Below are positions 1 to 60,723 of a stretch of DNA of 60,723 nucleotides, piece by piece (positions within the stretch are counted from its first letter, which is position 1; each line of letters starts with the position of its first letter). The notes beneath the pieces are model-generated. The model saw only the letters and a list, made by a program, of their open reading frames with translations, was not told the DNA's origin and made no database searches. This DNA comes from an uncultured virus (IMG/VR IMGVR_UViG_3300022602_000040) (Duplodnaviria > Heunggongvirae > Uroviricota > Caudoviricetes). The position numbers and the translations under genes are program-made. The stretch lies in IMG/VR virus record IMGVR_UViG_3300022602_000040; one strand, written 5' to 3'.

Positions 1-297
1 ACGTATGTTGAATAGGTCGTCAGCACGAACCATTGGATCGCCCATAGAGAATACAGATACAGCGCCGATAATGTTCGGTGGGAGTGTGATGTATTTGTTG
101 TCGATATCTTCTTGTTGGATTTGATGCTTGTAATAGATCTTATCCGATCCATCGAAGTGGTAATCCCAGTAATAGAGTAATGCTTCGTCTACACGGTCGT
201 CTACCTGATCATCGTCGACATTAATCTCGATAACCGGTGCGCCTAGCTTACGTAGGCAGTATGCTTTGAAATCGTCTCTTGACTGTGGAATGGCCAT
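1..297 (-). CDS. gp13: Neck protein gp13, N-terminal part (runs off window start)
   Basis: Not in the ORF track. Manual translation from ATG 297 gives MAIPQSRDDFKAYCLRKLGAPVIEINVDDDQVDDRVDEALLYYWDYHFDG, the typical T4-like gp13 N-terminus. GAGG SD upstream. Confidence 0.92.
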   Translation of the reverse strand, partial: MAIPQSRDDFKAYCLRKLGAPVIEINVDDDQVDDRVDEALLYYWDYHFDGSDKIYYKHQIQQEDIDNKYITLPPNIIGAVSVFSMGDPMVRADDLFNIR

Positions 298-300
298 ATT

Positions 301-330
301 AATACCTCGATGCTTTTAGAAGTATTTATC
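301..330 (-). promoter_or_regulatory. Late promoter (GATAAATA, 323-330) with SD-occluding hairpin for gp13
   Basis: On the minus strand AATACTTC (326-319) can pair with GAGGTATT (308-301), which contains the SD. Confidence 0.65.
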
Positions 331-333
331 AAC

Positions 334-615
334 CTATAGGTTGTATTGTTTGGGAATATTCATCACGCGACTGTTGTCTTCAAGAGCCTTTATAGAGTGT
401 TGTTGCCCGTTGAAAAATTCTATGATGTTGCCGGATTCTAGAATCTTGCTGTAAGTTGGGGTATCTATTTGAACTCTTCCCTTACAGCATATGGTAATAT
501 GAACGGATTTGTCTTCAGCAAAATGCGTATGCGGCGATAGAATGTCACCAGCGAATTCAAAATCGTATATGTTGACCAAAAGCTGATCAAACTTAACCTG
601 TTTTAAATTAAGCAT
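334..615 (-). CDS. Small cupin-like protein
   Basis: HTH...HITICCKG and later G-x-x-H-S-I-x-A resemble cupin motifs 1 and 2; TAATG overlap with the upstream gene. Confidence 0.65.
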   Translation of the reverse strand: MLNLKQVKFDQLLVNIYDFEFAGDILSPHTHFAEDKSVHITICCKGRVQIDTPTYSKILESGNIIEFFNGQQHSIKALEDNSRVMNIPKQYNL

Positions 616-905
616 TAGTATACCTGATCATCACCATCTACCGGTTCGTTGACATCGAATGTTTGCCCAACGAATTGATCGACGATGTCGTAGACACCTG
701 TTTTAATCTTTTCGTGTTTTTCGTTTTGCATTTTGAAATGCAAGTGCGGAGCAAATTTACTGATGTGGTTCTGAAAATCTTCGTTGGTGTTTACGTTTTC
801 AGCGATAGGAACAGCTACTCTTAGGTCTTGGTTGTCGTATGGATCAGTATACACTACTGTCATTACACCGTTCAATTTATCCACTGATTCTATAAAACAT
901 TTCAT
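615..905 (-). CDS. Hypothetical protein (possible fibre accessory)
   Basis: 96-aa ORF with AGGA SD, in the operon after the fibre genes. Confidence 0.7.
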   Translation of the reverse strand: MKCFIESVDKLNGVMTVVYTDPYDNQDLRVAVPIAENVNTNEDFQNHISKFAPHLHFKMQNEKHEKIKTGVYDIVDQFVGQTFDVNEPVDGDDQVY

Positions 906-916
906 AATAAGTTCCT

Positions 917-1756
917 TTATGAATATGATACCTTAACCTGACCATTAGCACCGGAACCACCAGCGTACACACCAGTACCACCTGCGCCTCCTGTACCAAC
1001 TGTAACAGTTAGAACTGTACCAGGTGTAAGAGTCGTTATAATTGTTTTGGAGTAGCCACCACCGCCACCACCGCCACCATAAGACTGGTGACACGTAGTT
1101 GCAAAAAATCTCGACGCGCCGCCACCACCGCCGCCCGGTATCGTACCAGCACCACCCGCCCCGTTAAGACCGGTTTGTCCTGCACCACCGGAGCCACCAT
1201 TAGCACCCGCGCCACCGTTACCACCTGTACATGCTACCGTAGAACCAGCTTGACCTGCAGTACCGGTTGTGTTTACTGATGTACCACCCGAAGCTGTACC
1301 GCCCGAACCGCCACCCCCGAGGTTTCCTGCACCAGTTGCACCCGAACCACCGTTTGCAGTCATAGTGGTTAATCCGGTGCCGGTTACGGAAGACGCGGCG
1401 CCTGCACCACCAACACTGGTTCCGGTATTGGTAGCGCCGCCACCACCGCCACCCGCGCCCCACACTTCAATAATCAACTGGGTGTAGCCAGTAGGTACGG
1501 TATATGTACCGTTTGCAGAGAAAGTCTGAGAACCCGATGCAAAAGCAGTCTTACCGTAAAGGTTGCTAAAGGAAATAGCACCAGAAGGAATACCAGCCAG
1601 TGCCCTTACAGCACTATCGTTCATTGATATAGCGCTGGTACCTGTCGTAGTATTACCATACGACGATCGCAGCTCATACTCCATAGAGACGTTGTACCCA
1701 GAAACCTGAGTATTACCACCCATAGAAATAGCATTGCCAGATGCGACCATTGTCAT
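917..1756 (-). CDS. Glycine-rich virion/tail-fibre-associated protein
   Basis: SGAISFSNLYGK motif followed by a WGAGGGGG...GGSGANGQV glycine-rich domain. Confidence 0.75.
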   Translation of the reverse strand: MTMVASGNAISMGGNTQVSGYNVSMEYELRSSYGNTTTGTSAISMNDSAVRALAGIPSGAISFSNLYGKTAFASGSQTFSANGTYTVPTGYTQLIIEVWGAGGGGGGATNTGTSVGGAGAASSVTGTGLTTMTANGGSGATGAGNLGGGGSGGTASGGTSVNTTGTAGQAGSTVACTGGNGGAGANGGSGGAGQTGLNGAGGAGTIPGGGGGGASRFFATTCHQSYGGGGGGGGYSKTIITTLTPGTVLTVTVGTGGAGGTGVYAGGSGANGQVKVSYS

Positions 1757-1810
1757 AGTTGAATTCTCTTATTGATATGGTTGACTCTGAGCAATTTGCT
1801 CAAGCTCATG

Positions 1811-4800
1811 TTATTCTCCAAGTCTTGAAAGAATAGCATTCAACTTCTCTTCCATTGTATTTAGTTTGATTGCTTGCTGGTCAATGGCCATTTGCTGTTC
1901 TTTGATAGCTTCGATCAACAGTGGGACAAGTTTGTCATATTGTACAGTCTTGTAGTTTTCACCACTCATACTGATCTCATTACCGTCTTCATCCTTGTCA
2001 ATATCGAACGGAGCAGGTACAACAATCTCTGGTAGAACAGCTTCAACTTCTTGAGCGATAACACCGATCTGTCTCTTTGTATCAGTGTATCCATGCTTGG
2101 CAGCGGTTTCATTCGCACGATAATAGACGCCAGAAAGCTGCTTGACTTTATCGATAGCGTAAGGTATTGTGCTTTCAATATCCTTCAGACGACCATCAGA
2201 GTAATACGAAGTGATGTTGTTTGTAGCACGAATTTCACCTGTTGTACCTGAAGCAGCCGTACCAACACCAATTGATGTGAAAGCGCCGTTGTTCGGAGTG
2301 GTCGAACCTATGGATCCAGGAGCTGCCCAGTTCGACCCATTCAAATACGCGACGTTTAGGTTGTTGACCTGTGTTGTTGAGGAAACGGTAAACGGAGCTG
2401 TACCAGTCGCAACCGTACTTGTAATTACGCCCGAGAACGATCCTGTTGTATGTGCAGCAGAGTTAGCAGTGCCGCTACCAAGAGCAGCAGGAGACGCCCA
2501 AGTATAACCACCGAAGTACGTTGCGTTGTTGGACGTCAAGGTTGCAACGTTAGCAGAAAGCGTACTATTCAACTGATACGAAGCGGCAGCAGTACCACCA
2601 AGATATGCAGCATTATTCGAAGAAATAGTTGCAATATAAGCAGAGTTAACTGTAATTGTACCGGAAGTATTGATCAAACCTGTACTGAAAGTATACGTAG
2701 TCGGTGTTGTCCAATATGGGGAACCGGTAGCACCGTTAGAGGTCAACACTTGACCAGCAGTACCCACACCACCGTTTGCACTTAGCGGAATACCAGCAAC
2801 AGTAACCTGAGAAGTATTGGCAATAAAAGAAGTACCGACAGNNNNNNNNNNNNNNNNNNNNNNNNNNNNNNNNNNNNNNNNNNNNNNNNNNNNNNNNNNN
2901 NNNNNNNNNNNNNNNNNNNNNNNNNNNNNNNNNNNNNNNNNTATGGGGAACCGGTAGCACCGTTAGAGGTCAACACTTGACCAGCAGTACCCACACCACC
3001 GTTTGCACTTAGCGGAATACCAGCAACAGTAACCTGAGAAGTATTGGCAATAAAAGAAGTACCGACAGTCAATAGTGCAGAGTTGACTGATGTTGTCACA
3101 TTCGCAAAGCCAGTAATTGTTGTGTTACCGGTAATACCAATTGTTGTTACGTTAGCAGATGTGGCAAGACGGATACCACCAGAGTTGGATGACCATGGTA
3201 TAATAGACAGCGAACCAGAACCAACAGTACCACCAGAGTATACGATTGCCCCGTCACCAGCTTGTGTGATAGGATTGTATGCGCCAGCGGCCATCCAAGC
3301 GCCAGAAGAAACGTACTGGCTGCCGTTCTTAACAGTTAACACAAAGCTAGTACTAGCAGTACCGGTAGAATCAGCGGTGATAAGTGGTGTTCCGGTAAGC
3401 AGTACCTGAGATGAGTTAGCTATGAAAGTTGTACCAACGGTATGAGACGCAGCGTTAACGGTGGTAAAATTACCTGTATTGGCTGTAGTACCGCCAAGTG
3501 CGGCAGGAGCACCCCATGAGTAACCATTAAATGTAACTGCATTATTTACGTTTAGGTTGCCTTCGGTCTTACCATTCACATATGTGGTATTGTTGGCGGA
3601 CAGGGTTGCTACGTTCCCCGACAGACCAGCAGTCGTCTGATAACCAGATGCGGCTACACCACCAAGATACGAGGAATTGTTTGAAGACAATGTCGCAACG
3701 TTTGCAGCAAGCGTGCTATTCAACTGATACGAAGCCGCGGCAGTGCCACCTAGATAGTTGGCATTATTTGAAGACAATGTCGCAACGTTAGCAGCAAGAC
3801 CAGCAGTTGTCTGATATCCAGAAATAGATGACCAATATACGTTACCTGAACCGTTTGAGGTCAAATATTGTCCCGCACTTCCCTGCGAACCTGTCGAGTC
3901 AATGATCTTGGCGCCAGAAGCAATCGTCAAGTTAGCGGTTGAAGTTAGACCAATGTTTGCAGCCGCAACAAAATTTCCGGAAAACACGTTGCCAAAATAA
4001 AAGGATGTTGATCCTAAATCCAAACCAAGATTGGCTACTGGAATTAAGGAGGTATAATTTAAAATCAGTTTACCCGTCGTTGCGGATGAGTTAGACACAT
4101 AAAACGAAAATCGCGATGGAACAAATCCCGAGTTAGCGACTGGTGTGCCGTCCACGTTTACTTTAAAGTAAGCTGTCTGTACACTGGTATTACCATCGTG
4201 ACCACTGAATACAAATGTACCCAAGTCGTCGCCGTTCTGAACAATACCACCAGCTCTTGATTTGCTTGAGTTCCAATAACCTGCAGTTGTGTCATTCAAA
4301 GAGTGCGTTAATTGGATCTGGGGGTTGTACGAAGTAGACGACTGTAACGTAAGAGTCGTATTAGACAGCTGGGCGTTAGATGTGGTATTACCAAAGAACA
4401 AAATTGATGTATTGACAACAAACGAAGAACCTATTGTGTACGAGACTGCGTTTACTGTAGTGAAGTTACCTGTGTTGGCTGTTGTACTGCCAAGAGCTGC
4501 AGGAGATGCCCAAGTGTAACCACCGAAGTATGTTGCGTTGTTTGAAGTTAACGTACCTATGGTAGCTGTATCAACTATTCTCGTCCAGCTACCAGCAGAA
4601 TGTTCCTTATACCAGAACCCGCTACCAGAAGTACCCATCAAAGAGAAACCTCTCGTGGATACGTCACCCGCGCCCATACCAAACCAGTAACCTATACCCC
4701 CCATACCCGATGGTACGTTGGTGGATGTACCCATATTTACAAATCTTGTCTCATACAATGAAGGCTGTAGAGAAAGATCATAACCATAATAGGTTCTACC

Positions 4801-7800
4801 ACCATTCATTGTGGTATAAGAGACTACCTGACCAGTGGTTGCTGTAGCTGTATTGGCAACACCACCGAACTGGTTTGTAGTCAAAGTGGTAAACGTACCA
4901 GCGTTTGCAGTAGAACCACCGATAGCTGCAGGTGATGTCCAACTATATCCGTTGAAGTAGGTAGCGTTATTAGATGATAGAGTAGCAACGTTTGCACTCA
5001 ATCCAGCAGTCGTCTGATAACCAGATGCAGCAGTTCCGCCAAGGTATGAAGAGTTGTTGGCATTTGTTGCACTGTTGACGTTCAAGTTACCTTCGGTCTT
5101 ACCATTTACGTAGGTTGTATTATTCGCTGTAAGTGTTGCAACGTTGCTTGCAAGCGTGCTATTCAACTGATAAGAAGCAGCAGCTGTACCACCCAGGTAG
5201 TTGGCATTGTTAGCTGTAATGTTTGGCTGAGACGCTGTTGTTAGTGTACCAGCAATGTTGTTTGCATACACGTTCCATACAAGCGAGGTGCTACCAAGTG
5301 TTAGGTTGTTGGCTGCTGGCACAACGTTGACGTTAGACTGCCATGCTGTCTGTGTTGCGTTGTATACCAGGTTAGCTGACGTAGCAATAACGATACCAGC
5401 ACCTGTAGCGAGCGCATTTGTCGTTGCGTTGTTGGCAAGGATGATGTTGAGATCGTTCGTCGTAATAGAAGTTGCGTTGACGAATGTGGTAGTACCAGCC
5501 AGCGTCAAGTTGCCGGTTACGGTCAAGCTACCATTGATCAAACCATTACCAGAGACGTTCAACGACCCTACGTTTGCATATCCTGTATGAGTAATACCTA
5601 CAGTATTTGCAACAAAGGTTGTTCCGTTTAGAGAAATAACGGCTGGAGATATCGATGTATTAGTTGTAGTGTTTGACTGTATGAGCAGGTTGTTAGCAGT
5701 CATCGCAAGATTTGCGGTGGTTGTAACAAGTACTTCAGCAACGCTGTTACCATAACCATACACAGTCGAGTTACCGCTATAGAAATGTGTCGAGTTAGCA
5801 TAGGTATTAACTGTGGAGTTACCCACACCATATTGAGATGTGTTAGCATAGAATCCACCAATGGTCGAATTTCCGTTTATACTAACACTTGCAGGACTCA
5901 TTGTGTTGTTGGATGTGGTGTTCTGCAACAAAATAGAAGTCGCAGTCATTACCAAGTTTCCAGTAGTGCTTACCAAAACTTCCGCTGTACTGTTCCCATA
6001 TCCATAAACAGTACTGTTACCAGCATAGAAATGGGTGGAGTTAGCAAACGTGTTGACGGTTGAGTTACCAACTGTTATGGTGGTCGCATTGGCCAAGAAC
6101 TGACCTGTTGTAGCTCCACCGGTAACCAGAATCGTTCCTGTGTTTGCATATACGTTAGCACCGACGTTGGCGCTTGTTGCGGCATAGAGAGTAGCAGTGT
6201 TTACTTGGTTGACTACGTTGATTGCCGCAGCATTGACCAAGGTAGCGTTAGCCGTGAAAGACGTACCGACTGTGTACGACGATCCATTAACAACACCGGT
6301 ATAGTTTGGTAGATACGCAGCAATACTTGTATTGACTGCCGCCAAGGTTTGGAATGTCGAGTTTACATATGAGTTAGACGCCGCATACGTATAGATTGCA
6401 GTATTTTGCGCAAACGTCGAATACATGGTCGTATTTGATGCAGCGTATGTGTTCTGCGCAAACGTAGAATAGACAGCACTGTTTTGTGCAAAGGTACTGT
6501 ATACAGATGTGTTCTGGGCGAATGTGGAATAAACGCTTGTATTCTGTGCAAAAGTACTGTAGATTGTTGCAGCAGTATTACCACCAAGAGTTGTCGCATA
6601 TACACCAGAAGAGTTGGCTACAACCGTGGAACCAACGGTAAACGCCGCTGAGTTGACAGATGTCGATACGTTCGCAAACCCTGTAATTGTAGTATTACCA
6701 GCAGTCAGTACGGTCACGTTTGCCGTATTGGCAGTAGAACCACCGATAGCTGCAGGAGCTGTCCAACTATATCCGTTGAAGTATGTGGAGTTATTCGCAG
6801 TACCAGAAAAAGCGGTAGAGTTAACTACCGTATAGACCGAACTGTTTCCGATCGTGATATTAGCAGCAACGGTCACACCGCCTGCCCCCGAAACACCCAA
6901 AGCAGCCGAAGCAGTATTGGATGCTGACTGGTATACACCGAAAGCAGGTGCGATCTGATTGTTCGCGTTACCATATACGTTCAGAGCAGCCGACGTTGTT
7001 GATGTCGCTGTTACGTTGAGGGGAGTTATGATAGACGATGGGTTCACATAGATGTTTCTTACGGAAACAAATATCGAACCACTGTTTGCAGATGTGGTAA
7101 CAAATCCCATACGAACAGGATAATATGGGTTCGATGGAATGGTACTAGTTAGACCACCGTTTACTGTTGGTGACAGGTATAGAGTCGATCCGACAGAATA
7201 AGATGCAGTATTGATTCCAGAAATAGAACCAATGATATTGATATATCCGTAGGAGTTATTTGGAATGGTGTTGTTAGTGACACCAATAGCCTGTGCCGTC
7301 GATAGTACAGCGGCACTTGCCAACGCTATAGTTGGAGCGTTATTGTATTGACCTGAAATGTATACAGCAGAGTATGCGTTTATCGTCGCGCCAGTATTGT
7401 TATACACATACTGTATAACTTCTTGACCGAGCTGAACTTCTTCACCAGCCGAGTTCCAATAACTCAGGCTGTCGTTGTTCGAATCATACCAAACTAGACC
7501 CGTTTGTGCGGTTGGTGGTGTAGATAGACCCGTAAAGGTCATACTACCTGTCACAGCAATGTTGTTAGCAGTCAAACTAGATCCGAATACAGCGTTACCG
7601 GAAATATTCGCTGTACCTGTAACAGACAGTGTTGCAGTAGGTGTAGAGATCGAACCGATCGATACGTTACCACCAAGAGGATTCAAGTTGATTGGGTAAT
7701 AAGTACTACCACCGTTGTAGCCAGACTGAATCCACTGCGAGAACGTAGTCGACTGACCAAACGCTAGATAGTTACCACCAGAACCACTCATGTACAAATA

Positions 7801-8790
7801 AGCGTTCGATGAAACCGATCCCGATGGATTGATCTGGGAGTTCGATAGGATCTGAGTCTGGTTATTTGATGATGTCGTACCAAACGTAGCGTTGCCACTC
7901 GTAATATTCGAACCAGAAATAGTTGTTTTAACAGACGAGTTACCGATCGTTACGTTAGATGCGATAAACGTACCTGCATATCCAGTTTCCAAGAACGAAC
8001 TACCACTACCTTGACCGATGGTAAAACCTTCGAGGTTAGACGCTGCTGTAATGATATCAATGGTATTGTTTGTATAATACCACTTAGTTGTTGCAACAGT
8101 ATTTCTACCCATCTTCCAGTTGGCATCGCCAAGTCCGTTAAAGTATAGCATACCCCCACTGCTTGTGAGATTGCCACTCGTTAACGAAATGCTGTTACCA
8201 AATGAAATATTGGCACTAAATGTTTGTGTGTTGGTCCAGGTGTATTGCGCTGCAGTGTTAACACTACCACCGCCACCAGTTACAGTTGACCAATATACGT
8301 TACCTGTACCATTGGAAGTCAATACCTGACCGGATGTACCCTGAGATCCTGTCGAGTCAATAATAGTAGCGCTAGGTGGGAAATAAGCCCCGCCACCCAA
8401 TTGTGCTCTGACGCTTATGTTAAGATTGCTGGTGACGCTATTGGCATACACAGACCAAATAGGACGTTGACCATATGCTGTATTTGTGCTATAGAATACG
8501 AAGTTGTCGTCACTCTGTTGAATGAAGTATGCATTGGATGCTGTGTTAACAGTGGCAAACGACAGGCGTGTGTTATTGTTGGCTAGTATTACGTTACCAG
8601 TTGTATATCTGTTAGTTACGTTGGCACCGATTTCAAACGAAGCAGAACCGTTAGAAGACACCATCTTCTTATCGGTGAGGTTGATGGCAAGTTCACCAGC
8701 GTCAATGAACGCGTTGTTCGACGAGTTGGTAGTATTTGGCAGTAGTCCTGACGTAGACGTACGCTTAATCTGAATCTTGTTATTAGCCAT
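1811..8790 (-). CDS. Long tail fibre with C-terminal intramolecular chaperone (peptidase S74-like); spans the assembly gap
   Basis: N-terminal IQIKR...GELAIN motif, N/T/S/G-rich repeats, C-terminal YYSDGRLKDI...IGVIAQEVE...YDKLVPLLIEAIKE plus coiled coil. The two track ORFs join in frame (2250 aa) if the gap and one 127-nt duplicate are removed. Confidence 0.85.
2715..3068. other. Scaffold gap (100 N, 2842-2941) flanked by an identical 127-nt duplication
   Basis: 2715-2841 is identical to 2942-3068. Confidence 0.95.
6400..6562 (-). repeat. Tandem 10-aa repeat (YSTFAQNTSV-like, 5 YSTFAQN copies) in the fibre gene
   Basis: Translation reads IYSTFAQNTSVYSTFAQNTSVYSTFAQNSAVYSTFAQNTYAASNTTMYSTFAQN. 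Confidence 0.9.
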
Positions 8791-8831
8791 TCAAACCTCT
8801 ATATAGAGCAGTTACAGGATTATGTAATCCC

Positions 8832-9044
8832 TTAGAAGTCTTCAGCAGGTTGCCCTGGAACACTTCCTTTCTTCTTCTTTAATTTATCTAATTCTATTCG
8901 CTGCTTTTCATTTTCTTCCGTAAGATTGGCAACTATTTTTTCAGCCATTGTCAATCTTGCTTCAAACATGATGTTCTTGCTTTGCAGGTCGTGTAGATTC
9001 TTGGTAAGAGTTTCAATGTATACATTAATAAATTCACTATCCAT
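8832..9044 (-). CDS. Small coiled-coil protein
   Basis: 70 aa with heptad-like pattern; TAATG overlap with the upstream endonuclease gene. Confidence 0.75.
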   Translation of the reverse strand: MDSEFINVYIETLTKNLHDLQSKNIMFEARLTMAEKIVANLTEENEKQRIELDKLKKKKGSVPGQPAEDF

Positions 9045-9787
9045 TATATTCTCCCATACGTAAATCCTTCTGGTAATATGGTGTTTCTAGGTATCCGTTT
9101 GCTTAATATACCATTATTTATCCACACAAGCCCAGAAGTTTGCTTAGAATATTGTAGTCTCTCTTCCTCGGTCCATACTCTTGGATTTTGTTTTGGGCCT
9201 ATATTCAATCCCTTCGAACGAGTAGATTCTATACGTTTTTGAACATGTTCAGTGGATTGAATCGTTCCAATTTTTTTATTACGTTGATGTTCTCGGTATT
9301 CGGGGACCTGCCACAGGGCTGCTATTTTTGTCCTACGAATTTCTCTTTGGGTCAGGTCCTGAAATTGTTTAGCGTTAGCATCTTTATTTTTCTGTTTAGA
9401 TTCTTCTGTACGGGTATTGCCCTTAGTGGGAGATACTCGCCCTTTATTAGCCTTGGATATTTTCTGTCCAACCGTGTTTCGCTTCTGCTCGTTTGTTGTC
9501 CAATGAGAGTAATGATGATTACGAAGATTATAATAACGAAAACCTTTTAGTTCTTCATCTTTCATCATCGATAACCAACGATGTTCTTCACTGAGTAGGT
9601 CTTCACGTGAAGTATATACGTAGGTGAGTATGCGACGTTTAAAATCCTGAGGCCTATGCTTATACGCCTGTCTCATCCATTTCGAGCTGCACACATACCC
9701 GTCATCTATGTTACCCCATCTACACCCTACATAATATCTTTTGTGTTTGCGATCGTACCAAATATAAACAAAGCCATACTTTTCCAT
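9044..9787 (-). mobile_element. Free-standing Seg-like GIY-YIG homing endonuclease (HEG1)
   Basis: YGFVYIWYD...YYVGC...Y..SS..M...F.R.IL...E...YYN catalytic pattern; basic NUMOD3-like C-terminus; AT-rich relative to neighbours. Confidence 0.88.
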
Positions 9788-9789
9788 AC

Positions 9790-9819
9790 AATACCTCCTA
9801 TACCACCGAGGTATTTATA
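9790..9819 (-). promoter_or_regulatory. T4-type late promoter TATAAATA (9812-9819) with SD-occluding hairpin
   Basis: Perfect 8-bp stem AATACCTC/GAGGTATT covering most of the GGAGG SD. Confidence 0.85.
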
Positions 9820-9832
9820 AAAAGTATTCCCG

Positions 9833-12016
9833 CTAGAAAGTACCTCCGTCTAGCGTACCATAAGATGGCAGGTTGTTTGTAATTTGTAGAACCTGACCGT
9901 TAGCAGCAACAGACAACTTCGAAAGAGCCGAAGGGTTGGATGTTGCAGCGTAAAGTAGGTCACCGGCTGCGTATGTGTTCAGACCAGTACCACCCGATGT
10001 AGCTGCCAATGGTGTACCTAGAGTAACCGAGTTAGCAGTGATGTTGACGCTAACCGATGCACCAGCTGTAAGAGCTACTGCTGTTGAGTTGGCTAGGAAG
10101 GTTGTGTTGGTCGAACCGTATGGAGCAAGAAACGCCTGCAACGTACCAGTTGTCGCACCAGTATCAATAACGGTGTTGTTTGGATTGACTGTGGTCGAGA
10201 ATAACTTGAAGTAAGGGTTTGTGTTTGAAGACGCAGCGGCAATACGAGCCATACCAGAGTAGTATGTTGTTGACGTATTACCTGTGTCGACTGCCCAACC
10301 AGCATCAATAGCGTCCGTAAACACAGCAGTGTTGGATTGCTGGTCCGCAAGAAGGATCATGTTGTCCTTGACTTGCAACGTAATCGAATCAATCGCTGTA
10401 ACTGTACCAGATACGGTCAAGTTACCAGCAATGTTCATATTCGAGAAGTATGCGTTAGCAGAGGCAGCGTTTACAACACCGCCAGTATACACAATCGAGG
10501 TCGAGTTAATAATTGCCTGAGAACCAACATACAAACCAGTTGTGTTGGCAACCGTGGTTGTGGTAGCGTTAGCAACAGTTACACCAGTCGAGCTTAGAGT
10601 TACGTTAGCCGACGAAGTACCAACGTAAGTTGCGGTGCCGTTAGCAAGGAAAGCAGAACCAACCGAAAGAGTTGCACCGTTAACAGTACCAGTTGTAAAT
10701 ACACCCAGCGTGTTAGCGATAACTGAAGTACCAACAGTAAGAGAGGCAGCATTAACAGACGATGTAGCGTTAATGAAACCAGTTACGGTGGTATTACCAG
10801 TAGCAAGAGTGCTATTGATAGTAGTTGCGTTACCGAGATATGTTGTACCACCTACCGATAGAAGGTTCTGTGGGTTTGTGTTACCAATACCGACGTTACC
10901 GGTTGGCGTAATGCGCATACGCTCGTTGGTCGATAGCGTGTTACCGGTAAAGAAGTTTAGATAGTTAGCGCCCTGTGTACCGATAGAAAGGTTGGTGTTA
11001 CCTGTGTACAAGTAGCCATCTGAAGGACCGTTGATTGTCCATGTGGATTGGTTGAAACCGTTGCCGTTGATACCAAGGTCAATATAGTTTAGGTTGGTGT
11101 TTGCAGGACCGTTTGTATCATTAACAATGAAGTCAGCAGAAGCGTTGTTGCCAGTGTTAGCATTCCATACAGCGACTTCGATAAAGTTGTTAACGTTCGT
11201 TGCAAACTCAGCAATCGAAACGTCTGTAGCGTTGTAACCGATTACTGTGTTTGTTGTAGTGTTACCCTGGAAGATAGTAGTCGAGTTAGCGACAAACGAC
11301 GTACCAACTGTATGAGAAGCAGCGTTGACTGTACCCGTTGTATACACACCAAGCGTGTTAGCAACTACCGAAGTACCAACTGTAACACTCGATGCATTAA
11401 CCGATGCAGCGTTTACGTATCCTGTTGTTGTGACCCCAGACGAATTGGCGAATACGGAAGTACCGATGTTTGCTGATGTGGTGACATACAGGGTCGCTGT
11501 ATTGGTCTGTCCGGTGACAACAAAGTTGTTGCTGATCGTAATGACATTAGCGAATGTATACGCGTAGTTCGTGTTAACACCGTTCAGACCAATCTGACCC
11601 GATACGTATGTTTTAATAGCGTATGAAGTGACGAGTTCGGTATTCGAACCCGTAGCGGAAGAACCGAGCTGGGTCGCATTAGCCTGTGGCGTGATCGATG
11701 TAATGAAGGCAGCAGTTGCATTGGCGGTGGGAGAAGCAACTGAGCCAGAAACAAACAAGCCCGAGGTGTATGTGTTACCGATGAACGCGTTAGCGTCAAC
11801 AAGGATAACTGAGTTGGGAGTCAATGTGCCCTGTGTTGCCTGATCGACGTATGAATACTTGTAACCACCGATCTTAATACCCGTCGCACCGACACCAGTC
11901 TGTGCACCGATGAACAAACCATTGCTGTTATACGAGTACGCAAGCTCACCAGAGTTTAGCGTAGTAGTTGGTGTCGTGGAAGTATTACTTCTCTTGATCT
12001 GAATAAGGTTTGACAT
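9833..12016 (-). CDS. Tail fibre-like virion protein
   Basis: N-terminal IQIKRS...GELAYS motif, ERMRI...GNVGIG repeat, C-terminal LDGGTF. Confidence 0.8.
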   Translation of the reverse strand: MSNLIQIKRSNTSTTPTTTLNSGELAYSYNSNGLFIGAQTGVGATGIKIGGYKYSYVDQATQGTLTPNSVILVDANAFIGNTYTSGLFVSGSVASPTANATAAFITSITPQANATQLGSSATGSNTELVTSYAIKTYVSGQIGLNGVNTNYAYTFANVITISNNFVVTGQTNTATLYVTTSANIGTSVFANSSGVTTTGYVNAASVNASSVTVGTSVVANTLGVYTTGTVNAASHTVGTSFVANSTTIFQGNTTTNTVIGYNATDVSIAEFATNVNNFIEVAVWNANTGNNASADFIVNDTNGPANTNLNYIDLGINGNGFNQSTWTINGPSDGYLYTGNTNLSIGTQGANYLNFFTGNTLSTNERMRITPTGNVGIGNTNPQNLLSVGGTTYLGNATTINSTLATGNTTVTGFINATSSVNAASLTVGTSVIANTLGVFTTGTVNGATLSVGSAFLANGTATYVGTSSANVTLSSTGVTVANATTTTVANTTGLYVGSQAIINSTSIVYTGGVVNAASANAYFSNMNIAGNLTVSGTVTAIDSITLQVKDNMILLADQQSNTAVFTDAIDAGWAVDTGNTSTTYYSGMARIAAASSNTNPYFKLFSTTVNPNNTVIDTGATTGTLQAFLAPYGSTNTTFLANSTAVALTAGASVSVNITANSVTLGTPLAATSGGTGLNTYAAGDLLYAATSNPSALSKLSVAANGQVLQITNNLPSYGTLDGGTF

Positions 12017-12058
12017 TGATTAATTAGCTCCCGCCAATGGTGTAGTTGTTTTATCGAG

Positions 12059-12066
12059 TATTTATA
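12059..12066 (-). promoter_or_regulatory. Late promoter TATAAATA
   Basis: Exact consensus overlapping the HEG2 stop codon, about 40 nt upstream of the 12016 ATG. Confidence 0.75.
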
Positions 12067-12613
12067 ATACATCTTTCTTGTTGCGGGGGCGTTTGCGTAG
12101 CTCTGTTTGACGTGCTCTGAAATCAGGATCCTGCCACTTCAAACGCATTTGTTCTCTTCTGATATCTCGCTGAGCTTGATCCTCAAACTGTTTAGCGTTT
12201 GCAATTTTCAGTTTGTTTTTTGTCTCTGCAGATTTTGGAACACCTATATTCCATTTACCCCAGACTGGGTTCTGCTTATGACTTTTAGATATTTTGTCCC
12301 CCACATGTAGTCGCTTTTCAACATCTGTGGTCCAATGACCATTTAAGTGCTTCGTTAGGTTGTAATATTTTACGCCTAGCTCGCTATCATCTATTTTTTG
12401 AAGCCAGGTGTACTCTTCTTTCAATAGGTCGTTTCTTTCCGAGTTAACTCTAGCTAGCACACGTCTCTTAAAATCGTTAGGTCTTCTTTTGTAGGCGTTA
12501 CGCATCCATCTCGAACTACAAATATATCCATCAACCTCGGTACCCCAATGTGAACCTATGTAATATCGCTTTTGCTTGCGATCATACCAAAAGTATACAA
12601 ACCCGTATTTCAT
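12062..12613 (-). mobile_element. Free-standing Seg-like GIY-YIG homing endonuclease (HEG2)
   Basis: MKYGFVYFWYDRKQKRYYIGSHWG...YICSS; clear paralogue of HEG1. Confidence 0.88.
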
Positions 12614-12615
12614 AC

Positions 12616-12641
12616 AATACCTCCTTGTTGAAGTATTTATA
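12616..12641 (-). promoter_or_regulatory. Late promoter TATAAATA (12634-12641) with SD-occluding hairpin
   Basis: Stem AATACTTC/GAGGTATT with one G:U pair. Confidence 0.85.
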
Positions 12642-12654
12642 AAATATGGGACCT

Positions 12655-12924
12655 CTAAAAGCTCCCGCCATCTAAATTTAGTGTGCCCGAAAAGTCGGCC
12701 GTCTGTAGTTGTCTTATTTCATATTTATCATTATCAGGATTGTAGATGGGGATAGCACCAGCCACAACATTGACATCCACAACGTCGCCAATTTGGTCGA
12801 GTTTATGAATTTCGTTGATTTGGTTTTTAAGAGTAATAGGTGTCGATGACTGCAGAACACCACCAGCGTTCGATACAGTGACTTTTTGCGTGCTTACTTT
12901 GACAAGAGTAGCATTAAACGCCAT
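12655..12924 (-). CDS. Small virion-associated protein
   Basis: 89 aa ending LDGGSF, in the fibre operon. Confidence 0.7.
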   Translation of the reverse strand: MAFNATLVKVSTQKVTVSNAGGVLQSSTPITLKNQINEIHKLDQIGDVVDVNVVAGAIPIYNPDNDKYEIRQLQTADFSGTLNLDGGSF

Positions 12925-12930
12925 TGTATG

Positions 12931-13257
12931 TTACCTCGTGACTTGAGGTGTTAAAGTAACGATACCTTCAACAAGACGAGATTCGAGACCAGCAGGGCTT
13001 TGTAGAAAACAATCGTACACGAAACGACCGGCACACATGGATGACGTAACAGATGAATTAACCGATAGCGTTACGATGCCCCCATTGCTGATGGTCACGG
13101 TGAAGGGGTACGCGGTGTTGGACGTATAGTGTTTACGCATCTGCGCTGCGCCAGTATAGCCAGTCAAGTCTACTGGTTGGCCATTGTCGTCATTGACATC
13201 AATGTCTGTTGTGTAATCAGCGCCTTGATCGATTACTAAGTTTGCTTTGATAGCCAT
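12931..13257 (-). CDS. Conserved virion structural protein (BppU-N-like)
   Basis: NLVIDQGADY...DLTGY...AQMRKHY...GRFVYD...RLVEGIVTLTP pattern, common in T4-like phages. CATAAATA late-promoter variant at 13283-13290. Confidence 0.75.
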   Translation of the reverse strand: MAIKANLVIDQGADYTTDIDVNDDNGQPVDLTGYTGAAQMRKHYTSNTAYPFTVTISNGGIVTLSVNSSVTSSMCAGRFVYDCFLQSPAGLESRLVEGIVTLTPQVTR

Positions 13258-13290
13258 TATACGTCCTAATATGTTTTATGACTATTTATG

Positions 13291-13809
13291 TTAGCTAATA
13301 GCAGTTGTTGCGTATAGTGAGATGTTCGTGTTAGCGAGTATGGTAGTTGTACCAACTCTACGAATAGCTATATTAAAGTCAACTTGGTTATCACCGGATG
13401 GGCCTGAAACTGTGACTCTCCAATACTGATTAGAGCTGAGAGGTACCCAAGCATTCAATGTACCTGAGGATAACACACCTACGTCTGGTGTAGCATAGGC
13501 TTCATAGTTGACAGCATCTGATGCAGGATTACACCACTGACCTATTTGCGTAAAGTATTGAGTACCTGAGTATACACCTTGATAAACATAGCCATCAGAT
13601 CCTAGCTCGTAAACAGCACTAGCTTGTGCGTAACCTGGAAAATTAGCAGTAATGCTTTGTGGCTGAAGTGTAATGGTAGTTAGGAAATCTACCCAGGAGG
13701 AACCGTTCCATACTTTAGCAGCAGCGGCTGATACCCATGAGGAACCGTTCCATACTTTAACACCATTAGCTCCAGTCCATGCAGATCCGTTCCAAACTTT
13801 TAGTGTCAT
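13291..13809 (-). CDS. Fibre-associated protein with three KVWNGSxW repeats
   Basis: Start reassigned to ATG 13809 (TAATG overlap with the upstream stop). Confidence 0.75.
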   Translation of the reverse strand: MTLKVWNGSAWTGANGVKVWNGSSWVSAAAAKVWNGSSWVDFLTTITLQPQSITANFPGYAQASAVYELGSDGYVYQGVYSGTQYFTQIGQWCNPASDAVNYEAYATPDVGVLSSGTLNAWVPLSSNQYWRVTVSGPSGDNQVDFNIAIRRVGTTTILANTNISLYATTAIS

Positions 13810-16781
13810 TATGGTACCACGATCCAAATATCACCTTGAGCAGACGCAGTAGGTGTGCTTGAACTGTTTGCAACAAACACCTGACCGCCGCCCGTATAAC
13901 CGGACGATACGTGTCTTAGAGTTGGGTTAGTTACAGCTAACGTAAACGATTGACCTGTTCCACCACCCGTGATACCAGTACCGTTCGTGATAGTAATATT
14001 CTGAGTTGGTAGAGTCGCCCAAGAGTTATCCCCACGTAGGTAGGTAGACGTGTTTGCAGTACCAGAACCTAGTCTTGCGGTGTTAACAGTTCCGCTGTTA
14101 AGATAGGAACCGTCAATACCAGACCATACGTTATCCCCACGTAGGAAGGTGTTGTTTGCCGCAATACCGCTGCTACCCAGTCTTGCGATAGCGACTGTAC
14201 CACTCGACAAATAAGAAGCGTTAGCCGCAAGCGCAGCAGCATTTGTATAAGCGGCTGCGGCATTTGTATTCGCCGTAATTGCTGCTGTATATGCCGTAGC
14301 TGCGTTTGTGTTAGCTGTGATCGCTGCCGTATATGCTGTTGCAACTGAGTTGGAAGCAGGAACATACGAAACAGATGTGTTACTGACAGAGTCGAGAATC
14401 TGAGATGTTGTTACATACGTTGCTGTAGTCACACCTGTGGTTCTACCGTATCCATCAAGAGTAATGGATGCAATACCAGCAGAACCGTAAGTACCCGCGC
14501 CTGGACCGTTTGCAGCAAGATCAACCGTAGGAGCTGTTGCTGTCCCCCCAATCGTAATTCTTCCAGCACTAGCCGATGCAACAGACAAGACCCCGGTGTT
14601 CCCCGTAAAATGAACACCAGTTGCATTTGAAACCATCGAGTTACCAGCTAGCACAAACACACCAGTTGTGTTCGAAGCGAGACCATTATTAGCATTGACG
14701 TTCAACGTCAGCGATGCACCAGTACCACCGCCTGTTAGACCATTACCAGCCGAAACAGTTGTTGTATATGTTGCCGAAGCTACGTTTGCAATACGACCAT
14801 ATGCATCAATACCAATTGAAGCTAGTCCGTTGCCACCATATAGAGCATTTCCAGGTCCAGTCGTTGCTAGATCGATTGTAGGAGCAGAATCACCTGAAGA
14901 TGTTACACGACCAGATGTACCAGACACCGAAGAAACACCAGCGATACCGGTAAAGTGAACACCAGTTGCATTTGAAACCATCGAGTTACCAGCTAGAACA
15001 AATACGCCTGATGTATTTGAAGCAAGGCCGTTATTTGCGTTGACGTTCAATGTTAGCGATGCGCCTGAACCACCACCGGTCAAACCATTACCGGCGTTCA
15101 CGGTTGTTGTGTATGTTACCGAGGTTACGTTTGCAATACGACCATATGCATCAACACCGATAGATGCTATACCAGAACCACCATATAGAGCGTTTCCTGG
15201 ACCCGAAGTAGCTAGATCGATTGCTGGAGTAGTTCCTCCCGAAGAAGTAACGCGACCAGACGTTCCGGATACAGTCTGGACTCCTGTATTACCTGTGAAA
15301 TGTACGCCAGTTGCATTCGACACCATCGAGTTACCAGCAACAACAAAAGTACCAGATGTGTTGGCAAAAATACCGTTGTTTGCAAGAACGCTAATACCAG
15401 AAGTATTGACAACCATACCAACGCCAGCAACTGCATACAATGTACCAGTTGACGTGATTGTACCTCCTGTGATACCGTTACCCGAAGCAACAGAGGAAAC
15501 TCTGCTTGCAGCCAACGTGTTTGCTGCAATAGCTGCGTTGTAGGCAACTGTTACTGAGTTAGCTGAAGCTACAACGGTGTTCGATGTATTGGATACGGAG
15601 TCGACTACCTGTACCAAACCTTGGACAGTTGAGTTGCCGTACTGAATGTTTGCGTTAAACGTCGAACCAGCGGTTGTACCGATAGAGAATGTGCTGTTGG
15701 CAGCAGTATAGCTGAAAGACGACACACCAGCAACAGCAATATTTGCTGCAGATGTGATACGACCTGTTGCGTCAACGGTGAACTGTGCAACAGCAGCGGC
15801 GTTACCATACGTACCAGCTACAACTGCAGTGGTTGGTAGACGAGCTGCTGGAAGAGTACCAGCTGTGAGGTAAGTTGCATTGGCTGCCTGAAGCAAAGCT
15901 ACACCCAAAGCAGCGTTGACCGAATTACCAGTTGCTGCTAGAGTGATCGATGTGTTGTTGTACCCATCAACAAGCTGGACAATACCATCCTGAGTCGTAG
16001 ATGACGAACGAATAGCTAGTGTGACGTTTGCCAGTGCAACGTTCGCTCCTGTTACAGACAAAGCTGCAGTCGAGCTACCTACGTTAGCGACGTAGTTACC
16101 AGATGTCTGAGAACCAAGAGCAACAGCGAATAGATCGCTATGAATATTAGCGTATGTGGTACCATTAGAAATCTGCCATCTGGTATTAGATTCGTTCCAG
16201 ATGATGTATGTGTTTGGGGAAGTACCGCGATTGACTTCAATACCTGAGCTGAGGGAAGGTGAACCTACGACGTTGCCATTCAACGTAATAATGTTGTCTT
16301 CGATGATAAGTGCAGTCGTGTTGATGTATGTAGTCGTACCCGTAACGATCAAGTTACCAGAGATCGTTACGTTGTTAGAGAACGTAGCGTTGCCTGTAAT
16401 AGACATTGAGTTAGAGAATGTGGTGTTACCTGTAACAGTCAACGTATTGGATAAGGTCACAGCTCCAGAAACACCTAGCGTGCTTGATAGAGTTGCTGCA
16501 CCAGTGATTCCGACGGTATTGGCAAATGTTGCTGCTCCATTGTAAGTAGCAGCTCCAGCTACAGTTAATGAACCAACGTTTGCAAAAGAGGATACGTTAA
16601 TGAAGCCGGTTACCGTTGTATTACCTGTTGCAAGTGTGTTAGCAAGAGAAGTAGACCCAGTAACGCTAAGGTTGGCTCCAATCGAAGTATTACCTTGAAC
16701 AGTCAACGTTGTTCCGACGTTAGCAGTTGTACCAACGACTAGACCTGCATCTGGAATGATGAAGTTTTGATTAATTGCCAT
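13809..16781 (-). CDS. Tail fibre-like protein with internal repeats
   Basis: IEDNIITLN...GIEVNRG...WNE module, repeated blocks of about 120 aa, C-terminal GDIWI. Confidence 0.8.
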   Translation of the reverse strand: MAINQNFIIPDAGLVVGTTANVGTTLTVQGNTSIGANLSVTGSTSLANTLATGNTTVTGFINVSSFANVGSLTVAGAATYNGAATFANTVGITGAATLSSTLGVSGAVTLSNTLTVTGNTTFSNSMSITGNATFSNNVTISGNLIVTGTTTYINTTALIIEDNIITLNGNVVGSPSLSSGIEVNRGTSPNTYIIWNESNTRWQISNGTTYANIHSDLFAVALGSQTSGNYVANVGSSTAALSVTGANVALANVTLAIRSSSTTQDGIVQLVDGYNNTSITLAATGNSVNAALGVALLQAANATYLTAGTLPAARLPTTAVVAGTYGNAAAVAQFTVDATGRITSAANIAVAGVSSFSYTAANSTFSIGTTAGSTFNANIQYGNSTVQGLVQVVDSVSNTSNTVVASANSVTVAYNAAIAANTLAASRVSSVASGNGITGGTITSTGTLYAVAGVGMVVNTSGISVLANNGIFANTSGTFVVAGNSMVSNATGVHFTGNTGVQTVSGTSGRVTSSGGTTPAIDLATSGPGNALYGGSGIASIGVDAYGRIANVTSVTYTTTVNAGNGLTGGGSGASLTLNVNANNGLASNTSGVFVLAGNSMVSNATGVHFTGIAGVSSVSGTSGRVTSSGDSAPTIDLATTGPGNALYGGNGLASIGIDAYGRIANVASATYTTTVSAGNGLTGGGTGASLTLNVNANNGLASNTTGVFVLAGNSMVSNATGVHFTGNTGVLSVASASAGRITIGGTATAPTVDLAANGPGAGTYGSAGIASITLDGYGRTTGVTTATYVTTSQILDSVSNTSVSYVPASNSVATAYTAAITANTNAATAYTAAITANTNAAAAYTNAAALAANASYLSSGTVAIARLGSSGIAANNTFLRGDNVWSGIDGSYLNSGTVNTARLGSGTANTSTYLRGDNSWATLPTQNITITNGTGITGGGTGQSFTLAVTNPTLRHVSSGYTGGGQVFVANSSSTPTASAQGDIWIVVP

Positions 16782-16793
16782 CGTCGTCCTCTA

Positions 16794-17762
16794 TTACGCC
16801 AGTATCTGGTGTCTAATTGTTTTTACTGAATATGTATTTGCTGTAGTAGCAGTGAAAGTAATGTTTACGTTCGATCCTGTAATTGATGCGTCAAACGTAC
16901 CTAGCTTTGCATTATATATTTCACCATACTTAGAGGTCAACACGTTTGTGGTATTATCGTGAAGAACAAGCATCTCAATCATGTGGACCTGCGAAGGAGA
17001 TCCTGTTGAGTTGTCTACATGAATTTGAACCTTAGCACCTTTACCTAGCGTAAGTGGAAATGAATCGATCGTTGTAGCTGATGTGGTTAATACAGTAATA
17101 TTGTTTGTAAACATTCCACCTTTACCAGCTTGAATAGAGGTAGAGGTGAGCTGTGTATTAACAGTTGAATTACCAAAAGCCAGATTGGTTGCATTTGCCA
17201 CATATCCATTTGCAGTACCAATAGCACCTACTGTGTAGGATGCAGCGTTGACACCAGCAGTGATATTCGTATTACCACCAACGGCTAGAGCAAAACCAGC
17301 AGTTGAAAGAGCATTGACGGATGCACGTAGATTAACAGCATCGACGTTGAAAGCAGGAGCAGAACCCGAAGCATTGACCGACAATGATCCAAGCACGGAC
17401 ATATTACCACCGACGTTGGCTGTCGAAGATATGTTGATGAAACCAGTTACAGTTGTGTTACCACCGTTGAGTGTGTTGTAGCCATACAAGTTATTGAAGA
17501 AACCGTTGTACGTATTAGATGGGGAACCAATATTAATCTGACCATTCGATGACGTTTGAATACTAACGTCCTGAATAGATGTACCCTGTACAAGGTAGTT
17601 ACCTGTGACAGTGAAGTTACCGTTGACAAGCAAAAATCCGTTGTTGACAACAAGAGCATTCGCAGTCGAACCCGAACCCTGAACGAACACTGACTGCTCG
17701 AACCAGTTGTTTGCCCCTGCTACATATAAACCTTTTTCTGCTTTAAATCTTTGATCAGACAT
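16794..17762 (-). CDS. Virion structural/fibre protein
   Basis: Beta-rich, with a C-terminal TIDSF...AKVQI...EMLVLHD...YGEI domain resembling the end of the upstream gene. Confidence 0.75.
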   Translation of the reverse strand: MSDQRFKAEKGLYVAGANNWFEQSVFVQGSGSTANALVVNNGFLLVNGNFTVTGNYLVQGTSIQDVSIQTSSNGQINIGSPSNTYNGFFNNLYGYNTLNGGNTTVTGFINISSTANVGGNMSVLGSLSVNASGSAPAFNVDAVNLRASVNALSTAGFALAVGGNTNITAGVNAASYTVGAIGTANGYVANATNLAFGNSTVNTQLTSTSIQAGKGGMFTNNITVLTTSATTIDSFPLTLGKGAKVQIHVDNSTGSPSQVHMIEMLVLHDNTTNVLTSKYGEIYNAKLGTFDASITGSNVNITFTATTANTYSVKTIRHQILA

Positions 17763-17768
17763 TCTTTA

Positions 17769-20700
17769 TTACTTTATAAGGTTGGCTACAACGGTTACTG
17801 CTGAGTTGGCTTCTGTTTGAGAGAGATACAATTCAACGGCACTCGATGAACTATTTATAGCAGCGGTGAAAGTTCCGAGTGAGTTATTGGCTGGCATTGT
17901 TACAGTACCATATACAGTCAACTGAACATCGGCACTATTCTGTGCAATAATCAATTCGGACATATGAGTGTTGGCGCCATTCTTGATCTGAACCTGGAAC
18001 TTACCAGACGTATACGAACCAGCTCCCGTCTTAGGAAACGCGTAGACAATAATAGGGGAACCAGTGGTTGCACCAATATTTCCGTTTGTCGAAACGTCGA
18101 TGTAATAGTTGGATTGGAAGATTGATGTATTGGTTGTCGAAAGGTTCGATACCGAAAGAATACCATTAACCGTTACGTTTGCATTGTGAGTAGTTTGGTT
18201 AGCTGTAATTGTTGTATTGGACGAGCTGTTGCCAACGAAGTACGATGATGTGTTGACAACGACGTTTGCACCGACATTCAATTGGTTAGCGTTTGCAACG
18301 TTTGTAGTTACGTTGCCAGATAGAGTCGATACGCCTGCAACACTTAATGCACCGCCAACGTTTGCACTCGACGACACATTGATGAAACCAGTAACGGATG
18401 TGTTGCCCGACGCAAGTGTGTTATTGATAGTTGTAGCACCGTTCGCTGTCAGAGCTCCTGCGATAGACGCCGATGTCGATACGTTGACGAATCCAGTGAC
18501 AGTCGTATTGCCTGCAGCCAACGTGTTATTGATCGTTGTGGCGCCAGTGACTCCAAGAGTACCACCTACGCTTGCTGCACCACCAATATTAGCCGATGAT
18601 GATACGTTGATAAATCCAGTTAGCGTGGTATTACCCGCTGCAAGGGTATTGTTGATAGTTGTAGCACCGTTTGCAGTCAAAGTTCCTGTAATTGATGCTG
18701 TGGTCGATACGTTGACGAAACCAGTTACGGTTGTGTTACCAGTAGCCAATACATTGGCTATAGTTGCAGGACCTGCAACAACAAGAGCACCTCCAATGTT
18801 TGCTGCACCCCCAATATTGGCCGTGGAAGATACGTTAATGAAACCAGTAACGGATGTGTTACCCACCGCAAGTGTGTTGGTTACAGTCGCCGCACCGTTG
18901 ACGTTTAGGGTACCACCAATGTTCGCTGAAGTTGATACGTTAATGAATCCGGCGATTGTTGTATTACCAGTTGACAACGTGTTACCGATTATAGCAGCAC
19001 CGTTCACACTTAGCGTACCACCAACGTTCGCTGAACTGGAAATGTTGATGAATCCGGTGACTGTTGTATTGCCAGTTGCCAGTGTATTGGTTACGGTAGT
19101 CGCACCATTTACAGATAGGGTGCCACCAACATTAGCAGAAGACGATACGTTGATGAAACCTGTCAGCGTGGTGTTACCTGTAGCAAGTGTATTGCTGATG
19201 GTCGTTGCACCGTTTACAGATAGCGTACCACCAATAGTTGTAGCGCCACCGACGTTCGCTGTACTAGAAACATTGATGAATCCGGTGACAGTTGTATTGC
19301 CTACCGCTAGTGTATTGGTTACGGTAGTCGCACCATTCACGTTTAGCGTACCACCTACGTTCGCTGTTGTTGATACGTTGATGAAACCAGTTAGAGTTGT
19401 ATTACCTGCGGCCAGCGTGTTAGTGATAGTTGTAGCCCCAATGACACCTAGTGTACCACCGATATTAGCAGCACCTCCAACATTCGCTGTTGTAGAAACA
19501 TTGATGAAACCAGTTACAGAAGTATTACCAGTAGCCAATGTGTTGGTCACGGTAGTTGCACCATTTACGTTCAATGTGCCACCCACGTTAGCGGACGACG
19601 AAACGTTGATGAATCCGGTGACAGATGTGTTACCAGTAGCCAGTGTATTGTTGATTGTTGTAGCACCGTTTGCAGTCAACGTACCCGTGATCATAGCAGA
19701 GGTTGATACGTTGATATAGCCGGTCAGTGTTGTATTGCCAGCAGCAACTGTATTGGTTACCGTAACTGCCCCATTGACGTTTAGATTGCCACCAACGTTA
19801 GCAGAAGAGGATACGTTCAAGAAACCATTGTGTGTGGTGTTGCCCGATGTAAGAGTATTTGTTACAGTAGCCGCACCGTTGACGTTCAATGTCCCGCCTA
19901 CGTTAGCAGACGACGATACGTTGATAAAACCTGTTAGGGTAGTATTACCAGCGGCCAACGTATTTGTTACTGTAGCCGCGCCGTTTACGTTCAACGTACC
20001 ACCGACATTCGCTGATGACGATACGTTGATGAATCCGGTTAGGGTTGTGTTACCTACTGCAAGTGTATTCGTGACTGTTGCTGCTCCGATGACATTTAAT
20101 GTCCCACCAACATTAGCATATGAGCCAACGTTAATAAAACCGGCAATAGTTGTGTTACCAATCAGCGCTGTGTTTGAAACCGTCATGGCGCCGAGAACAC
20201 CTAGAGTGCTCAAAAGATTTGCTGCACCACCTACGCCCATAGTGCTCAGAAGGTTGGCTGCACCCGAAACACCAAACGTACTTAGCATGTTGGCAGCGCC
20301 GCTGACGCCAAACGTACTCAAAGCATTGGCTGCACCAACTACAATAAAGGTATTACCGAATCTCGAAGCACCTGATACGTTGGCGGTACCAACAACTGCT
20401 AGGTTTGCATCTGGTGTTGTTGTTCCTACACCGATGCGATTATCGACCGAGTCGACATACAACGTACCTGCATCGAAGTTGACGTTACCAGCGACGGTGT
20501 GGTTTGTGCCTGTGATAACAACGTTAGATGTAATCGTATGAAGGTCACCACCCATGGTCGTATTCGATACTGAACCATTACCCGAAATTTGGATTGCAGT
20601 GATCGAAGAATTGGTGTTGAACTTTTGTGTGTTTGCCTGTATCATCACATTTGTGGTATTGATATAGGTATTGCTATTAATGGTTACCTGTGACCCTGTT

Positions 20701-21053
20701 GCAGAGACGTTATTTGTAAAATACGCAAGGCCATTAACTGTCGTATTCGACATCAAGTTGGCAGTTGTACCTGTAGCGATTACGTTGGAGGTGATATAGA
20801 GGTTAGCCTGTGTGACCTGTCCGATGCCAGCAATCACGCCACCAGTCAACGCAGTAGACACAACAATCTGGTTAGCGCCGAGAGCACCATACAACTGTCC
20901 GTAACGAGGATTTGTTGTGTTACCAGTATTAGCGAACGTCACGTTAGCTGTAATGATTTCGTTGGAAAGCGCATCAAGAAGAGCATTCGTCTTCAAGATC
21001 ATCGAGTCAAAGGACTCTGTATATACGTCTACGTTTGCAATATATCTAGACAT
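17769..21053 (-). CDS. Long repetitive fibre/beta-helical virion protein
   Basis: 17 copies of a 35/41-aa unit GNTT(L/V)TGFINVSSSANVGGTL(N/S)VNGA(A/T)T(V/I)TNTLA. Confidence 0.82.
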   Translation of the reverse strand: MSRYIANVDVYTESFDSMILKTNALLDALSNEIITANVTFANTGNTTNPRYGQLYGALGANQIVVSTALTGGVIAGIGQVTQANLYITSNVIATGTTANLMSNTTVNGLAYFTNNVSATGSQVTINSNTYINTTNVMIQANTQKFNTNSSITAIQISGNGSVSNTTMGGDLHTITSNVVITGTNHTVAGNVNFDAGTLYVDSVDNRIGVGTTTPDANLAVVGTANVSGASRFGNTFIVVGAANALSTFGVSGAANMLSTFGVSGAANLLSTMGVGGAANLLSTLGVLGAMTVSNTALIGNTTIAGFINVGSYANVGGTLNVIGAATVTNTLAVGNTTLTGFINVSSSANVGGTLNVNGAATVTNTLAAGNTTLTGFINVSSSANVGGTLNVNGAATVTNTLTSGNTTHNGFLNVSSSANVGGNLNVNGAVTVTNTVAAGNTTLTGYINVSTSAMITGTLTANGATTINNTLATGNTSVTGFINVSSSANVGGTLNVNGATTVTNTLATGNTSVTGFINVSTTANVGGAANIGGTLGVIGATTITNTLAAGNTTLTGFINVSTTANVGGTLNVNGATTVTNTLAVGNTTVTGFINVSSTANVGGATTIGGTLSVNGATTISNTLATGNTTLTGFINVSSSANVGGTLSVNGATTVTNTLATGNTTVTGFINISSSANVGGTLSVNGAAIIGNTLSTGNTTIAGFINVSTSANIGGTLNVNGAATVTNTLAVGNTSVTGFINVSSTANIGGAANIGGALVVAGPATIANVLATGNTTVTGFVNVSTTASITGTLTANGATTINNTLAAGNTTLTGFINVSSSANIGGAASVGGTLGVTGATTINNTLAAGNTTVTGFVNVSTSASIAGALTANGATTINNTLASGNTSVTGFINVSSSANVGGALSVAGVSTLSGNVTTNVANANQLNVGANVVVNTSSYFVGNSSSNTTITANQTTHNANVTVNGILSVSNLSTTNTSIFQSNYYIDVSTNGNIGATTGSPIIVYAFPKTGAGSYTSGKFQVQIKNGANTHMSELIIAQNSADVQLTVYGTVTMPANNSLGTFTAAINSSSSAVELYLSQTEANSAVTVVANLIK

Positions 21054-21264
21054 TCTGCTTCCCGTTAATTACCTGCGCTAGCAACTGTTTTAATTCTCTT
21101 AATTCGGCCTCTAGTGAACACATCTTCTCAGCCATCTCCTCGGCTTCTCTTGCCTTCTGTCTGGAGATGACGAGTCTATTATATTCGCTCGTATTTGTAT
21201 TTATGACAGCTCCAGACCTTACATCTTTGTAGAGGCCTGGAGTTTCTGTCTTTAGTAGTTTCAT
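21046..21264 (-). CDS. Conserved small hypothetical protein
   Basis: LYKDVRSGAVINTN..EY plus coiled coil; overlaps both neighbours. Confidence 0.75.
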   Translation of the reverse strand: MKLLKTETPGLYKDVRSGAVINTNTSEYNRLVISRQKAREAEEMAEKMCSLEAELRELKQLLAQVINGKQNV

Positions 21265-23429
21265 TAAGCAGAAACCCCGATGAACTGATATTGGTCACAT
21301 TGCGGAGACAAATTTGGATTATCAGCTAGCAATACAATCTTTAGCTGCATTTGGTCAAATGTATCGAATCGAGCCATGTTTGAGTTAAAGTAGCTGACAA
21401 CATTTGAGTTCAACACATTATGATAAGCAATATTATTGTATTGCAGTACGTCGACAGCAAAGCCAGACCCAACCATACTCGAATTCGAGATAGGTTCACC
21501 AAGAGTAATCACACCGTTTGTACCATTAGCAGCAGTTACAACACCTACCTGATACACAAGCGTTGGCTGAAGTGGGTTGTAGATCTTAATCAGGTTGCCG
21601 ACCGAAACAAGAGTCTGAGCATTAGCAACCGAGCCTGTAATGTTTGCGCTGCTCAACGTAGTTGTGAATGTACCTGACACTGTTGTAACAGATGGTCCAA
21701 CTGTTGGAATACCGTATGTGTATTCGACTAAATCGTTTGTATTTGCAGAGCTCGAATATTTTGTTCCGTTATTCGTAATCGTCATAGGAGTCCACGACTT
21801 GGAATCGAACGAATCTGGATCGTTGGAGTTATGTAGCTTGCAATACAGGTTGATCTGTGTGCCTTGTGGACGATAAGCAGTCAAATAGCATAGGGCATCT
21901 TCAGCGAAGTGGTTGCAGGCGAAGGTAACTGTTGTGCAGAGATATTTCGATAGGGCAATACCACCAGCAGGAGCAACTTCTGTATCATTAGTTACTGTGT
22001 ATGTCGTGTTGCCTGCAACAACTGTTCCAGAAGCGGTGTACGTGTTGGATACTGAGTACACAAACGCTTCAATGTCAAGCTCATTGTAATTGATTGCTGG
22101 TGAGTGATACAAACCAGCAGATACGGATGAATTGACAGTAATTGTTACGTTGGCAGTAGATGACTTCTTATTTGTACCGTACAAATTGCTCTGAACTACT
22201 TCATTAGAACGTGACATGATTACAGCGTTATTAACACCGATTGGCAGGTCTGTTCCTGATGTAAAGGTGTTGTAGCCAGACATAGCATAACCAGAACCTG
22301 TATTACCATAAGCATACGAATAGCTGGTGATTACATAGTCGTTTGGCTCTACACCAATAGCAAATTGAGGCGTAACTCTGTTGATCGGAATGTTTGTTAC
22401 TGATGTGATAACTGCGTTCACTTGAGAATCATTACCGATAATTGTGTTACCAGATCCAAAGCAGAACGAAGCATTTGCTGCAGTCGAATCAACGAGGCTA
22501 ATAAAGCCATCGATATAGCTAGAGTAATTATGTCTACCTGTAACAGGGAAGAAGAAGTTGGCCGATGAGTTGCTAAAACCAGGTAGTGTTGACACAGTCA
22601 TGTTTGTGCCGTTGGTTACAGCTGATACCTGAAACAAGTCGAACTGAGCTGGCACAGTTGAGCCATTCCACAGGGCAACATACTTACCAACGTATGCACT
22701 GTTGAATGTATTCGACGTACAAGTAATTGTTGCGTTTCCACTAACAATTGTTGCTGTTGCGCTTGCGTTGGCTGATAGCTGGAATACCAATTCACCAGGA
22801 ATGAAGCTACTTGTATTCGATCTGGTAACATTGAAGAATTCGTATTCTTTGTTCACAACGTTAACATTGATCGAGTTGGTTGTGTACTGAGCAAAGTTTA
22901 CGTTGAACTTGAGTGTTGTACCAGAAATAGGTGTAAGGTTTGTTGATCCCGAGACGAAAGCGGTATGGGTGCCTTTGTAGTAGCTTCCCATGTTGTGGAC
23001 CGTACTTGGACCAGGTGAAAGAATGTTCTGACCTAGAACACCGTCGCCTGTCTTATTGACCCACAGATCGTAGGAAGATGTCACGTCTGCATACGATACG
23101 ACGATACCGTAGAAAGCGCCAGTGTTTACTTGAACAAGGGATGAGAATTGAAACTCAGATGGCTGAGAAGCATCCCCTAGAGCACTGATAGCATCATATG
23201 GCAAATACGTCTGAGAATTAGGAATAACAGAAGTTGGATCTGGCTGGTTGTTTACGACATTACATAACCAGAGTTGGATACCACCAGTTTGCTTTGCTGA
23301 AACAGGCTTCGACTTAACGTATAGGTCAATGGATGTCAGCTCAACCTTTGTCGCTCCGCTAACAGAAAGGGGATCGATGTAAAATGTCTGAATTACGTCA
23401 TAATAATATTGAACTGCAGTATTTGCCAT
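21264..23429 (-). CDS. Virion structural protein (resembles the C-terminal part of DUF4815/VrlC-like proteins)
   Basis: QTFYID...LTSIDLY..SKP and SKY...V......A......AYRP....EYTY...FD...LKIVL patterns. Confidence 0.7.
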   Translation of the reverse strand: MANTAVQYYYDVIQTFYIDPLSVSGATKVELTSIDLYVKSKPVSAKQTGGIQLWLCNVVNNQPDPTSVIPNSQTYLPYDAISALGDASQPSEFQFSSLVQVNTGAFYGIVVSYADVTSSYDLWVNKTGDGVLGQNILSPGPSTVHNMGSYYKGTHTAFVSGSTNLTPISGTTLKFNVNFAQYTTNSINVNVVNKEYEFFNVTRSNTSSFIPGELVFQLSANASATATIVSGNATITCTSNTFNSAYVGKYVALWNGSTVPAQFDLFQVSAVTNGTNMTVSTLPGFSNSSANFFFPVTGRHNYSSYIDGFISLVDSTAANASFCFGSGNTIIGNDSQVNAVITSVTNIPINRVTPQFAIGVEPNDYVITSYSYAYGNTGSGYAMSGYNTFTSGTDLPIGVNNAVIMSRSNEVVQSNLYGTNKKSSTANVTITVNSSVSAGLYHSPAINYNELDIEAFVYSVSNTYTASGTVVAGNTTYTVTNDTEVAPAGGIALSKYLCTTVTFACNHFAEDALCYLTAYRPQGTQINLYCKLHNSNDPDSFDSKSWTPMTITNNGTKYSSSANTNDLVEYTYGIPTVGPSVTTVSGTFTTTLSSANITGSVANAQTLVSVGNLIKIYNPLQPTLVYQVGVVTAANGTNGVITLGEPISNSSMVGSGFAVDVLQYNNIAYHNVLNSNVVSYFNSNMARFDTFDQMQLKIVLLADNPNLSPQCDQYQFIGVSA

Positions 23430-23438
23430 TTAATTTAC

Positions 23439-26400
23439 CTATTGCTGAATACCAACGGGAGTATTTGTGTTATTTATTCCGTTGTAAACGTATTCCTTGA
23501 TGTTGATGGTACCATAGCCAGTTGATGTGCCATCGCTACTCTGTACGGAGAAGTTCTTGACACCTACTGCAAGATTGAGCAACTTGTTAGCCTGTGTTAG
23601 GTCAGATGTTGCCTGATTAATACCAGCATTGTAGTAGAAAGCAAACGACAACAAACCATTCTGATCTGATACAAGAGGCTGACCAATTGTATACGTCACA
23701 GGTCCAGTTGCACTTGTCGCAAGTGGCTTACACTGTGCCGAAGCATCAGTTCCGTTGAATGTGAATGTGTGAGTTGTTCCAGGCTTCAAACCAGCAAAGA
23801 TGATATTGAAGATTTGAGAGTCGGCGAAGTAGCCAAGGTATGGTGAATACCAGCGACCACGATCGTAATACCACTCGTACCAACCGTAATATGGAACATA
23901 CACAGGAGCATATGTATTCATCGAGAACGATGGAGGATCAACGCTCAGCAATGTACCTGTATAGCTAAACTGCGATAGCTGAGCTGTGAGGTTGACTGTT
24001 ACGTTTTCTGTTGTATCGCTTGGATAGAACGCAACACCCTGGTAGATTGGGTAACCATAAACACCTGGGAGGAAACGGTAATAGTAGTAGTTCCAATAGC
24101 CATAGTAGTAGCCACCATACAAACCGTACCACCAGTTATCGATTGTGTTCTTCGTGATGCGAAGACGCACATACTGACCTAGCGATGGGTTGTGAGTCCA
24201 TACCATCTTACCAATACCGTTGAACAACCAACGACCGTTTGGATCCTGTGTCCATACTGTATTCGATGGCTTCGTGTTTGGATACTGCTGCTGGTAAGCA
24301 TACAAGCTCAAACCATTGAAGTAACCGAAGTACTGGTTAAAAGGATTGAGAACACTTGTATCACCTGACGAAAGATCCTGAAGGTTCTTAGCTGTGTATG
24401 TAGGAGTCATACCTGCTGTTGAGAAGCCAGCATGATCACCGTAATACACTTCAACAGCACCCAATAGGTTGAGCATGTTGATGTAAATCGATACAGCGCC
24501 CGATGTCGCTGACATGTGGTATTCGATTTCTTCATATAGCGAACCGTCGTTCTTTGCTGTATTAGTTTTAGCAGCAAAGTACTGATCCTGAATGGTCTGA
24601 ACGACTTCAGTTACCTGTTCGATCAGTGGACCGTTTGTTGCACGTGTCTGGGAGATTACAGGATACTGATTAAATGGTAGAGACTCAAGCTGACCTGTGT
24701 CTGGCTTGTGCTCAACAGCCAACTGAACGGTCTTTGGCATCAAACGACCGTTGTAGATGGTGCAGGTGGTAGAAGGATCTGCATATGACGTATCTGTGAA
24801 CGAATCTACAACATAGCCGAACTTGAAGCGGTCGAGACCGCTTGTTCCAGGAATGATTCTATTGTTGACGTCAGCTTCGACCAACGATAGAGACACGTAA
24901 TACTCGAGAGCAGCGATTCTTCTTTCAAGATCACCAATGTCAGTCATCTTGTAGCCTTTTGGCTGAGCCGAGTTGATGTCTGCTGAATTGAATAGTGGTG
25001 AAATCTGATACTTGGAAAGACGTGTAGAGATCTGACCTCTGCTGTATACCTTTGTATCGGCGATGATAGCAAGATCCGACGACATCTTAGATGCTAGCGA
25101 AGGATAAGGTGGAATGTTCAGAACACCGATTGTCAACGCATTGTTTGGCTGAGCAGGTGCTGTGTACACAAGAGATGTACCACCGCTGATGCTTGTTGTC
25201 TTGGTTGTGGCACCAGGCGTTCCCTTCAAAACCTGGAAGTTGTTTGTCTGATCCATATACACACGATCAGCGCGGCCCTGATAGTATGCAATCGTACTTG
25301 TCAATGACGAACCTGGAACTGGGAACTTATAGTTAGAAGCAGTAAACTTGTTAGTTAGTGTTGGTTCTGTTGGGTTGATAGGAGCAGATGCTGCTGTTGT
25401 AACAAGAGCAACTGTATTAGCAGCCACAGGGCGCAAGTCGAACTGATCACGCATATCGTAATAGTTACCCTGCCAATCCCACACTTCTGGAATTTCTAGA
25501 GTGTTGACATACGAGCCAGTCGACAATGTTGCTAGGTTAGCAGCATCATTAGCTGAGTACGATGATACGGTAAACACACCAGGAGTCGATGTGTAGTTAT
25601 CTACGCTGACAAGCAGGAAATCGGATGATGCAAGTGTGATACTGCCGTTCGACTTCTTCTGCAAGTAAGAGACACCTGCATACGTTTCACGATGGTTAGG
25701 ATCGACAAAGAACTGATTTGTGACATCCGTGACACCCGAGTCTGTTGCAGCGAATGTTGCGTTAGGTCCCTTGTACACACCACGTAGGCGGAATACGTCT
25801 GGAATACCTAGGCACCATGGACCATTGACAGACGCTGCGTTGTTCGACATCTGAAGGCGAACAAGGCTACCGCGGTTAGGAGTCTTGGACTGAGGATTTG
25901 CAACGGTGGTCTGTAGGTTATACGTAACAGCCGATGACGGCGATGTGTTCAGGGCAACCCCCAGGTTGATGTACATGGTAGTACCACCTGAGTTAACAGT
26001 AACGCTTCTGCCTGCTCTTGTAGAGATGTCCACTGGAATGTTAGCAGGAAAGTACTGAACAGCATTACCAGTTGTAACTGTTGTACCTGGAGCGGTAACG
26101 GTGACGATCTGTGTGCTATTGGTTACGGCTGCAACCTGTACGGTAACATTCGAACCAGCAGAGTTGGCAACCTTGATGAAATCGCCAGCCTGAAGTGCGC
26201 TGCTGAACGATGTGGATGTACCTGTAATTACAGTGCAACCAGATGTGACAGTCATTGTACCAGCAAGGTTAGCTGTTGCCTGCGATGACTGGGTAGGAAC
26301 GATTGTTATGTAAGTAGGAGAGGTTAGTGTACCTGTCTGAGGGAACAGATCACCAGATGTGGTAACAACTGCTGTACCGTTGCTTGCGTTAATTGTAATA

Positions 26401-28541
26401 GCGTTTGCAGAGGTACGATACTGATATGTGATAGAGTTTGCACTCTTCAGCGCATCCTGGCCGCTGTAGAAAATCAGCTTACCTGGTGCAGTTGTGTTGA
26501 TCTGAGCAATTGTCGCACCAGTTGTTGGGTCAGTGGTAGTAACGATATCGGCCATACCATCGTTGATAGCATCTAGATATACAGAACGTACGTTTCTGAA
26601 GTTGTATCCTGTTCCCATTTGAATGTCGAACAAGTATAGTCTGTACACAGCAGAAGGTGTTCCAGCAACACCAGAGTCAAGCTGGAAGCCACGAATACGT
26701 GCTGTACCGATTACGTTACCGGTTGCCTTATACTGTCCGGTTGATGGAGAAGATCCAAGACTTACAATCTGTGTGTCGAAGTGATTCAAACCATATGACT
26801 GTGCAGTATCAAGTAGAGAAATCCACTCACCGCCTGTAAAGTTGAACTGACCACCTACCTGGTTTACGAGAATGTAGTTGCCGTAATTCATTGTTACGGA
26901 AACCTGTGGTAAAGGAGAACCGTTCTGAACAACGGTATCTGTACCCTTAGCGATAGAGATTGTGTCGTTGTAGAAAGTCTCTACTAGGTATCCACCAACG
27001 TATGCTTTACCTGGATCAATTACGATATTAGTGTTTGTGGTTTCATATGCAATATTTGCAGGTGAAACAGATGATAGCAAGAACTGGTCTGTGACGAAGT
27101 TACCAGCTTCATCGTACAAGCGCTGAGCAACGTAATCGCCAATGATATTGTATTGAGTCTGCTGATTCTGAATGAATGGCTGACCTTGCGAGAACTCAGC
27201 GATAGGCAAGAAGTCTGTGTTGTTGATTGACTCAGTTGCTGACATAACAACAAGCTGAGGAGTTAGCTTCAGACGATCTGCACCTGGTGCTGCATAGTTG
27301 TATGTGTTCGATGCATTGTCGAGCAACGACTGATCGATATTCGAGTTGATGATCTGCTCGGATGTGTTAAAGCCAACAACTACGCCATCAGGAACACCAG
27401 CAACGGTTGGGTCAGAAACACCATTTGGAAGGTATGGTTCAACGACAACGAGCTGTTTGGTGACGCGAGAGAAGTAACCCTTTTGATACACAACACCATC
27501 ATCGACAGACATTGCATAGCCGTATCCTACAGGATATACTGTAGCATTAGCAACAGTCAGTGTTGTCATATAGTTTTGAGCTACAAGATTTGCAGCAGCT
27601 ATCTGTAGTGTATTAGCAGTTGTCGATGCTACCGTTACGTATGGATTTACATAATAACCATAACCACCACTTGTGATATCGATCTGGTTGATAGCACCGA
27701 TTGAGCTTACGTTTCCGACAACAGCAGCGGCACCCCCACCAATTACGTTTACAATGCTACCTGTGGCAGATGTAGATGCGTCGATGACCGAGTCACCAGC
27801 CGAGAAAGTCCACTGAGTCGAGTTAGCTGCTTGCTGAGCAAGGTTGTTAGCCCAAGGACGGATGTTGAGGATGACAACCTGGGAATTTGTTGTGGTATCG
27901 ATCGACGTGATAACAGCATTAGCATATTTACCGTTGTTGATAGAATCACCAACAACGAAATTTGGAGAAAATGTTGTACCACCACTCGAATTCTGAACTG
28001 CCAAAGCAGGAACGAATACGACCGAGTCGGCTTTATTGAAACCAGACGAACCATTGTTTGCAGTGACAGCGAATACTGGATTAGTTGGATCGAATACGGT
28101 TAGCGTTTCGTCGTGAGCAAAAGTGGTTGCAGTACCACTTGTACCAGAGTTAATATAACGAATGTAAAGAGTATTCAAGTTGGGGGAACGAGACTCGAAA
28201 CCTGAAATACCGGTTGCAACAACGGCCTGTACGTTAGACGAGTCCTTGAGGTACATACCAAGATAGTCGTTTACGTTAACAGGCTCACCATCTCCCTGGT
28301 TGTCTCTTACCTTGACATATGGGATAGTGGTAAATGTCATGTGGCAGCCATCTACAATGGTGCCAGCCTTGAAGATGTTGTCGCCGAAGCGCTCGATCTG
28401 AGTCTGCAACAACGCCTGAAGAGAGTTTAATTCACGTGCCTGGACAGCAACACCAGGCTTGAACAGTACTCTGTAAAAGTCCTTCGTTGGTGTTGTATCG
28501 TCGAAATACGGAGATACATCCAGATTGGTTTGAATAGGCAT
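23439..28541 (-). CDS. DUF4815-type large baseplate/virion protein
   Basis: TNLDVSPYFDD...FYRVLFKPG.AVQARELN, APGADRLK, YKMTDIGDLERRI..LEYY and DRFKFG..VDSF motifs. Confidence 0.85.
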   Translation of the reverse strand: MPIQTNLDVSPYFDDTTPTKDFYRVLFKPGVAVQARELNSLQALLQTQIERFGDNIFKAGTIVDGCHMTFTTIPYVKVRDNQGDGEPVNVNDYLGMYLKDSSNVQAVVATGISGFESRSPNLNTLYIRYINSGTSGTATTFAHDETLTVFDPTNPVFAVTANNGSSGFNKADSVVFVPALAVQNSSGGTTFSPNFVVGDSINNGKYANAVITSIDTTTNSQVVILNIRPWANNLAQQAANSTQWTFSAGDSVIDASTSATGSIVNVIGGGAAAVVGNVSSIGAINQIDITSGGYGYYVNPYVTVASTTANTLQIAAANLVAQNYMTTLTVANATVYPVGYGYAMSVDDGVVYQKGYFSRVTKQLVVVEPYLPNGVSDPTVAGVPDGVVVGFNTSEQIINSNIDQSLLDNASNTYNYAAPGADRLKLTPQLVVMSATESINNTDFLPIAEFSQGQPFIQNQQTQYNIIGDYVAQRLYDEAGNFVTDQFLLSSVSPANIAYETTNTNIVIDPGKAYVGGYLVETFYNDTISIAKGTDTVVQNGSPLPQVSVTMNYGNYILVNQVGGQFNFTGGEWISLLDTAQSYGLNHFDTQIVSLGSSPSTGQYKATGNVIGTARIRGFQLDSGVAGTPSAVYRLYLFDIQMGTGYNFRNVRSVYLDAINDGMADIVTTTDPTTGATIAQINTTAPGKLIFYSGQDALKSANSITYQYRTSANAITINASNGTAVVTTSGDLFPQTGTLTSPTYITIVPTQSSQATANLAGTMTVTSGCTVITGTSTSFSSALQAGDFIKVANSAGSNVTVQVAAVTNSTQIVTVTAPGTTVTTGNAVQYFPANIPVDISTRAGRSVTVNSGGTTMYINLGVALNTSPSSAVTYNLQTTVANPQSKTPNRGSLVRLQMSNNAASVNGPWCLGIPDVFRLRGVYKGPNATFAATDSGVTDVTNQFFVDPNHRETYAGVSYLQKKSNGSITLASSDFLLVSVDNYTSTPGVFTVSSYSANDAANLATLSTGSYVNTLEIPEVWDWQGNYYDMRDQFDLRPVAANTVALVTTAASAPINPTEPTLTNKFTASNYKFPVPGSSLTSTIAYYQGRADRVYMDQTNNFQVLKGTPGATTKTTSISGGTSLVYTAPAQPNNALTIGVLNIPPYPSLASKMSSDLAIIADTKVYSRGQISTRLSKYQISPLFNSADINSAQPKGYKMTDIGDLERRIAALEYYVSLSLVEADVNNRIIPGTSGLDRFKFGYVVDSFTDTSYADPSTTCTIYNGRLMPKTVQLAVEHKPDTGQLESLPFNQYPVISQTRATNGPLIEQVTEVVQTIQDQYFAAKTNTAKNDGSLYEEIEYHMSATSGAVSIYINMLNLLGAVEVYYGDHAGFSTAGMTPTYTAKNLQDLSSGDTSVLNPFNQYFGYFNGLSLYAYQQQYPNTKPSNTVWTQDPNGRWLFNGIGKMVWTHNPSLGQYVRLRITKNTIDNWWYGLYGGYYYGYWNYYYYRFLPGVYGYPIYQGVAFYPSDTTENVTVNLTAQLSQFSYTGTLLSVDPPSFSMNTYAPVYVPYYGWYEWYYDRGRWYSPYLGYFADSQIFNIIFAGLKPGTTHTFTFNGTDASAQCKPLATSATGPVTYTIGQPLVSDQNGLLSFAFYYNAGINQATSDLTQANKLLNLAVGVKNFSVQSSDGTSTGYGTINIKEYVYNGINNTNTPVGIQQ

Positions 28542-28546
28542 TTAAA

Positions 28547-29158
28547 TTAAAACTCCAGTAGTTTTATTTTCATAGTTGTTATATATTTATTACAGTTGTC
28601 GAAATGCCATCTTGTCATAACAGCCTGTCCTCCTGTTTTCTTACAGTGTGGACACACTACCTTTTTCTTTGGCACTTTCATTCTATTCTTAAACTCGTCC
28701 GATCTTTTCAATCCTCTGAGTTTGTCTGCACGCTTCTTTTTTTCTTCTTCTGACTGTTTTCTTCCTACCGTAGCTTCTTTTTGTCTAGCTTTGGCGTATT
28801 CAGAAAATCGTCTTCCCTTAGCACTATCTCGAATCTTTTGCTTGGACTCTTCTGTATGTTTGAACCCTAACATCGAAGGAGAATCTGATCTTAAAGATTT
28901 GTTGTAGTATCTAATACCCAACTCTTCTTTTTGGATCATGTCAAGCCAGCGCTGTTCTTCCAATGTAAGGTCATCTTTACAGGTATATACGTAAGAAATT
29001 ACCCTGCGCTTAAAATCTTCTTTTCTTCTTCTATAAGCTTCTCGCATTTTATTAGAAGAACAAATATACCCATCATCTATATGTCCCCAATGTCTTCCAA
29101 GGTAATACCTCTTGTGTTTTTTGTCGAACCACAAGTAGATGAAACCATATTTCTTCAT
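28547..29158 (-). mobile_element. Free-standing Seg-like GIY-YIG homing endonuclease (HEG3) with NUMOD3 and CPHC zinc-ribbon-like tail
   Basis: MKKYGFIYLWFDKKHKRYYLG..., GFKHTEESKQKI, CPHC...RWHFDNC; start reassigned to ATG 29158 from the GGAG SD. Confidence 0.88.
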
Positions 29159-29190
29159 AAACACTCCTATGTTTGTTCAGAGTATTTATA
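29156..29190 (-). promoter_or_regulatory. Late promoter TATAAATA (29183-29190) with hairpin covering the SD and AUG
   Basis: UAUAAAUACUC pairs with GAGUGUUUAUG (11 bp including G:U). Confidence 0.85.
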
Positions 29191-29202
29191 AAAATCATGT
29201 GT

Positions 29203-31293
29203 TCAGAACTCCAGTATGATCTTAATTGTCTCGTTTTTATTCGACTGTCTCGTAATAGGGTCTACATTTTCTACATAAATGACCTGACCACTATCGCGCA
29301 CGAGATCTCCATTATATTTATTCGACAATGTAACAGTCGCTCCACTCGCCTGTCCAATAATAGTATTCGCTGTATTGAAAATATGTTTCACGTTTGATAG
29401 GTAAACAAGTTCGTTTGGTGTACCAGCAACTGTAGAGTGGTAGCTTGCCGAAGGTAGATAACCAAGTAGTGCGGATGCAAGAGTGTTAGCCTGATCCAAT
29501 GAGTTCTGAACAACAGTAGCGTTTGGCTGGTATACGGCTTCGTCTTCGATGAATGTACCCGATACAGGAGTACATACGTAGCGGCTGAGCTCAACAAATG
29601 TCGTAAACAGACCGTTCAGGGTTGTACCGTTGATCGATAGACCAGTAACTGTTGCTGTTGCGAAGCTGTTGGAACCGATGATTGTCTGGGTGTTGGTAGC
29701 GGACCTTGTGTCGACACTTGTCACACCCAATCCACCAGTGCTGACGCTAGTTACTTGTCCTAGGCCTGTTGTATTTAGCAAAGCAAATGGGAAGCTACCA
29801 GAAGTTGTGAATGGTACGTTGGCAGTAACCGTCATTGACGTGTTGTTTGCAATCGTGCCAACATAACCAAGGAAGTTTGCTGCACCGGTGGTGAAGTAGA
29901 TAGGATCGCCTGCTGCAAGACCAGATGCAAAGTACGTGCCTGTACCAGTAATTACGTTGGATGAGGCTGTTGTGGATATTGCACCAGCGAGCCACACAGG
30001 ATTGTACTGAAGAATGTCTTCACCAACGACGAACTGACCGACTTGACTCACAGTATTGGTTGTTAGCGTCACACCGCTGAACAAGGGATCTTTGATAACG
30101 CCGATTTGGCGGTAGTCGTTAGCAGATACGATATTGTTTGATTCGTTGCCAACATACGATACGCTAATACCAATCTGAGAAGTGATTAATTCATTGTATG
30201 GATCTGATCCGTGACCACCAGGAGGAGACATCACAGCAGTTAGTACAGCGTTGGCAGTAACACCTACAACAGCCTTTTGAATCAAAACGCAATCAGCCGC
30301 TCTGTAGTAGCTACCTGTGTTTAGAATGTCAACGTAGCTGATCGTGTTACCACTACCAATGGATGTATTGACGATAGCGCGGGCAACAGCATTCGAACCA
30401 AACACTTCGTTGCCATCGCCAAAGATATACACACCAGGAAAGATCTCATACGTATCACCAGCAAGTGGAGATGTGGAGAATGGTGTGTCGATGTATATCT
30501 GATGTTGGTTGTTTGTGTACTGGTACTTGACGATCGTTCTGTATTGACCAGAAGCACCACCGGCTGTCATTTTAATGATGCAGCCTTCGTAGAAGTTGTT
30601 GATCGTCTGAGCATCGTCACCGATGTTGAAGATAGTCGATACACCCGACGAAAGGTCCTGTGATCTGAATGTACCCTTGTACCAGTTAGCATAACCAGCG
30701 CCAGGTTGATCGACCGAAATAAACTCAATCGTTCCTGGGGTTGCGCCGTTGATAACAGTTGTGTTTGCAACGAAAGGGGCGTATGTTGGAGTAGAGAATT
30801 TTAAGTAGATCGCGCCAGGGATCGTGCCCATGTATTTCCAGACGTAGCCATCAACAGGGGAGTGGATTGGACTCAACGAACGGCCTGTTGGCATTACTGT
30901 TGAAGCAGCGCCATATCCGTTCGACAAGCACTTGAACACGTCGTAGTCAGCACCGTTTGGAGCAAGCACATAGAAAGTCTTCGATATTAGATTGCCATCA
31001 GTATGGGTGTACATATCATACACAGTACCTGTGGTCCACTGATTATTATTGATCATTACCTGAATATCGTTCGAGGTAATTCTCTTACCGAACTGCATAT
31101 TGTTGTATACGTCTGTAGAAATACTCTGCACGCTGTTATTAGGAACAGCAATTACAGAGTCATCTGGAACGTAAGGAAGATGATTACCTGCATAGACATA
31201 ATATGCATTCTGACCTGTCGTAACAGTCTGAACGAAATTGCACGCCGCTTCGACGCTAAATTTATTGGTGATCAACTTTTGTGTAACTGACAT
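29203..31293 (-). CDS. gp8: Baseplate wedge subunit gp8
   Basis: W..GTVYDMY, VFKCL.N, DGYVWKYM, PPGGHG.D, C-terminal IYVEN..PITR...ETIKIILEF. Confidence 0.9.
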   Translation of the reverse strand: MSVTQKLITNKFSVEAACNFVQTVTTGQNAYYVYAGNHLPYVPDDSVIAVPNNSVQSISTDVYNNMQFGKRITSNDIQVMINNNQWTTGTVYDMYTHTDGNLISKTFYVLAPNGADYDVFKCLSNGYGAASTVMPTGRSLSPIHSPVDGYVWKYMGTIPGAIYLKFSTPTYAPFVANTTVINGATPGTIEFISVDQPGAGYANWYKGTFRSQDLSSGVSTIFNIGDDAQTINNFYEGCIIKMTAGGASGQYRTIVKYQYTNNQHQIYIDTPFSTSPLAGDTYEIFPGVYIFGDGNEVFGSNAVARAIVNTSIGSGNTISYVDILNTGSYYRAADCVLIQKAVVGVTANAVLTAVMSPPGGHGSDPYNELITSQIGISVSYVGNESNNIVSANDYRQIGVIKDPLFSGVTLTTNTVSQVGQFVVGEDILQYNPVWLAGAISTTASSNVITGTGTYFASGLAAGDPIYFTTGAANFLGYVGTIANNTSMTVTANVPFTTSGSFPFALLNTTGLGQVTSVSTGGLGVTSVDTRSATNTQTIIGSNSFATATVTGLSINGTTLNGLFTTFVELSRYVCTPVSGTFIEDEAVYQPNATVVQNSLDQANTLASALLGYLPSASYHSTVAGTPNELVYLSNVKHIFNTANTIIGQASGATVTLSNKYNGDLVRDSGQVIYVENVDPITRQSNKNETIKIILEF

Positions 31294-31296
31294 TTA

Positions 31297-34200
31297 TTAT
31301 ACCTCGACGGTCTTTTGTAGATAATGACCTGATGTTGCTGTGCCCGACTGGGTGGAGTTCGCTGTGATATTTATAGCAGATCCGTTGACGGTTATAGAGA
31401 GCTGTACGTATGTTGGCGTTGCGTTTACAACGTAGTAGCTAGCAGCATTGGTCAGACCCTGTACAGCTGTATTACCTGTATCGGTCGTATAGAGAACGAC
31501 ATCACCGTTTGCAAACACTTGCTGATAGCTCTGCAACGTATGCTGAGCGTGAGTTAACAACTGTGTCAACGCAATAGGAGTACCGCCTGTTACTGTTACA
31601 GATGTTGCTGTGTCAATTGCATTGGATGTTGCGTACGAGAATACCTGACCATTACCAAACGTACCATATACCCTACTAAGTGTAAGCGCTGTAGAGTTAG
31701 CAAGACCAGTGACAATAGCGTTCGCTACAGAGGTAGGAGTAGAGATCACGTACGACTGACCAGGACCGAACCAAGACGTGTTGCTTGTCGTAAACGTGAC
31801 AGCAGTGGTATTTGGCAATGCATAAACAACTGCTGTATTATTTGCACCAGGACTTGACTGCTGATAAATCGATACGTATTGACCGATATAGAACTGAGCA
31901 CTATTTGAAACTACGGACGTGAATGTTGTAGAGTTTGATACACTGTACACTGTTGTGTTTGTGGTAGCTGTGGTACCATTCAACTGATACACACCTTCAC
32001 CAACCGTAAACAATGCACTGTTTGAAACACCAAGTGTGTATACTGCTGGGGATATACCAAGTTGAACACCAAACGTGTTAGACGATACAACGTAGTACAG
32101 AGAGTTGTTTGTCAAGCCACCAACTGTCGAACCAGATGCGTTGTAATACAGCAACTGGTCACCAACAACAAATGGGTTAGGGTTGATGTATGGATCTGTC
32201 GTAGTCGAGATGAAGTTGTTAGGGGATGACCATACTTGATTGTAGGCATCGAACGATCTCTGGTCTTTGTACACGCCGACGAAGATTGTATCATTGGCTG
32301 TGGATACGCTGCTGTTGGCGTTGAACGAGATTTGCTCAACCTTCTGTGCTTCTGCAATTGTTGTAGGAACCGAATCTGTGTCGACTACTTCAACAGCACC
32401 GAATACTCTTGTGCCAGCCATGTGCATGACCTTTTTGAACATTTCAGAGTATTTGTCAAACGGTAGTCTGGAAATAACCTCGTATGAGTATTCCTGGTAA
32501 TAATCATTATCCTGAATTACTTTATTATCCGACAAGAATCCCTTGGAATTATTGTAATAACCAGAACCAGTACCAAGACCACCCAGGTGCAATTTGATAT
32601 TACCAGCACGAGTGCCGTCTAGCGAGAAGAACTCAACTTGGCTGTTATCACTATAACCGAATCCCGAGTCGACAATCTGCAACGTTGTTACAGTGCCGTT
32701 TGCAGTAACAACGTTTGACTGAATATATGCATTCAAACCAATTACGTTAGATGACTGATCTTCTGTAACAATTACCACGTTACCTGTTGCACCAGACGAT
32801 TGACCGGTGACGTTATTACCCTGCTGCCATGTATTGTTGAAGTTCAGTCTCTTTACACCAATCGTAGCATTTTTGCCTGTCGAGTCATACGCAACGGATT
32901 TGACCACCCCTTGAGCAACCACGTAGTTAGTTGATAGGGCAATATTCGAAACGGTTGTGTTGGCTGTTGAGATGTAGCTGTATATCGAACCACCACCCGT
33001 CGATAGCGATCCTGTTGTGTAGGCACCAACGATAATCGATGTGTGGGTTGGAATGCTGAGAATAACAGCAGCACCAGTTGGTGACTGCTTTGTACCCTGA
33101 TATACCTTTTCACCTGACACGAATGGAACGCTGTTAGCAACTGTCAGCGTATAAGACGTCAGATTGGTGTTCTGCGTAATTCTTTCACCAACAGCAAAGC
33201 CACCTGTGACATTCGCTAGCTGCATTGTGTAATCGTGGCGACCATAAGCTGCAATGTAAGGGTTGATTACCTCTACGAACGGAGCAGCGTTGTAGTTGTT
33301 ACCTGGGTTCTCACCAGTGATAGCGCCGATCGATCCGAGGTTGAACTGTTGGTATGTTAATTCAGACCACAACACGTCATTCAATGCGCCGTACGAACTC
33401 TTCTGGAAACCGTATGCAGCTTGAGATAGCTTGACTGTTCTGAATACCTGATTTGCGACGTTGGCTTGAGGTGCTGCAGCTACGTTAGCAATAGCAACGT
33501 TGGTTGACAATGCTCCAGGAGTTACCTGAAGCAAGCCATCACTGCTTGTTGTATAGTTGTATACGTAGATGTTTGAATTGGTTGTACCGCTGACAGACCA
33601 TGTGTTCTGTGAACCTGTAGTTACCAGATAGTTTGTATTCGAGCTAACAATCTGGCCAAAGTTGACCTTCATCAAATAGTTCGCTGTCGTTAATGACGCT
33701 TTGTTGTTAGCAAAGTATGGGAACGTCGATGAGGTATTCGCTAGCTGTAAGTAATCATATCCACGACCAAGAATCAAACCGGATGTGTTCGATGACACAA
33801 CATAATAGATTCCATTATTAACCATGTCATTAATAGGAGCAGATGTATTTGCTCTATACTTGACATAGTCGCCTGGATGGTAATATGTGTTGGCGTTTGC
33901 TAGTGTAATGAAGCCGTTAGAAGCATTTAATGCAGTGCTAGGAATAAATGAGTTGATATTGTATTCCTGAAACACGGTATTACCAACAGCAAAGCCACTA
34001 TTAGACGATACACCAATTATTGCTCTTGTAAGATCGATGTAAGCATTGGATACGCCAACGACACCGTTATTGCCATTAAGCATGTCGGTGTTCAAGAAGT
34101 CTTGTTCCGTATCACCCAGTGCGCCAATGTTGAATGTTGCGCCGATGCCAGTACTACCACCAACTAGGTTAGCGGTTGTTCCGTAAATCGAACCGTATGT

Positions 34201-35919
34201 ATACATCCCACCTGTGTTGAATGAATTCGACACGTTGTAGATACCAAACGTGCCCTGCACACCAAACACATTAGCAGTGGTTGTTAGCGTGGTTGATGAG
34301 TTAGATACGCCTACGTTGACATTAGGCTTGTATGCACCAGAAGTATTCGATACAGTAACAGTCGTATAGTTACCAACGGTGACAGCCGACTTTAAATACC
34401 CATTGGCCCATGTCTGTGTGCTGTTACCCTGAAATACGTAGTTACCGACTTTCTGAAAGTCTGGTACGTTACCGCCTGGTGTGATGTTGTTCAGAGTCAG
34501 TATGACAGTGTTCGACTCGCCCATGATCTGAGCAGTCGCTGATTGGTCAGCGTAAGCATACACGTTAGCATACTTTGTGTTACCGCTGTTGACGAGGTTT
34601 GCACTAAGAGGAATTGTATTCCCCTTGTACAACGAAATTGTCATGTAACCGTTCGTCGAGCTGGTATTAGCAATGCTATAGATTACCCCAGCCGCTGCAA
34701 CAGTCGTTGCGTTGGAATAATAATAAACAGTCTCACCATTGCTGAATAATGTGCTAGCATTGGTAAACTGAATATTGGCCTGTGGCTGAATTAATGTTTC
34801 AAAATTCTTGAAGTACAGAGCATTATTTGTCGAGTTGATATTCGTTAGCGTAAGAACATCACTCGAGAGAATAACCTCTGTGGCTGTTGTATTTGTATAT
34901 CCCCACCCGCTGTTAAGTAGCGAGAAGTCCACAAGACCCGTCGAGTTAGTTGTAGCAGCAACACGACCGAGACCAGCTTCCCCAGGATTGGTCGGCGAGC
35001 TAATATTGACGATGTCGCCCACATTAAATGTCTGGCCACCTTGCAACACATCGACAGTTGTCAACGATCCAACAATTCGTGGAGCATCTGCATACAACGT
35101 GTCTACTTGTAGCGGCTCGTTTACTTCAAATGTTCCTTCAACGTTCGTCACGTAAAGAATGCACGATGTCGAACCAGACACGCGACGCTTGATATAGCTA
35201 CTGACAAACGCCTGAGCTCTCGATACAGCTCCGGTGATTACTTGACCGACAAACCCTACTGTTCGTGTTGAATCAGAGATTTCAATGTATTGTGGAATCG
35301 TCCATTGGCCATCCGATACGCGAAGAATGTCATCGCCTGGATAGTACACCTTCGCATCTGTACCATAGATCAAACGGAAGAAAAGATCAACCGATTTCTC
35401 CGTACCCTTAGAACGATACAAGTCAAGAGAGTTCTTGATCAATAGCTTCTTATTGGTAGCAGTATCGAACTGAATATTCTTGAGATATTTCTCTTTGAAT
35501 TGAACAATAAATTCATCAGGAGTGGTATCGATGTCACGCGACTTGAAAATGTTTCTTGCCTGATACGTAGGTGTCATGATGTTGACAGCCAATACGTGGC
35601 TATTACCACCTTCAGAAGATACCAGGTGGTCATCGTTAGTTGTCAGTGAAGACTGTTGGAAGTTGCCTGTAGTGCTTGTGACGTTGATCAATACGTTGGC
35701 ACCATCGACCGTTACGATTGTACCTGTTGTGTTACCTTGGCTGACGGTATCCCCAGCAGTGAATAGAGTATTCGATTCGAGTGTAAGTAGCTGATAGTTG
35801 CTTTCCAGCCATTCGTAATACGCCTTGACGAACGCAATAAAGTCTGGACCCTCTTCTTTATAGAATGCGGGGAATTGCGACTCGACCAGCGGTGAAATAA
35901 ACTGTTCGATGTCTGCCAT
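31297..35919 (-). CDS. gp7: Baseplate wedge initiator gp7-like
   Basis: SQFPAFY.E...F..F.KAYYEWLE, LYRSKGTEKS..LFFR, IQDNDYYQEYSY...MHMAG; located between gp6 and gp8. Confidence 0.82.
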   Translation of the reverse strand: MADIEQFISPLVESQFPAFYKEEGPDFIAFVKAYYEWLESNYQLLTLESNTLFTAGDTVSQGNTTGTIVTVDGANVLINVTSTTGNFQQSSLTTNDDHLVSSEGGNSHVLAVNIMTPTYQARNIFKSRDIDTTPDEFIVQFKEKYLKNIQFDTATNKKLLIKNSLDLYRSKGTEKSVDLFFRLIYGTDAKVYYPGDDILRVSDGQWTIPQYIEISDSTRTVGFVGQVITGAVSRAQAFVSSYIKRRVSGSTSCILYVTNVEGTFEVNEPLQVDTLYADAPRIVGSLTTVDVLQGGQTFNVGDIVNISSPTNPGEAGLGRVAATTNSTGLVDFSLLNSGWGYTNTTATEVILSSDVLTLTNINSTNNALYFKNFETLIQPQANIQFTNASTLFSNGETVYYYSNATTVAAAGVIYSIANTSSTNGYMTISLYKGNTIPLSANLVNSGNTKYANVYAYADQSATAQIMGESNTVILTLNNITPGGNVPDFQKVGNYVFQGNSTQTWANGYLKSAVTVGNYTTVTVSNTSGAYKPNVNVGVSNSSTTLTTTANVFGVQGTFGIYNVSNSFNTGGMYTYGSIYGTTANLVGGSTGIGATFNIGALGDTEQDFLNTDMLNGNNGVVGVSNAYIDLTRAIIGVSSNSGFAVGNTVFQEYNINSFIPSTALNASNGFITLANANTYYHPGDYVKYRANTSAPINDMVNNGIYYVVSSNTSGLILGRGYDYLQLANTSSTFPYFANNKASLTTANYLMKVNFGQIVSSNTNYLVTTGSQNTWSVSGTTNSNIYVYNYTTSSDGLLQVTPGALSTNVAIANVAAAPQANVANQVFRTVKLSQAAYGFQKSSYGALNDVLWSELTYQQFNLGSIGAITGENPGNNYNAAPFVEVINPYIAAYGRHDYTMQLANVTGGFAVGERITQNTNLTSYTLTVANSVPFVSGEKVYQGTKQSPTGAAVILSIPTHTSIIVGAYTTGSLSTGGGSIYSYISTANTTVSNIALSTNYVVAQGVVKSVAYDSTGKNATIGVKRLNFNNTWQQGNNVTGQSSGATGNVVIVTEDQSSNVIGLNAYIQSNVVTANGTVTTLQIVDSGFGYSDNSQVEFFSLDGTRAGNIKLHLGGLGTGSGYYNNSKGFLSDNKVIQDNDYYQEYSYEVISRLPFDKYSEMFKKVMHMAGTRVFGAVEVVDTDSVPTTIAEAQKVEQISFNANSSVSTANDTIFVGVYKDQRSFDAYNQVWSSPNNFISTTTDPYINPNPFVVGDQLLYYNASGSTVGGLTNNSLYYVVSSNTFGVQLGISPAVYTLGVSNSALFTVGEGVYQLNGTTATTNTTVYSVSNSTTFTSVVSNSAQFYIGQYVSIYQQSSPGANNTAVVYALPNTTAVTFTTSNTSWFGPGQSYVISTPTSVANAIVTGLANSTALTLSRVYGTFGNGQVFSYATSNAIDTATSVTVTGGTPIALTQLLTHAQHTLQSYQQVFANGDVVLYTTDTGNTAVQGLTNAASYYVVNATPTYVQLSITVNGSAINITANSTQSGTATSGHYLQKTVEV

Positions 35920-37721
35920 TATTCGCGAACCTGATTAACTGTGACGGAAATGTCTGCTTGAGAAATACGTAGAACGACGTTATTCGTCGAGAAAATGTCT
36001 GAGCTAGCTGTGTATGCATAGAACTTCAGATAACTGCCTGAGAACCCGTCAATTTGCAAATTAGAGATGCTTATTAGGCCGGTTGTATAATTGATCGTAC
36101 CGATGTTCTTGATTGTCTGGTGAACACCACCTGCTGTCGACACAATACGAACATTGCCTACACCATCGTCTTCGATATACGCTGCTTGCCCGTTGTATGT
36201 GATAGGTGAGGACCAGAATGTCTGTTTGTCGGTAGCAAGGCTAATTGTTCCCACCTCTGGATAGATCTGCTGAAGCGGCATACCGAAATCGATATTGAAC
36301 GTCTGATACTGACCTACGGATGGAACGAAATAACGTGTAGCAATAACATCTGTTTCGTTCGACACCATTGAAGGATCACTGTTGTCAATAGCATTAACCA
36401 GCTTCGAATAACGTAGAGTCTTATTGAAATCGTTTAGATATTGATTTGAATAATTGACAATAGACGAAATAACCAGAGTATTGATATCTGCTGGTGTCAG
36501 TGTGCTGATATTGATATTGTAATTGACAATGGAGTTGACGGTAATGTACATGTGGTCAGCATCGACCAATACAGGGTCAACAGAAAGTGGCGAACGTGGC
36601 TTCAAGAAGTTATAGTATTCCTGCTTCTTCGTATCAGGAACAACATTTGTGTTAGCGATGTCGACGCAAACAAACACGCGACCGAACTGTGGTGGATTAA
36701 GGTTTTCCCCACCATATGCTGTGGCTGTGTTGACTTCTGGGAAGTTTTGCTTTAAAAGGGTGATGTAGTCATCAGTCGTAATAGCACGCTCTTGTGTAGC
36801 AAAGTGACGTGGGGCGTTGTACTTGATCGAGTCGATTGACTCTGAGATAGAACCCCCAGACGCCGGGTAAAGAGTGATTACCTGAATGTTGACTTCGTTG
36901 TCGATAGAAGAGTCGGGAACGAATGTGTTGCAGCCGTTAGGGAGCTCACCAGACGACACACGATATTCGATAGTGACTATCGAGTTTGGCTTAGGAGCGC
37001 GACCAGAAACACCATCACCGAATACCACTTCATAAGTGCTGTTCTCAGCCCCTTGAAGGAAGAATACTGTCGATATCGATGTAACGTCGAACAAAGATTG
37101 AGCTGGTGTGTATGTATAGACAGATGCGCCAAGATCCTCGCTTACGGTAACAGTTATCGATGACGTATCTACGTTTGGATTTGTTAGCACATAGCGTGTG
37201 TTGTTGCCTGGTGTTACGGTATACGTATCAACAGCATAGTCACCTTCGTATAGTGTGATACCTGTTCCAGCGAATACGTTGAGATTGTTAATGATTTGAG
37301 AGTCGCTAATAACAATATTCTTATCGGTAGAGAATGTAAATGACTGCAAACCACTACGTGCCGTAAATGTTGTTCCCTTTGGAATTGTGATCGATGTCTT
37401 TGTCAAGTCTGCAGAAGATATTAAAAGAGATACAGTAGCTTCTGCAGACTTGAACGATCCTGGAACGTAGTTCAATTCTTTTGCATGGGAGACAACACTA
37501 TCGCGCATTAGAGCGGTATCAAGGAACATTTCGTTACCGATCATGTTCAGATAGAACGAATTCAAGTATGTGTTGTAAGAAAGGATGTCCAACAGGACCG
37601 ACATATTCGAACCATCGAAGTCGTAATCCTTGAAGCGATCCTGAGCGCGCAAGAACTGCTTCAGAGTATTCTTCTGGGTGTCGAAGTCGAGATTGGAAAG
37701 AATAATACTTGAGTTGGCCAT
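35919..37721 (-). CDS. gp6: Baseplate wedge subunit gp6
   Basis: LDFD..K..LK.FL..Q..FKDYDFDGS.MSVLLDILSYNT, FGDGV.G, QERAITTDDY. Confidence 0.95.
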   Translation of the reverse strand: MANSSIILSNLDFDTQKNTLKQFLRAQDRFKDYDFDGSNMSVLLDILSYNTYLNSFYLNMIGNEMFLDTALMRDSVVSHAKELNYVPGSFKSAEATVSLLISSADLTKTSITIPKGTTFTARSGLQSFTFSTDKNIVISDSQIINNLNVFAGTGITLYEGDYAVDTYTVTPGNNTRYVLTNPNVDTSSITVTVSEDLGASVYTYTPAQSLFDVTSISTVFFLQGAENSTYEVVFGDGVSGRAPKPNSIVTIEYRVSSGELPNGCNTFVPDSSIDNEVNIQVITLYPASGGSISESIDSIKYNAPRHFATQERAITTDDYITLLKQNFPEVNTATAYGGENLNPPQFGRVFVCVDIANTNVVPDTKKQEYYNFLKPRSPLSVDPVLVDADHMYITVNSIVNYNINISTLTPADINTLVISSIVNYSNQYLNDFNKTLRYSKLVNAIDNSDPSMVSNETDVIATRYFVPSVGQYQTFNIDFGMPLQQIYPEVGTISLATDKQTFWSSPITYNGQAAYIEDDGVGNVRIVSTAGGVHQTIKNIGTINYTTGLISISNLQIDGFSGSYLKFYAYTASSDIFSTNNVVLRISQADISVTVNQVRE

Positions 37722-38149
37722 TATCTTACTCTATAGAGGGTAATTGTAGTTGTCTGTACAGCTTGATTATTTATGATCATGAATTGAACGGTTACAGCGA
37801 ATGATTGCTGAGCATCATTAGGAACAACGTCTACGCTAATTAACTTGCAGCGAGGTTCGTGGTTGGTAATTGTTTGTGTAATAAGACTTTGCAGCGAGCT
37901 AGCAGAGATGCTATCCATTGGCTCAAATAGAACAGATCTTAGATCTGTACCTAGTATTGGTTGAAAGAATCTCTCGCCAGGGTTTGTCTGAATTAGGTTG
38001 CGAATAGAGCGCTTAACAGCATTCTCGTTGACGTAGCGAACGATATCACCAGTTTGTGGGTGAGGATTGAGGTCAGGCAAAAAGTCAGAATAAATCTGCT
38101 GAGTGCGGTTTGTCTGTGTATAATTATCCGCTCTTACTTGAACCGCCAT
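37721..38149 (-). CDS. gp25: Baseplate wedge subunit gp25
   Basis: AVKRSIRNLIQTNPGERFFQP.LG..L...LFEP, EPR motifs. Confidence 0.95.
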   Translation of the reverse strand: MAVQVRADNYTQTNRTQQIYSDFLPDLNPHPQTGDIVRYVNENAVKRSIRNLIQTNPGERFFQPILGTDLRSVLFEPMDSISASSLQSLITQTITNHEPRCKLISVDVVPNDAQQSFAVTVQFMIINNQAVQTTTITLYRVR

Positions 38150-38158
38150 TTATTCCTC

Positions 38159-39964
38159 TTATGAATATACTGTATTTGTATTTGCCGATACCACTGCAAA
38201 CTGATTCATAGCTGTGACCACGCAATAATAATAGTTAGAATTACCAGGGTTGTATACATTAGATGTAGCACCCGTGATAGGTGATCCGTTCGAAGCATAC
38301 CATTGATACGAATAAGCGACAGGAGAACCTGCCCACACACCTGTATTAGTTGACACAGTCGTACCACTGACCAATACAGCCACTGGTGCGGTAGTATTTA
38401 TAGGAGGTGACGTGATCGTTGCTGACTCTGATGATATAAGAGTTACGTTACCACCATAGATGCTGTTCGATACTGTGACATAGCACTGAAGTGTATGACC
38501 AGCGTCCAACGCGGCAGGAGAGTATGTATTGGCTGTTGCGCTATTGATAGCAGTATTCGTATGACCCCACACCCACTGATATGTGTATGTGAAGTTGTTG
38601 GAATTGTCTGCAGGATCCAATGTCCATGTACCGATCGTAGCAGTGACCGTATTGCCTGTCTGCGTATTACCTGTAATCGTAACTGTGGCTGTTGGTGCCA
38701 TATACGGATTGATAATCGTTGACGAGTTCAATGTGTTAGCAGCACCAGAGCTGATATTGTTCTCTGCAAATACTTGACAGAACACTATGTTACCGACATC
38801 GCTGAACCGTGGGTTGTATGACTCTGTGTTTGCACCAAGGATTTGAGTAGGAACGATCATCGTATTTGTCTGGTCGCCTCTCCACCACTGATAGGTATAA
38901 ACAAGACTATCCCCGACCCATACACCATTCGAGGTAGTTAATGTGTTCGAGTATGCAGCATTACCTGTAATCACCGGAATTGTATTGCATACTGCTGGAG
39001 ACTGATTAGCATAAGAGCTTGTGTCAGAGATCAGGTTGTTACCAGCACCGTTCGACAGACTTGTAAGGAAGTTGATTGTCGACGTAGTGTCGATGTAGCT
39101 ATTGCCACCTGTAATATTGGTAATCTGAGACTGAGCTGAACCTGCTAGTGATGCGGCCGATGCAAGTGTGTTGTTAATCGAGCTCTGCAGCGTATTAAAC
39201 GATCTAATAGTTCCCTGAAGGTCAGAAAGGAACTGTCCAACACCGACACCACCCTCAGAACCGTCAGCACCGGCCAACTGCTTTTGAATAGCGGAAGAGA
39301 TCTGCTGCTGAAGTTTGCAGGCCTCTCTGTGGATGAAGTCGTCGATGTTATTGATTATGTTTTGCTCGACTTGGTTGACGAATGACTGAGAGCACTTCTC
39401 AATTCTCGACACAGCATCAATACACGCAGCGACGAGATTGGTTACGGCCTGCACCAGTTGAATGATTTCCATGATTGTGCGAAGAGCTGTTTCCAATTCA
39501 GGTAGAGCGTCTTGTGTGGTGAACTTTACGATCCACTTAACAATCGACACAGGATCTGGCGAAGGAATACCTAGCTTGCGTGTGGCACTTGCTAGCTTCT
39601 TCTGAGCAGTCTGAGTAGCATCGTCAGCACGGTGCATAGCCTTTTCGAGAAGGTCTTGTGCGTCCTTCTTTAGAGCTTCACAGTCAGTTGCTGCTTTGAT
39701 CTTGTTGGTCAAAAGAACAAGATCATACGTCCAGCGTTGGATGTCATCCATCTTGCCAGGAGCATGACGCTTTGGTGTGTATCCGATTTGCTTGAAGCAG
39801 CCAGAAGGAATATGACCGCTGTTTGCTACCAAGGAGTTAAAGAAGTGACTCTGTGGACTAACAGTAGCAACAGTCGTATCCTGAGCTGGTGGCGGTGGTG
39901 GCGAAGGAGCCGCGCTTGTTGTAGGTGTCGTGAATGTAGAGTCAGTTAGTGGGGGATTAGCCAT
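38159..39964 (-). CDS. Baseplate-region protein with helical N-half and three Ig-like repeats
   Basis: Three P.ITG...T...G.W.....YTYQW....I..AT...Y.....C.V.A.N units. Confidence 0.7.
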   Translation of the reverse strand: MANPPLTDSTFTTPTTSAAPSPPPPPAQDTTVATVSPQSHFFNSLVANSGHIPSGCFKQIGYTPKRHAPGKMDDIQRWTYDLVLLTNKIKAATDCEALKKDAQDLLEKAMHRADDATQTAQKKLASATRKLGIPSPDPVSIVKWIVKFTTQDALPELETALRTIMEIIQLVQAVTNLVAACIDAVSRIEKCSQSFVNQVEQNIINNIDDFIHREACKLQQQISSAIQKQLAGADGSEGGVGVGQFLSDLQGTIRSFNTLQSSINNTLASAASLAGSAQSQITNITGGNSYIDTTSTINFLTSLSNGAGNNLISDTSSYANQSPAVCNTIPVITGNAAYSNTLTTSNGVWVGDSLVYTYQWWRGDQTNTMIVPTQILGANTESYNPRFSDVGNIVFCQVFAENNISSGAANTLNSSTIINPYMAPTATVTITGNTQTGNTVTATIGTWTLDPADNSNNFTYTYQWVWGHTNTAINSATANTYSPAALDAGHTLQCYVTVSNSIYGGNVTLISSESATITSPPINTTAPVAVLVSGTTVSTNTGVWAGSPVAYSYQWYASNGSPITGATSNVYNPGNSNYYYCVVTAMNQFAVVSANTNTVYS

Positions 39965-40917
39965 TATGCTAGCACGCTCCTAATTGCACCGGTGACGAGG
40001 CCACCAGCAACAGAATACATATCGCCGTCGATACCAGATATGGTGCCGTCCGCGCCGATAGAGCTTGTAATTGGTCCATTAACGGCCAAGGTTCCTTGTG
40101 TTACGTTAATACCACCAGGCGCTGTGTATGTGAAGTTACCACCAGCTCTATGGGTTTGAGTAACAGCTTCTGTCGAAAGCGTGGCACCAGCCGAGATAGC
40201 AAAGTTACCACCAACAACAAAGCGGCAGTCACCATAGACCGTATGTGTGTAGTTGCCACGAACGATTAGAGCATAGTCGCCGCTGATCGTTACCTTCTTG
40301 TTCTTCATATCGACTTCGACAGCGTCACCATTGACACGAGCTGTAAGTGTACCGTTGTTGGCTACTTCCATATACGTACCAGAAGGACCATGGTATACGT
40401 TGATTCGTTCGTGTCCTGGTGTATCGTCTAACTCAACAGCATGACCCGAAGGTGTTGTGATTGTCTTGTTGAATGGATACTGAGCACCGTAAGGAGCAGG
40501 AATTGCGGTATTGTCTTCAGGAGATCCAGCTTCAGGTCCAACAGGATCCTTCTTCAGCGTCTGTGTTCCTCGAGCGAGTGGGCTAACAGCATTCTGCTTT
40601 GGATCGCCGTCTTTAATGATGTGGAATGAACCCATGATCAATGGGTTCTCTGCTTGGCGACCATCGAGGAAGAAACCAACTACCTGTGTGCCAACAGCCA
40701 ATCCAGTAGGCGATACACCTATCCCATCAAGACTTGCTGAGGTAGATGGGGCCATTAGCTGAGCATGAGGAAGCTGATCATCTGTCCAGGCATCGTGCCA
40801 GTGATTGGCACGGATCTTTACACGGCCGAGTTTGAGAGGATCGGAATCGATTTTCACCACGGTTGCAATGAACCATGTGAATCCCTCCATCCCCATTAAT
40901 TGTGTACCGTTACTCAT
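39964..40917 (-). CDS. gp5: Baseplate hub/spike gp5 (no lysozyme domain)
   Basis: DPLKLGRVKIR, VVGFFLDG, YPFN...T.SGH..ELDDTPGHERI motifs. Confidence 0.9.
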   Translation of the reverse strand: MSNGTQLMGMEGFTWFIATVVKIDSDPLKLGRVKIRANHWHDAWTDDQLPHAQLMAPSTSASLDGIGVSPTGLAVGTQVVGFFLDGRQAENPLIMGSFHIIKDGDPKQNAVSPLARGTQTLKKDPVGPEAGSPEDNTAIPAPYGAQYPFNKTITTPSGHAVELDDTPGHERINVYHGPSGTYMEVANNGTLTARVNGDAVEVDMKNKKVTISGDYALIVRGNYTHTVYGDCRFVVGGNFAISAGATLSTEAVTQTHRAGGNFTYTAPGGINVTQGTLAVNGPITSSIGADGTISGIDGDMYSVAGGLVTGAIRSVLA

Positions 40918-42344
40918 TATACTCCTCCCACCGTTCCTCTAATCAGAGCCAACGACATGATGTGCTGTGATCTGCCGCTATTGACGATCATATGTCTTAC
41001 TGCAGAGACTAGGTAGTTGCCACTTGTTAGTTTAGAATTCTTGCCTTCATCCTCACTCATACCATCAGCTGGAGGAAGATAGCACTTAATACCATCGCCT
41101 GCTGTGATGTCTGTGTCACCATATACTTCGACGATAGCACCGAACTGAGTTACCTTGGCGATAAACCCTCTCTCGTTGGTAATCTTCTGTCCGATAAGAT
41201 GAGGGTCGTAATTAACACCCTGCTCAATGTATTTAGCGCTATTGACTGGGATGTTGTAAATGTTTGTTGTCGTGTCCCCATGTAGCTGTTGGAATGTCTG
41301 GCTGAATATTGTTCCACCTTTTCCTTTATCAGCACCAACAGAGAATTGGCTATCGGAATTTGTATATGTGGTGACTTTTCTTACGCCTGTAATATTATCA
41401 TATGTCTTAGCAATAGACAAAAGACCACCGTCACTTACGTATTGATTCGAATCGTTTGCTTTAGAGTATTCGAAGCCAAGTATATTTCTCACCACGACGT
41501 TCTTTAGGGACATATCTGTCGAACCATTATCGAAGAAGAACACCTTATCGTTTGTTACGCCAAGAGCGCCACTAAAAGAAGCTGAGCAGTCTGCCAACAA
41601 CTTTTCCATAGTGACGAAATTGTAACCGTTTTTATTCTGAAAGAACAAATATGAGTTCGAGTCATACTTCTTGGACATAGCAGCAGACAAGCCAGTGATC
41701 TTGTTGATCGCTTTGAAAGGCTCTAGGTTCGGAATGCTGATAGGCTCGGTGCCTTTAGTGTCCTCTACCGTGATCGGAATGATACTACCAAGGCCACCTT
41801 TCTTGTCTTGAATAATATGCTTGACAGCATCACTTGCACCTTGTAGGTATGTGCTATTGATGAACGTCTTTGAGTTCTTAATCACATCTGGATTAGCCAA
41901 GGTAACAGTATAAGTCTTGAACTTGTTGTTCTCATCAACTTTAACACTGCTACGACCTGTTGCTCTGAATAGATACGACGACTTCTTGGTATTACCAGGA
42001 GTCTGCAATACAATATTGACGTATTCCTGACCGTTGATATTAAACGATTCGCCGACGTTGACGCCGTCCTGAATGCCGAGCACACAAAAGATGGAAGGGT
42101 GGAGAATGTCTTCGTAAATGTCGATCGTCTTCACCTGGTCGCGGATGTTGACTTTTGTCTGTCCGTTTTCATCTACAATAGCAATACCGATGATGTCAAT
42201 ATCACCTGCAACAGTCATCTGTTCACCGGCAATACCGGAACCACCCATACCAAACGAACCAAGGACTCCGTTCGTGATCCCTCCTTCGATAGCACCTAAT
42301 AGGCTGTTCTCGATTGTACTGAGAATGTTATTGATAAGTCCCAT
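40917..42344 (-). CDS. Baseplate hub protein, gp27-like
   Basis: IDIYEDI, YLFFQN..GYNF, V.GD..I.AGD, SGNYLVSAVRH; located between gp53 and gp5. Confidence 0.7.
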   Translation of the reverse strand: MGLINNILSTIENSLLGAIEGGITNGVLGSFGMGGSGIAGEQMTVAGDIDIIGIAIVDENGQTKVNIRDQVKTIDIYEDILHPSIFCVLGIQDGVNVGESFNINGQEYVNIVLQTPGNTKKSSYLFRATGRSSVKVDENNKFKTYTVTLANPDVIKNSKTFINSTYLQGASDAVKHIIQDKKGGLGSIIPITVEDTKGTEPISIPNLEPFKAINKITGLSAAMSKKYDSNSYLFFQNKNGYNFVTMEKLLADCSASFSGALGVTNDKVFFFDNGSTDMSLKNVVVRNILGFEYSKANDSNQYVSDGGLLSIAKTYDNITGVRKVTTYTNSDSQFSVGADKGKGGTIFSQTFQQLHGDTTTNIYNIPVNSAKYIEQGVNYDPHLIGQKITNERGFIAKVTQFGAIVEVYGDTDITAGDGIKCYLPPADGMSEDEGKNSKLTSGNYLVSAVRHMIVNSGRSQHIMSLALIRGTVGGV

Positions 42345-43198
42345 TATCTACCCATTACAAGAGCTAGTTGATTCTCTACTTCAGCAGCGTGCTGGTTATC
42401 GATCAACTGAATGTTCTTTTTCATTTGGTTTTGTTCATGCTCATAGTCGTAAGCTGTTACAGCAGTCCAATAGCTAGCTTCGAGGTCAGTGATTAGTTGC
42501 TGCAGCAATTGGAATGTGCTAACTGTTGCTGTTGCACCAGAGTCAGCGCCTGTGATAATAGCTCCAACAGGAATGCTGTTAGTTATATGCTGACACGTCA
42601 ATGCAGCAGTATCCACATATGTAATTGTTGCACTACCACTGATAATACCATTGGTGATATAATTAATTCGCTCGCCTACAGTAAATGTTCCGGTAATGTT
42701 TGAAATGCCAAGAGAGATTACCTTATTGGTATTTCTTATCATGTCCTTTTGCTTACGAACGTAATAGCCAACCTGGCCATACTCATTTAGCTGAGGGTCG
42801 TAATACTTCTTTAGTGGTCCTGGCAATGCACTATACTGGGCCAATGTAAGAGTTGTTTCATCGCCCACCCAGTTATTTGCATAGTGGTGAACGATAGTCA
42901 TCGCACGAGAAGTCGATTGATATTTAGCTGCCATGTAGCTATTGAAGTTGTCGTCAGAAAGACCTAGATCGTAGTATGGGTCTGTGATCTCGTTAGAGAA
43001 CCATACGAGCCAAGCGTAAGAAGGATCGTCGTAATAGCGATATGCAAGGATATCTGGTCTATCGTCGTCTCGCATCGTGTATGGGTAATACACAGCCTTC
43101 TGCAGCTTTGTGCTGTCAGTCAGTCTTGCTTTTGCCATAAGGTTAACAGCAATAGAACCATTATATGATACAAGAGGAAGGTGGCTAAAGTATGCCAT
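42344..43198 (-). CDS. gp53: Baseplate wedge subunit gp53
   Basis: YFSHLP.VSY, DRPDILAYRYYDD...WLV...N.I.DP, YDYEHEQN..K.NI.LI. Confidence 0.9.
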   Translation of the reverse strand: MAYFSHLPLVSYNGSIAVNLMAKARLTDSTKLQKAVYYPYTMRDDDRPDILAYRYYDDPSYAWLVWFSNEITDPYYDLGLSDDNFNSYMAAKYQSTSRAMTIVHHYANNWVGDETTLTLAQYSALPGPLKKYYDPQLNEYGQVGYYVRKQKDMIRNTNKVISLGISNITGTFTVGERINYITNGIISGSATITYVDTAALTCQHITNSIPVGAIITGADSGATATVSTFQLLQQLITDLEASYWTAVTAYDYEHEQNQMKKNIQLIDNQHAAEVENQLALVMGR

Positions 43199-44145
43199 TA
43201 CTGTTGCGCTCCGTTCGTCGTATTAACTTGAAGAGTTGAAGTAGCAAGTCCCACTACGTTACCAACAATAGCTGCAATACCTTCATTAGGATTCGTACCG
43301 CCCCAGTCTTGAGATGTCATATATTCTAGTTCGTGTAATGCCAACTGAACTTCAATAACAGCTGGTCTATTCTTTCCTTCGGTAAACGCTGGTGTACTGC
43401 CAGGGGAGTAATTGACATCACATGCTGTTACGGCGCAGCGTTTAATGCGAATAATACTTTCACTGGACCATCCGTGTTCGCTATCTATCGATGTCCCGTT
43501 ACTATCCCAAGGGTAGAAGTTAATCTGACACATATTAGGGTATTGCAATAAAGAGGCAGCTCCAGACAATTTAAGAGAAGGCAGCATGCGCTGTTTGATC
43601 TGAGTAATCATGTTGTATATGTTATCAGACTCGTTTTGATCTTTGGGATAAAAAATCCATCGAAATCTGAATTCGCGTAACTGTGGACCCTGAAACACAA
43701 GAGCAGGATTAGGGTTAGGAGCAATACCAGCGGAAGCTTCAATAGCGTTTTGAATACTATCTGGATCGAGAGTGCTTTGAATAGAACCCTTGATAGAATT
43801 AATTAGTCCAGCAAATGCACCTGTTTTATCTGCGGCTGCCCCAATAGCATCCACAGCACCACCAGCCATACCGTTTAAAGCAGTACCGAGCCCACCATAT
43901 ACCGCACTAGCAGCAGCACCCTCCACAGATCCGTTAAACACATCGCCGACGACCTTTAAGTCTTTAGATGACCACGACGCACCAGTGTTATCCATCATTG
44001 TTTGGGGTAACGGAAGACTCAGCACCAAGTTTGTTGTGAATGTTGTATTACCAACTGGTTTAGGACGGTTGTATTGGGCAAAACTTAATTTGCAATAGTA
44101 TTTTGGTGTAGCGTCTGCGGTACTGTATGTAATTGTAGCGGCCAT
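43198..44145 (-). CDS. gp48: Baseplate tail-tube cap gp48
   Basis: LPLP, NPN..LVFQGP.LREFRF...FYPK...ES, VNYSP, L.LHELE. Confidence 0.85.
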   Translation of the reverse strand: MAATITYSTADATPKYYCKLSFAQYNRPKPVGNTTFTTNLVLSLPLPQTMMDNTGASWSSKDLKVVGDVFNGSVEGAAASAVYGGLGTALNGMAGGAVDAIGAAADKTGAFAGLINSIKGSIQSTLDPDSIQNAIEASAGIAPNPNPALVFQGPQLREFRFRWIFYPKDQNESDNIYNMITQIKQRMLPSLKLSGAASLLQYPNMCQINFYPWDSNGTSIDSEHGWSSESIIRIKRCAVTACDVNYSPGSTPAFTEGKNRPAVIEVQLALHELEYMTSQDWGGTNPNEGIAAIVGNVVGLATSTLQVNTTNGAQQ

Positions 44146-44154
44146 GTTTAATCC

Positions 44155-44547
44155 TTACAACACCGAAATAACTGTAACGCGATTCTTTTGAACCGCCTGG
44201 TCGACTTTAATATTTGGGTTAGACGATGTGAAGTATGTCTTTGTGCCAGCGCCATTGATTCTCATCGAAGAGATGTCTGCGGCAGATGCTTTACCAGGAG
44301 CAAGACCTGTTGCAGCATAGAAGTCGGGAGATCCTGAAGTAACCACGCCGTCGATCATTGCAGCGGTCTGTAGACCAACACTACCAACAGAAGCACCACC
44401 AGCAGTCAATACCTGAGCTGTTGCCTGTGCAATCGACACAGCGCCAGAAGGTAATCCTCCCACGGTCGACGACGTCACTTGATTGACCAGCTTGTACAAC
44501 GGTGGTACGTTGGAGTTATTGACATAGGTGTTAGCATTAAATGCCAT
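44155..44547 (-). CDS. Hypothetical protein
   Basis: 130-aa ORF, first gene downstream of the late promoter at 44582-44589. Confidence 0.7.
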   Translation of the reverse strand: MAFNANTYVNNSNVPPLYKLVNQVTSSTVGGLPSGAVSIAQATAQVLTAGGASVGSVGLQTAAMIDGVVTSGSPDFYAATGLAPGKASAADISSMRINGAGTKTYFTSSNPNIKVDQAVQKNRVTVISVL

Positions 44548-44572
44548 TTATTTCCCGCCCTTATTTTTCTTT

Positions 44573-44589
44573 GCTAAATACTATTTATA
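44573..44589. promoter_or_regulatory. Divergent pair of late promoters (+ GCTAAATA 44573-44580; - TATAAATA 44582-44589)
   Basis: Both motifs lie at the strand switch between the baseplate operon and gp4. Confidence 0.7.
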
Positions 44590-45038
44590 TGGCATATAAA
44601 GGAACTTTTCAACCTCGCAACCCTAATAAGTACAGAGGCGATCCGACCAACATTATTTATCGTAGTCGGTGGGAGCTTGTACTTATGGGTAAACTGGATC
44701 AACACCCTGACGTCCTACAGTGGTCGTCAGAAGAAATCATTATACCATACCGGTCTCCGATCGACAATAGAATCCACAGATATTTTGTTGACTTTTATGT
44801 CAAGAAGCGTAACGCATCAGATGGTAGAGTTGTCGAGTGTCTGATTGAAGTCAAGCCGAAAGCTCAGACAAAGCCACCAGTAGTAATGCAAACGGGTAAG
44901 CCAACGAAACGCTACATTACAGAAGTTCATACATGGGGTGTCAATAGTGCAAAGTGGGCTGCTGCTAGAGCGTATTGTGCTGATCGTGGATGGGAATTCA
45001 TGATATTCACCGAGCATGAGCTAGGCATTACATTCTAG
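44589..45038 (+). CDS. gp4: Head completion nuclease gp4 (TnsA-like)
   Basis: MAYKGTFQPRNPNKYRGDPTNIIYRSRWE...WSSEE...HRYFVDF...IEVKP; start reassigned to ATG 44589. Confidence 0.93.
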   Translation: MAYKGTFQPRNPNKYRGDPTNIIYRSRWELVLMGKLDQHPDVLQWSSEEIIIPYRSPIDNRIHRYFVDFYVKKRNASDGRVVECLIEVKPKAQTKPPVVMQTGKPTKRYITEVHTWGVNSAKWAAARAYCADRGWEFMIFTEHELGITF

Positions 45039-45068
45039 CATAAATATATGTTTGCAACAGGGAAATAA

Positions 45069-45755
45069 ATGGCACAGCAACCTAGAGGATTTGAAGGGAA
45101 GACACCTGCGTTTTTTAACAACGCAGTGAAGCCTGTCGATCCTGTTACAGGGTTCAAAGGTAATGCGCCTGCGTTCTTTACCAAAACTGTTCCGATATCA
45201 AGTCTCAACGTATTCGACAATCTCCTTCGTCAAGGTTCGGCTGCAGGTCTACTGCCTGCTCGCACACAAGAGGCTCGCGACTGGTATCGTGCAGTGGCTA
45301 GCGAAACCACGGTCAAGGGAGCTGTGTTGACTCCTGGTCAAAAGAACAGATGGACAAACAGTGTGACTGTTGGGTCAATGTACATGTTCAACTACGATGC
45401 TAAGCACAAGGACACATTGCCTTATTGGGACGCAAGACCGTTGATCTTTCCGTTCCGTCTTGTTCCTGGTGGCTTCTATGGTATCAATGTTCACTATCTA
45501 CCACTACCACTAAGAGCAGCGTTGATGGATGAGCTTTACAAGACAGCCAACAATAAGCGTTATGATGAGTCAACTGTGCTAGCTGTAAACTATCAACTAC
45601 TTATGTCATCAGCAAAGACAAATATGATTAAGCCGTGTGTGAAGCACTATCTTACACCTCATGTAAAGAGTAGCTTCATGTATATACACCCAGAGGAATG
45701 GGATATTGCATTGTTCTTGCCTGTTGCTAGCTGGCAAAAAGGGACACCGTATTAA
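45069..45755 (+). CDS. gp2: DNA end protector gp2
   Basis: GSMYMFNYDAKHKDTLPYWDARPL, GINVHYLP, CVKHYL motifs; CATAAATA at 45039-45046. Confidence 0.92.
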   Translation: MAQQPRGFEGKTPAFFNNAVKPVDPVTGFKGNAPAFFTKTVPISSLNVFDNLLRQGSAAGLLPARTQEARDWYRAVASETTVKGAVLTPGQKNRWTNSVTVGSMYMFNYDAKHKDTLPYWDARPLIFPFRLVPGGFYGINVHYLPLPLRAALMDELYKTANNKRYDESTVLAVNYQLLMSSAKTNMIKPCVKHYLTPHVKSSFMYIHPEEWDIALFLPVASWQKGTPY

Positions 45756-46405
45756 TGGCCGATCTTACTACCTCAAAATTCAACATCAATTCTTTTAAAA
45801 CAGAAATCAATCGCACTGGGGCGATGCGTACGACGTATTTCCATGTGGCGATCAATCCTCCTGCATATCTCAAAAGTAAATACTCGAATGTCGATCGAGT
45901 GAATCTACGCTGCGAGGCCACAATGCTTCCGGGCATGTCCCTAGCCGATGGTTACAACGGACCACGTTACGGCTATGGCCCAAAAGAATTCATTCCTTAC
46001 AATGTAGACTATAACGTAATCAACTTTACGTTCTTACTTGATAACGGTCCATACCTGCACACGTTTTTCATGGATTGGATGAGTTGCATAGTTAATTATA
46101 GAAACCCAGGTAAGGGTGGTTCTCCTCTGTCTGGGTCGATTGTAGGTGGTGTGAACAATTTTAACGCATACGAAGTAGGTTACAAAGCAAACTATTCAAC
46201 GACTATTAGCGTATACGTATATAATGAGAAGGGCAATCAGATCAACCAAGTTGACCTTTACCAAGCGTTCCCTATCTCTGTTGAATCTATTCCTCTAGCA
46301 TGGGCTGATAACGACCAAGTAGCAAGACTAGTTGTCCCAATGACATTTAAAGAATTTCTATACCAGGGCGCGTCATCTACTGGGAAACAAGACATCAGCT
46401 CTTAA
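45755..46405 (+). CDS. gp54: Baseplate tail-tube initiator gp54 (gp19-like fold)
   Basis: LRCEATMLPG, FMDWM, AFPISV..I.LAW, L.V.MTF motifs; gene position. Confidence 0.7.
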   Translation: MADLTTSKFNINSFKTEINRTGAMRTTYFHVAINPPAYLKSKYSNVDRVNLRCEATMLPGMSLADGYNGPRYGYGPKEFIPYNVDYNVINFTFLLDNGPYLHTFFMDWMSCIVNYRNPGKGGSPLSGSIVGGVNNFNAYEVGYKANYSTTISVYVYNEKGNQINQVDLYQAFPISVESIPLAWADNDQVARLVVPMTFKEFLYQGASSTGKQDISS

Positions 46406-46430
46406 CAATTAACAACATAATGGAGTTATT

Positions 46431-47141
46431 ATGGCACTACCTACAATTTCTAGACCTCTGTTCACTATGACGATCCCTTCCTCAGGGAAGACAGTCCAGT
46501 TCAGACCATTCCTCGTTCGTGAAGAAAAAATTCTTCTTATCGCTCAGCAGTCTCAATCGGATCGTGATATTACATCGGCCATCAAGCAAGTGTTGACAAA
46601 TTGCATTGTCACTAACGACTTTGATCCTGAAGCCCTAACGACATTCGACCTTGAATACATGTTTCTCAACCTACGTTCCAAGTCGGTTAACAACATCATC
46701 GAAGTATCGTATACCGATCTCGAAGACAACCAGCTGTACCGATTCACGATTGACCTCGACACCATTGAAGTGATTATGCCAGAAGGCGTATCAAACAAGA
46801 TTAAGGTGACAGACGAAGTCGGTATCATTATGAAGTATCCGTCGGTCAACCTTGTGCAAAGCGTGCCTGAAGGTGTGACTGCTACCGAGGTTCTCGACTA
46901 CTTGATTCGTGGTTGTATCGATCAGGTATACGATGCCGACACAATATACAAGATCTCTGAAGAGCCAGTAAGTGAAGTCGAAGAGTTTATTGATAGTCTT
47001 GACGTCGCTACGTTCGACAAGATCCGTGAGTTCTTTGAAAATATTCCGAAGATGTATCACAAGATCGAATACAAGAACAAGCTAGGACATGACCGCGTAA
47101 TCGAATTGACGAGCCTTCGTGATTTTTTTACCTGGGGCTAA
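46431..47141 (+). CDS. gp26: Baseplate hub assembly protein gp26
   Basis: MALP...IPSSG..V.FRPFLVREEKILL, FDLEYMFL.LRSKSV, FFENIPK, L.DFF. Confidence 0.92.
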   Translation: MALPTISRPLFTMTIPSSGKTVQFRPFLVREEKILLIAQQSQSDRDITSAIKQVLTNCIVTNDFDPEALTTFDLEYMFLNLRSKSVNNIIEVSYTDLEDNQLYRFTIDLDTIEVIMPEGVSNKIKVTDEVGIIMKYPSVNLVQSVPEGVTATEVLDYLIRGCIDQVYDADTIYKISEEPVSEVEEFIDSLDVATFDKIREFFENIPKMYHKIEYKNKLGHDRVIELTSLRDFFTWG

Positions 47142-47311
47142 GTCATAACAGCTTAGCCAACTACTACTCAACAATCTTTGCTTTAGCCCAACACCATAAA
47201 TACTCTATTACGGAGATAGAGGATCTAATTCCGTTCGAACGCGACATTTATGTTGACCTTTTGATGGCGTTCTTGGAACAACAGCGCAAAGAATTAGAAG
47301 CGAGACAGTAG
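47123..47311 (+). CDS. gp51: Baseplate hub assembly catalyst gp51 (no own start codon; probably reached by -1 frameshift)
   Basis: Not in the ORF track. The -1 frame reads FFYLGLSHNSLANYYSTIFALAQHHKYSITEIEDLIPFERDIYVDLLMAFLEQQRKELEARQ*, the gp51 signature of T4-like phages. Confidence 0.88.
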   Translation, partial: FFYLGLSHNSLANYYSTIFALAQHHKYSITEIEDLIPFERDIYVDLLMAFLEQQRKELEARQ

Positions 47312-47314
47312 TAA

Positions 47315-49090
47315 ATGTCAGGACTTGGGACGGTATTCAAAGGTGTTGGTAGCGCATTAAAAACTACTGCCAAGGTTGGTGGTAAAGCTGCCAAGTATGC
47401 CGGCCGCGCTGTTAGCTCTGCCGTCAAAGGTTTTCTCAGCAACATTAATTTTGCCAATGCGCCCAAGGATCACGCTGAAGCTGAAAAGGCTGCTGGCGGA
47501 CCAGGCCTTGCTAGTCAGTCGGGTGGTGGTATAAGTGGTGTTACAGCTCACCTAGGATCTCCTAAGAAAGCTCAGACCACCGTTGGTCCTTCCCTTTCCA
47601 ACATATCCAAGCAACTCGATGAATTGGTCCGTGTTGCTCAAGGAATCAGTGCAACTGTAGGAGCTCAGCAGAAAGCTGTTGCTGCACGTGTTGATCTTGA
47701 GAATCAGACTGCTGAAGGCCTAAAGCCAAATAAAGAAGAACCCAATGCGAACATGGTCGCGAGTCCAGATGCCAATGGCTCTGCTGACCTCATGCCTATG
47801 CAAGATACGTTGGATAAGTTCTCTGAAGCTATCACTAAGCTGACTGAACAGATATCCACGAGCAACGTCAGTCAAAACGGTACCAGTTGGTTTCAAACTA
47901 TCCGCAACGTATTCGGCGTTACAGACGTTATCAAAGATGTCAAGGGTGGTGTAGAGGCAGCAGGCAAAAGCAAGTTAATTGCGGGGGCTGGTTCTAAGCT
48001 CAGTAAGCTATTGAAACTGGATAAGGCTATTGGATATGCCAAGTCTACGAAGATTGGCGGTTCGTTAGAATCCAAGATCGTTTCACTGATGGGTGAGAAT
48101 ACAGGCAAGATTCTCGGTAAGTCGGTTGCTGGTGTGGGATTGTTGTTCGGTGCTGTTGATGCTTTCAACCATGCCGTAAAGGGAGATTGGGTAGGTCTGG
48201 GACTTGACACAGTAGCTCTTGGCGGATCGACTGCCGAGCTTACTGGCGTCGGTGCTGCAGTGGGTGGTCCTGCTGCAATTGCGGCATCGGTTGCCTCTGT
48301 TCTAAGAGATGGCTACGAAGGTATCTTCGGCGTTCCCCCTGATAAGGATCCAAACTTTAAACAGAACTTCAACATGGCTACTACGGTGGCTATGAATTAC
48401 ATTGAACAAAAGCTGGGAATGGATGCGAAGGCTGACAAGGATAAGGACAAGCAGAAGCAATCTGCTCTTGTTCTGCCACCACCCCCACCTCCTGCTCAGC
48501 AACACAGCTCTTCGGCATTACCGCCCCCACCGCCGCAGGCAAGCCCACCGCCACCTCCTCCCCCACCTGCCCCAGTCCCTCAGAATGCTCAGCGTTCTGG
48601 TGGATCATCTGCTAGTGGTACAGGAGGTAAGTCGAAGCACTCGGCAATGCAAACACCTAAGCCAATTAAAGACATGGCTGGAGGTAAAACGGATGCCGGT
48701 ACTCAACCAGCCGCTTCGCTCGTTGGTTCAGGCACAGGATCAGATGCAGTTGCTCAGCTAACAGGAGCTTCGTCACTTGTTGGATCGACAACAGGATCGA
48801 CTACAGATGCCAATGCAATGGGCACGGTTGCCCAGCCAGCCGCTGCTTTAGCTCCAGCTAATCCTACTACTGGATTGGATATCAATAAGTCTTCGACACA
48901 AGTTGAGACGATGGCAAGAGCTCCTGAAATGCCAAGTCTGATTGGTTTGCTGGAAGGTAAGAAGCCATACACACCACCTAGACAAGGGCGTTCGCGTAGA
49001 TCGGTAGATGTTACCCATTATCCATTCTATGCAATTGATCCAACAATTTCTAGCCAATTGTATTTCTTTACTACTGCGTTAGGAAAGTAA
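47315..49090 (+). CDS. Tape-measure/baseplate hub-like protein with polyproline tract
   Basis: Ala/Gly-rich helical protein with hydrophobic GVGLLFGAVDA...GDWVG segment; follows gp26/gp51. Confidence 0.6.
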   Translation: MSGLGTVFKGVGSALKTTAKVGGKAAKYAGRAVSSAVKGFLSNINFANAPKDHAEAEKAAGGPGLASQSGGGISGVTAHLGSPKKAQTTVGPSLSNISKQLDELVRVAQGISATVGAQQKAVAARVDLENQTAEGLKPNKEEPNANMVASPDANGSADLMPMQDTLDKFSEAITKLTEQISTSNVSQNGTSWFQTIRNVFGVTDVIKDVKGGVEAAGKSKLIAGAGSKLSKLLKLDKAIGYAKSTKIGGSLESKIVSLMGENTGKILGKSVAGVGLLFGAVDAFNHAVKGDWVGLGLDTVALGGSTAELTGVGAAVGGPAAIAASVASVLRDGYEGIFGVPPDKDPNFKQNFNMATTVAMNYIEQKLGMDAKADKDKDKQKQSALVLPPPPPPAQQHSSSALPPPPPQASPPPPPPPPAPVPQNAQRSGGSSASGTGGKSKHSAMQTPKPIKDMAGGKTDAGTQPAASLVGSGTGSDAVAQLTGASSLVGSTTGSTTDANAMGTVAQPAAALAPANPTTGLDINKSSTQVETMARAPEMPSLIGLLEGKKPYTPPRQGRSRRSVDVTHYPFYAIDPTISSQLYFFTTALGK

Positions 49091-52069
49091 ATGCTGAATA
49101 TCACCAACATTCAGATCCTCACAGCAAAGCTAAGCAAGTATGTAAGGGACGACCACTCAGAGGCAAAAGAAGACCTCAGAGTGCAGTTGTTTGATGCTAT
49201 CAGAGAAGTCATTCGCGTCAACAATATGACGTATGCCAAGGCAATGACCGATCCAGCGTACAAGCCAATCGTCGACGCTATGGATGTGTTGATGGGGTCT
49301 GGTTATGAGAAAGAAGAATATGACATCTGGCTCAAGGGCGAACATTATTATCGTCACAAAGGCGATAAAAAGTCAACAGATACCGACGAGAAAAAGCAGA
49401 CTGATGGATTGGCTGCTTTGCAGAAAAAGCTTCCTAAAGGTCAACGTCGTGTAGATACAACAGCAAAAAATAGAGTATATGGCTCGCTGTTGATCTCAAT
49501 TGGATTCGACATCGAGCGTTACGCTGAATATAATCCCGAGTCAAGAATAGGTGAGCTTTATAAAGAGCTAACTAAGACAGCTCCTATCGAAGGTAAAGCA
49601 GAGCCTGCCGTCAAAGAAGACTTTGTTGATCTGCCTATTGATACCGACAAGGAAGAACTACGTAAGGGGTTCTCGATTGTTGCTGATAAGAACGGCAAGT
49701 ATAACTTTCATGGACCAGACGGTAGGTATACGTCTAAGGCCAAGGCTGTTAAAAAGAAAAGAGTTTCGAAGAAGAAACAACTAGCCGACAAGAATAAGGT
49801 TGAGCTAAAGACAAGACGTGTAGCTACAACTGCTAAGGATCGCATCAGTGGATCACTGTTAAGTTCAGTAGGTTTCGATCTCGAACGCTATGCCGAGTAT
49901 AATCCAGACTCTTATTTCGGTAAGATGTATGACAGATTAAACAAGACAGAGAAGTATAACCCTGAGACCGGTGAAGTTGTTCCATCTGATGATCAAACCC
50001 CTGACAAAAAGGTTGTGGAAACCAAAGAGCAGGCGAAGAAAACAAAGACTACCAACGTTGCGTTTGATTCCAATCAAAAGAAGCCAGCACCGAAGAAGCG
50101 TAGATACCAAACAACAGCTAAAGAGCGAGTGTACGGATCGTTGCTGAAAAGCATCGGTTTTGACATGGAGCGATATGCCGAGTTTAATCCTGAATCGGAC
50201 ATTGCTAAGCTACACGAAAAGCTAACAGGTTTTGAAGATGGCAAAGCTACTGGCAAGATTCTTGAAGAGATTAACAAGCCAGAACTAATAGCTATATCGA
50301 AGAGCATTGATAAAGCTATCGAAGCTTTCAATCAAATCGGTAACTTCAACAAGTCGATAGCCGATGTTGAAAAGCAGACTGCTATCATCCGTGAACGCAA
50401 GCAAGGTCAGGCAGAACTTCTTGGTACAGGGTTTGAAGGTAATACACCTGACTTCTTTAATGTAAGTGCAAAGAGTCAACCAACTGAAGAAGCTCCATCA
50501 GGTCCTAGTCCTACAGATGTTCTAATGCAGGTTCTTCCTGGAATCACAAAGCAGATTCTTGAACTAACGGATGCATTGAAGAAGCAAAGTGGTGTTCTTA
50601 GCGCAGCCGATCAGAAAGCTCAGCAAACTCATCACGAAGAAGAGACAAAGCCATCTAAACCAAGTATCGTCGCTATGGTTGCCCCAAAGGCAAAGACTGC
50701 TGCAAAGGTTGCGGCTGTTGCAGGTGCTGCAACTGTCGGTGCGATGGCGTTGAAAGCAACAGCACCCACCGAAGCTCAGACTTCGAGCTATTGGGATAAT
50801 GTATCTTCGTGGTTTAGCAACGCTGCTGGTACAGTAGGTAATGCTTTATCGAACATATCGGATAGTTTGTTCGGATTGAAGCCAGCCGGTAATAGTGCTC
50901 ATGCAGGACAGGCGATGGCCTACTTCATGAGCCAAGGTTGGACCAAACAACAAGCTGCAGCAATCGTTGGTACAATGCAACAGGAGTCGGGTGGTGGTCT
51001 CGATCCAAATGCTTTCAACGGTGGCGGGGGTGGACACGGTGCTGTCGGTATTGCTCAGTGGCGTGGACCAAGACAGAATGGTAACTTCCCTAAGCAAGCG
51101 CTTGGTGTTGATACCTTGCGCGGCACTTCGTTTGAACAACAGTTGCAATATGTACAGTGGGAACTGACTCACAACTACAAACATGTAGCGGATAGACTAA
51201 GACAAGCTCAGTCGACAGAAGACGCTGTAGCAGCGTTTGTAGCGGGGTATGAAGGTGTTGCTGGTGACCACCTAGCTCAACGCACAGTTAACGCAAAGGC
51301 TCTTGCTGGTGAACCTATTCAGGACAATTCGGTAGTTGGTCATGTTGAGTCAGCGTTTAGCAGTGCGTATGGCGGTGTAATGAGTTTGTTCAAACCAGAT
51401 CTAGTTACAATCAGAACAAGATCTGGTAAGACTGCAGAAGTAGCTAAAGAGTTTGCTCCCAACTTTCAGGGATTTGTCAACGATCTCGAAAGTATCGGTT
51501 ATAAAATTACTAGCATCGGTGGCTATGCAGACCGAGCTAACGTCAACAATCCAAGTGTTAAGAGTTATCACGCTCTTGGTGCATCGATCGACATTAACCC
51601 TGCAAGCAATCCAAACAATTCGAATCGGACCGACCTACCACAGCAGACATCTGCTCTAGCTCGCAAGTGGGGTCTAGGATGGGGTATGGAGTGGCGTACT
51701 GTCAAAGACCCTATGCACTTCTCGATTGCAAGATCGGAGGGTGGGTCTGTCGATATCACCAGAAGCGGTTACATGGCTGGTGAGGGACAGGGTATTCCAT
51801 CCGATAGCGGAAGACCTAAGCCTGCTCCTAAACCAGTGGATGCTAGCATGAACTGGACACCAGGCAATGGTAGTTTGTTGCTTACAGCTAATGCAAGAGC
51901 AGCTATGATGAAAGCTCAGACCGGTAAGCCAAAGGTTATTGTAGTACCAACACCTTCACCAGCTCAAGCTGCTTTGTATCGTACTGGATCAAACAATGGT
52001 ACAAAAGCTCCGCCATCAGGCCTACAAATGAGTCCTGGTGATAGAATTAGAGCTCATTACGGTATGTAA
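49091..52069 (+). CDS. Tape-measure/hub-like protein with phage-tail-lysozyme and M15-type peptidase domains
   Basis: QAAAIVG.MQQES...GIAQW.G.R...QLQYV.WEL (tail lysozyme-like); SYHALGASIDIN...DPMHFS (M15 Zn peptidase-like). Confidence 0.78.
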   Translation: MLNITNIQILTAKLSKYVRDDHSEAKEDLRVQLFDAIREVIRVNNMTYAKAMTDPAYKPIVDAMDVLMGSGYEKEEYDIWLKGEHYYRHKGDKKSTDTDEKKQTDGLAALQKKLPKGQRRVDTTAKNRVYGSLLISIGFDIERYAEYNPESRIGELYKELTKTAPIEGKAEPAVKEDFVDLPIDTDKEELRKGFSIVADKNGKYNFHGPDGRYTSKAKAVKKKRVSKKKQLADKNKVELKTRRVATTAKDRISGSLLSSVGFDLERYAEYNPDSYFGKMYDRLNKTEKYNPETGEVVPSDDQTPDKKVVETKEQAKKTKTTNVAFDSNQKKPAPKKRRYQTTAKERVYGSLLKSIGFDMERYAEFNPESDIAKLHEKLTGFEDGKATGKILEEINKPELIAISKSIDKAIEAFNQIGNFNKSIADVEKQTAIIRERKQGQAELLGTGFEGNTPDFFNVSAKSQPTEEAPSGPSPTDVLMQVLPGITKQILELTDALKKQSGVLSAADQKAQQTHHEEETKPSKPSIVAMVAPKAKTAAKVAAVAGAATVGAMALKATAPTEAQTSSYWDNVSSWFSNAAGTVGNALSNISDSLFGLKPAGNSAHAGQAMAYFMSQGWTKQQAAAIVGTMQQESGGGLDPNAFNGGGGGHGAVGIAQWRGPRQNGNFPKQALGVDTLRGTSFEQQLQYVQWELTHNYKHVADRLRQAQSTEDAVAAFVAGYEGVAGDHLAQRTVNAKALAGEPIQDNSVVGHVESAFSSAYGGVMSLFKPDLVTIRTRSGKTAEVAKEFAPNFQGFVNDLESIGYKITSIGGYADRANVNNPSVKSYHALGASIDINPASNPNNSNRTDLPQQTSALARKWGLGWGMEWRTVKDPMHFSIARSEGGSVDITRSGYMAGEGQGIPSDSGRPKPAPKPVDASMNWTPGNGSLLLTANARAAMMKAQTGKPKVIVVPTPSPAQAALYRTGSNNGTKAPPSGLQMSPGDRIRAHYGM

Positions 52070-52095
52070 AAAAAGAAGGGGCCGAAGCCCCTTCT
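52068..52095 (-). terminator. Rho-independent terminator after gp32
   Basis: Minus strand AGAAGGGGC-TTCG-GCCCCTTCT followed by a T run, at the convergence of two operons. Confidence 0.9.
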
Positions 52096-52120
52096 AGTTG
52101 ACTCACTGGCGGGTGAGGGA

Positions 52121-53053
52121 TTAGTCGTCGCTGAGCGAATTGAAGAACGCGAAGTCATCATCGTCATCGGACGCAGCAGGGGCACTACGAGCAGGTGCGC
52201 TCTTCTGTGCAGGAGCTGGTTCCCAAGGCAGATCTTCCGCTTCATCAACTGCGGCTGCCTTGCGAGCAGGTGTAGCCGTAGCGTTACCCATCACACGATC
52301 AAGCTGCTTCTTCAGTTCGTCATACGACTTGAAGTGCTTAGGATCGATGATTTCCTGGAGCGAGTATTCACTCTTCCAGATCTTTTCAAGAGCATCATCG
52401 TCGTTGAGCAGCGGACCAGCTTCTTCGAACTCGGACTTGTCGTAGTTGGTATAACCATCTACCTTACGAATCTTGAGCTTGAAGTTTGCACCAGTCCACA
52501 GGTTGAACGGATCGATAGGCTGTTCGTCTTCGAACTGAGGAGTCATCAGATCCTTCAGATGATCAAAGATCTTCGAACCGTAACGGAACAAGAATACCTT
52601 GCCCTCGTTTTCAGGGTTAGCAGGATCCTTAACGACATAGATGTTCGAGTAGTAGTTCAGCTGGCGCTTTGTACCAGGTTGTTCCTTGCCACGACCCTGA
52701 ACGATCTTCTTGTTAGCTTCGATACCAGAATTCCACAGTTGCGAATTCATCTGGTTGACAGGGTCGCTGTCATAGCTACCAATTGTCGAAAGACAGTTGT
52801 TGATGTACCACTGACCACCTGGACCCTTGAAGCCGTGGGTCCACATACGAACGAACGGAACATCCTCGCCGCTAGGAGCAGGAAGGAAGCGAATGATAGC
52901 ATAGCCGTTACCAGCCTTGTCGGTCTTGCAAGACCACAGGCGATCATCAGATGTGCGTTCGTTGGATGGGGTGTTGAGCTTCGTGAGCTCCTTGTTCAAC
53001 TTGTCAAAAGAGGTCGACGAGTTGCGCTTCATTTCAGAGAATGATAGAGACAT
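52121..53053 (-). CDS. gp32: Single-stranded DNA-binding protein gp32
   Basis: DDRLW...DKAGNGYAIIRFLP, YYSNIYVVKDPANPENEGKVFL, NYDKSEF, acidic tail. Confidence 0.97.
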   Translation of the reverse strand: MSLSFSEMKRNSSTSFDKLNKELTKLNTPSNERTSDDRLWSCKTDKAGNGYAIIRFLPAPSGEDVPFVRMWTHGFKGPGGQWYINNCLSTIGSYDSDPVNQMNSQLWNSGIEANKKIVQGRGKEQPGTKRQLNYYSNIYVVKDPANPENEGKVFLFRYGSKIFDHLKDLMTPQFEDEQPIDPFNLWTGANFKLKIRKVDGYTNYDKSEFEEAGPLLNDDDALEKIWKSEYSLQEIIDPKHFKSYDELKKQLDRVMGNATATPARKAAAVDEAEDLPWEPAPAQKSAPARSAPAASDDDDDFAFFNSLSDD

Positions 53054-53117
53054 GTATGTATTCCTTATGTTTGCGTATGGTTTCGTATATTATCGTATGT
53101 GTGGTTGCCCACAATAC

Positions 53118-53125
53118 TATTTATA
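53118..53125 (-). promoter_or_regulatory. Late promoter TATAAATA upstream of gp32
   Basis: Exact consensus overlapping the gp59 stop codon. Confidence 0.7.
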
Positions 53126-53696
53126 ACAGATCTTTCACGATCTGTTTGGCTTTTTGTTTATCGTACTTGATAAACGGTGCATACTTGACACACCTATCTC
53201 TGATTACTGGCCAGAGAACTGTATCACTTATCTTCTTATCCCATGTCGGGAAAAAAGTCAACAAATTGTTGAGGATAGAAAGGGTTTCGATGCTGATATC
53301 ACCACGCTTGAAGGCAACCAGTAGCGGGGGGTGTTGTCCATCTTGGGGCTTGAAGGCTTCTCTAAAATCTTCTCCAACATTTCCAAGGTCAGACTTGAAT
53401 CGGTATGTGATGGACTGTTGGCGAGCAAGCCATTCATTATAGATTCGTTCACTCTCTTCTGTAAAGAGGTCACCAATCCATCTAACACCTCCGGTGGCAG
53501 CGAAGTTGGCGACGAGAAATCCAAGTGGGTCAGAGTGTTTCGATAGCTTATAGAACTGATACTTGTCTTTTCGCTTTTCGAATGATCTGTGGTCGGTCCG
53601 AATCTTACCGTTGTATTTAAAGAAGTCGTAGGAAGGCTGGGTGAAGTGCATTTTGATTGCAAGGAATAGCTGATATGCTTCATATGGCGTCATCAT
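53121..53696 (-). CDS. gp59: Helicase loader gp59
   Basis: EAYQLFLAIKMHFT..SYDFFKYNGK, R.DKY.F.KL, HPPLL, ISIETL; start at 53696 or 53693. Confidence 0.92.
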   Translation of the reverse strand: MMTPYEAYQLFLAIKMHFTQPSYDFFKYNGKIRTDHRSFEKRKDKYQFYKLSKHSDPLGFLVANFAATGGVRWIGDLFTEESERIYNEWLARQQSITYRFKSDLGNVGEDFREAFKPQDGQHPPLLVAFKRGDISIETLSILNNLLTFFPTWDKKISDTVLWPVIRDRCVKYAPFIKYDKQKAKQIVKDLL

Positions 53697-53753
53697 ACAG
53701 TTCTTTAATGGCTTCAATTAATACACCAAAAGAGTTAGACTCTTTACCCAACA

Positions 53754-53999
53754 TTAGATCGGCAACTTTGCAGTACGGGGGAGGACTCGAAGCTCCTCCC
53801 CCTCATTCTGAATTATGGACTTGATCCGATGGTTTGACTTGATCATCGAAGCGGCTGTTTCGATCTCTACATCGTGCTTCTCGCAGTAGTATACAACGGC
53901 ATCCATGTATGGGATCTTAAAGGTTTTAGCCAATGTTTCCACTTCTTTATAAAATTTGTCTGACGACATCGCCTTCGCAAACTTCAAATCACTGTCCAT
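53754..53999 (-). CDS. gp33: Late transcription coactivator gp33
   Basis: YMDAVVYYCE..DVEIET...K..I..E...L..LP...KLPI; gp33-gp59-gp32 synteny. Confidence 0.9.
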   Translation of the reverse strand: MDSDLKFAKAMSSDKFYKEVETLAKTFKIPYMDAVVYYCEKHDVEIETAASMIKSNHRIKSIIQNEGEELRVLPRTAKLPI

Positions 54000-54002
54000 G
54001 TA

Positions 54003-54638
54003 TTATCCTCTATAGAAAATGTGAGCTCCTATCATTGCAACTTTTGTGTAATGATGAGACCACGCAGGCCTTACATAGTTTGCATGATAGAAAGTTGCTC
54101 CACGTGTCACATCTCCGTAATTGTGGAGATAGACGTTTGCTGCAATCTGTTTGCTATGGTCATAAAGAGCCCAGTCATGAATCTTCTTATGTCCACCACA
54201 AACCCAAGAGAACTGACATACACCGTGATGCTTTTCCTTGACAACACCACACGGTGTGCCTGCAAAACGGTCGTCACGAGTTCTGTTCATAACTACGTTT
54301 GATACAGCAACCTTACCCTTGTCGGGTTGGTTGCCAGCTTCAAAATAAATGTTCTCTGCTAGGCATTGAACTTGCTGTTGGTCATTTGCCGACAGCTTTA
54401 CTGGTACTTTAACGATGACTGGCTTTTCGATCACCTTGACTACCGGAACTTGTATTACCTGAGCCTTTGGTGAAGGACTTGTAGTGGCAATGACTATAGA
54501 AGCCATAAGACCAATACAGATACCTTCGACTACACGTATTACTGTAAATCCATACTTAGCATCAAAGATGTAGTCCGTAATGCTAAAGTCTTTTACTTTG
54601 TTCCTTATCGTTTCGAGTTTTTCGATTAGTTTTGTCAT
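54003..54638 (-). CDS. SleB-like cell wall hydrolase (Hydrolase_2) with N-terminal membrane anchor
   Basis: CLAENIYFEA..Q...GKVAV..VVMNR, CQFSWVC, GATFYHANYVRP.W, IGAHIFY; start at ATG 54638 from the GAGG SD. Confidence 0.9.
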   Translation of the reverse strand: MTKLIEKLETIRNKVKDFSITDYIFDAKYGFTVIRVVEGICIGLMASIVIATTSPSPKAQVIQVPVVKVIEKPVIVKVPVKLSANDQQQVQCLAENIYFEAGNQPDKGKVAVSNVVMNRTRDDRFAGTPCGVVKEKHHGVCQFSWVCGGHKKIHDWALYDHSKQIAANVYLHNYGDVTRGATFYHANYVRPAWSHHYTKVAMIGAHIFYRG

Positions 54639-54644
54639 ATTTTC

Positions 54645-54950
54645 CTCTTTTATTATAACAACTCTGGTAGAGGAAGACAACTATAACTATCACAAGTTAA
54701 AGTTCAATCTATGTCACGTCTTCCTGTACTGAGAAAAAGAAGAATAATGTATCATTACTCCAAATAGTTCTTTTCTCTCATTCCTCCCTTACTTTAGGAA
54801 TGCAAAGTCATTAGGTTATAGATCGTGGCATCCGAATGATGCCGCTATCTCATCCCTAGGGACACTGTAGCTTATGTAAGGTCAATGGAGAAGTTCTCCA
54901 TGTGGCGGAAAAGAGGTCCGCCGTATACGCCGCTATACATCTGCGGCGAA
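54645..54950 (-). ncRNA. Candidate structured RNA or long 5' leader of about 300 nt
   Basis: Series of stems: CGCCGC/GCGGCG, GGCGGA/TCCGCC, ATGGAGA/TCTCCAT, GGCATC/GATGCC, ACTTT/AAAGT, GAGAAAAGAA/TTCTTTTTCTC, GGAAGAC/GTCTTCC; no credible ORF. Confidence 0.55.
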
Positions 54951-54953
54951 TTC

Positions 54954-54984
54954 TATTTATACCATAGGTATTTTGTAATGTCAA
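54954..54984 (-). promoter_or_regulatory. Composite sigma70-like (TTGACA-17 nt-TATAAA) and late (TATAAATA) promoter
   Basis: Minus strand TTGACA ttacaaaatacctatgg TATAAATA. Confidence 0.75.
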
Positions 54985-54988
54985 CAGG

Positions 54989-55162
54989 TTAAAGGCGCGA
55001 CTGGATATCGTCCACGCGCCCTTGAAGGTAGTCCTTGACATTTTCATAAAACTGGCAATCACTATACCTTGCCCTGGCAAGGCGCGATTCTACCGATTGT
55101 AGCTCTTGTCGTAGTGTGGAGAGGATCTTCAGGTCAACGGAACTTGGTTTGTCGGGTTGCAT
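54989..55162 (-). CDS. Small hypothetical protein (57 aa)
   Basis: Below the track cutoff: MQPDKPSSVDLKILSTLRQELQSVESRLARARYSDCQFYENVKDYLQGRVDDIQSRL; GGAGAGG SD. Confidence 0.65.
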   Translation of the reverse strand: MQPDKPSSVDLKILSTLRQELQSVESRLARARYSDCQFYENVKDYLQGRVDDIQSRL

Positions 55163-55196
55163 AAGAGATCCTCTCCAGATTGTAGGCGTTTATTTA

Positions 55197-55910
55197 TTAC
55201 TTGTCAAAGGACGCCTTTACTGAACTGGTATTGATAGCAGCACCAGTTGCTGCGTAGTTCATCGAGCTAGTTGCATACCAATCCATAGTCGAGTTAAGCG
55301 TCTGAGCACTACGGGTATTGAGAACCTTCGACGAATCAAGACCGTAGCTGGTTGCGACGTTGTCAGCATTGAATTCAGCTCCGAGGAACACAACTTCCCA
55401 ACCACGCTTCTGGCACGTAGCAATACGGTCACGAATAGCAGCAAGAGTGTAGGCCTTGGACGTGTTCTCTTCACCATCGGTCATGATCAGAATAACAGTC
55501 TTCTTGTTGTTTTCTGCATCAGCCAGATTGATAAGGCGAGCGGTAGCGTCGTACAGCGGCGTACCACCACGAGGGGAGTATTCGTTGATATCGATATCCC
55601 TGAACTCGTTGATGTCGACCTTGTTGCGTACGATGTCGAACGAAATTGGATCAGGATACTCGATTGCCCGAGCGCCGAGAGCACCGTTTGGATTCATCTG
55701 AATACCGCCAACGTTGTTGTTCCATACGGCTGGACGGAATCCGTTATTTGAGTCGAAAGCAGCTACAGTAATCTCCGCAGCAGCGTTTTGCTTGCGGAGC
55801 GATTGAACGTACGTATTGATTGAGCCGATAGCATTTTCCCAACGCGATCCAGACATCGAGCCTGAGCGGTCGAGAAGAATGTAAGCGGAAAGTTTAGTAG
55901 ACTTTGCCAT
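55197..55910 (-). CDS. vWA-domain protein
   Basis: MIDAS motif LLDRSGSM, PRGGTPLYDA, IMTDGEENTS, WEVVFLGA; start at ATG 55910 from the GGAG SD. Confidence 0.88.
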   Translation of the reverse strand: MAKSTKLSAYILLDRSGSMSGSRWENAIGSINTYVQSLRKQNAAAEITVAAFDSNNGFRPAVWNNNVGGIQMNPNGALGARAIEYPDPISFDIVRNKVDINEFRDIDINEYSPRGGTPLYDATARLINLADAENNKKTVILIMTDGEENTSKAYTLAAIRDRIATCQKRGWEVVFLGAEFNADNVATSYGLDSSKVLNTRSAQTLNSTMDWYATSSMNYAATGAAINTSSVKASFDK

Positions 55911-56017
55911 GTGTATTCTCCAGTGTGTAAAGACGGTTACAGGGTCCGTCAACAGCTTTTCGTACTGTCTGCTCTATTTTCACGCCAACACTATCGCAGT
56001 TGGCTGCGGCAGCATCA

Positions 56018-57430
56018 TTAGAGGGCGTATCGCTCGGACGATACAGCCTTCTTCATGATAGCTTCTGGAGTGAATCCATCCATGTCAGCGGCGAGAACCG
56101 ACTTCATGATTGATGGAGAGAAACCAGAGACCAGAGCAGTGCCCTTTTCGTCGAACTTGACTGGGACATTGTCTGCTGTGTTGAGGTTCCAGAATACGAC
56201 GGATGGTGCCTCGTATCCTGCCTGTTCGTACTTACGGCGGATCATTTCGATCGCCGAGTCATCGTAACCACGGCAGCAGTTGAACTGCATGTCCGACAGG
56301 ATAAGGAGAACCTTAGGCATGTCGGTTGCAGCAACCTTGTTGGAAACAGCAACCTTTAGGATCTCATCGAACGCCTTGTGCAGGTCGGTCGACATTTCCC
56401 AGTTTGCAGTTTCCATCTGACGGATCTTCTGCGAGAGAGTACCCTTCATATGCTGGAACTGTGGACGGCTGGAGAAGGTCAGGAACAGGTCCTTGAACGC
56501 TCCAGTGTTCTTGTCTGCAAGGTAAAGACCAAGCGAGACAGCGACGTCGAGACAAGTAGTTGCGTTAGCTTCATACTTACCACCGACAGGTGAAGTCATC
56601 GACCCCGAGACGTCGACCAATGGCAGAACCATTGCATCACCAACAAAGTTAGGCAGAGCCTTCCACTGTTCGTCGGCAAGAGCCGAGTCACCACGACGGA
56701 CGTTCTTGACGATGTCGTATGGATAGACTGCACCAGCGTTGACCTTCGCAATCTTAGGATCGCCCTTCTTCAGAGCTTCCTTGTAGGCGGTGAATGCCTC
56801 AGGAGCATTCTTACCAAACGCCTTCGAGTAACGGCTCATAGCCAGCGAAGGAACGTGTGAGAAGTTGATCGAGTCGAACTCCTTAGCGCACATCTTTTGC
56901 TCGACGACCTTGGTCAGTTCGACCAGACGCTTACGGTAGTACTTAGGACTCCAACCAAAATAGTTACGAAGCTCAAGAGCGAGAGGACCCTTACGTGGCA
57001 TCCACTTTGCGCATAGACCATTACCATCTTCAAGCGCCTTACGGATCAGGCCAAACGCCTTCTCCTTGACAAAAGCATTCTCGAAAATTAGAAGGTCATC
57101 CCAACGTCCGATCTCAGCGGTATTCTCGAGAATACGAGTGTTGAGCAGCTCGTCCTTGTAGTTCTTCTCGAGGAACTTGAGGGTCTGACGGAAAAGCTCG
57201 CGCTCACCGGCACCACCACGGACGTCACGAGCCCACTGAGCGACACGAAGTGCCATCTCACGATCTTCGTGATACGCCTTCTCGAACTGCTTGGTAATAT
57301 CCTTACCACGCGATGCACCGATCTTGAAGAACAGGTCGGTAGTGTTGGAAAGAGACGACTTGAGAGCCTTCATACCGTTCCAGGTACGAGCTTCGGTTGG
57401 GGTTGCAAGAACTGCGGACTTAAAAGACAT
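56018..57430 (-). CDS. DUF2828-family protein (helical domain plus C-terminal vWA; probably TROVE/Ro60-like)
   Basis: DLFF, RDVRGGAGER, GRWDDL, AKWMPR, VPSLAM, LVDVSGSM, ILSDMQF, VFWNL, LVSGFSP motifs; start at ATG 57430. Confidence 0.82.
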   Translation of the reverse strand: MSFKSAVLATPTEARTWNGMKALKSSLSNTTDLFFKIGASRGKDITKQFEKAYHEDREMALRVAQWARDVRGGAGERELFRQTLKFLEKNYKDELLNTRILENTAEIGRWDDLLIFENAFVKEKAFGLIRKALEDGNGLCAKWMPRKGPLALELRNYFGWSPKYYRKRLVELTKVVEQKMCAKEFDSINFSHVPSLAMSRYSKAFGKNAPEAFTAYKEALKKGDPKIAKVNAGAVYPYDIVKNVRRGDSALADEQWKALPNFVGDAMVLPLVDVSGSMTSPVGGKYEANATTCLDVAVSLGLYLADKNTGAFKDLFLTFSSRPQFQHMKGTLSQKIRQMETANWEMSTDLHKAFDEILKVAVSNKVAATDMPKVLLILSDMQFNCCRGYDDSAIEMIRRKYEQAGYEAPSVVFWNLNTADNVPVKFDEKGTALVSGFSPSIMKSVLAADMDGFTPEAIMKKAVSSERYAL

Positions 57431-57450
57431 ATTCATTCTCCATATTATAC

Positions 57451-57547
57451 AGGTTAAGTGTGGACTGTTCAAGTTCCACGAGTTTTGCTACGTATGAGAA
57501 CATAGTAGCATCGGTTCGGTAAACTGATTAAATGCTGTAGTTAACCT
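57451..57547 (-). ncRNA. CAGCA-stem element E1
   Basis: AGGTTAA-C-TACAGCA...TTAACCT-G; internal hairpins TGCTAC/GTAGCA and GTGGA/TCCAC. Confidence 0.7.
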
Positions 57548-57556
57548 TTAATCAAC

Positions 57557-57618
57557 GGGATCAACTTTTGCGTTTTTGATTAGAAGTCAAATGCATAGTT
57601 GTTTGCTGAACTGATCCC
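57557..57618 (-). ncRNA. CAGCA-stem element E2 carrying an Arg(UCU) anticodon-arm mimic
   Basis: GGGATCA-G-TTCAGCAAAC...TTTGA-CTTCTAA-TCAAA...TGATCCC-G. Confidence 0.72.
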
Positions 57619-57634
57619 AAATTCAATTTTCAAC

Positions 57635-57892
57635 GGGTTGTGCCAGTCTTTACGTGCTCTACCAACTGAGCTACACCCCCATCAACATCCATTACGTCAG
57701 GTATTTCAGCCGCTAAACCGAAACCTTGTCGCTACCCAATATGTACCGCTATGATCACTTGCGAGTAGATCAGAAAGCCACTGCCGCTGAACTTATCAGG
57801 GAAAGAGGTAATGAATGATGGTGGGGGTGGCGGGATTCGAACACCGCGACACCGTCCTTTCACAGATTGACTTTGTTTGCTGAAGACAACCC
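57635..57892 (-). ncRNA. CAGCA-stem element E3: circularly permuted tRNA mimic (YrlA-like architecture)
   Basis: GGGTTGT-C-TTCAGCAAAC, then T arm plus CACCCCC-A-CCA (57857-57819), a 138-nt insert, then GGGGGTG-TA-GCTC-AGTTGGTA-GAGC (57680-57652), closing with ACAACCC-G. Confidence 0.82.
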
Positions 57893-57902
57893 TAAACTTT
57901 AG

Positions 57903-58274
57903 TTATACAGCGAGCTTGTAGACTCGGTTGTATTGAAGAGTGGTGATACGAGTACCATTCGTTTGACGATATTCGTACGGACCGTACACCTTCTCACGAA
58001 GCTCATTATATTCCGGTGTACCGTACTTAAAGTTATGGCCTTGCATGCCCTTCCAAAAGTCACGAGGAGCAAGCTCATCGGTACCCTTCACGAAGTAAGC
58101 CCAAGCGCCAGAAGGAACCTCAGCCTGAGCAGACTTGCCACACATGCCGACATACCTACCCTTCCGCGTGGATGTGTTGCCAGTGCAGGTGGTTACAACC
58201 ACAACTTCGTCACCAGGATTGATCACCTGACCGAAGTCGTTAGTAAACGGAACAGCTTCACGTACATTTGCCAT
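57903..58274 (-). CDS. Hypothetical protein
   Basis: 123 aa, GGAG SD, NDFGQVINPGDEVV (SH3/KOW-like start). Confidence 0.75.
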   Translation of the reverse strand: MANVREAVPFTNDFGQVINPGDEVVVVTTCTGNTSTRKGRYVGMCGKSAQAEVPSGAWAYFVKGTDELAPRDFWKGMQGHNFKYGTPEYNELREKVYGPYEYRQTNGTRITTLQYNRVYKLAV

Positions 58275-58291
58275 AATAAATCTCCGTTAGA

Positions 58292-58316
58292 TGGGGCGGG
58301 TGTGTTTCCCGCCCCA
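58292..58316. other. GC-rich intergenic hairpin
   Basis: TGGGGCGGG-7 nt-CCCGCCCCA; no U-tract on either strand, so it may be a processing or stabilising stem. Confidence 0.6.
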
Positions 58317-58332
58317 GTAGACTCTTTATACC

Positions 58333-58713
58333 TTACTTCCGATTTACAGACAACAGGTTAAATGCCATAAGCACGTCTCTGTGGTCTGCAGAGATGGGAT
58401 AAACGCTAATTGACGTGAACTCCCCCTCCTTGAGGTCTGGCTCGAAAAACTTCTCGTATCGATAACCAAACTTTTTAAGGATCCTTTCCACTGCGTACAG
58501 AGCACCGAGATCACGAATGCCGATAACGGTAAAGTAGGTCTCGGATGGATCGATTTCCTCGTTAATCTGGCATGGCACCAGAGATTTCAAGTTATCGACA
58601 TCCACGACTCGTTGAGATCGCACACCAAGCAGAAACGCTGCGTGAGCAGTCTGAACAATCTGTTGCTCAGGACTGATGTCCTGACGAGTGAAAAAGTATG
58701 CGTAATGTTTCAT
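58333..58713 (-). CDS. PTH2-like peptidyl-tRNA hydrolase
   Basis: Y.FTRQDI...Q..VQTAHAA and F.EPD...FTSI...P match the PTH2-fold pattern seen in large phages. Confidence 0.7.
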   Translation of the reverse strand: MKHYAYFFTRQDISPEQQIVQTAHAAFLLGVRSQRVVDVDNLKSLVPCQINEEIDPSETYFTVIGIRDLGALYAVERILKKFGYRYEKFFEPDLKEGEFTSISVYPISADHRDVLMAFNLLSVNRK

Positions 58714-58714
58714 A

Positions 58715-59092
58715 TCAAAGATTCCTCACGAAGGCAGGATCGATCATCTTGCGGATTTCACGAAGCTGCTCAATTTCATTCTCATCAAACATCTCATCCA
58801 ACGAGACACCAAACACGGTGCCGGATGTAACAACAAACTTTGTACCATCCCATTTACGAGAAGGACCAAGGCTCCCATACCAGATATTGTTGATAATGCT
58901 CTGATATGGATACTGTCGGTGGGCGCAAACCCTACCTGGAGTAAATGCTTTTGTGAGAAAATGTTTGAGGATTGTAGCCTTGTCTTCTGACTTAGCTCTC
59001 ATGGTTTTGTAGATACACAGCATGATCATATCATTAGCTGTGAGAGATTTAGAGTGGGCCTTAGCCTTGAATGCAGTAATAAAATCAGTCAT
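58715..59092 (-). CDS. Hypothetical protein
   Basis: 125 aa, AAGGA SD, abuts the PTH2-like gene. Confidence 0.75.
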   Translation of the reverse strand: MTDFITAFKAKAHSKSLTANDMIMLCIYKTMRAKSEDKATILKHFLTKAFTPGRVCAHRQYPYQSIINNIWYGSLGPSRKWDGTKFVVTSGTVFGVSLDEMFDENEIEQLREIRKMIDPAFVRNL

Positions 59093-59201
59093 AGTAGTAT
59101 TCCTTTGGTTTAATAAGATTGTTGTTTGGTCTTATTAAGCCTGTAGGAGGTCCTACTGCATCATACGGCTAGAAGTGTGGAAATGCTCTAATTCTTGTCA
59201 T
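59085..59201 (-). CDS. Putative leader peptide with in-frame amber codon (10 aa; 38 aa on readthrough)
   Basis: GGAG-8 nt-ATG; MTRIRAFPHF-TAG(59171-59169)-PYDAVGPPTGLIRPNNNLIKPKEYYYD-TGA, overlapping the next ATG. Confidence 0.5.
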
Positions 59202-59202
59202 A

Positions 59203-59571
59203 TCAATTGCTCCATGTAATCACCGCCACGATGGCAATGTAAGTTAGCTGGTGTACCAACTGATCGAGACCAGTCAATTGCCAGAATTCATTGTGAGTGG
59301 TTGCTCCCCAACCCTTGACCCTATTTATATTCATTTTTGCGTAGTCTGTCAGATAATGTACGACAAACTCGAAGGATGCGAGAACGATTGCTCCTAGAGG
59401 ATGATCGAGCCAGAACACGAGAATGACAAAAGTAGCCATTGCGTGTAGACCGGAATGTAACACCCCTCCTGGATGCATCCATGTACCTTTGTTCTGCCAC
59501 ATATACGGTGGCTGGTAATAAAAGTCAAGGACAAAATGCTTGATCAACAGGAGTGTCAATAGAAGAATCAT
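59203..59571 (-). CDS. DUF3307-like membrane protein
   Basis: KHFVLDFYYQ...M...K, HSGLH, HYLTD..K, LDQLVH His/Asp motifs in hydrophobic helices. Confidence 0.8.
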   Translation of the reverse strand: MILLLTLLLIKHFVLDFYYQPPYMWQNKGTWMHPGGVLHSGLHAMATFVILVFWLDHPLGAIVLASFEFVVHYLTDYAKMNINRVKGWGATTHNEFWQLTGLDQLVHQLTYIAIVAVITWSN

Positions 59572-59587
59572 AATACAACCTCATAAT

Positions 59588-59664
59588 TGGCGCGCATGGC
59601 GGGACTCGAACCCGCATCGTACAGTTTTAGAGACCGACATGATAACCAATTTCACTACACGCGC
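59588..59664 (-). tRNA. Amber suppressor tRNA, anticodon CUA (Trp-like anticodon arm)
   Basis: 77-nt cloverleaf GCGCGTG-TA-GTGA AATTGGTTA TCAT-G-TCGGT CTCTAAA ACTGT-ACGAT-GCGGG TTCGAGT CCCGC-CATGCGC-G-CCA; anticodon at 59630-59628. Confidence 0.9.
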
Positions 59665-59674
59665 AATATACTAC

Positions 59675-59778
59675 AGGTAAGTTTCCTACTTTGTATTATT
59701 TCCAGACGAACAAAATCGAAAATCGTCCTGAGCCCAGGGGCCCTTCCTAATGTCTTGCGAGTTGCTGTAACTTAACCT
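59675..59778 (-). ncRNA. CAGCA-stem element E4
   Basis: AGGTTAAG-TTACAGCAAC...ACTTACCT-G, ending 10 nt before the tRNA 5' end. Confidence 0.65.
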
Positions 59779-59786
59779 TAATCTTT

Positions 59787-59856
59787 TATAAATATATGTG
59801 ATTCGCGGTGGTGGTACACCCAATCACTCTAGAAACTTTACAGGAGTTACCAGCAA
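59787..59856 (+). promoter_or_regulatory. Late promoter TATAAATA (59787-59794) and structured leader of HEG4
   Basis: Stems GTGATT/AATCAC, GGTG/CACC and AACTT/GAGTT (over the SD); possible TGGTA/TACCA pseudoknot. Confidence 0.6.
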
Positions 59857-60387
59857 ATGTCAACTGTTTATTTATACGTAAAACAGCATTCAATTACCGG
59901 ACTCAAATACTTCGGTAAAACGGTGTCATCCAATCCATTCAAATATATTGGTTCTGGAAAGAGATGGTTAAATCATTGTAGGAAACACGGTATAAAATAT
60001 ATCAAAACCCTAGAAATTTGGGGATTTGATGATCAGCAGCTATGTACTGCTTTTGCGTTAAAATTCTCAAAAGAGAACAATATTGTCCAATCAAAACATT
60101 GGGCTAATCTCATGGAAGAGAACGGCAAAAGCGGAGGAGCTGTAGATAACAATTATTTTAAAGTATTTAATAAAATTCCTAGAACTACCAACCACAGTAA
60201 TAATATTTCTAGAGCATTAAAGGGTGGACGAAAGCCACCGCAAAACAGTACTCATAAAAATAGAATAGCACAGACTTTAAAAGATAAACCTTTAAGTATA
60301 TGTCCTCATTGCAATAAACAAGGACGTATGATCGGTAGATTCTTAGGAAGTCACTTTGATAAATGTAGTCAACGGGATGTTATTTGA
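59857..60387 (+). mobile_element. GIY-YIG homing endonuclease (HEG4), antisense to the RNA cluster
   Basis: YLYVKQH..TGLKYFGKT...Y.GSG..W..H..KHG, WANL..ENG, CPHC...HFDKC. Confidence 0.85.
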
Positions 60388-60581
60388 ATTCGGATTTTAC
60401 CTCTTCTTCTATTCGGAGAAGACCTATTCCTACATTCGGGTAGGACCCCTACTCCTGGTCCGCCAGGCCGTTGTTAATAGCATAAGTCACCGAAGTGCTC
60501 AGAGGCTGGTTAACGATCGAGCTGTATCCGAAGATACTTCTAGATGCCCCGAAGGGCTAGTCGGTTTGCTGAAACCATCCC
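60374..60581 (-). ncRNA. CAGCA-stem element E5 (multi-hairpin)
   Basis: GGGATG-GT-TTCAGCAAAC...CATCCC-G; three C(UUCG)G hairpins and two stems capped by CCGAAU. Confidence 0.78.
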
Positions 60582-60597
60582 TAATATCGTACGACGA

Positions 60598-60723
60598 TTA
60601 TGCCTCGTCGATAAACTTCTTGAGCTTTTGTGCTTCTGTAAGAATCTGCTCAGTTGTAGGAAACTGAGGAACTTCTGTAAGCAAAGATGCGTTCTGATTG
60701 ATTTCAGCCTTCAAGCGGGCAGA
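60598..60723 (-). CDS. C-terminal part of a hypothetical protein (runs off window end)
   Basis: ...SARLKAEINQNASLLTEVPQFPTTEQILTEAQKLKKFIDEA*; the FPT.E.I..A..L..F ending is common in T4-like phages. Confidence 0.7.
   Translation of the reverse strand, partial: SARLKAEINQNASLLTEVPQFPTTEQILTEAQKLKKFIDEA

Follow-up and report, generated by a model that had tools for sequence, protein, structure and literature searches.

Organisation of the locus

The window, by which we mean the whole 60,723-nucleotide stretch of DNA analysed here, carries on its minus strand a permuted tRNA-like element of 263 nt (module A), the first of two tandem RNA modules. The next gene downstream, on the same strand, starts 197 nt after the end of module A and encodes a 471-residue protein with a predicted Ro60 fold. 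The ORF upstream of the element is only 10 nt away, and no promoter match was found between the two. The features, all on the minus strand, are as follows.

57630..57892, minus: module A, YrlA-type Y RNA (probable class), 263 nt; from the module signature scan, coordinates, alignment A3 and covariation
57886..57892, minus: closing stem, 5' strand GGGTTGT, pairing with 57635-57641
57878..57885, minus: conserved unpaired motif CTTCAGCA (family consensus NTNYMGCA), found after the closing stem in 25/25 modules, 90% identity among long forms
57872-57869 with 57648-57645, minus: AGTC/GACT pairing, from sequence reading
57855-57853 with 57654-57652, minus: 3-bp ACG/CGT, remnant of the anticodon arm, from sequence reading
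57830..57847, minus: T arm GCGG(U)G-TTCGAAT-CCCGC, from the sequence; two pairs with compensatory changes (helix 2)
57823..57829, minus: acceptor stem, 3' strand CACCCCC, pairing with 57674-57680; covariation (helix 3)
57819..57822, minus: encoded ACCA (discriminator A plus CCA), invariant in 15/15 permuted elements, 100% identity
57681..57818, minus: 138-nt insert, an extended helix prolonging the acceptor stem plus three inner hairpins; the extended helix covaries (helix 3)
57674..57680, minus: acceptor stem, 5' strand GGGGGTG; putative RNase P cut between 57681 and 57680
57656..57671, minus: D arm GCTC-AGTTGGTA-GAGC, 87.5% of cells paired, no covariation (helix 7)
57635..57641, minus: closing stem, 3' strand ACAACCC; covariation (helix 1)
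57630..57634, minus: GTTGA tail after the closing stem (family GTWGA), 100% identity, a component of the module signature
57552..57618, minus: module B, second Y-like RNA, 67 nt; from the module scan, with homologues in loci L005, L006, L007 and L009
57444..57472, minus: sigma-70-like promoter match TTGAAC-17-TATAAT, 10/12 consensus matches, a pattern match only
56018..57433, minus: gene for the protein with a predicted Ro60 fold, 471 aa; from PHROG, Pfam, AlphaFold2 and Foldseek

Read on the minus strand, module A has the T arm and the 7-bp acceptor stem before the D arm, with ACCA and the 138-nt insert between the two acceptor strands. This confirms the 3'-half-first order described in the first-pass annotation, and the ends predicted there, 57819 and 57680, agree with the mapped acceptor and ACCA coordinates. 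The coordinates likewise bear out an anticodon arm cut to 3 bp, whose strands run on via AGTC/GACT into the closing stem; a complete anticodon arm with a 7-nt loop is absent. The terminal stem had been assigned to CAGCA, which in fact falls within the unpaired motif CTTCAGCA, the real terminal stem being GGGTTGT/ACAACCC. The extent 57635..57892 holds as far as it was drawn, but the true end lies 5 nt further on, at an invariant GTTGA (57634-57630) that may possibly be a processing or binding signal. Within the T stem there is a bulged U (GCGG-U-G/CCCGC), which is present in some homologues and missing from L009 and L010. The third acceptor pair is G-C, so that module A has no G3-U70. At gathering thresholds, Rfam gave tRNA(cta) as the only match. 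With the element as blastn query, 50,697 phage records yielded zero matches, and an exact 24-nt pattern likewise had none in viral contigs.

A downstream gene with a predicted Ro60 fold

The 471-residue protein matched PHROG 850 'RNA-binding protein' (E 7e-146), and Pfam returned only DUF7788 and DUF2828, with no match to TROVE. Its AlphaFold2 model (pLDDT 83.4, pTM 0.83) consists of a helical part (residues 1-260), predicted to form a helical repeat ring, and an alpha/beta part (residues 265-471), predicted to be a vWA domain, in which D274, S276 and S278 of the DxSxS MIDAS motif are invariant in 28 sequences. The 13 best Foldseek PDB matches of the model were all Ro60/TROVE chains (E 9.4e-10 to 1.2e-5), the Ro60 of Thermus phage phiLo being the best structural match among them, and full-length alignment to Ro60 structures gave TM values of 0.5-0.63. 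At the sequence level, phmmer against PDB sequences found nothing, a profile search of PDB sequences ranked two phage TROVE chains first, weakly (E 0.013), and pairwise comparison with accepted phage Ro proteins was not significant (Bxz1, E 0.11; CcrColossus gp139, E 0.006). Because there is neither significant pairwise similarity nor a Pfam TROVE match, the Ro60 assignment rests on the predicted fold, and at the level of that model the protein is a Ro60/TROVE plus vWA protein of a remote, DUF2828-type branch. Of 50,697 records of cultured phages, 711 contain a match to the DUF2828/DUF7788 'RNA-binding protein'. We dropped 95 Mycobacterium phage records from consideration as Bxz1-type Ro, the Bxz1 Ro not being significantly similar on direct comparison. 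A search of the DUF2828 literature listed five papers, none of them with phage or RNA as the subject of its title or abstract.

Parts of the region 56900-58300 were present in 24 runs, and four RNA runs were compared as contigs, which cannot show RNA ends. Contigs from the four runs contained pieces over 56936-57390 of the Ro60-like gene, 100% identical and at a depth of about 2, and an RNA-run contig of one relative covers 57398-57562. Module A appeared in the RNA-run contigs only as a 31-nt D-arm stretch in an otherwise unlike contig, and contigs of this kind cannot show absence.

Covariation of the tRNA-like head

The covariation set comprised 12 aligned homologous sequences (alignment A3), with slid partners and 500 shuffles as controls. 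In these homologues 98.2% of cells were paired, compared with 32-47% when the partners were slid, and double-sided changes occurred at 18 pairs versus 2-3 in the slid controls; the observed covariation score was reached by none of the 500 shuffles. RNAalifold reported compensatory changes in 25 of 74 pairs and, in another alignment run, in 18 of 47. All seven pairs of the closing stem were kept in 12/12 sequences, three of them with changes on both sides (helix 1), and for every one of the seven acceptor pairs, one or more of the 12 sequences had both partners replaced. Compensatory changes across the 12 sequences maintain the pairing of the two tRNA-like halves, and the covariation check, which the first-pass annotation had named as able to refute its model, came out in favour of that pairing. 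Taken by itself, the single-sequence fold had only a slight edge over shuffled sequences (z -1.94), 8 of 200 of which folded equally well. We conclude that the fold of the tRNA-like head on the closing stem is more than chance. Relatives also keep the element in the same position and on the same strand with respect to the Ro60-like gene.

Tandem modules with a common signature

Module B is built from a closing stem GGGATCA/TGATCCC, a motif GTTCAGCA, an inner hairpin whose 5-bp stem carries an anticodon-like loop of 7 nt, and a GTTGA at the end. Closing stem and motif are common to modules A and B, and the signature of both is a 7-bp stem RGGNNNN followed by NTNYMGCA, then the complementary strand with GTWGA at the end. 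A scan with this signature revealed 25 modules. They lay in the window and in L005-L007 and L009-L015, ten of the 15 closest loci, and always on the strand of the Ro60 gene; shuffled sequences gave 0.95 modules on average and at most 5. Module number, order and type differ between relatives, and each module keeps its own closing stem. The 12-nt direct repeat found on both sides of the element is the module motif common to the tandem modules and not a duplication scar.

A relaxed scan of the more distant loci (L016-L059) was too noisy to be counted, with 57 matches on the gene strand versus 32 on the other. Several clusters from that scan are situated just upstream of the gene. In the cultured relative Synechococcus phage BUCT-ZZ01, three signature modules occupy the gap upstream of the homologous gene; near the homologous gene of Stenotrophomonas phage DLP_6 there was neither a YrlA match nor a signature module.

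Relationship to YrlA and other known RNAs

Taken together, the element is very probably a Y RNA of YrlA type that serves, in a T4-like freshwater phage, as the non-coding partner of the Ro60-fold protein encoded downstream. The YrlA layout had been recognised by the first-pass annotation, and it is supported by agreement with the Rfam YrlA (RF02553) consensus structure, in which a permuted T arm, acceptor-like stem and D arm likewise sit on a closing stem formed from both RNA ends, as well as by the adjacent Ro60-fold gene. Over the full length of the YrlA model, a short-loop homologue with the same closing stem and motif (L011) scored 40.9 bits (scan-specific E 2.5e-6). Scoring against Rfam had been proposed as a check: a permissive scan of 57400-58100 showed no YrlA match to the element of the window even at E <= 10, and the homologues scored 40.9-41.2 bits, under the gathering score of 69 bits. 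Across 49 related records the YrlA model matched 17 at E <= 0.01 and none over the cut-off; since 9 of 14 control genomes also matched, these weak matches were set aside.

The element is not a new class, and its main features are already in published work (Chen et al. 2014, PMC4201824). Chen et al. describe bacterial and phage Y RNAs adjoining Ro60 genes and list phage YrlA arrays (PMC4201824), so that a tRNA-mimicking Y RNA beside Ro60 on the same strand, in phages included and there in tandem copies, has already been reported. The encoded ACCA and the insert, which the first-pass annotation took to set the element apart from known YrlA, also have precedents there. In the 230-nt YrlA of Stanieria cyanosphaera, as given in the YrlA-II seed alignment, the acceptor 3' strand is followed by A-CCA, an A/U-rich insert of roughly 100 nt, the 5' strand and the D arm (PMC4201824). 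The 172-nt YrlA locus of Caulobacter phage CcrColossus has the same ACCA-plus-insert order, in the form acceptor, ACCA, hairpin of ~30 nt, acceptor (PMC4201824). In module A, by contrast, the insert is a conserved domain of three hairpins that ends in an invariant UGAU, and U stands at -1 where CcrColossus has C. Where these acceptor stems come up in the text, Chen et al. speak of a 'longer acceptor stem', there without comment on an encoded CCA (PMC4201824).

Module A differs from known YrlA in three further respects. First, the Ro60-binding motif that the closing stem of Y RNAs carries on its 5' strand is GNCGAAN0-1G (Chen et al. 2014, PMC4201824), whereas the family here has NTNYMGCA in place of GNCGAA; the GNCGAA motif was not found in module A or B, in which the sole CGAA is that of the T loop. 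By analogy, the CTTCAGCA motif may be the docking site for the Ro60-like protein. Second, the partner belongs to the remote DUF2828/DUF7788 branch without Pfam TROVE. Third, the acceptor loop is 142 nt long, ACCA counted. The YrlA class is also defined by physical Ro60 binding and by tRNA-type modifications (D, T and pseudouridine). A parallel for the gene arrangement is Thermus phage phiLo (PDB 9KOP, 9L5Y), which has a Ro60-fold protein with the Yrl1 and Yrl2 genes just upstream; its Ro60 binds these two Y-like RNAs and complexes with host PNPase (PMC12135203). Between the phiLo Ro60 and the protein encoded in the window, sequence similarity is marginal (profile E 0.013). The phiLo Yrls are known by a CGAA bulge motif, and the account of them mentions no tRNA-like domain at that point (PMC12135203). 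What sets the RNAs and protein described here apart is the DUF2828-type Ro60-fold branch, the NTNYMGCA motif, the conserved structured insert, and the combination of a 7-bp acceptor, RCCA and U(-1) in 13/13 family members.

The insert and the encoded ACCA

The invariance of ACCA was counted in 15 permuted elements retrieved with a pattern that left the ACCA positions as N. The insert core is 76% identical, compared with 49-60% for the linkers, and its conservation matches that of the tRNA-like parts; one homologue, L006, is without this core of ~85 nt. The pairings previously read in the insert fared unequally, in that TTCATTAC/GTAATGGA is backed by covariation (helix 3), TGATC/GATCA is kept in part (84% of cells paired), and TTCAGC/GCTGAA is not conserved (44%), local hairpins standing in its place. 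UGAU, the last four bases of the insert, is invariant, and A73, C75 and A76 are able to pair with it, which would extend the helix through the RNase P site. In other YrlAs the acceptor stem is closed by a loop, of which the insert is a conserved, structured enlargement specific to this lineage.

The combination of a 7-bp acceptor, RCCA and U(-1) was present in all 13 distinct family members, whereas among nine other phage permuted YrlA-like RNAs RCCA occurred in one and U at -1 in two. The acceptor sequence itself varies widely among the homologues (G1-C72 in module A, C1-G72 in L009). CCA is encoded in all phage tRNAs examined.

Possible RNase P processing

RNase P favours U(-1) and RCCA. Module A has these features of a pre-tRNA, namely R73-CCA and U at -1, together with a 7-bp acceptor and a 5-bp T stem that would stack as 12 bp, and it looks like an RNase P substrate because the 7-bp acceptor, RCCA and U at -1 are invariant. 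Processing of module A into two pieces is therefore plausible on sequence grounds, although we would not call it the likelier outcome. By analogy, cleavage in vivo between 57681 and 57680, leaving two pieces that base pairing and the protein would keep in contact, may occur with a similar, somewhat less than even, chance. The idea of RNase P and CCA processing is not new and has a precedent in the YrlA of Mycobacterium smegmatis, which has a 7-bp acceptor stem like module A; RNase P cleaves this YrlA at the 5' end of the acceptor, in the cell as well as in vitro, with CCA on the other half and both halves staying on Rsr (Chen et al. 2014, PMC4201824). The loop of that RNA is only 4 nt and its CA is added post-transcriptionally (PMC4201824), whereas here CCA is encoded and followed by ~134-138 bases.

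The first-pass annotation went further and proposed that the insert could be removed by RNase P and 3' trimming, on the pattern of two-piece tmRNA, to give an aminoacylatable two-piece tRNA mimic with a free CCA. The 13/13 conservation of acceptor, RCCA and U(-1), against 1/9 for RCCA in the other phage YrlA-like RNAs, speaks for this, as do the encoded CCA of the phage tRNAs and the M. smegmatis precedent, for which Chen et al. raise possible aminoacylation (PMC4201824). Relatives also have true permuted tmRNA genes by ARAGORN and Rfam, so that the hosts probably mature such precursors. However, the core of the insert is structured and no less conserved than the tRNA-like parts, which fits a retained domain better than a discarded spacer, and pairing of ACCA with the invariant UGAU would also count against excision. 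A conserved amino-acid identity is disfavoured, since the acceptor sequence varies so widely, and with neither G3-U70 nor an anticodon a constant synthetase identity set is not visible. We therefore regard excision followed by charging as unlikely, and aminoacylation of module A itself as at least equally so.

A broader version, in which host enzymes mature the whole Y RNA family, is slightly less doubtful and still improbable. RNase P would cut before G57680 and a 3' nuclease after CCA, the conserved insert would be freed as a small RNA of ~134 nt, a two-piece, anticodon-less mimic with a free CCA would sit on the Ro60-like ring, and the array, with its neighbouring anticodon-loop-like and whole-tRNA-like modules, would show every face of a tRNA. 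If this were true, the array could be a decoy or sensor for host defences that target tRNA, such as anticodon nucleases and CCA-end-modifying toxins, or a handle recruiting tRNA-binding enzymes.

Other explanations of the structured region

The structured region might instead be chiefly a cis-acting leader controlling the Ro60-like gene rather than a trans-acting RNA. It lies directly upstream on the same strand, and the 10-nt spacing from the upstream ORF without an intervening promoter match makes co-transcription with the flanking genes likely. Nevertheless, the sigma-70-like promoter match is placed between the array and the start codon of the Ro60-like gene, the modules vary in number, order and type among relatives while each retains its own closing stem, and known Y RNAs likewise lie upstream of Ro60 and act in trans (PMC4201824, PMC12135203), which leaves the leader reading with little probability.

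Still less probable is a functionless remnant of two tandem tRNA genes, or an integration scar. The order of 3' half, ACCA, spacer and 5' half is what a tRNA dimer would be expected to leave, the phage tRNAs here encode CCA, and a 12-nt direct repeat flanks the element. Yet the halves are kept paired by compensatory changes, the repeat is a motif of the two tandem Y-like RNAs, and relatives retain the placement and strand of the element with respect to the Ro60-like gene. A tRNA dimer may all the same be the evolutionary origin of the element.

Permuted tRNA genes of red algae and some archaea also place the 3' half before the 5' half and yield a complete tRNA with an anticodon loop, unlike module A, where the 3-bp anticodon arm merges into the closing stem. 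Two-piece tmRNA (RF04321) shares with module A the order of T arm, 3' acceptor strand, CCA, intervening segment and 5' acceptor strand, and the proposed cleavage is modelled on the way in which tRNA-processing enzymes mature it. That the element is itself a permuted tmRNA gene, a likeness which the first-pass annotation had drawn, can be virtually dismissed: the Rfam tmRNA_permuted model does match the T arm, acceptor, CCA and 5' acceptor strand and relatives have such genes nearby, but the score of 20.8 bits (E 0.041; model positions 36-95 of 213 only) is far under the gathering score of 47, ARAGORN found neither tmRNA nor tag peptide in the window, module A has no tag frame or G3-U70, its D arm is canonical with the 5' half going straight into the closing stem and the coding part absent, and relatives such as L009 carry the element together with a separate true tmRNA 1-2 kb off.

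Proposed role of the probable YrlA-type RNA and its significance

For the YrlA-type Y RNA that we favour, we propose, by analogy with Ro60/Y RNA systems, that the closing stem and the NTNYMGCA motif would dock on the Ro60-like ring, while the tRNA-like head would engage tRNA-recognising proteins of the host, an exoribonuclease like PNPase being one example. The resulting RNA-protein particle might then redirect RNA decay or repair during infection.

The finding ties a widespread, unnamed phage protein family (DUF2828/DUF7788) to Ro60/Y RNA biology and provides an RNA signature for it, consisting of the closing stem, NTNYMGCA and the GTWGA tail. Maturation of a Y RNA in the manner of a tRNA has been seen once, in M. 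smegmatis (PMC4201824), and with its invariant 7-bp acceptor, RCCA and U(-1) and its conserved insert, the module A family is a good place to ask whether some Y RNAs mature like tRNAs. The family is equally suited to asking what role the tRNA-like head has in infection, and since BUCT-ZZ01, which grows on Synechococcus elongatus PCC 7942, is a cultured relative with the same signature, such experiments are feasible.

Layout and fold of module A

The tRNA-like halves of module A, the permuted YrlA-type Y RNA, are both encoded on the minus strand, and the element takes up most of the ~470-nt gap separating two minus-strand ORFs. The minus-strand reading matches the coordinates and predicted ends of the first-pass annotation, which are correct.

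57892-57886, minus, closing-stem strand GGGTTGT
57885-57878, minus, motif CTTCAGCA
57872-57869, minus, AGTC
57855-57853, minus, ACG
57852-57848, minus, variable loop of 5 bases
57847-57830, minus, T arm GCGG(U)G-TTCGAAT-CCCGC
57829-57823, minus, acceptor 3' strand CACCCCC
57822-57819, minus, ACCA
57818-57681, minus, insert of 138 nt
57680-57674, minus, acceptor 5' strand GGGGGTG
57671-57656, minus, D arm
57654-57652, minus, CGT
57648-57645, minus, GACT
57641-57635, minus, closing-stem strand ACAACCC
57634-57630, minus, GTTGA

Scored by a permissive Rfam scan, as had been suggested, the window's element gave no YrlA match and a partial permuted-tmRNA match (20.8 bits vs a gathering score of 47) spanning the T arm, acceptor and CCA only.

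Fifty-nine related viral loci were found via the Ro60-like protein encoded downstream, and blastn recognises module A itself in L006, L009, L010, L014 and L015. A search pattern with the acceptor and NCCA positions set to N gave 70 matches, 9 of them viral and 61 from metagenomes. In 15 of these the layout is permuted and includes a D arm, every one with ACCA 3' of the acceptor and UGAU ahead of its 5' strand; the other 55 resemble ordinary tRNA 3' ends. The exact sequence of the window's element recurs in L210. Among lineages the acceptor sequence varies and its pairing is always kept (GGGGGTG/CACCCCC, CCGAGTG/CACTCGG, GGGGGCG/CGCCCCC, GCGGGTG/CACCCGC, GTGGGTG/CGCCCAC and GCCGGTG/CACCGGC).

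The fold of the element is conserved and covarying. In a 12-sequence alignment (A3) with a structure of 51 pairs, 98.2% of cells were paired, compared with 32-47% when partners were slid by 1-3 columns; 18 pairs had changes on both sides, as against 2-3 in the slid controls, and none of 500 shuffles reached the observed covariation score. Covariation supports the closing stem, the T stem, the acceptor stem and an extended helix from the acceptor into the insert; the D stem showed none in this alignment. The two tRNA-like halves therefore pair with each other in a tRNA-like head, which removes one of the conditions, halves that do not pair, under which the first reading would have fallen. Of the other insert pairings put forward in that reading, TGATC/GATCA is partly conserved, with 84% of cells paired, and TTCAGC/GCTGAA, at 44%, is not conserved.

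Module A belongs to a Y RNA array

L011 and L012 encode a 123-nt RNA that shares the closing stem and motif with the window's element; in it, the 8-nt loop GCCACTGT caps the acceptor TCTCTCC/GGAGAGA. This short form covers the Rfam YrlA model in full, scoring 40.9 bits; a second copy, in L014, scored 41.2 bits, and both are below the gathering score of 69. The YrlA layout proposed from the sequence is thus supported by the architecture common to the YrlA consensus structure and the element, by the whole-model alignment of the short form, and by the Ro60-fold gene downstream.

The modules share one signature: a 7-bp stem RGGNNNN with NTNYMGCA after it, and the complementary strand with GTWGA after it at the opposite end. 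The window and 10 of its 15 closest loci (L005-L007, L009-L015) hold 25 such modules, all on the Ro60-gene strand, whereas shuffled sequence yielded 0.95 on average and 5 at most. Exactly two lie in the full 60.7-kb window, module A and module B, and the 12-nt direct repeat TTCAGCAAACAA flanking module A is explained by the signature that they share. Module A is thus one member of an array of Y RNAs.

57618-57552, minus, module B, 67 nt, with a 5-bp hairpin and a 7-nt anticodon-like loop CTTCTAA

Homologues of module B have other loop sequences, CTTGTAA and CTCTTAA. Arrays hold several module types. Another YrlA-type module, L006:199-334, likewise combines a 7-bp acceptor with GCCA and U(-1). 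In relatives, ~100-nt modules (L010:1888-1990, L014:1354-1455, L007:2205-2300) enclose a non-permuted tRNA-like body, with D, anticodon and T arms, inside the same closing stem; their Rfam tRNA match covers model positions 5-66, that is, without the acceptor stem. Permuted and non-permuted tRNA mimics are therefore mixed in one array. In Synechococcus phage BUCT-ZZ01, which is cultured, three signature modules lie in the 360-nt gap before the homologous gene. Just downstream of that gene Rfam finds two tRNA matches, each 113-114 nt long (L262:4575-4687 and 4705-4818), which must hold long inserts because the full model is spanned at that length.

Comparison with published Y RNAs

Likely YrlA RNAs near Ro60 are reported from more than 250 bacteria and phages, including three, of 136, 172 and 128 nt, upstream of Ro in Caulobacter phage CcrColossus (PMC4201824). 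By eye, L265:1658-2720 (minus) of this phage holds at least five tandem Y-like units upstream of gp139, compared with the three in the 2014 table, and GenBank calls part of one tRNA-Gln; each unit begins GGTGGCGTAG. In phiLo, the phage Ro60 gene is preceded by two Y-like RNA genes; the protein binds both RNAs, and a complex with host PNPase forms (PMC12135203). Some phages in a jumbo-phage survey have TROVE proteins with a tRNA-like partner (PMC7824862).

The ACCA followed by an insert, taken at first as unprecedented, has known counterparts. Some YrlAs, such as that of Stanieria, are described as having a "longer acceptor stem". The Stanieria sequence in the seed alignment has A-CCA after its acceptor strand and then an insert of ~100 nt rich in A and U; the YrlAs of Calothrix and Chondromyces have G-CCA (PMC4201824). 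In the genome record, the CcrColossus 172-nt YrlA locus runs CGCGTCC, ACCA, a hairpin of ~30 nt, GGGCGTG and D arm.

The downstream protein has a predicted Ro60 fold

The element sits just upstream of the Ro60-fold gene (57433-56018, minus). Its 471-aa product matches PHROG 850 "RNA-binding protein" (E 7e-146) and, in Pfam, DUF7788 and DUF2828; a search of PDB sequences with the protein gave no match. We predicted its structure from 28 aligned homologues (pLDDT 83.4, pTM 0.83), and in the model a helical N-terminal half precedes an alpha/beta domain. Ro60/TROVE chains make up all of its 13 top-ranked PDB structure matches (E 9.4e-10 to 1.2e-5, TM ≤0.63), including Xenopus Ro, D. radiodurans Rsr and Thermus phage phiLo Ro60, and isolated vWA domains rank next. 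The DxSxS MIDAS motif (D274, S276, S278) is invariant among the 28 homologues. A profile search of PDB sequences placed two phage TROVE chains on top, weakly (E 0.013), and pairwise BLAST gave E 0.11 with phage Bxz1 Ro and E 0.006 with CcrColossus gp139. Because the model matches Ro60/TROVE structures while the sequence-level link is weak, the protein is predicted to be a remote branch with the Ro60 fold. By tblastn it is matched in 711 of 50,697 cultured-phage records, and a literature search of titles and abstracts gave no DUF2828 paper dealing with phages.

Genome context

The window is a piece of a T4-like myovirus genome and encodes the baseplate proteins gp5, gp6, gp25 and gp53 as well as gp32, a late-transcription coactivator and the gp59 helicase loader. 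The sole match of ARAGORN and Rfam at curated thresholds is a tRNA with anticodon CTA (59588-59664, minus). This amber-reading tRNA, labelled tRNA-Pyl by ARAGORN, lies near the array and is kept also in L002, L006, L007, L010, L011 and L012; TAG is the stop in 7 of 49 crude ORF calls of the window. Beside it, an ORF at 59857-60387 (plus) weakly matches a homing-endonuclease PHROG (E 4.3e-5). Upstream of the array are two small ORFs without a family match (58333-58713 and 58715-59092, minus); of the 59 related loci, 8 and 5, respectively, have them in this position too. A separate 251-aa vWA-domain protein (55197-55952, minus; PHROG 7371), two genes past the Ro60-like gene, accompanies that gene in 3 of the 59 searched loci (L006, L010, L013). 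A run of 100 N at 2842-2941 is an assembly gap or masked stretch.

Relatives encode true permuted, two-piece tmRNAs 1-2 kb ahead of the Ro60-like gene (L002-L004:1131-1596, with L003 at 1205-1670; L007:270-609; L009:502-841; L020:351-755), with tags ending LAA or RLAA; the window's 60.7 kb has none. These genes hint at hosts using two-piece tmRNA.

Processing and proposed role

All 13 distinct family members have a 7-bp acceptor, RCCA and U at -1; being kin, they do not count as 13 independent events. In 10 of them ACCA is followed by an insert of 54-139 nt, and in the other three the loop is 8-10 nt long. Among the viral-contig matches listed, nine other permuted YrlA-like RNAs with a 7-of-7 acceptor served as controls; one of these nine has RCCA, and their -1 base is G in four, T in two, A in two and C in one. 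By this comparison, these features are a trait of the element's family. Across eight long forms, identity was 100% for ACCA, UGAU (-4 to -1) and the GTWGA tail, 90% for the motif after the closing stem, 81% for the T arm, 76% for the insert core, 74-77% for the acceptor strands and 49-60% for linkers. The higher identity of the core than of the linkers indicates that the insert is under selection. L006 keeps the extended helix and lacks the ~85-nt insert core. In the consensus fold, A73, C75 and A76 are paired with the invariant UGAU.

M. smegmatis YrlA, which has a 7-bp acceptor stem, is cut by RNase P in vivo and by M1 RNA in vitro; its 5' half has a CCA end, both halves co-precipitate with Rsr, and its authors raised aminoacylation as a possibility (PMC4201824). 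For module A, two-piece processing had been proposed. This precedent and the invariant features favour RNase P cleavage between 57681 and 57680, whereas the conserved insert and the ACCA/UGAU pairing disfavour it, and we rate its chance somewhat below even. Aminoacylation is unlikely, since the acceptor sequence varies and includes C1-G72 in L009. In contigs from public RNA runs the Ro60-like gene is partly covered and module A lies outside the coverage, which is uninformative on expression either way.

Taken together, the permuted tRNA mimic first noticed in the sequence is confirmed, as a variant within an already known kind of Y RNA. Its closing stem and motif would dock on the Ro60-like ring while its tRNA-like head contacts host factors that recognise tRNA, and the resulting RNA-protein particle may change RNA decay or repair in infection.
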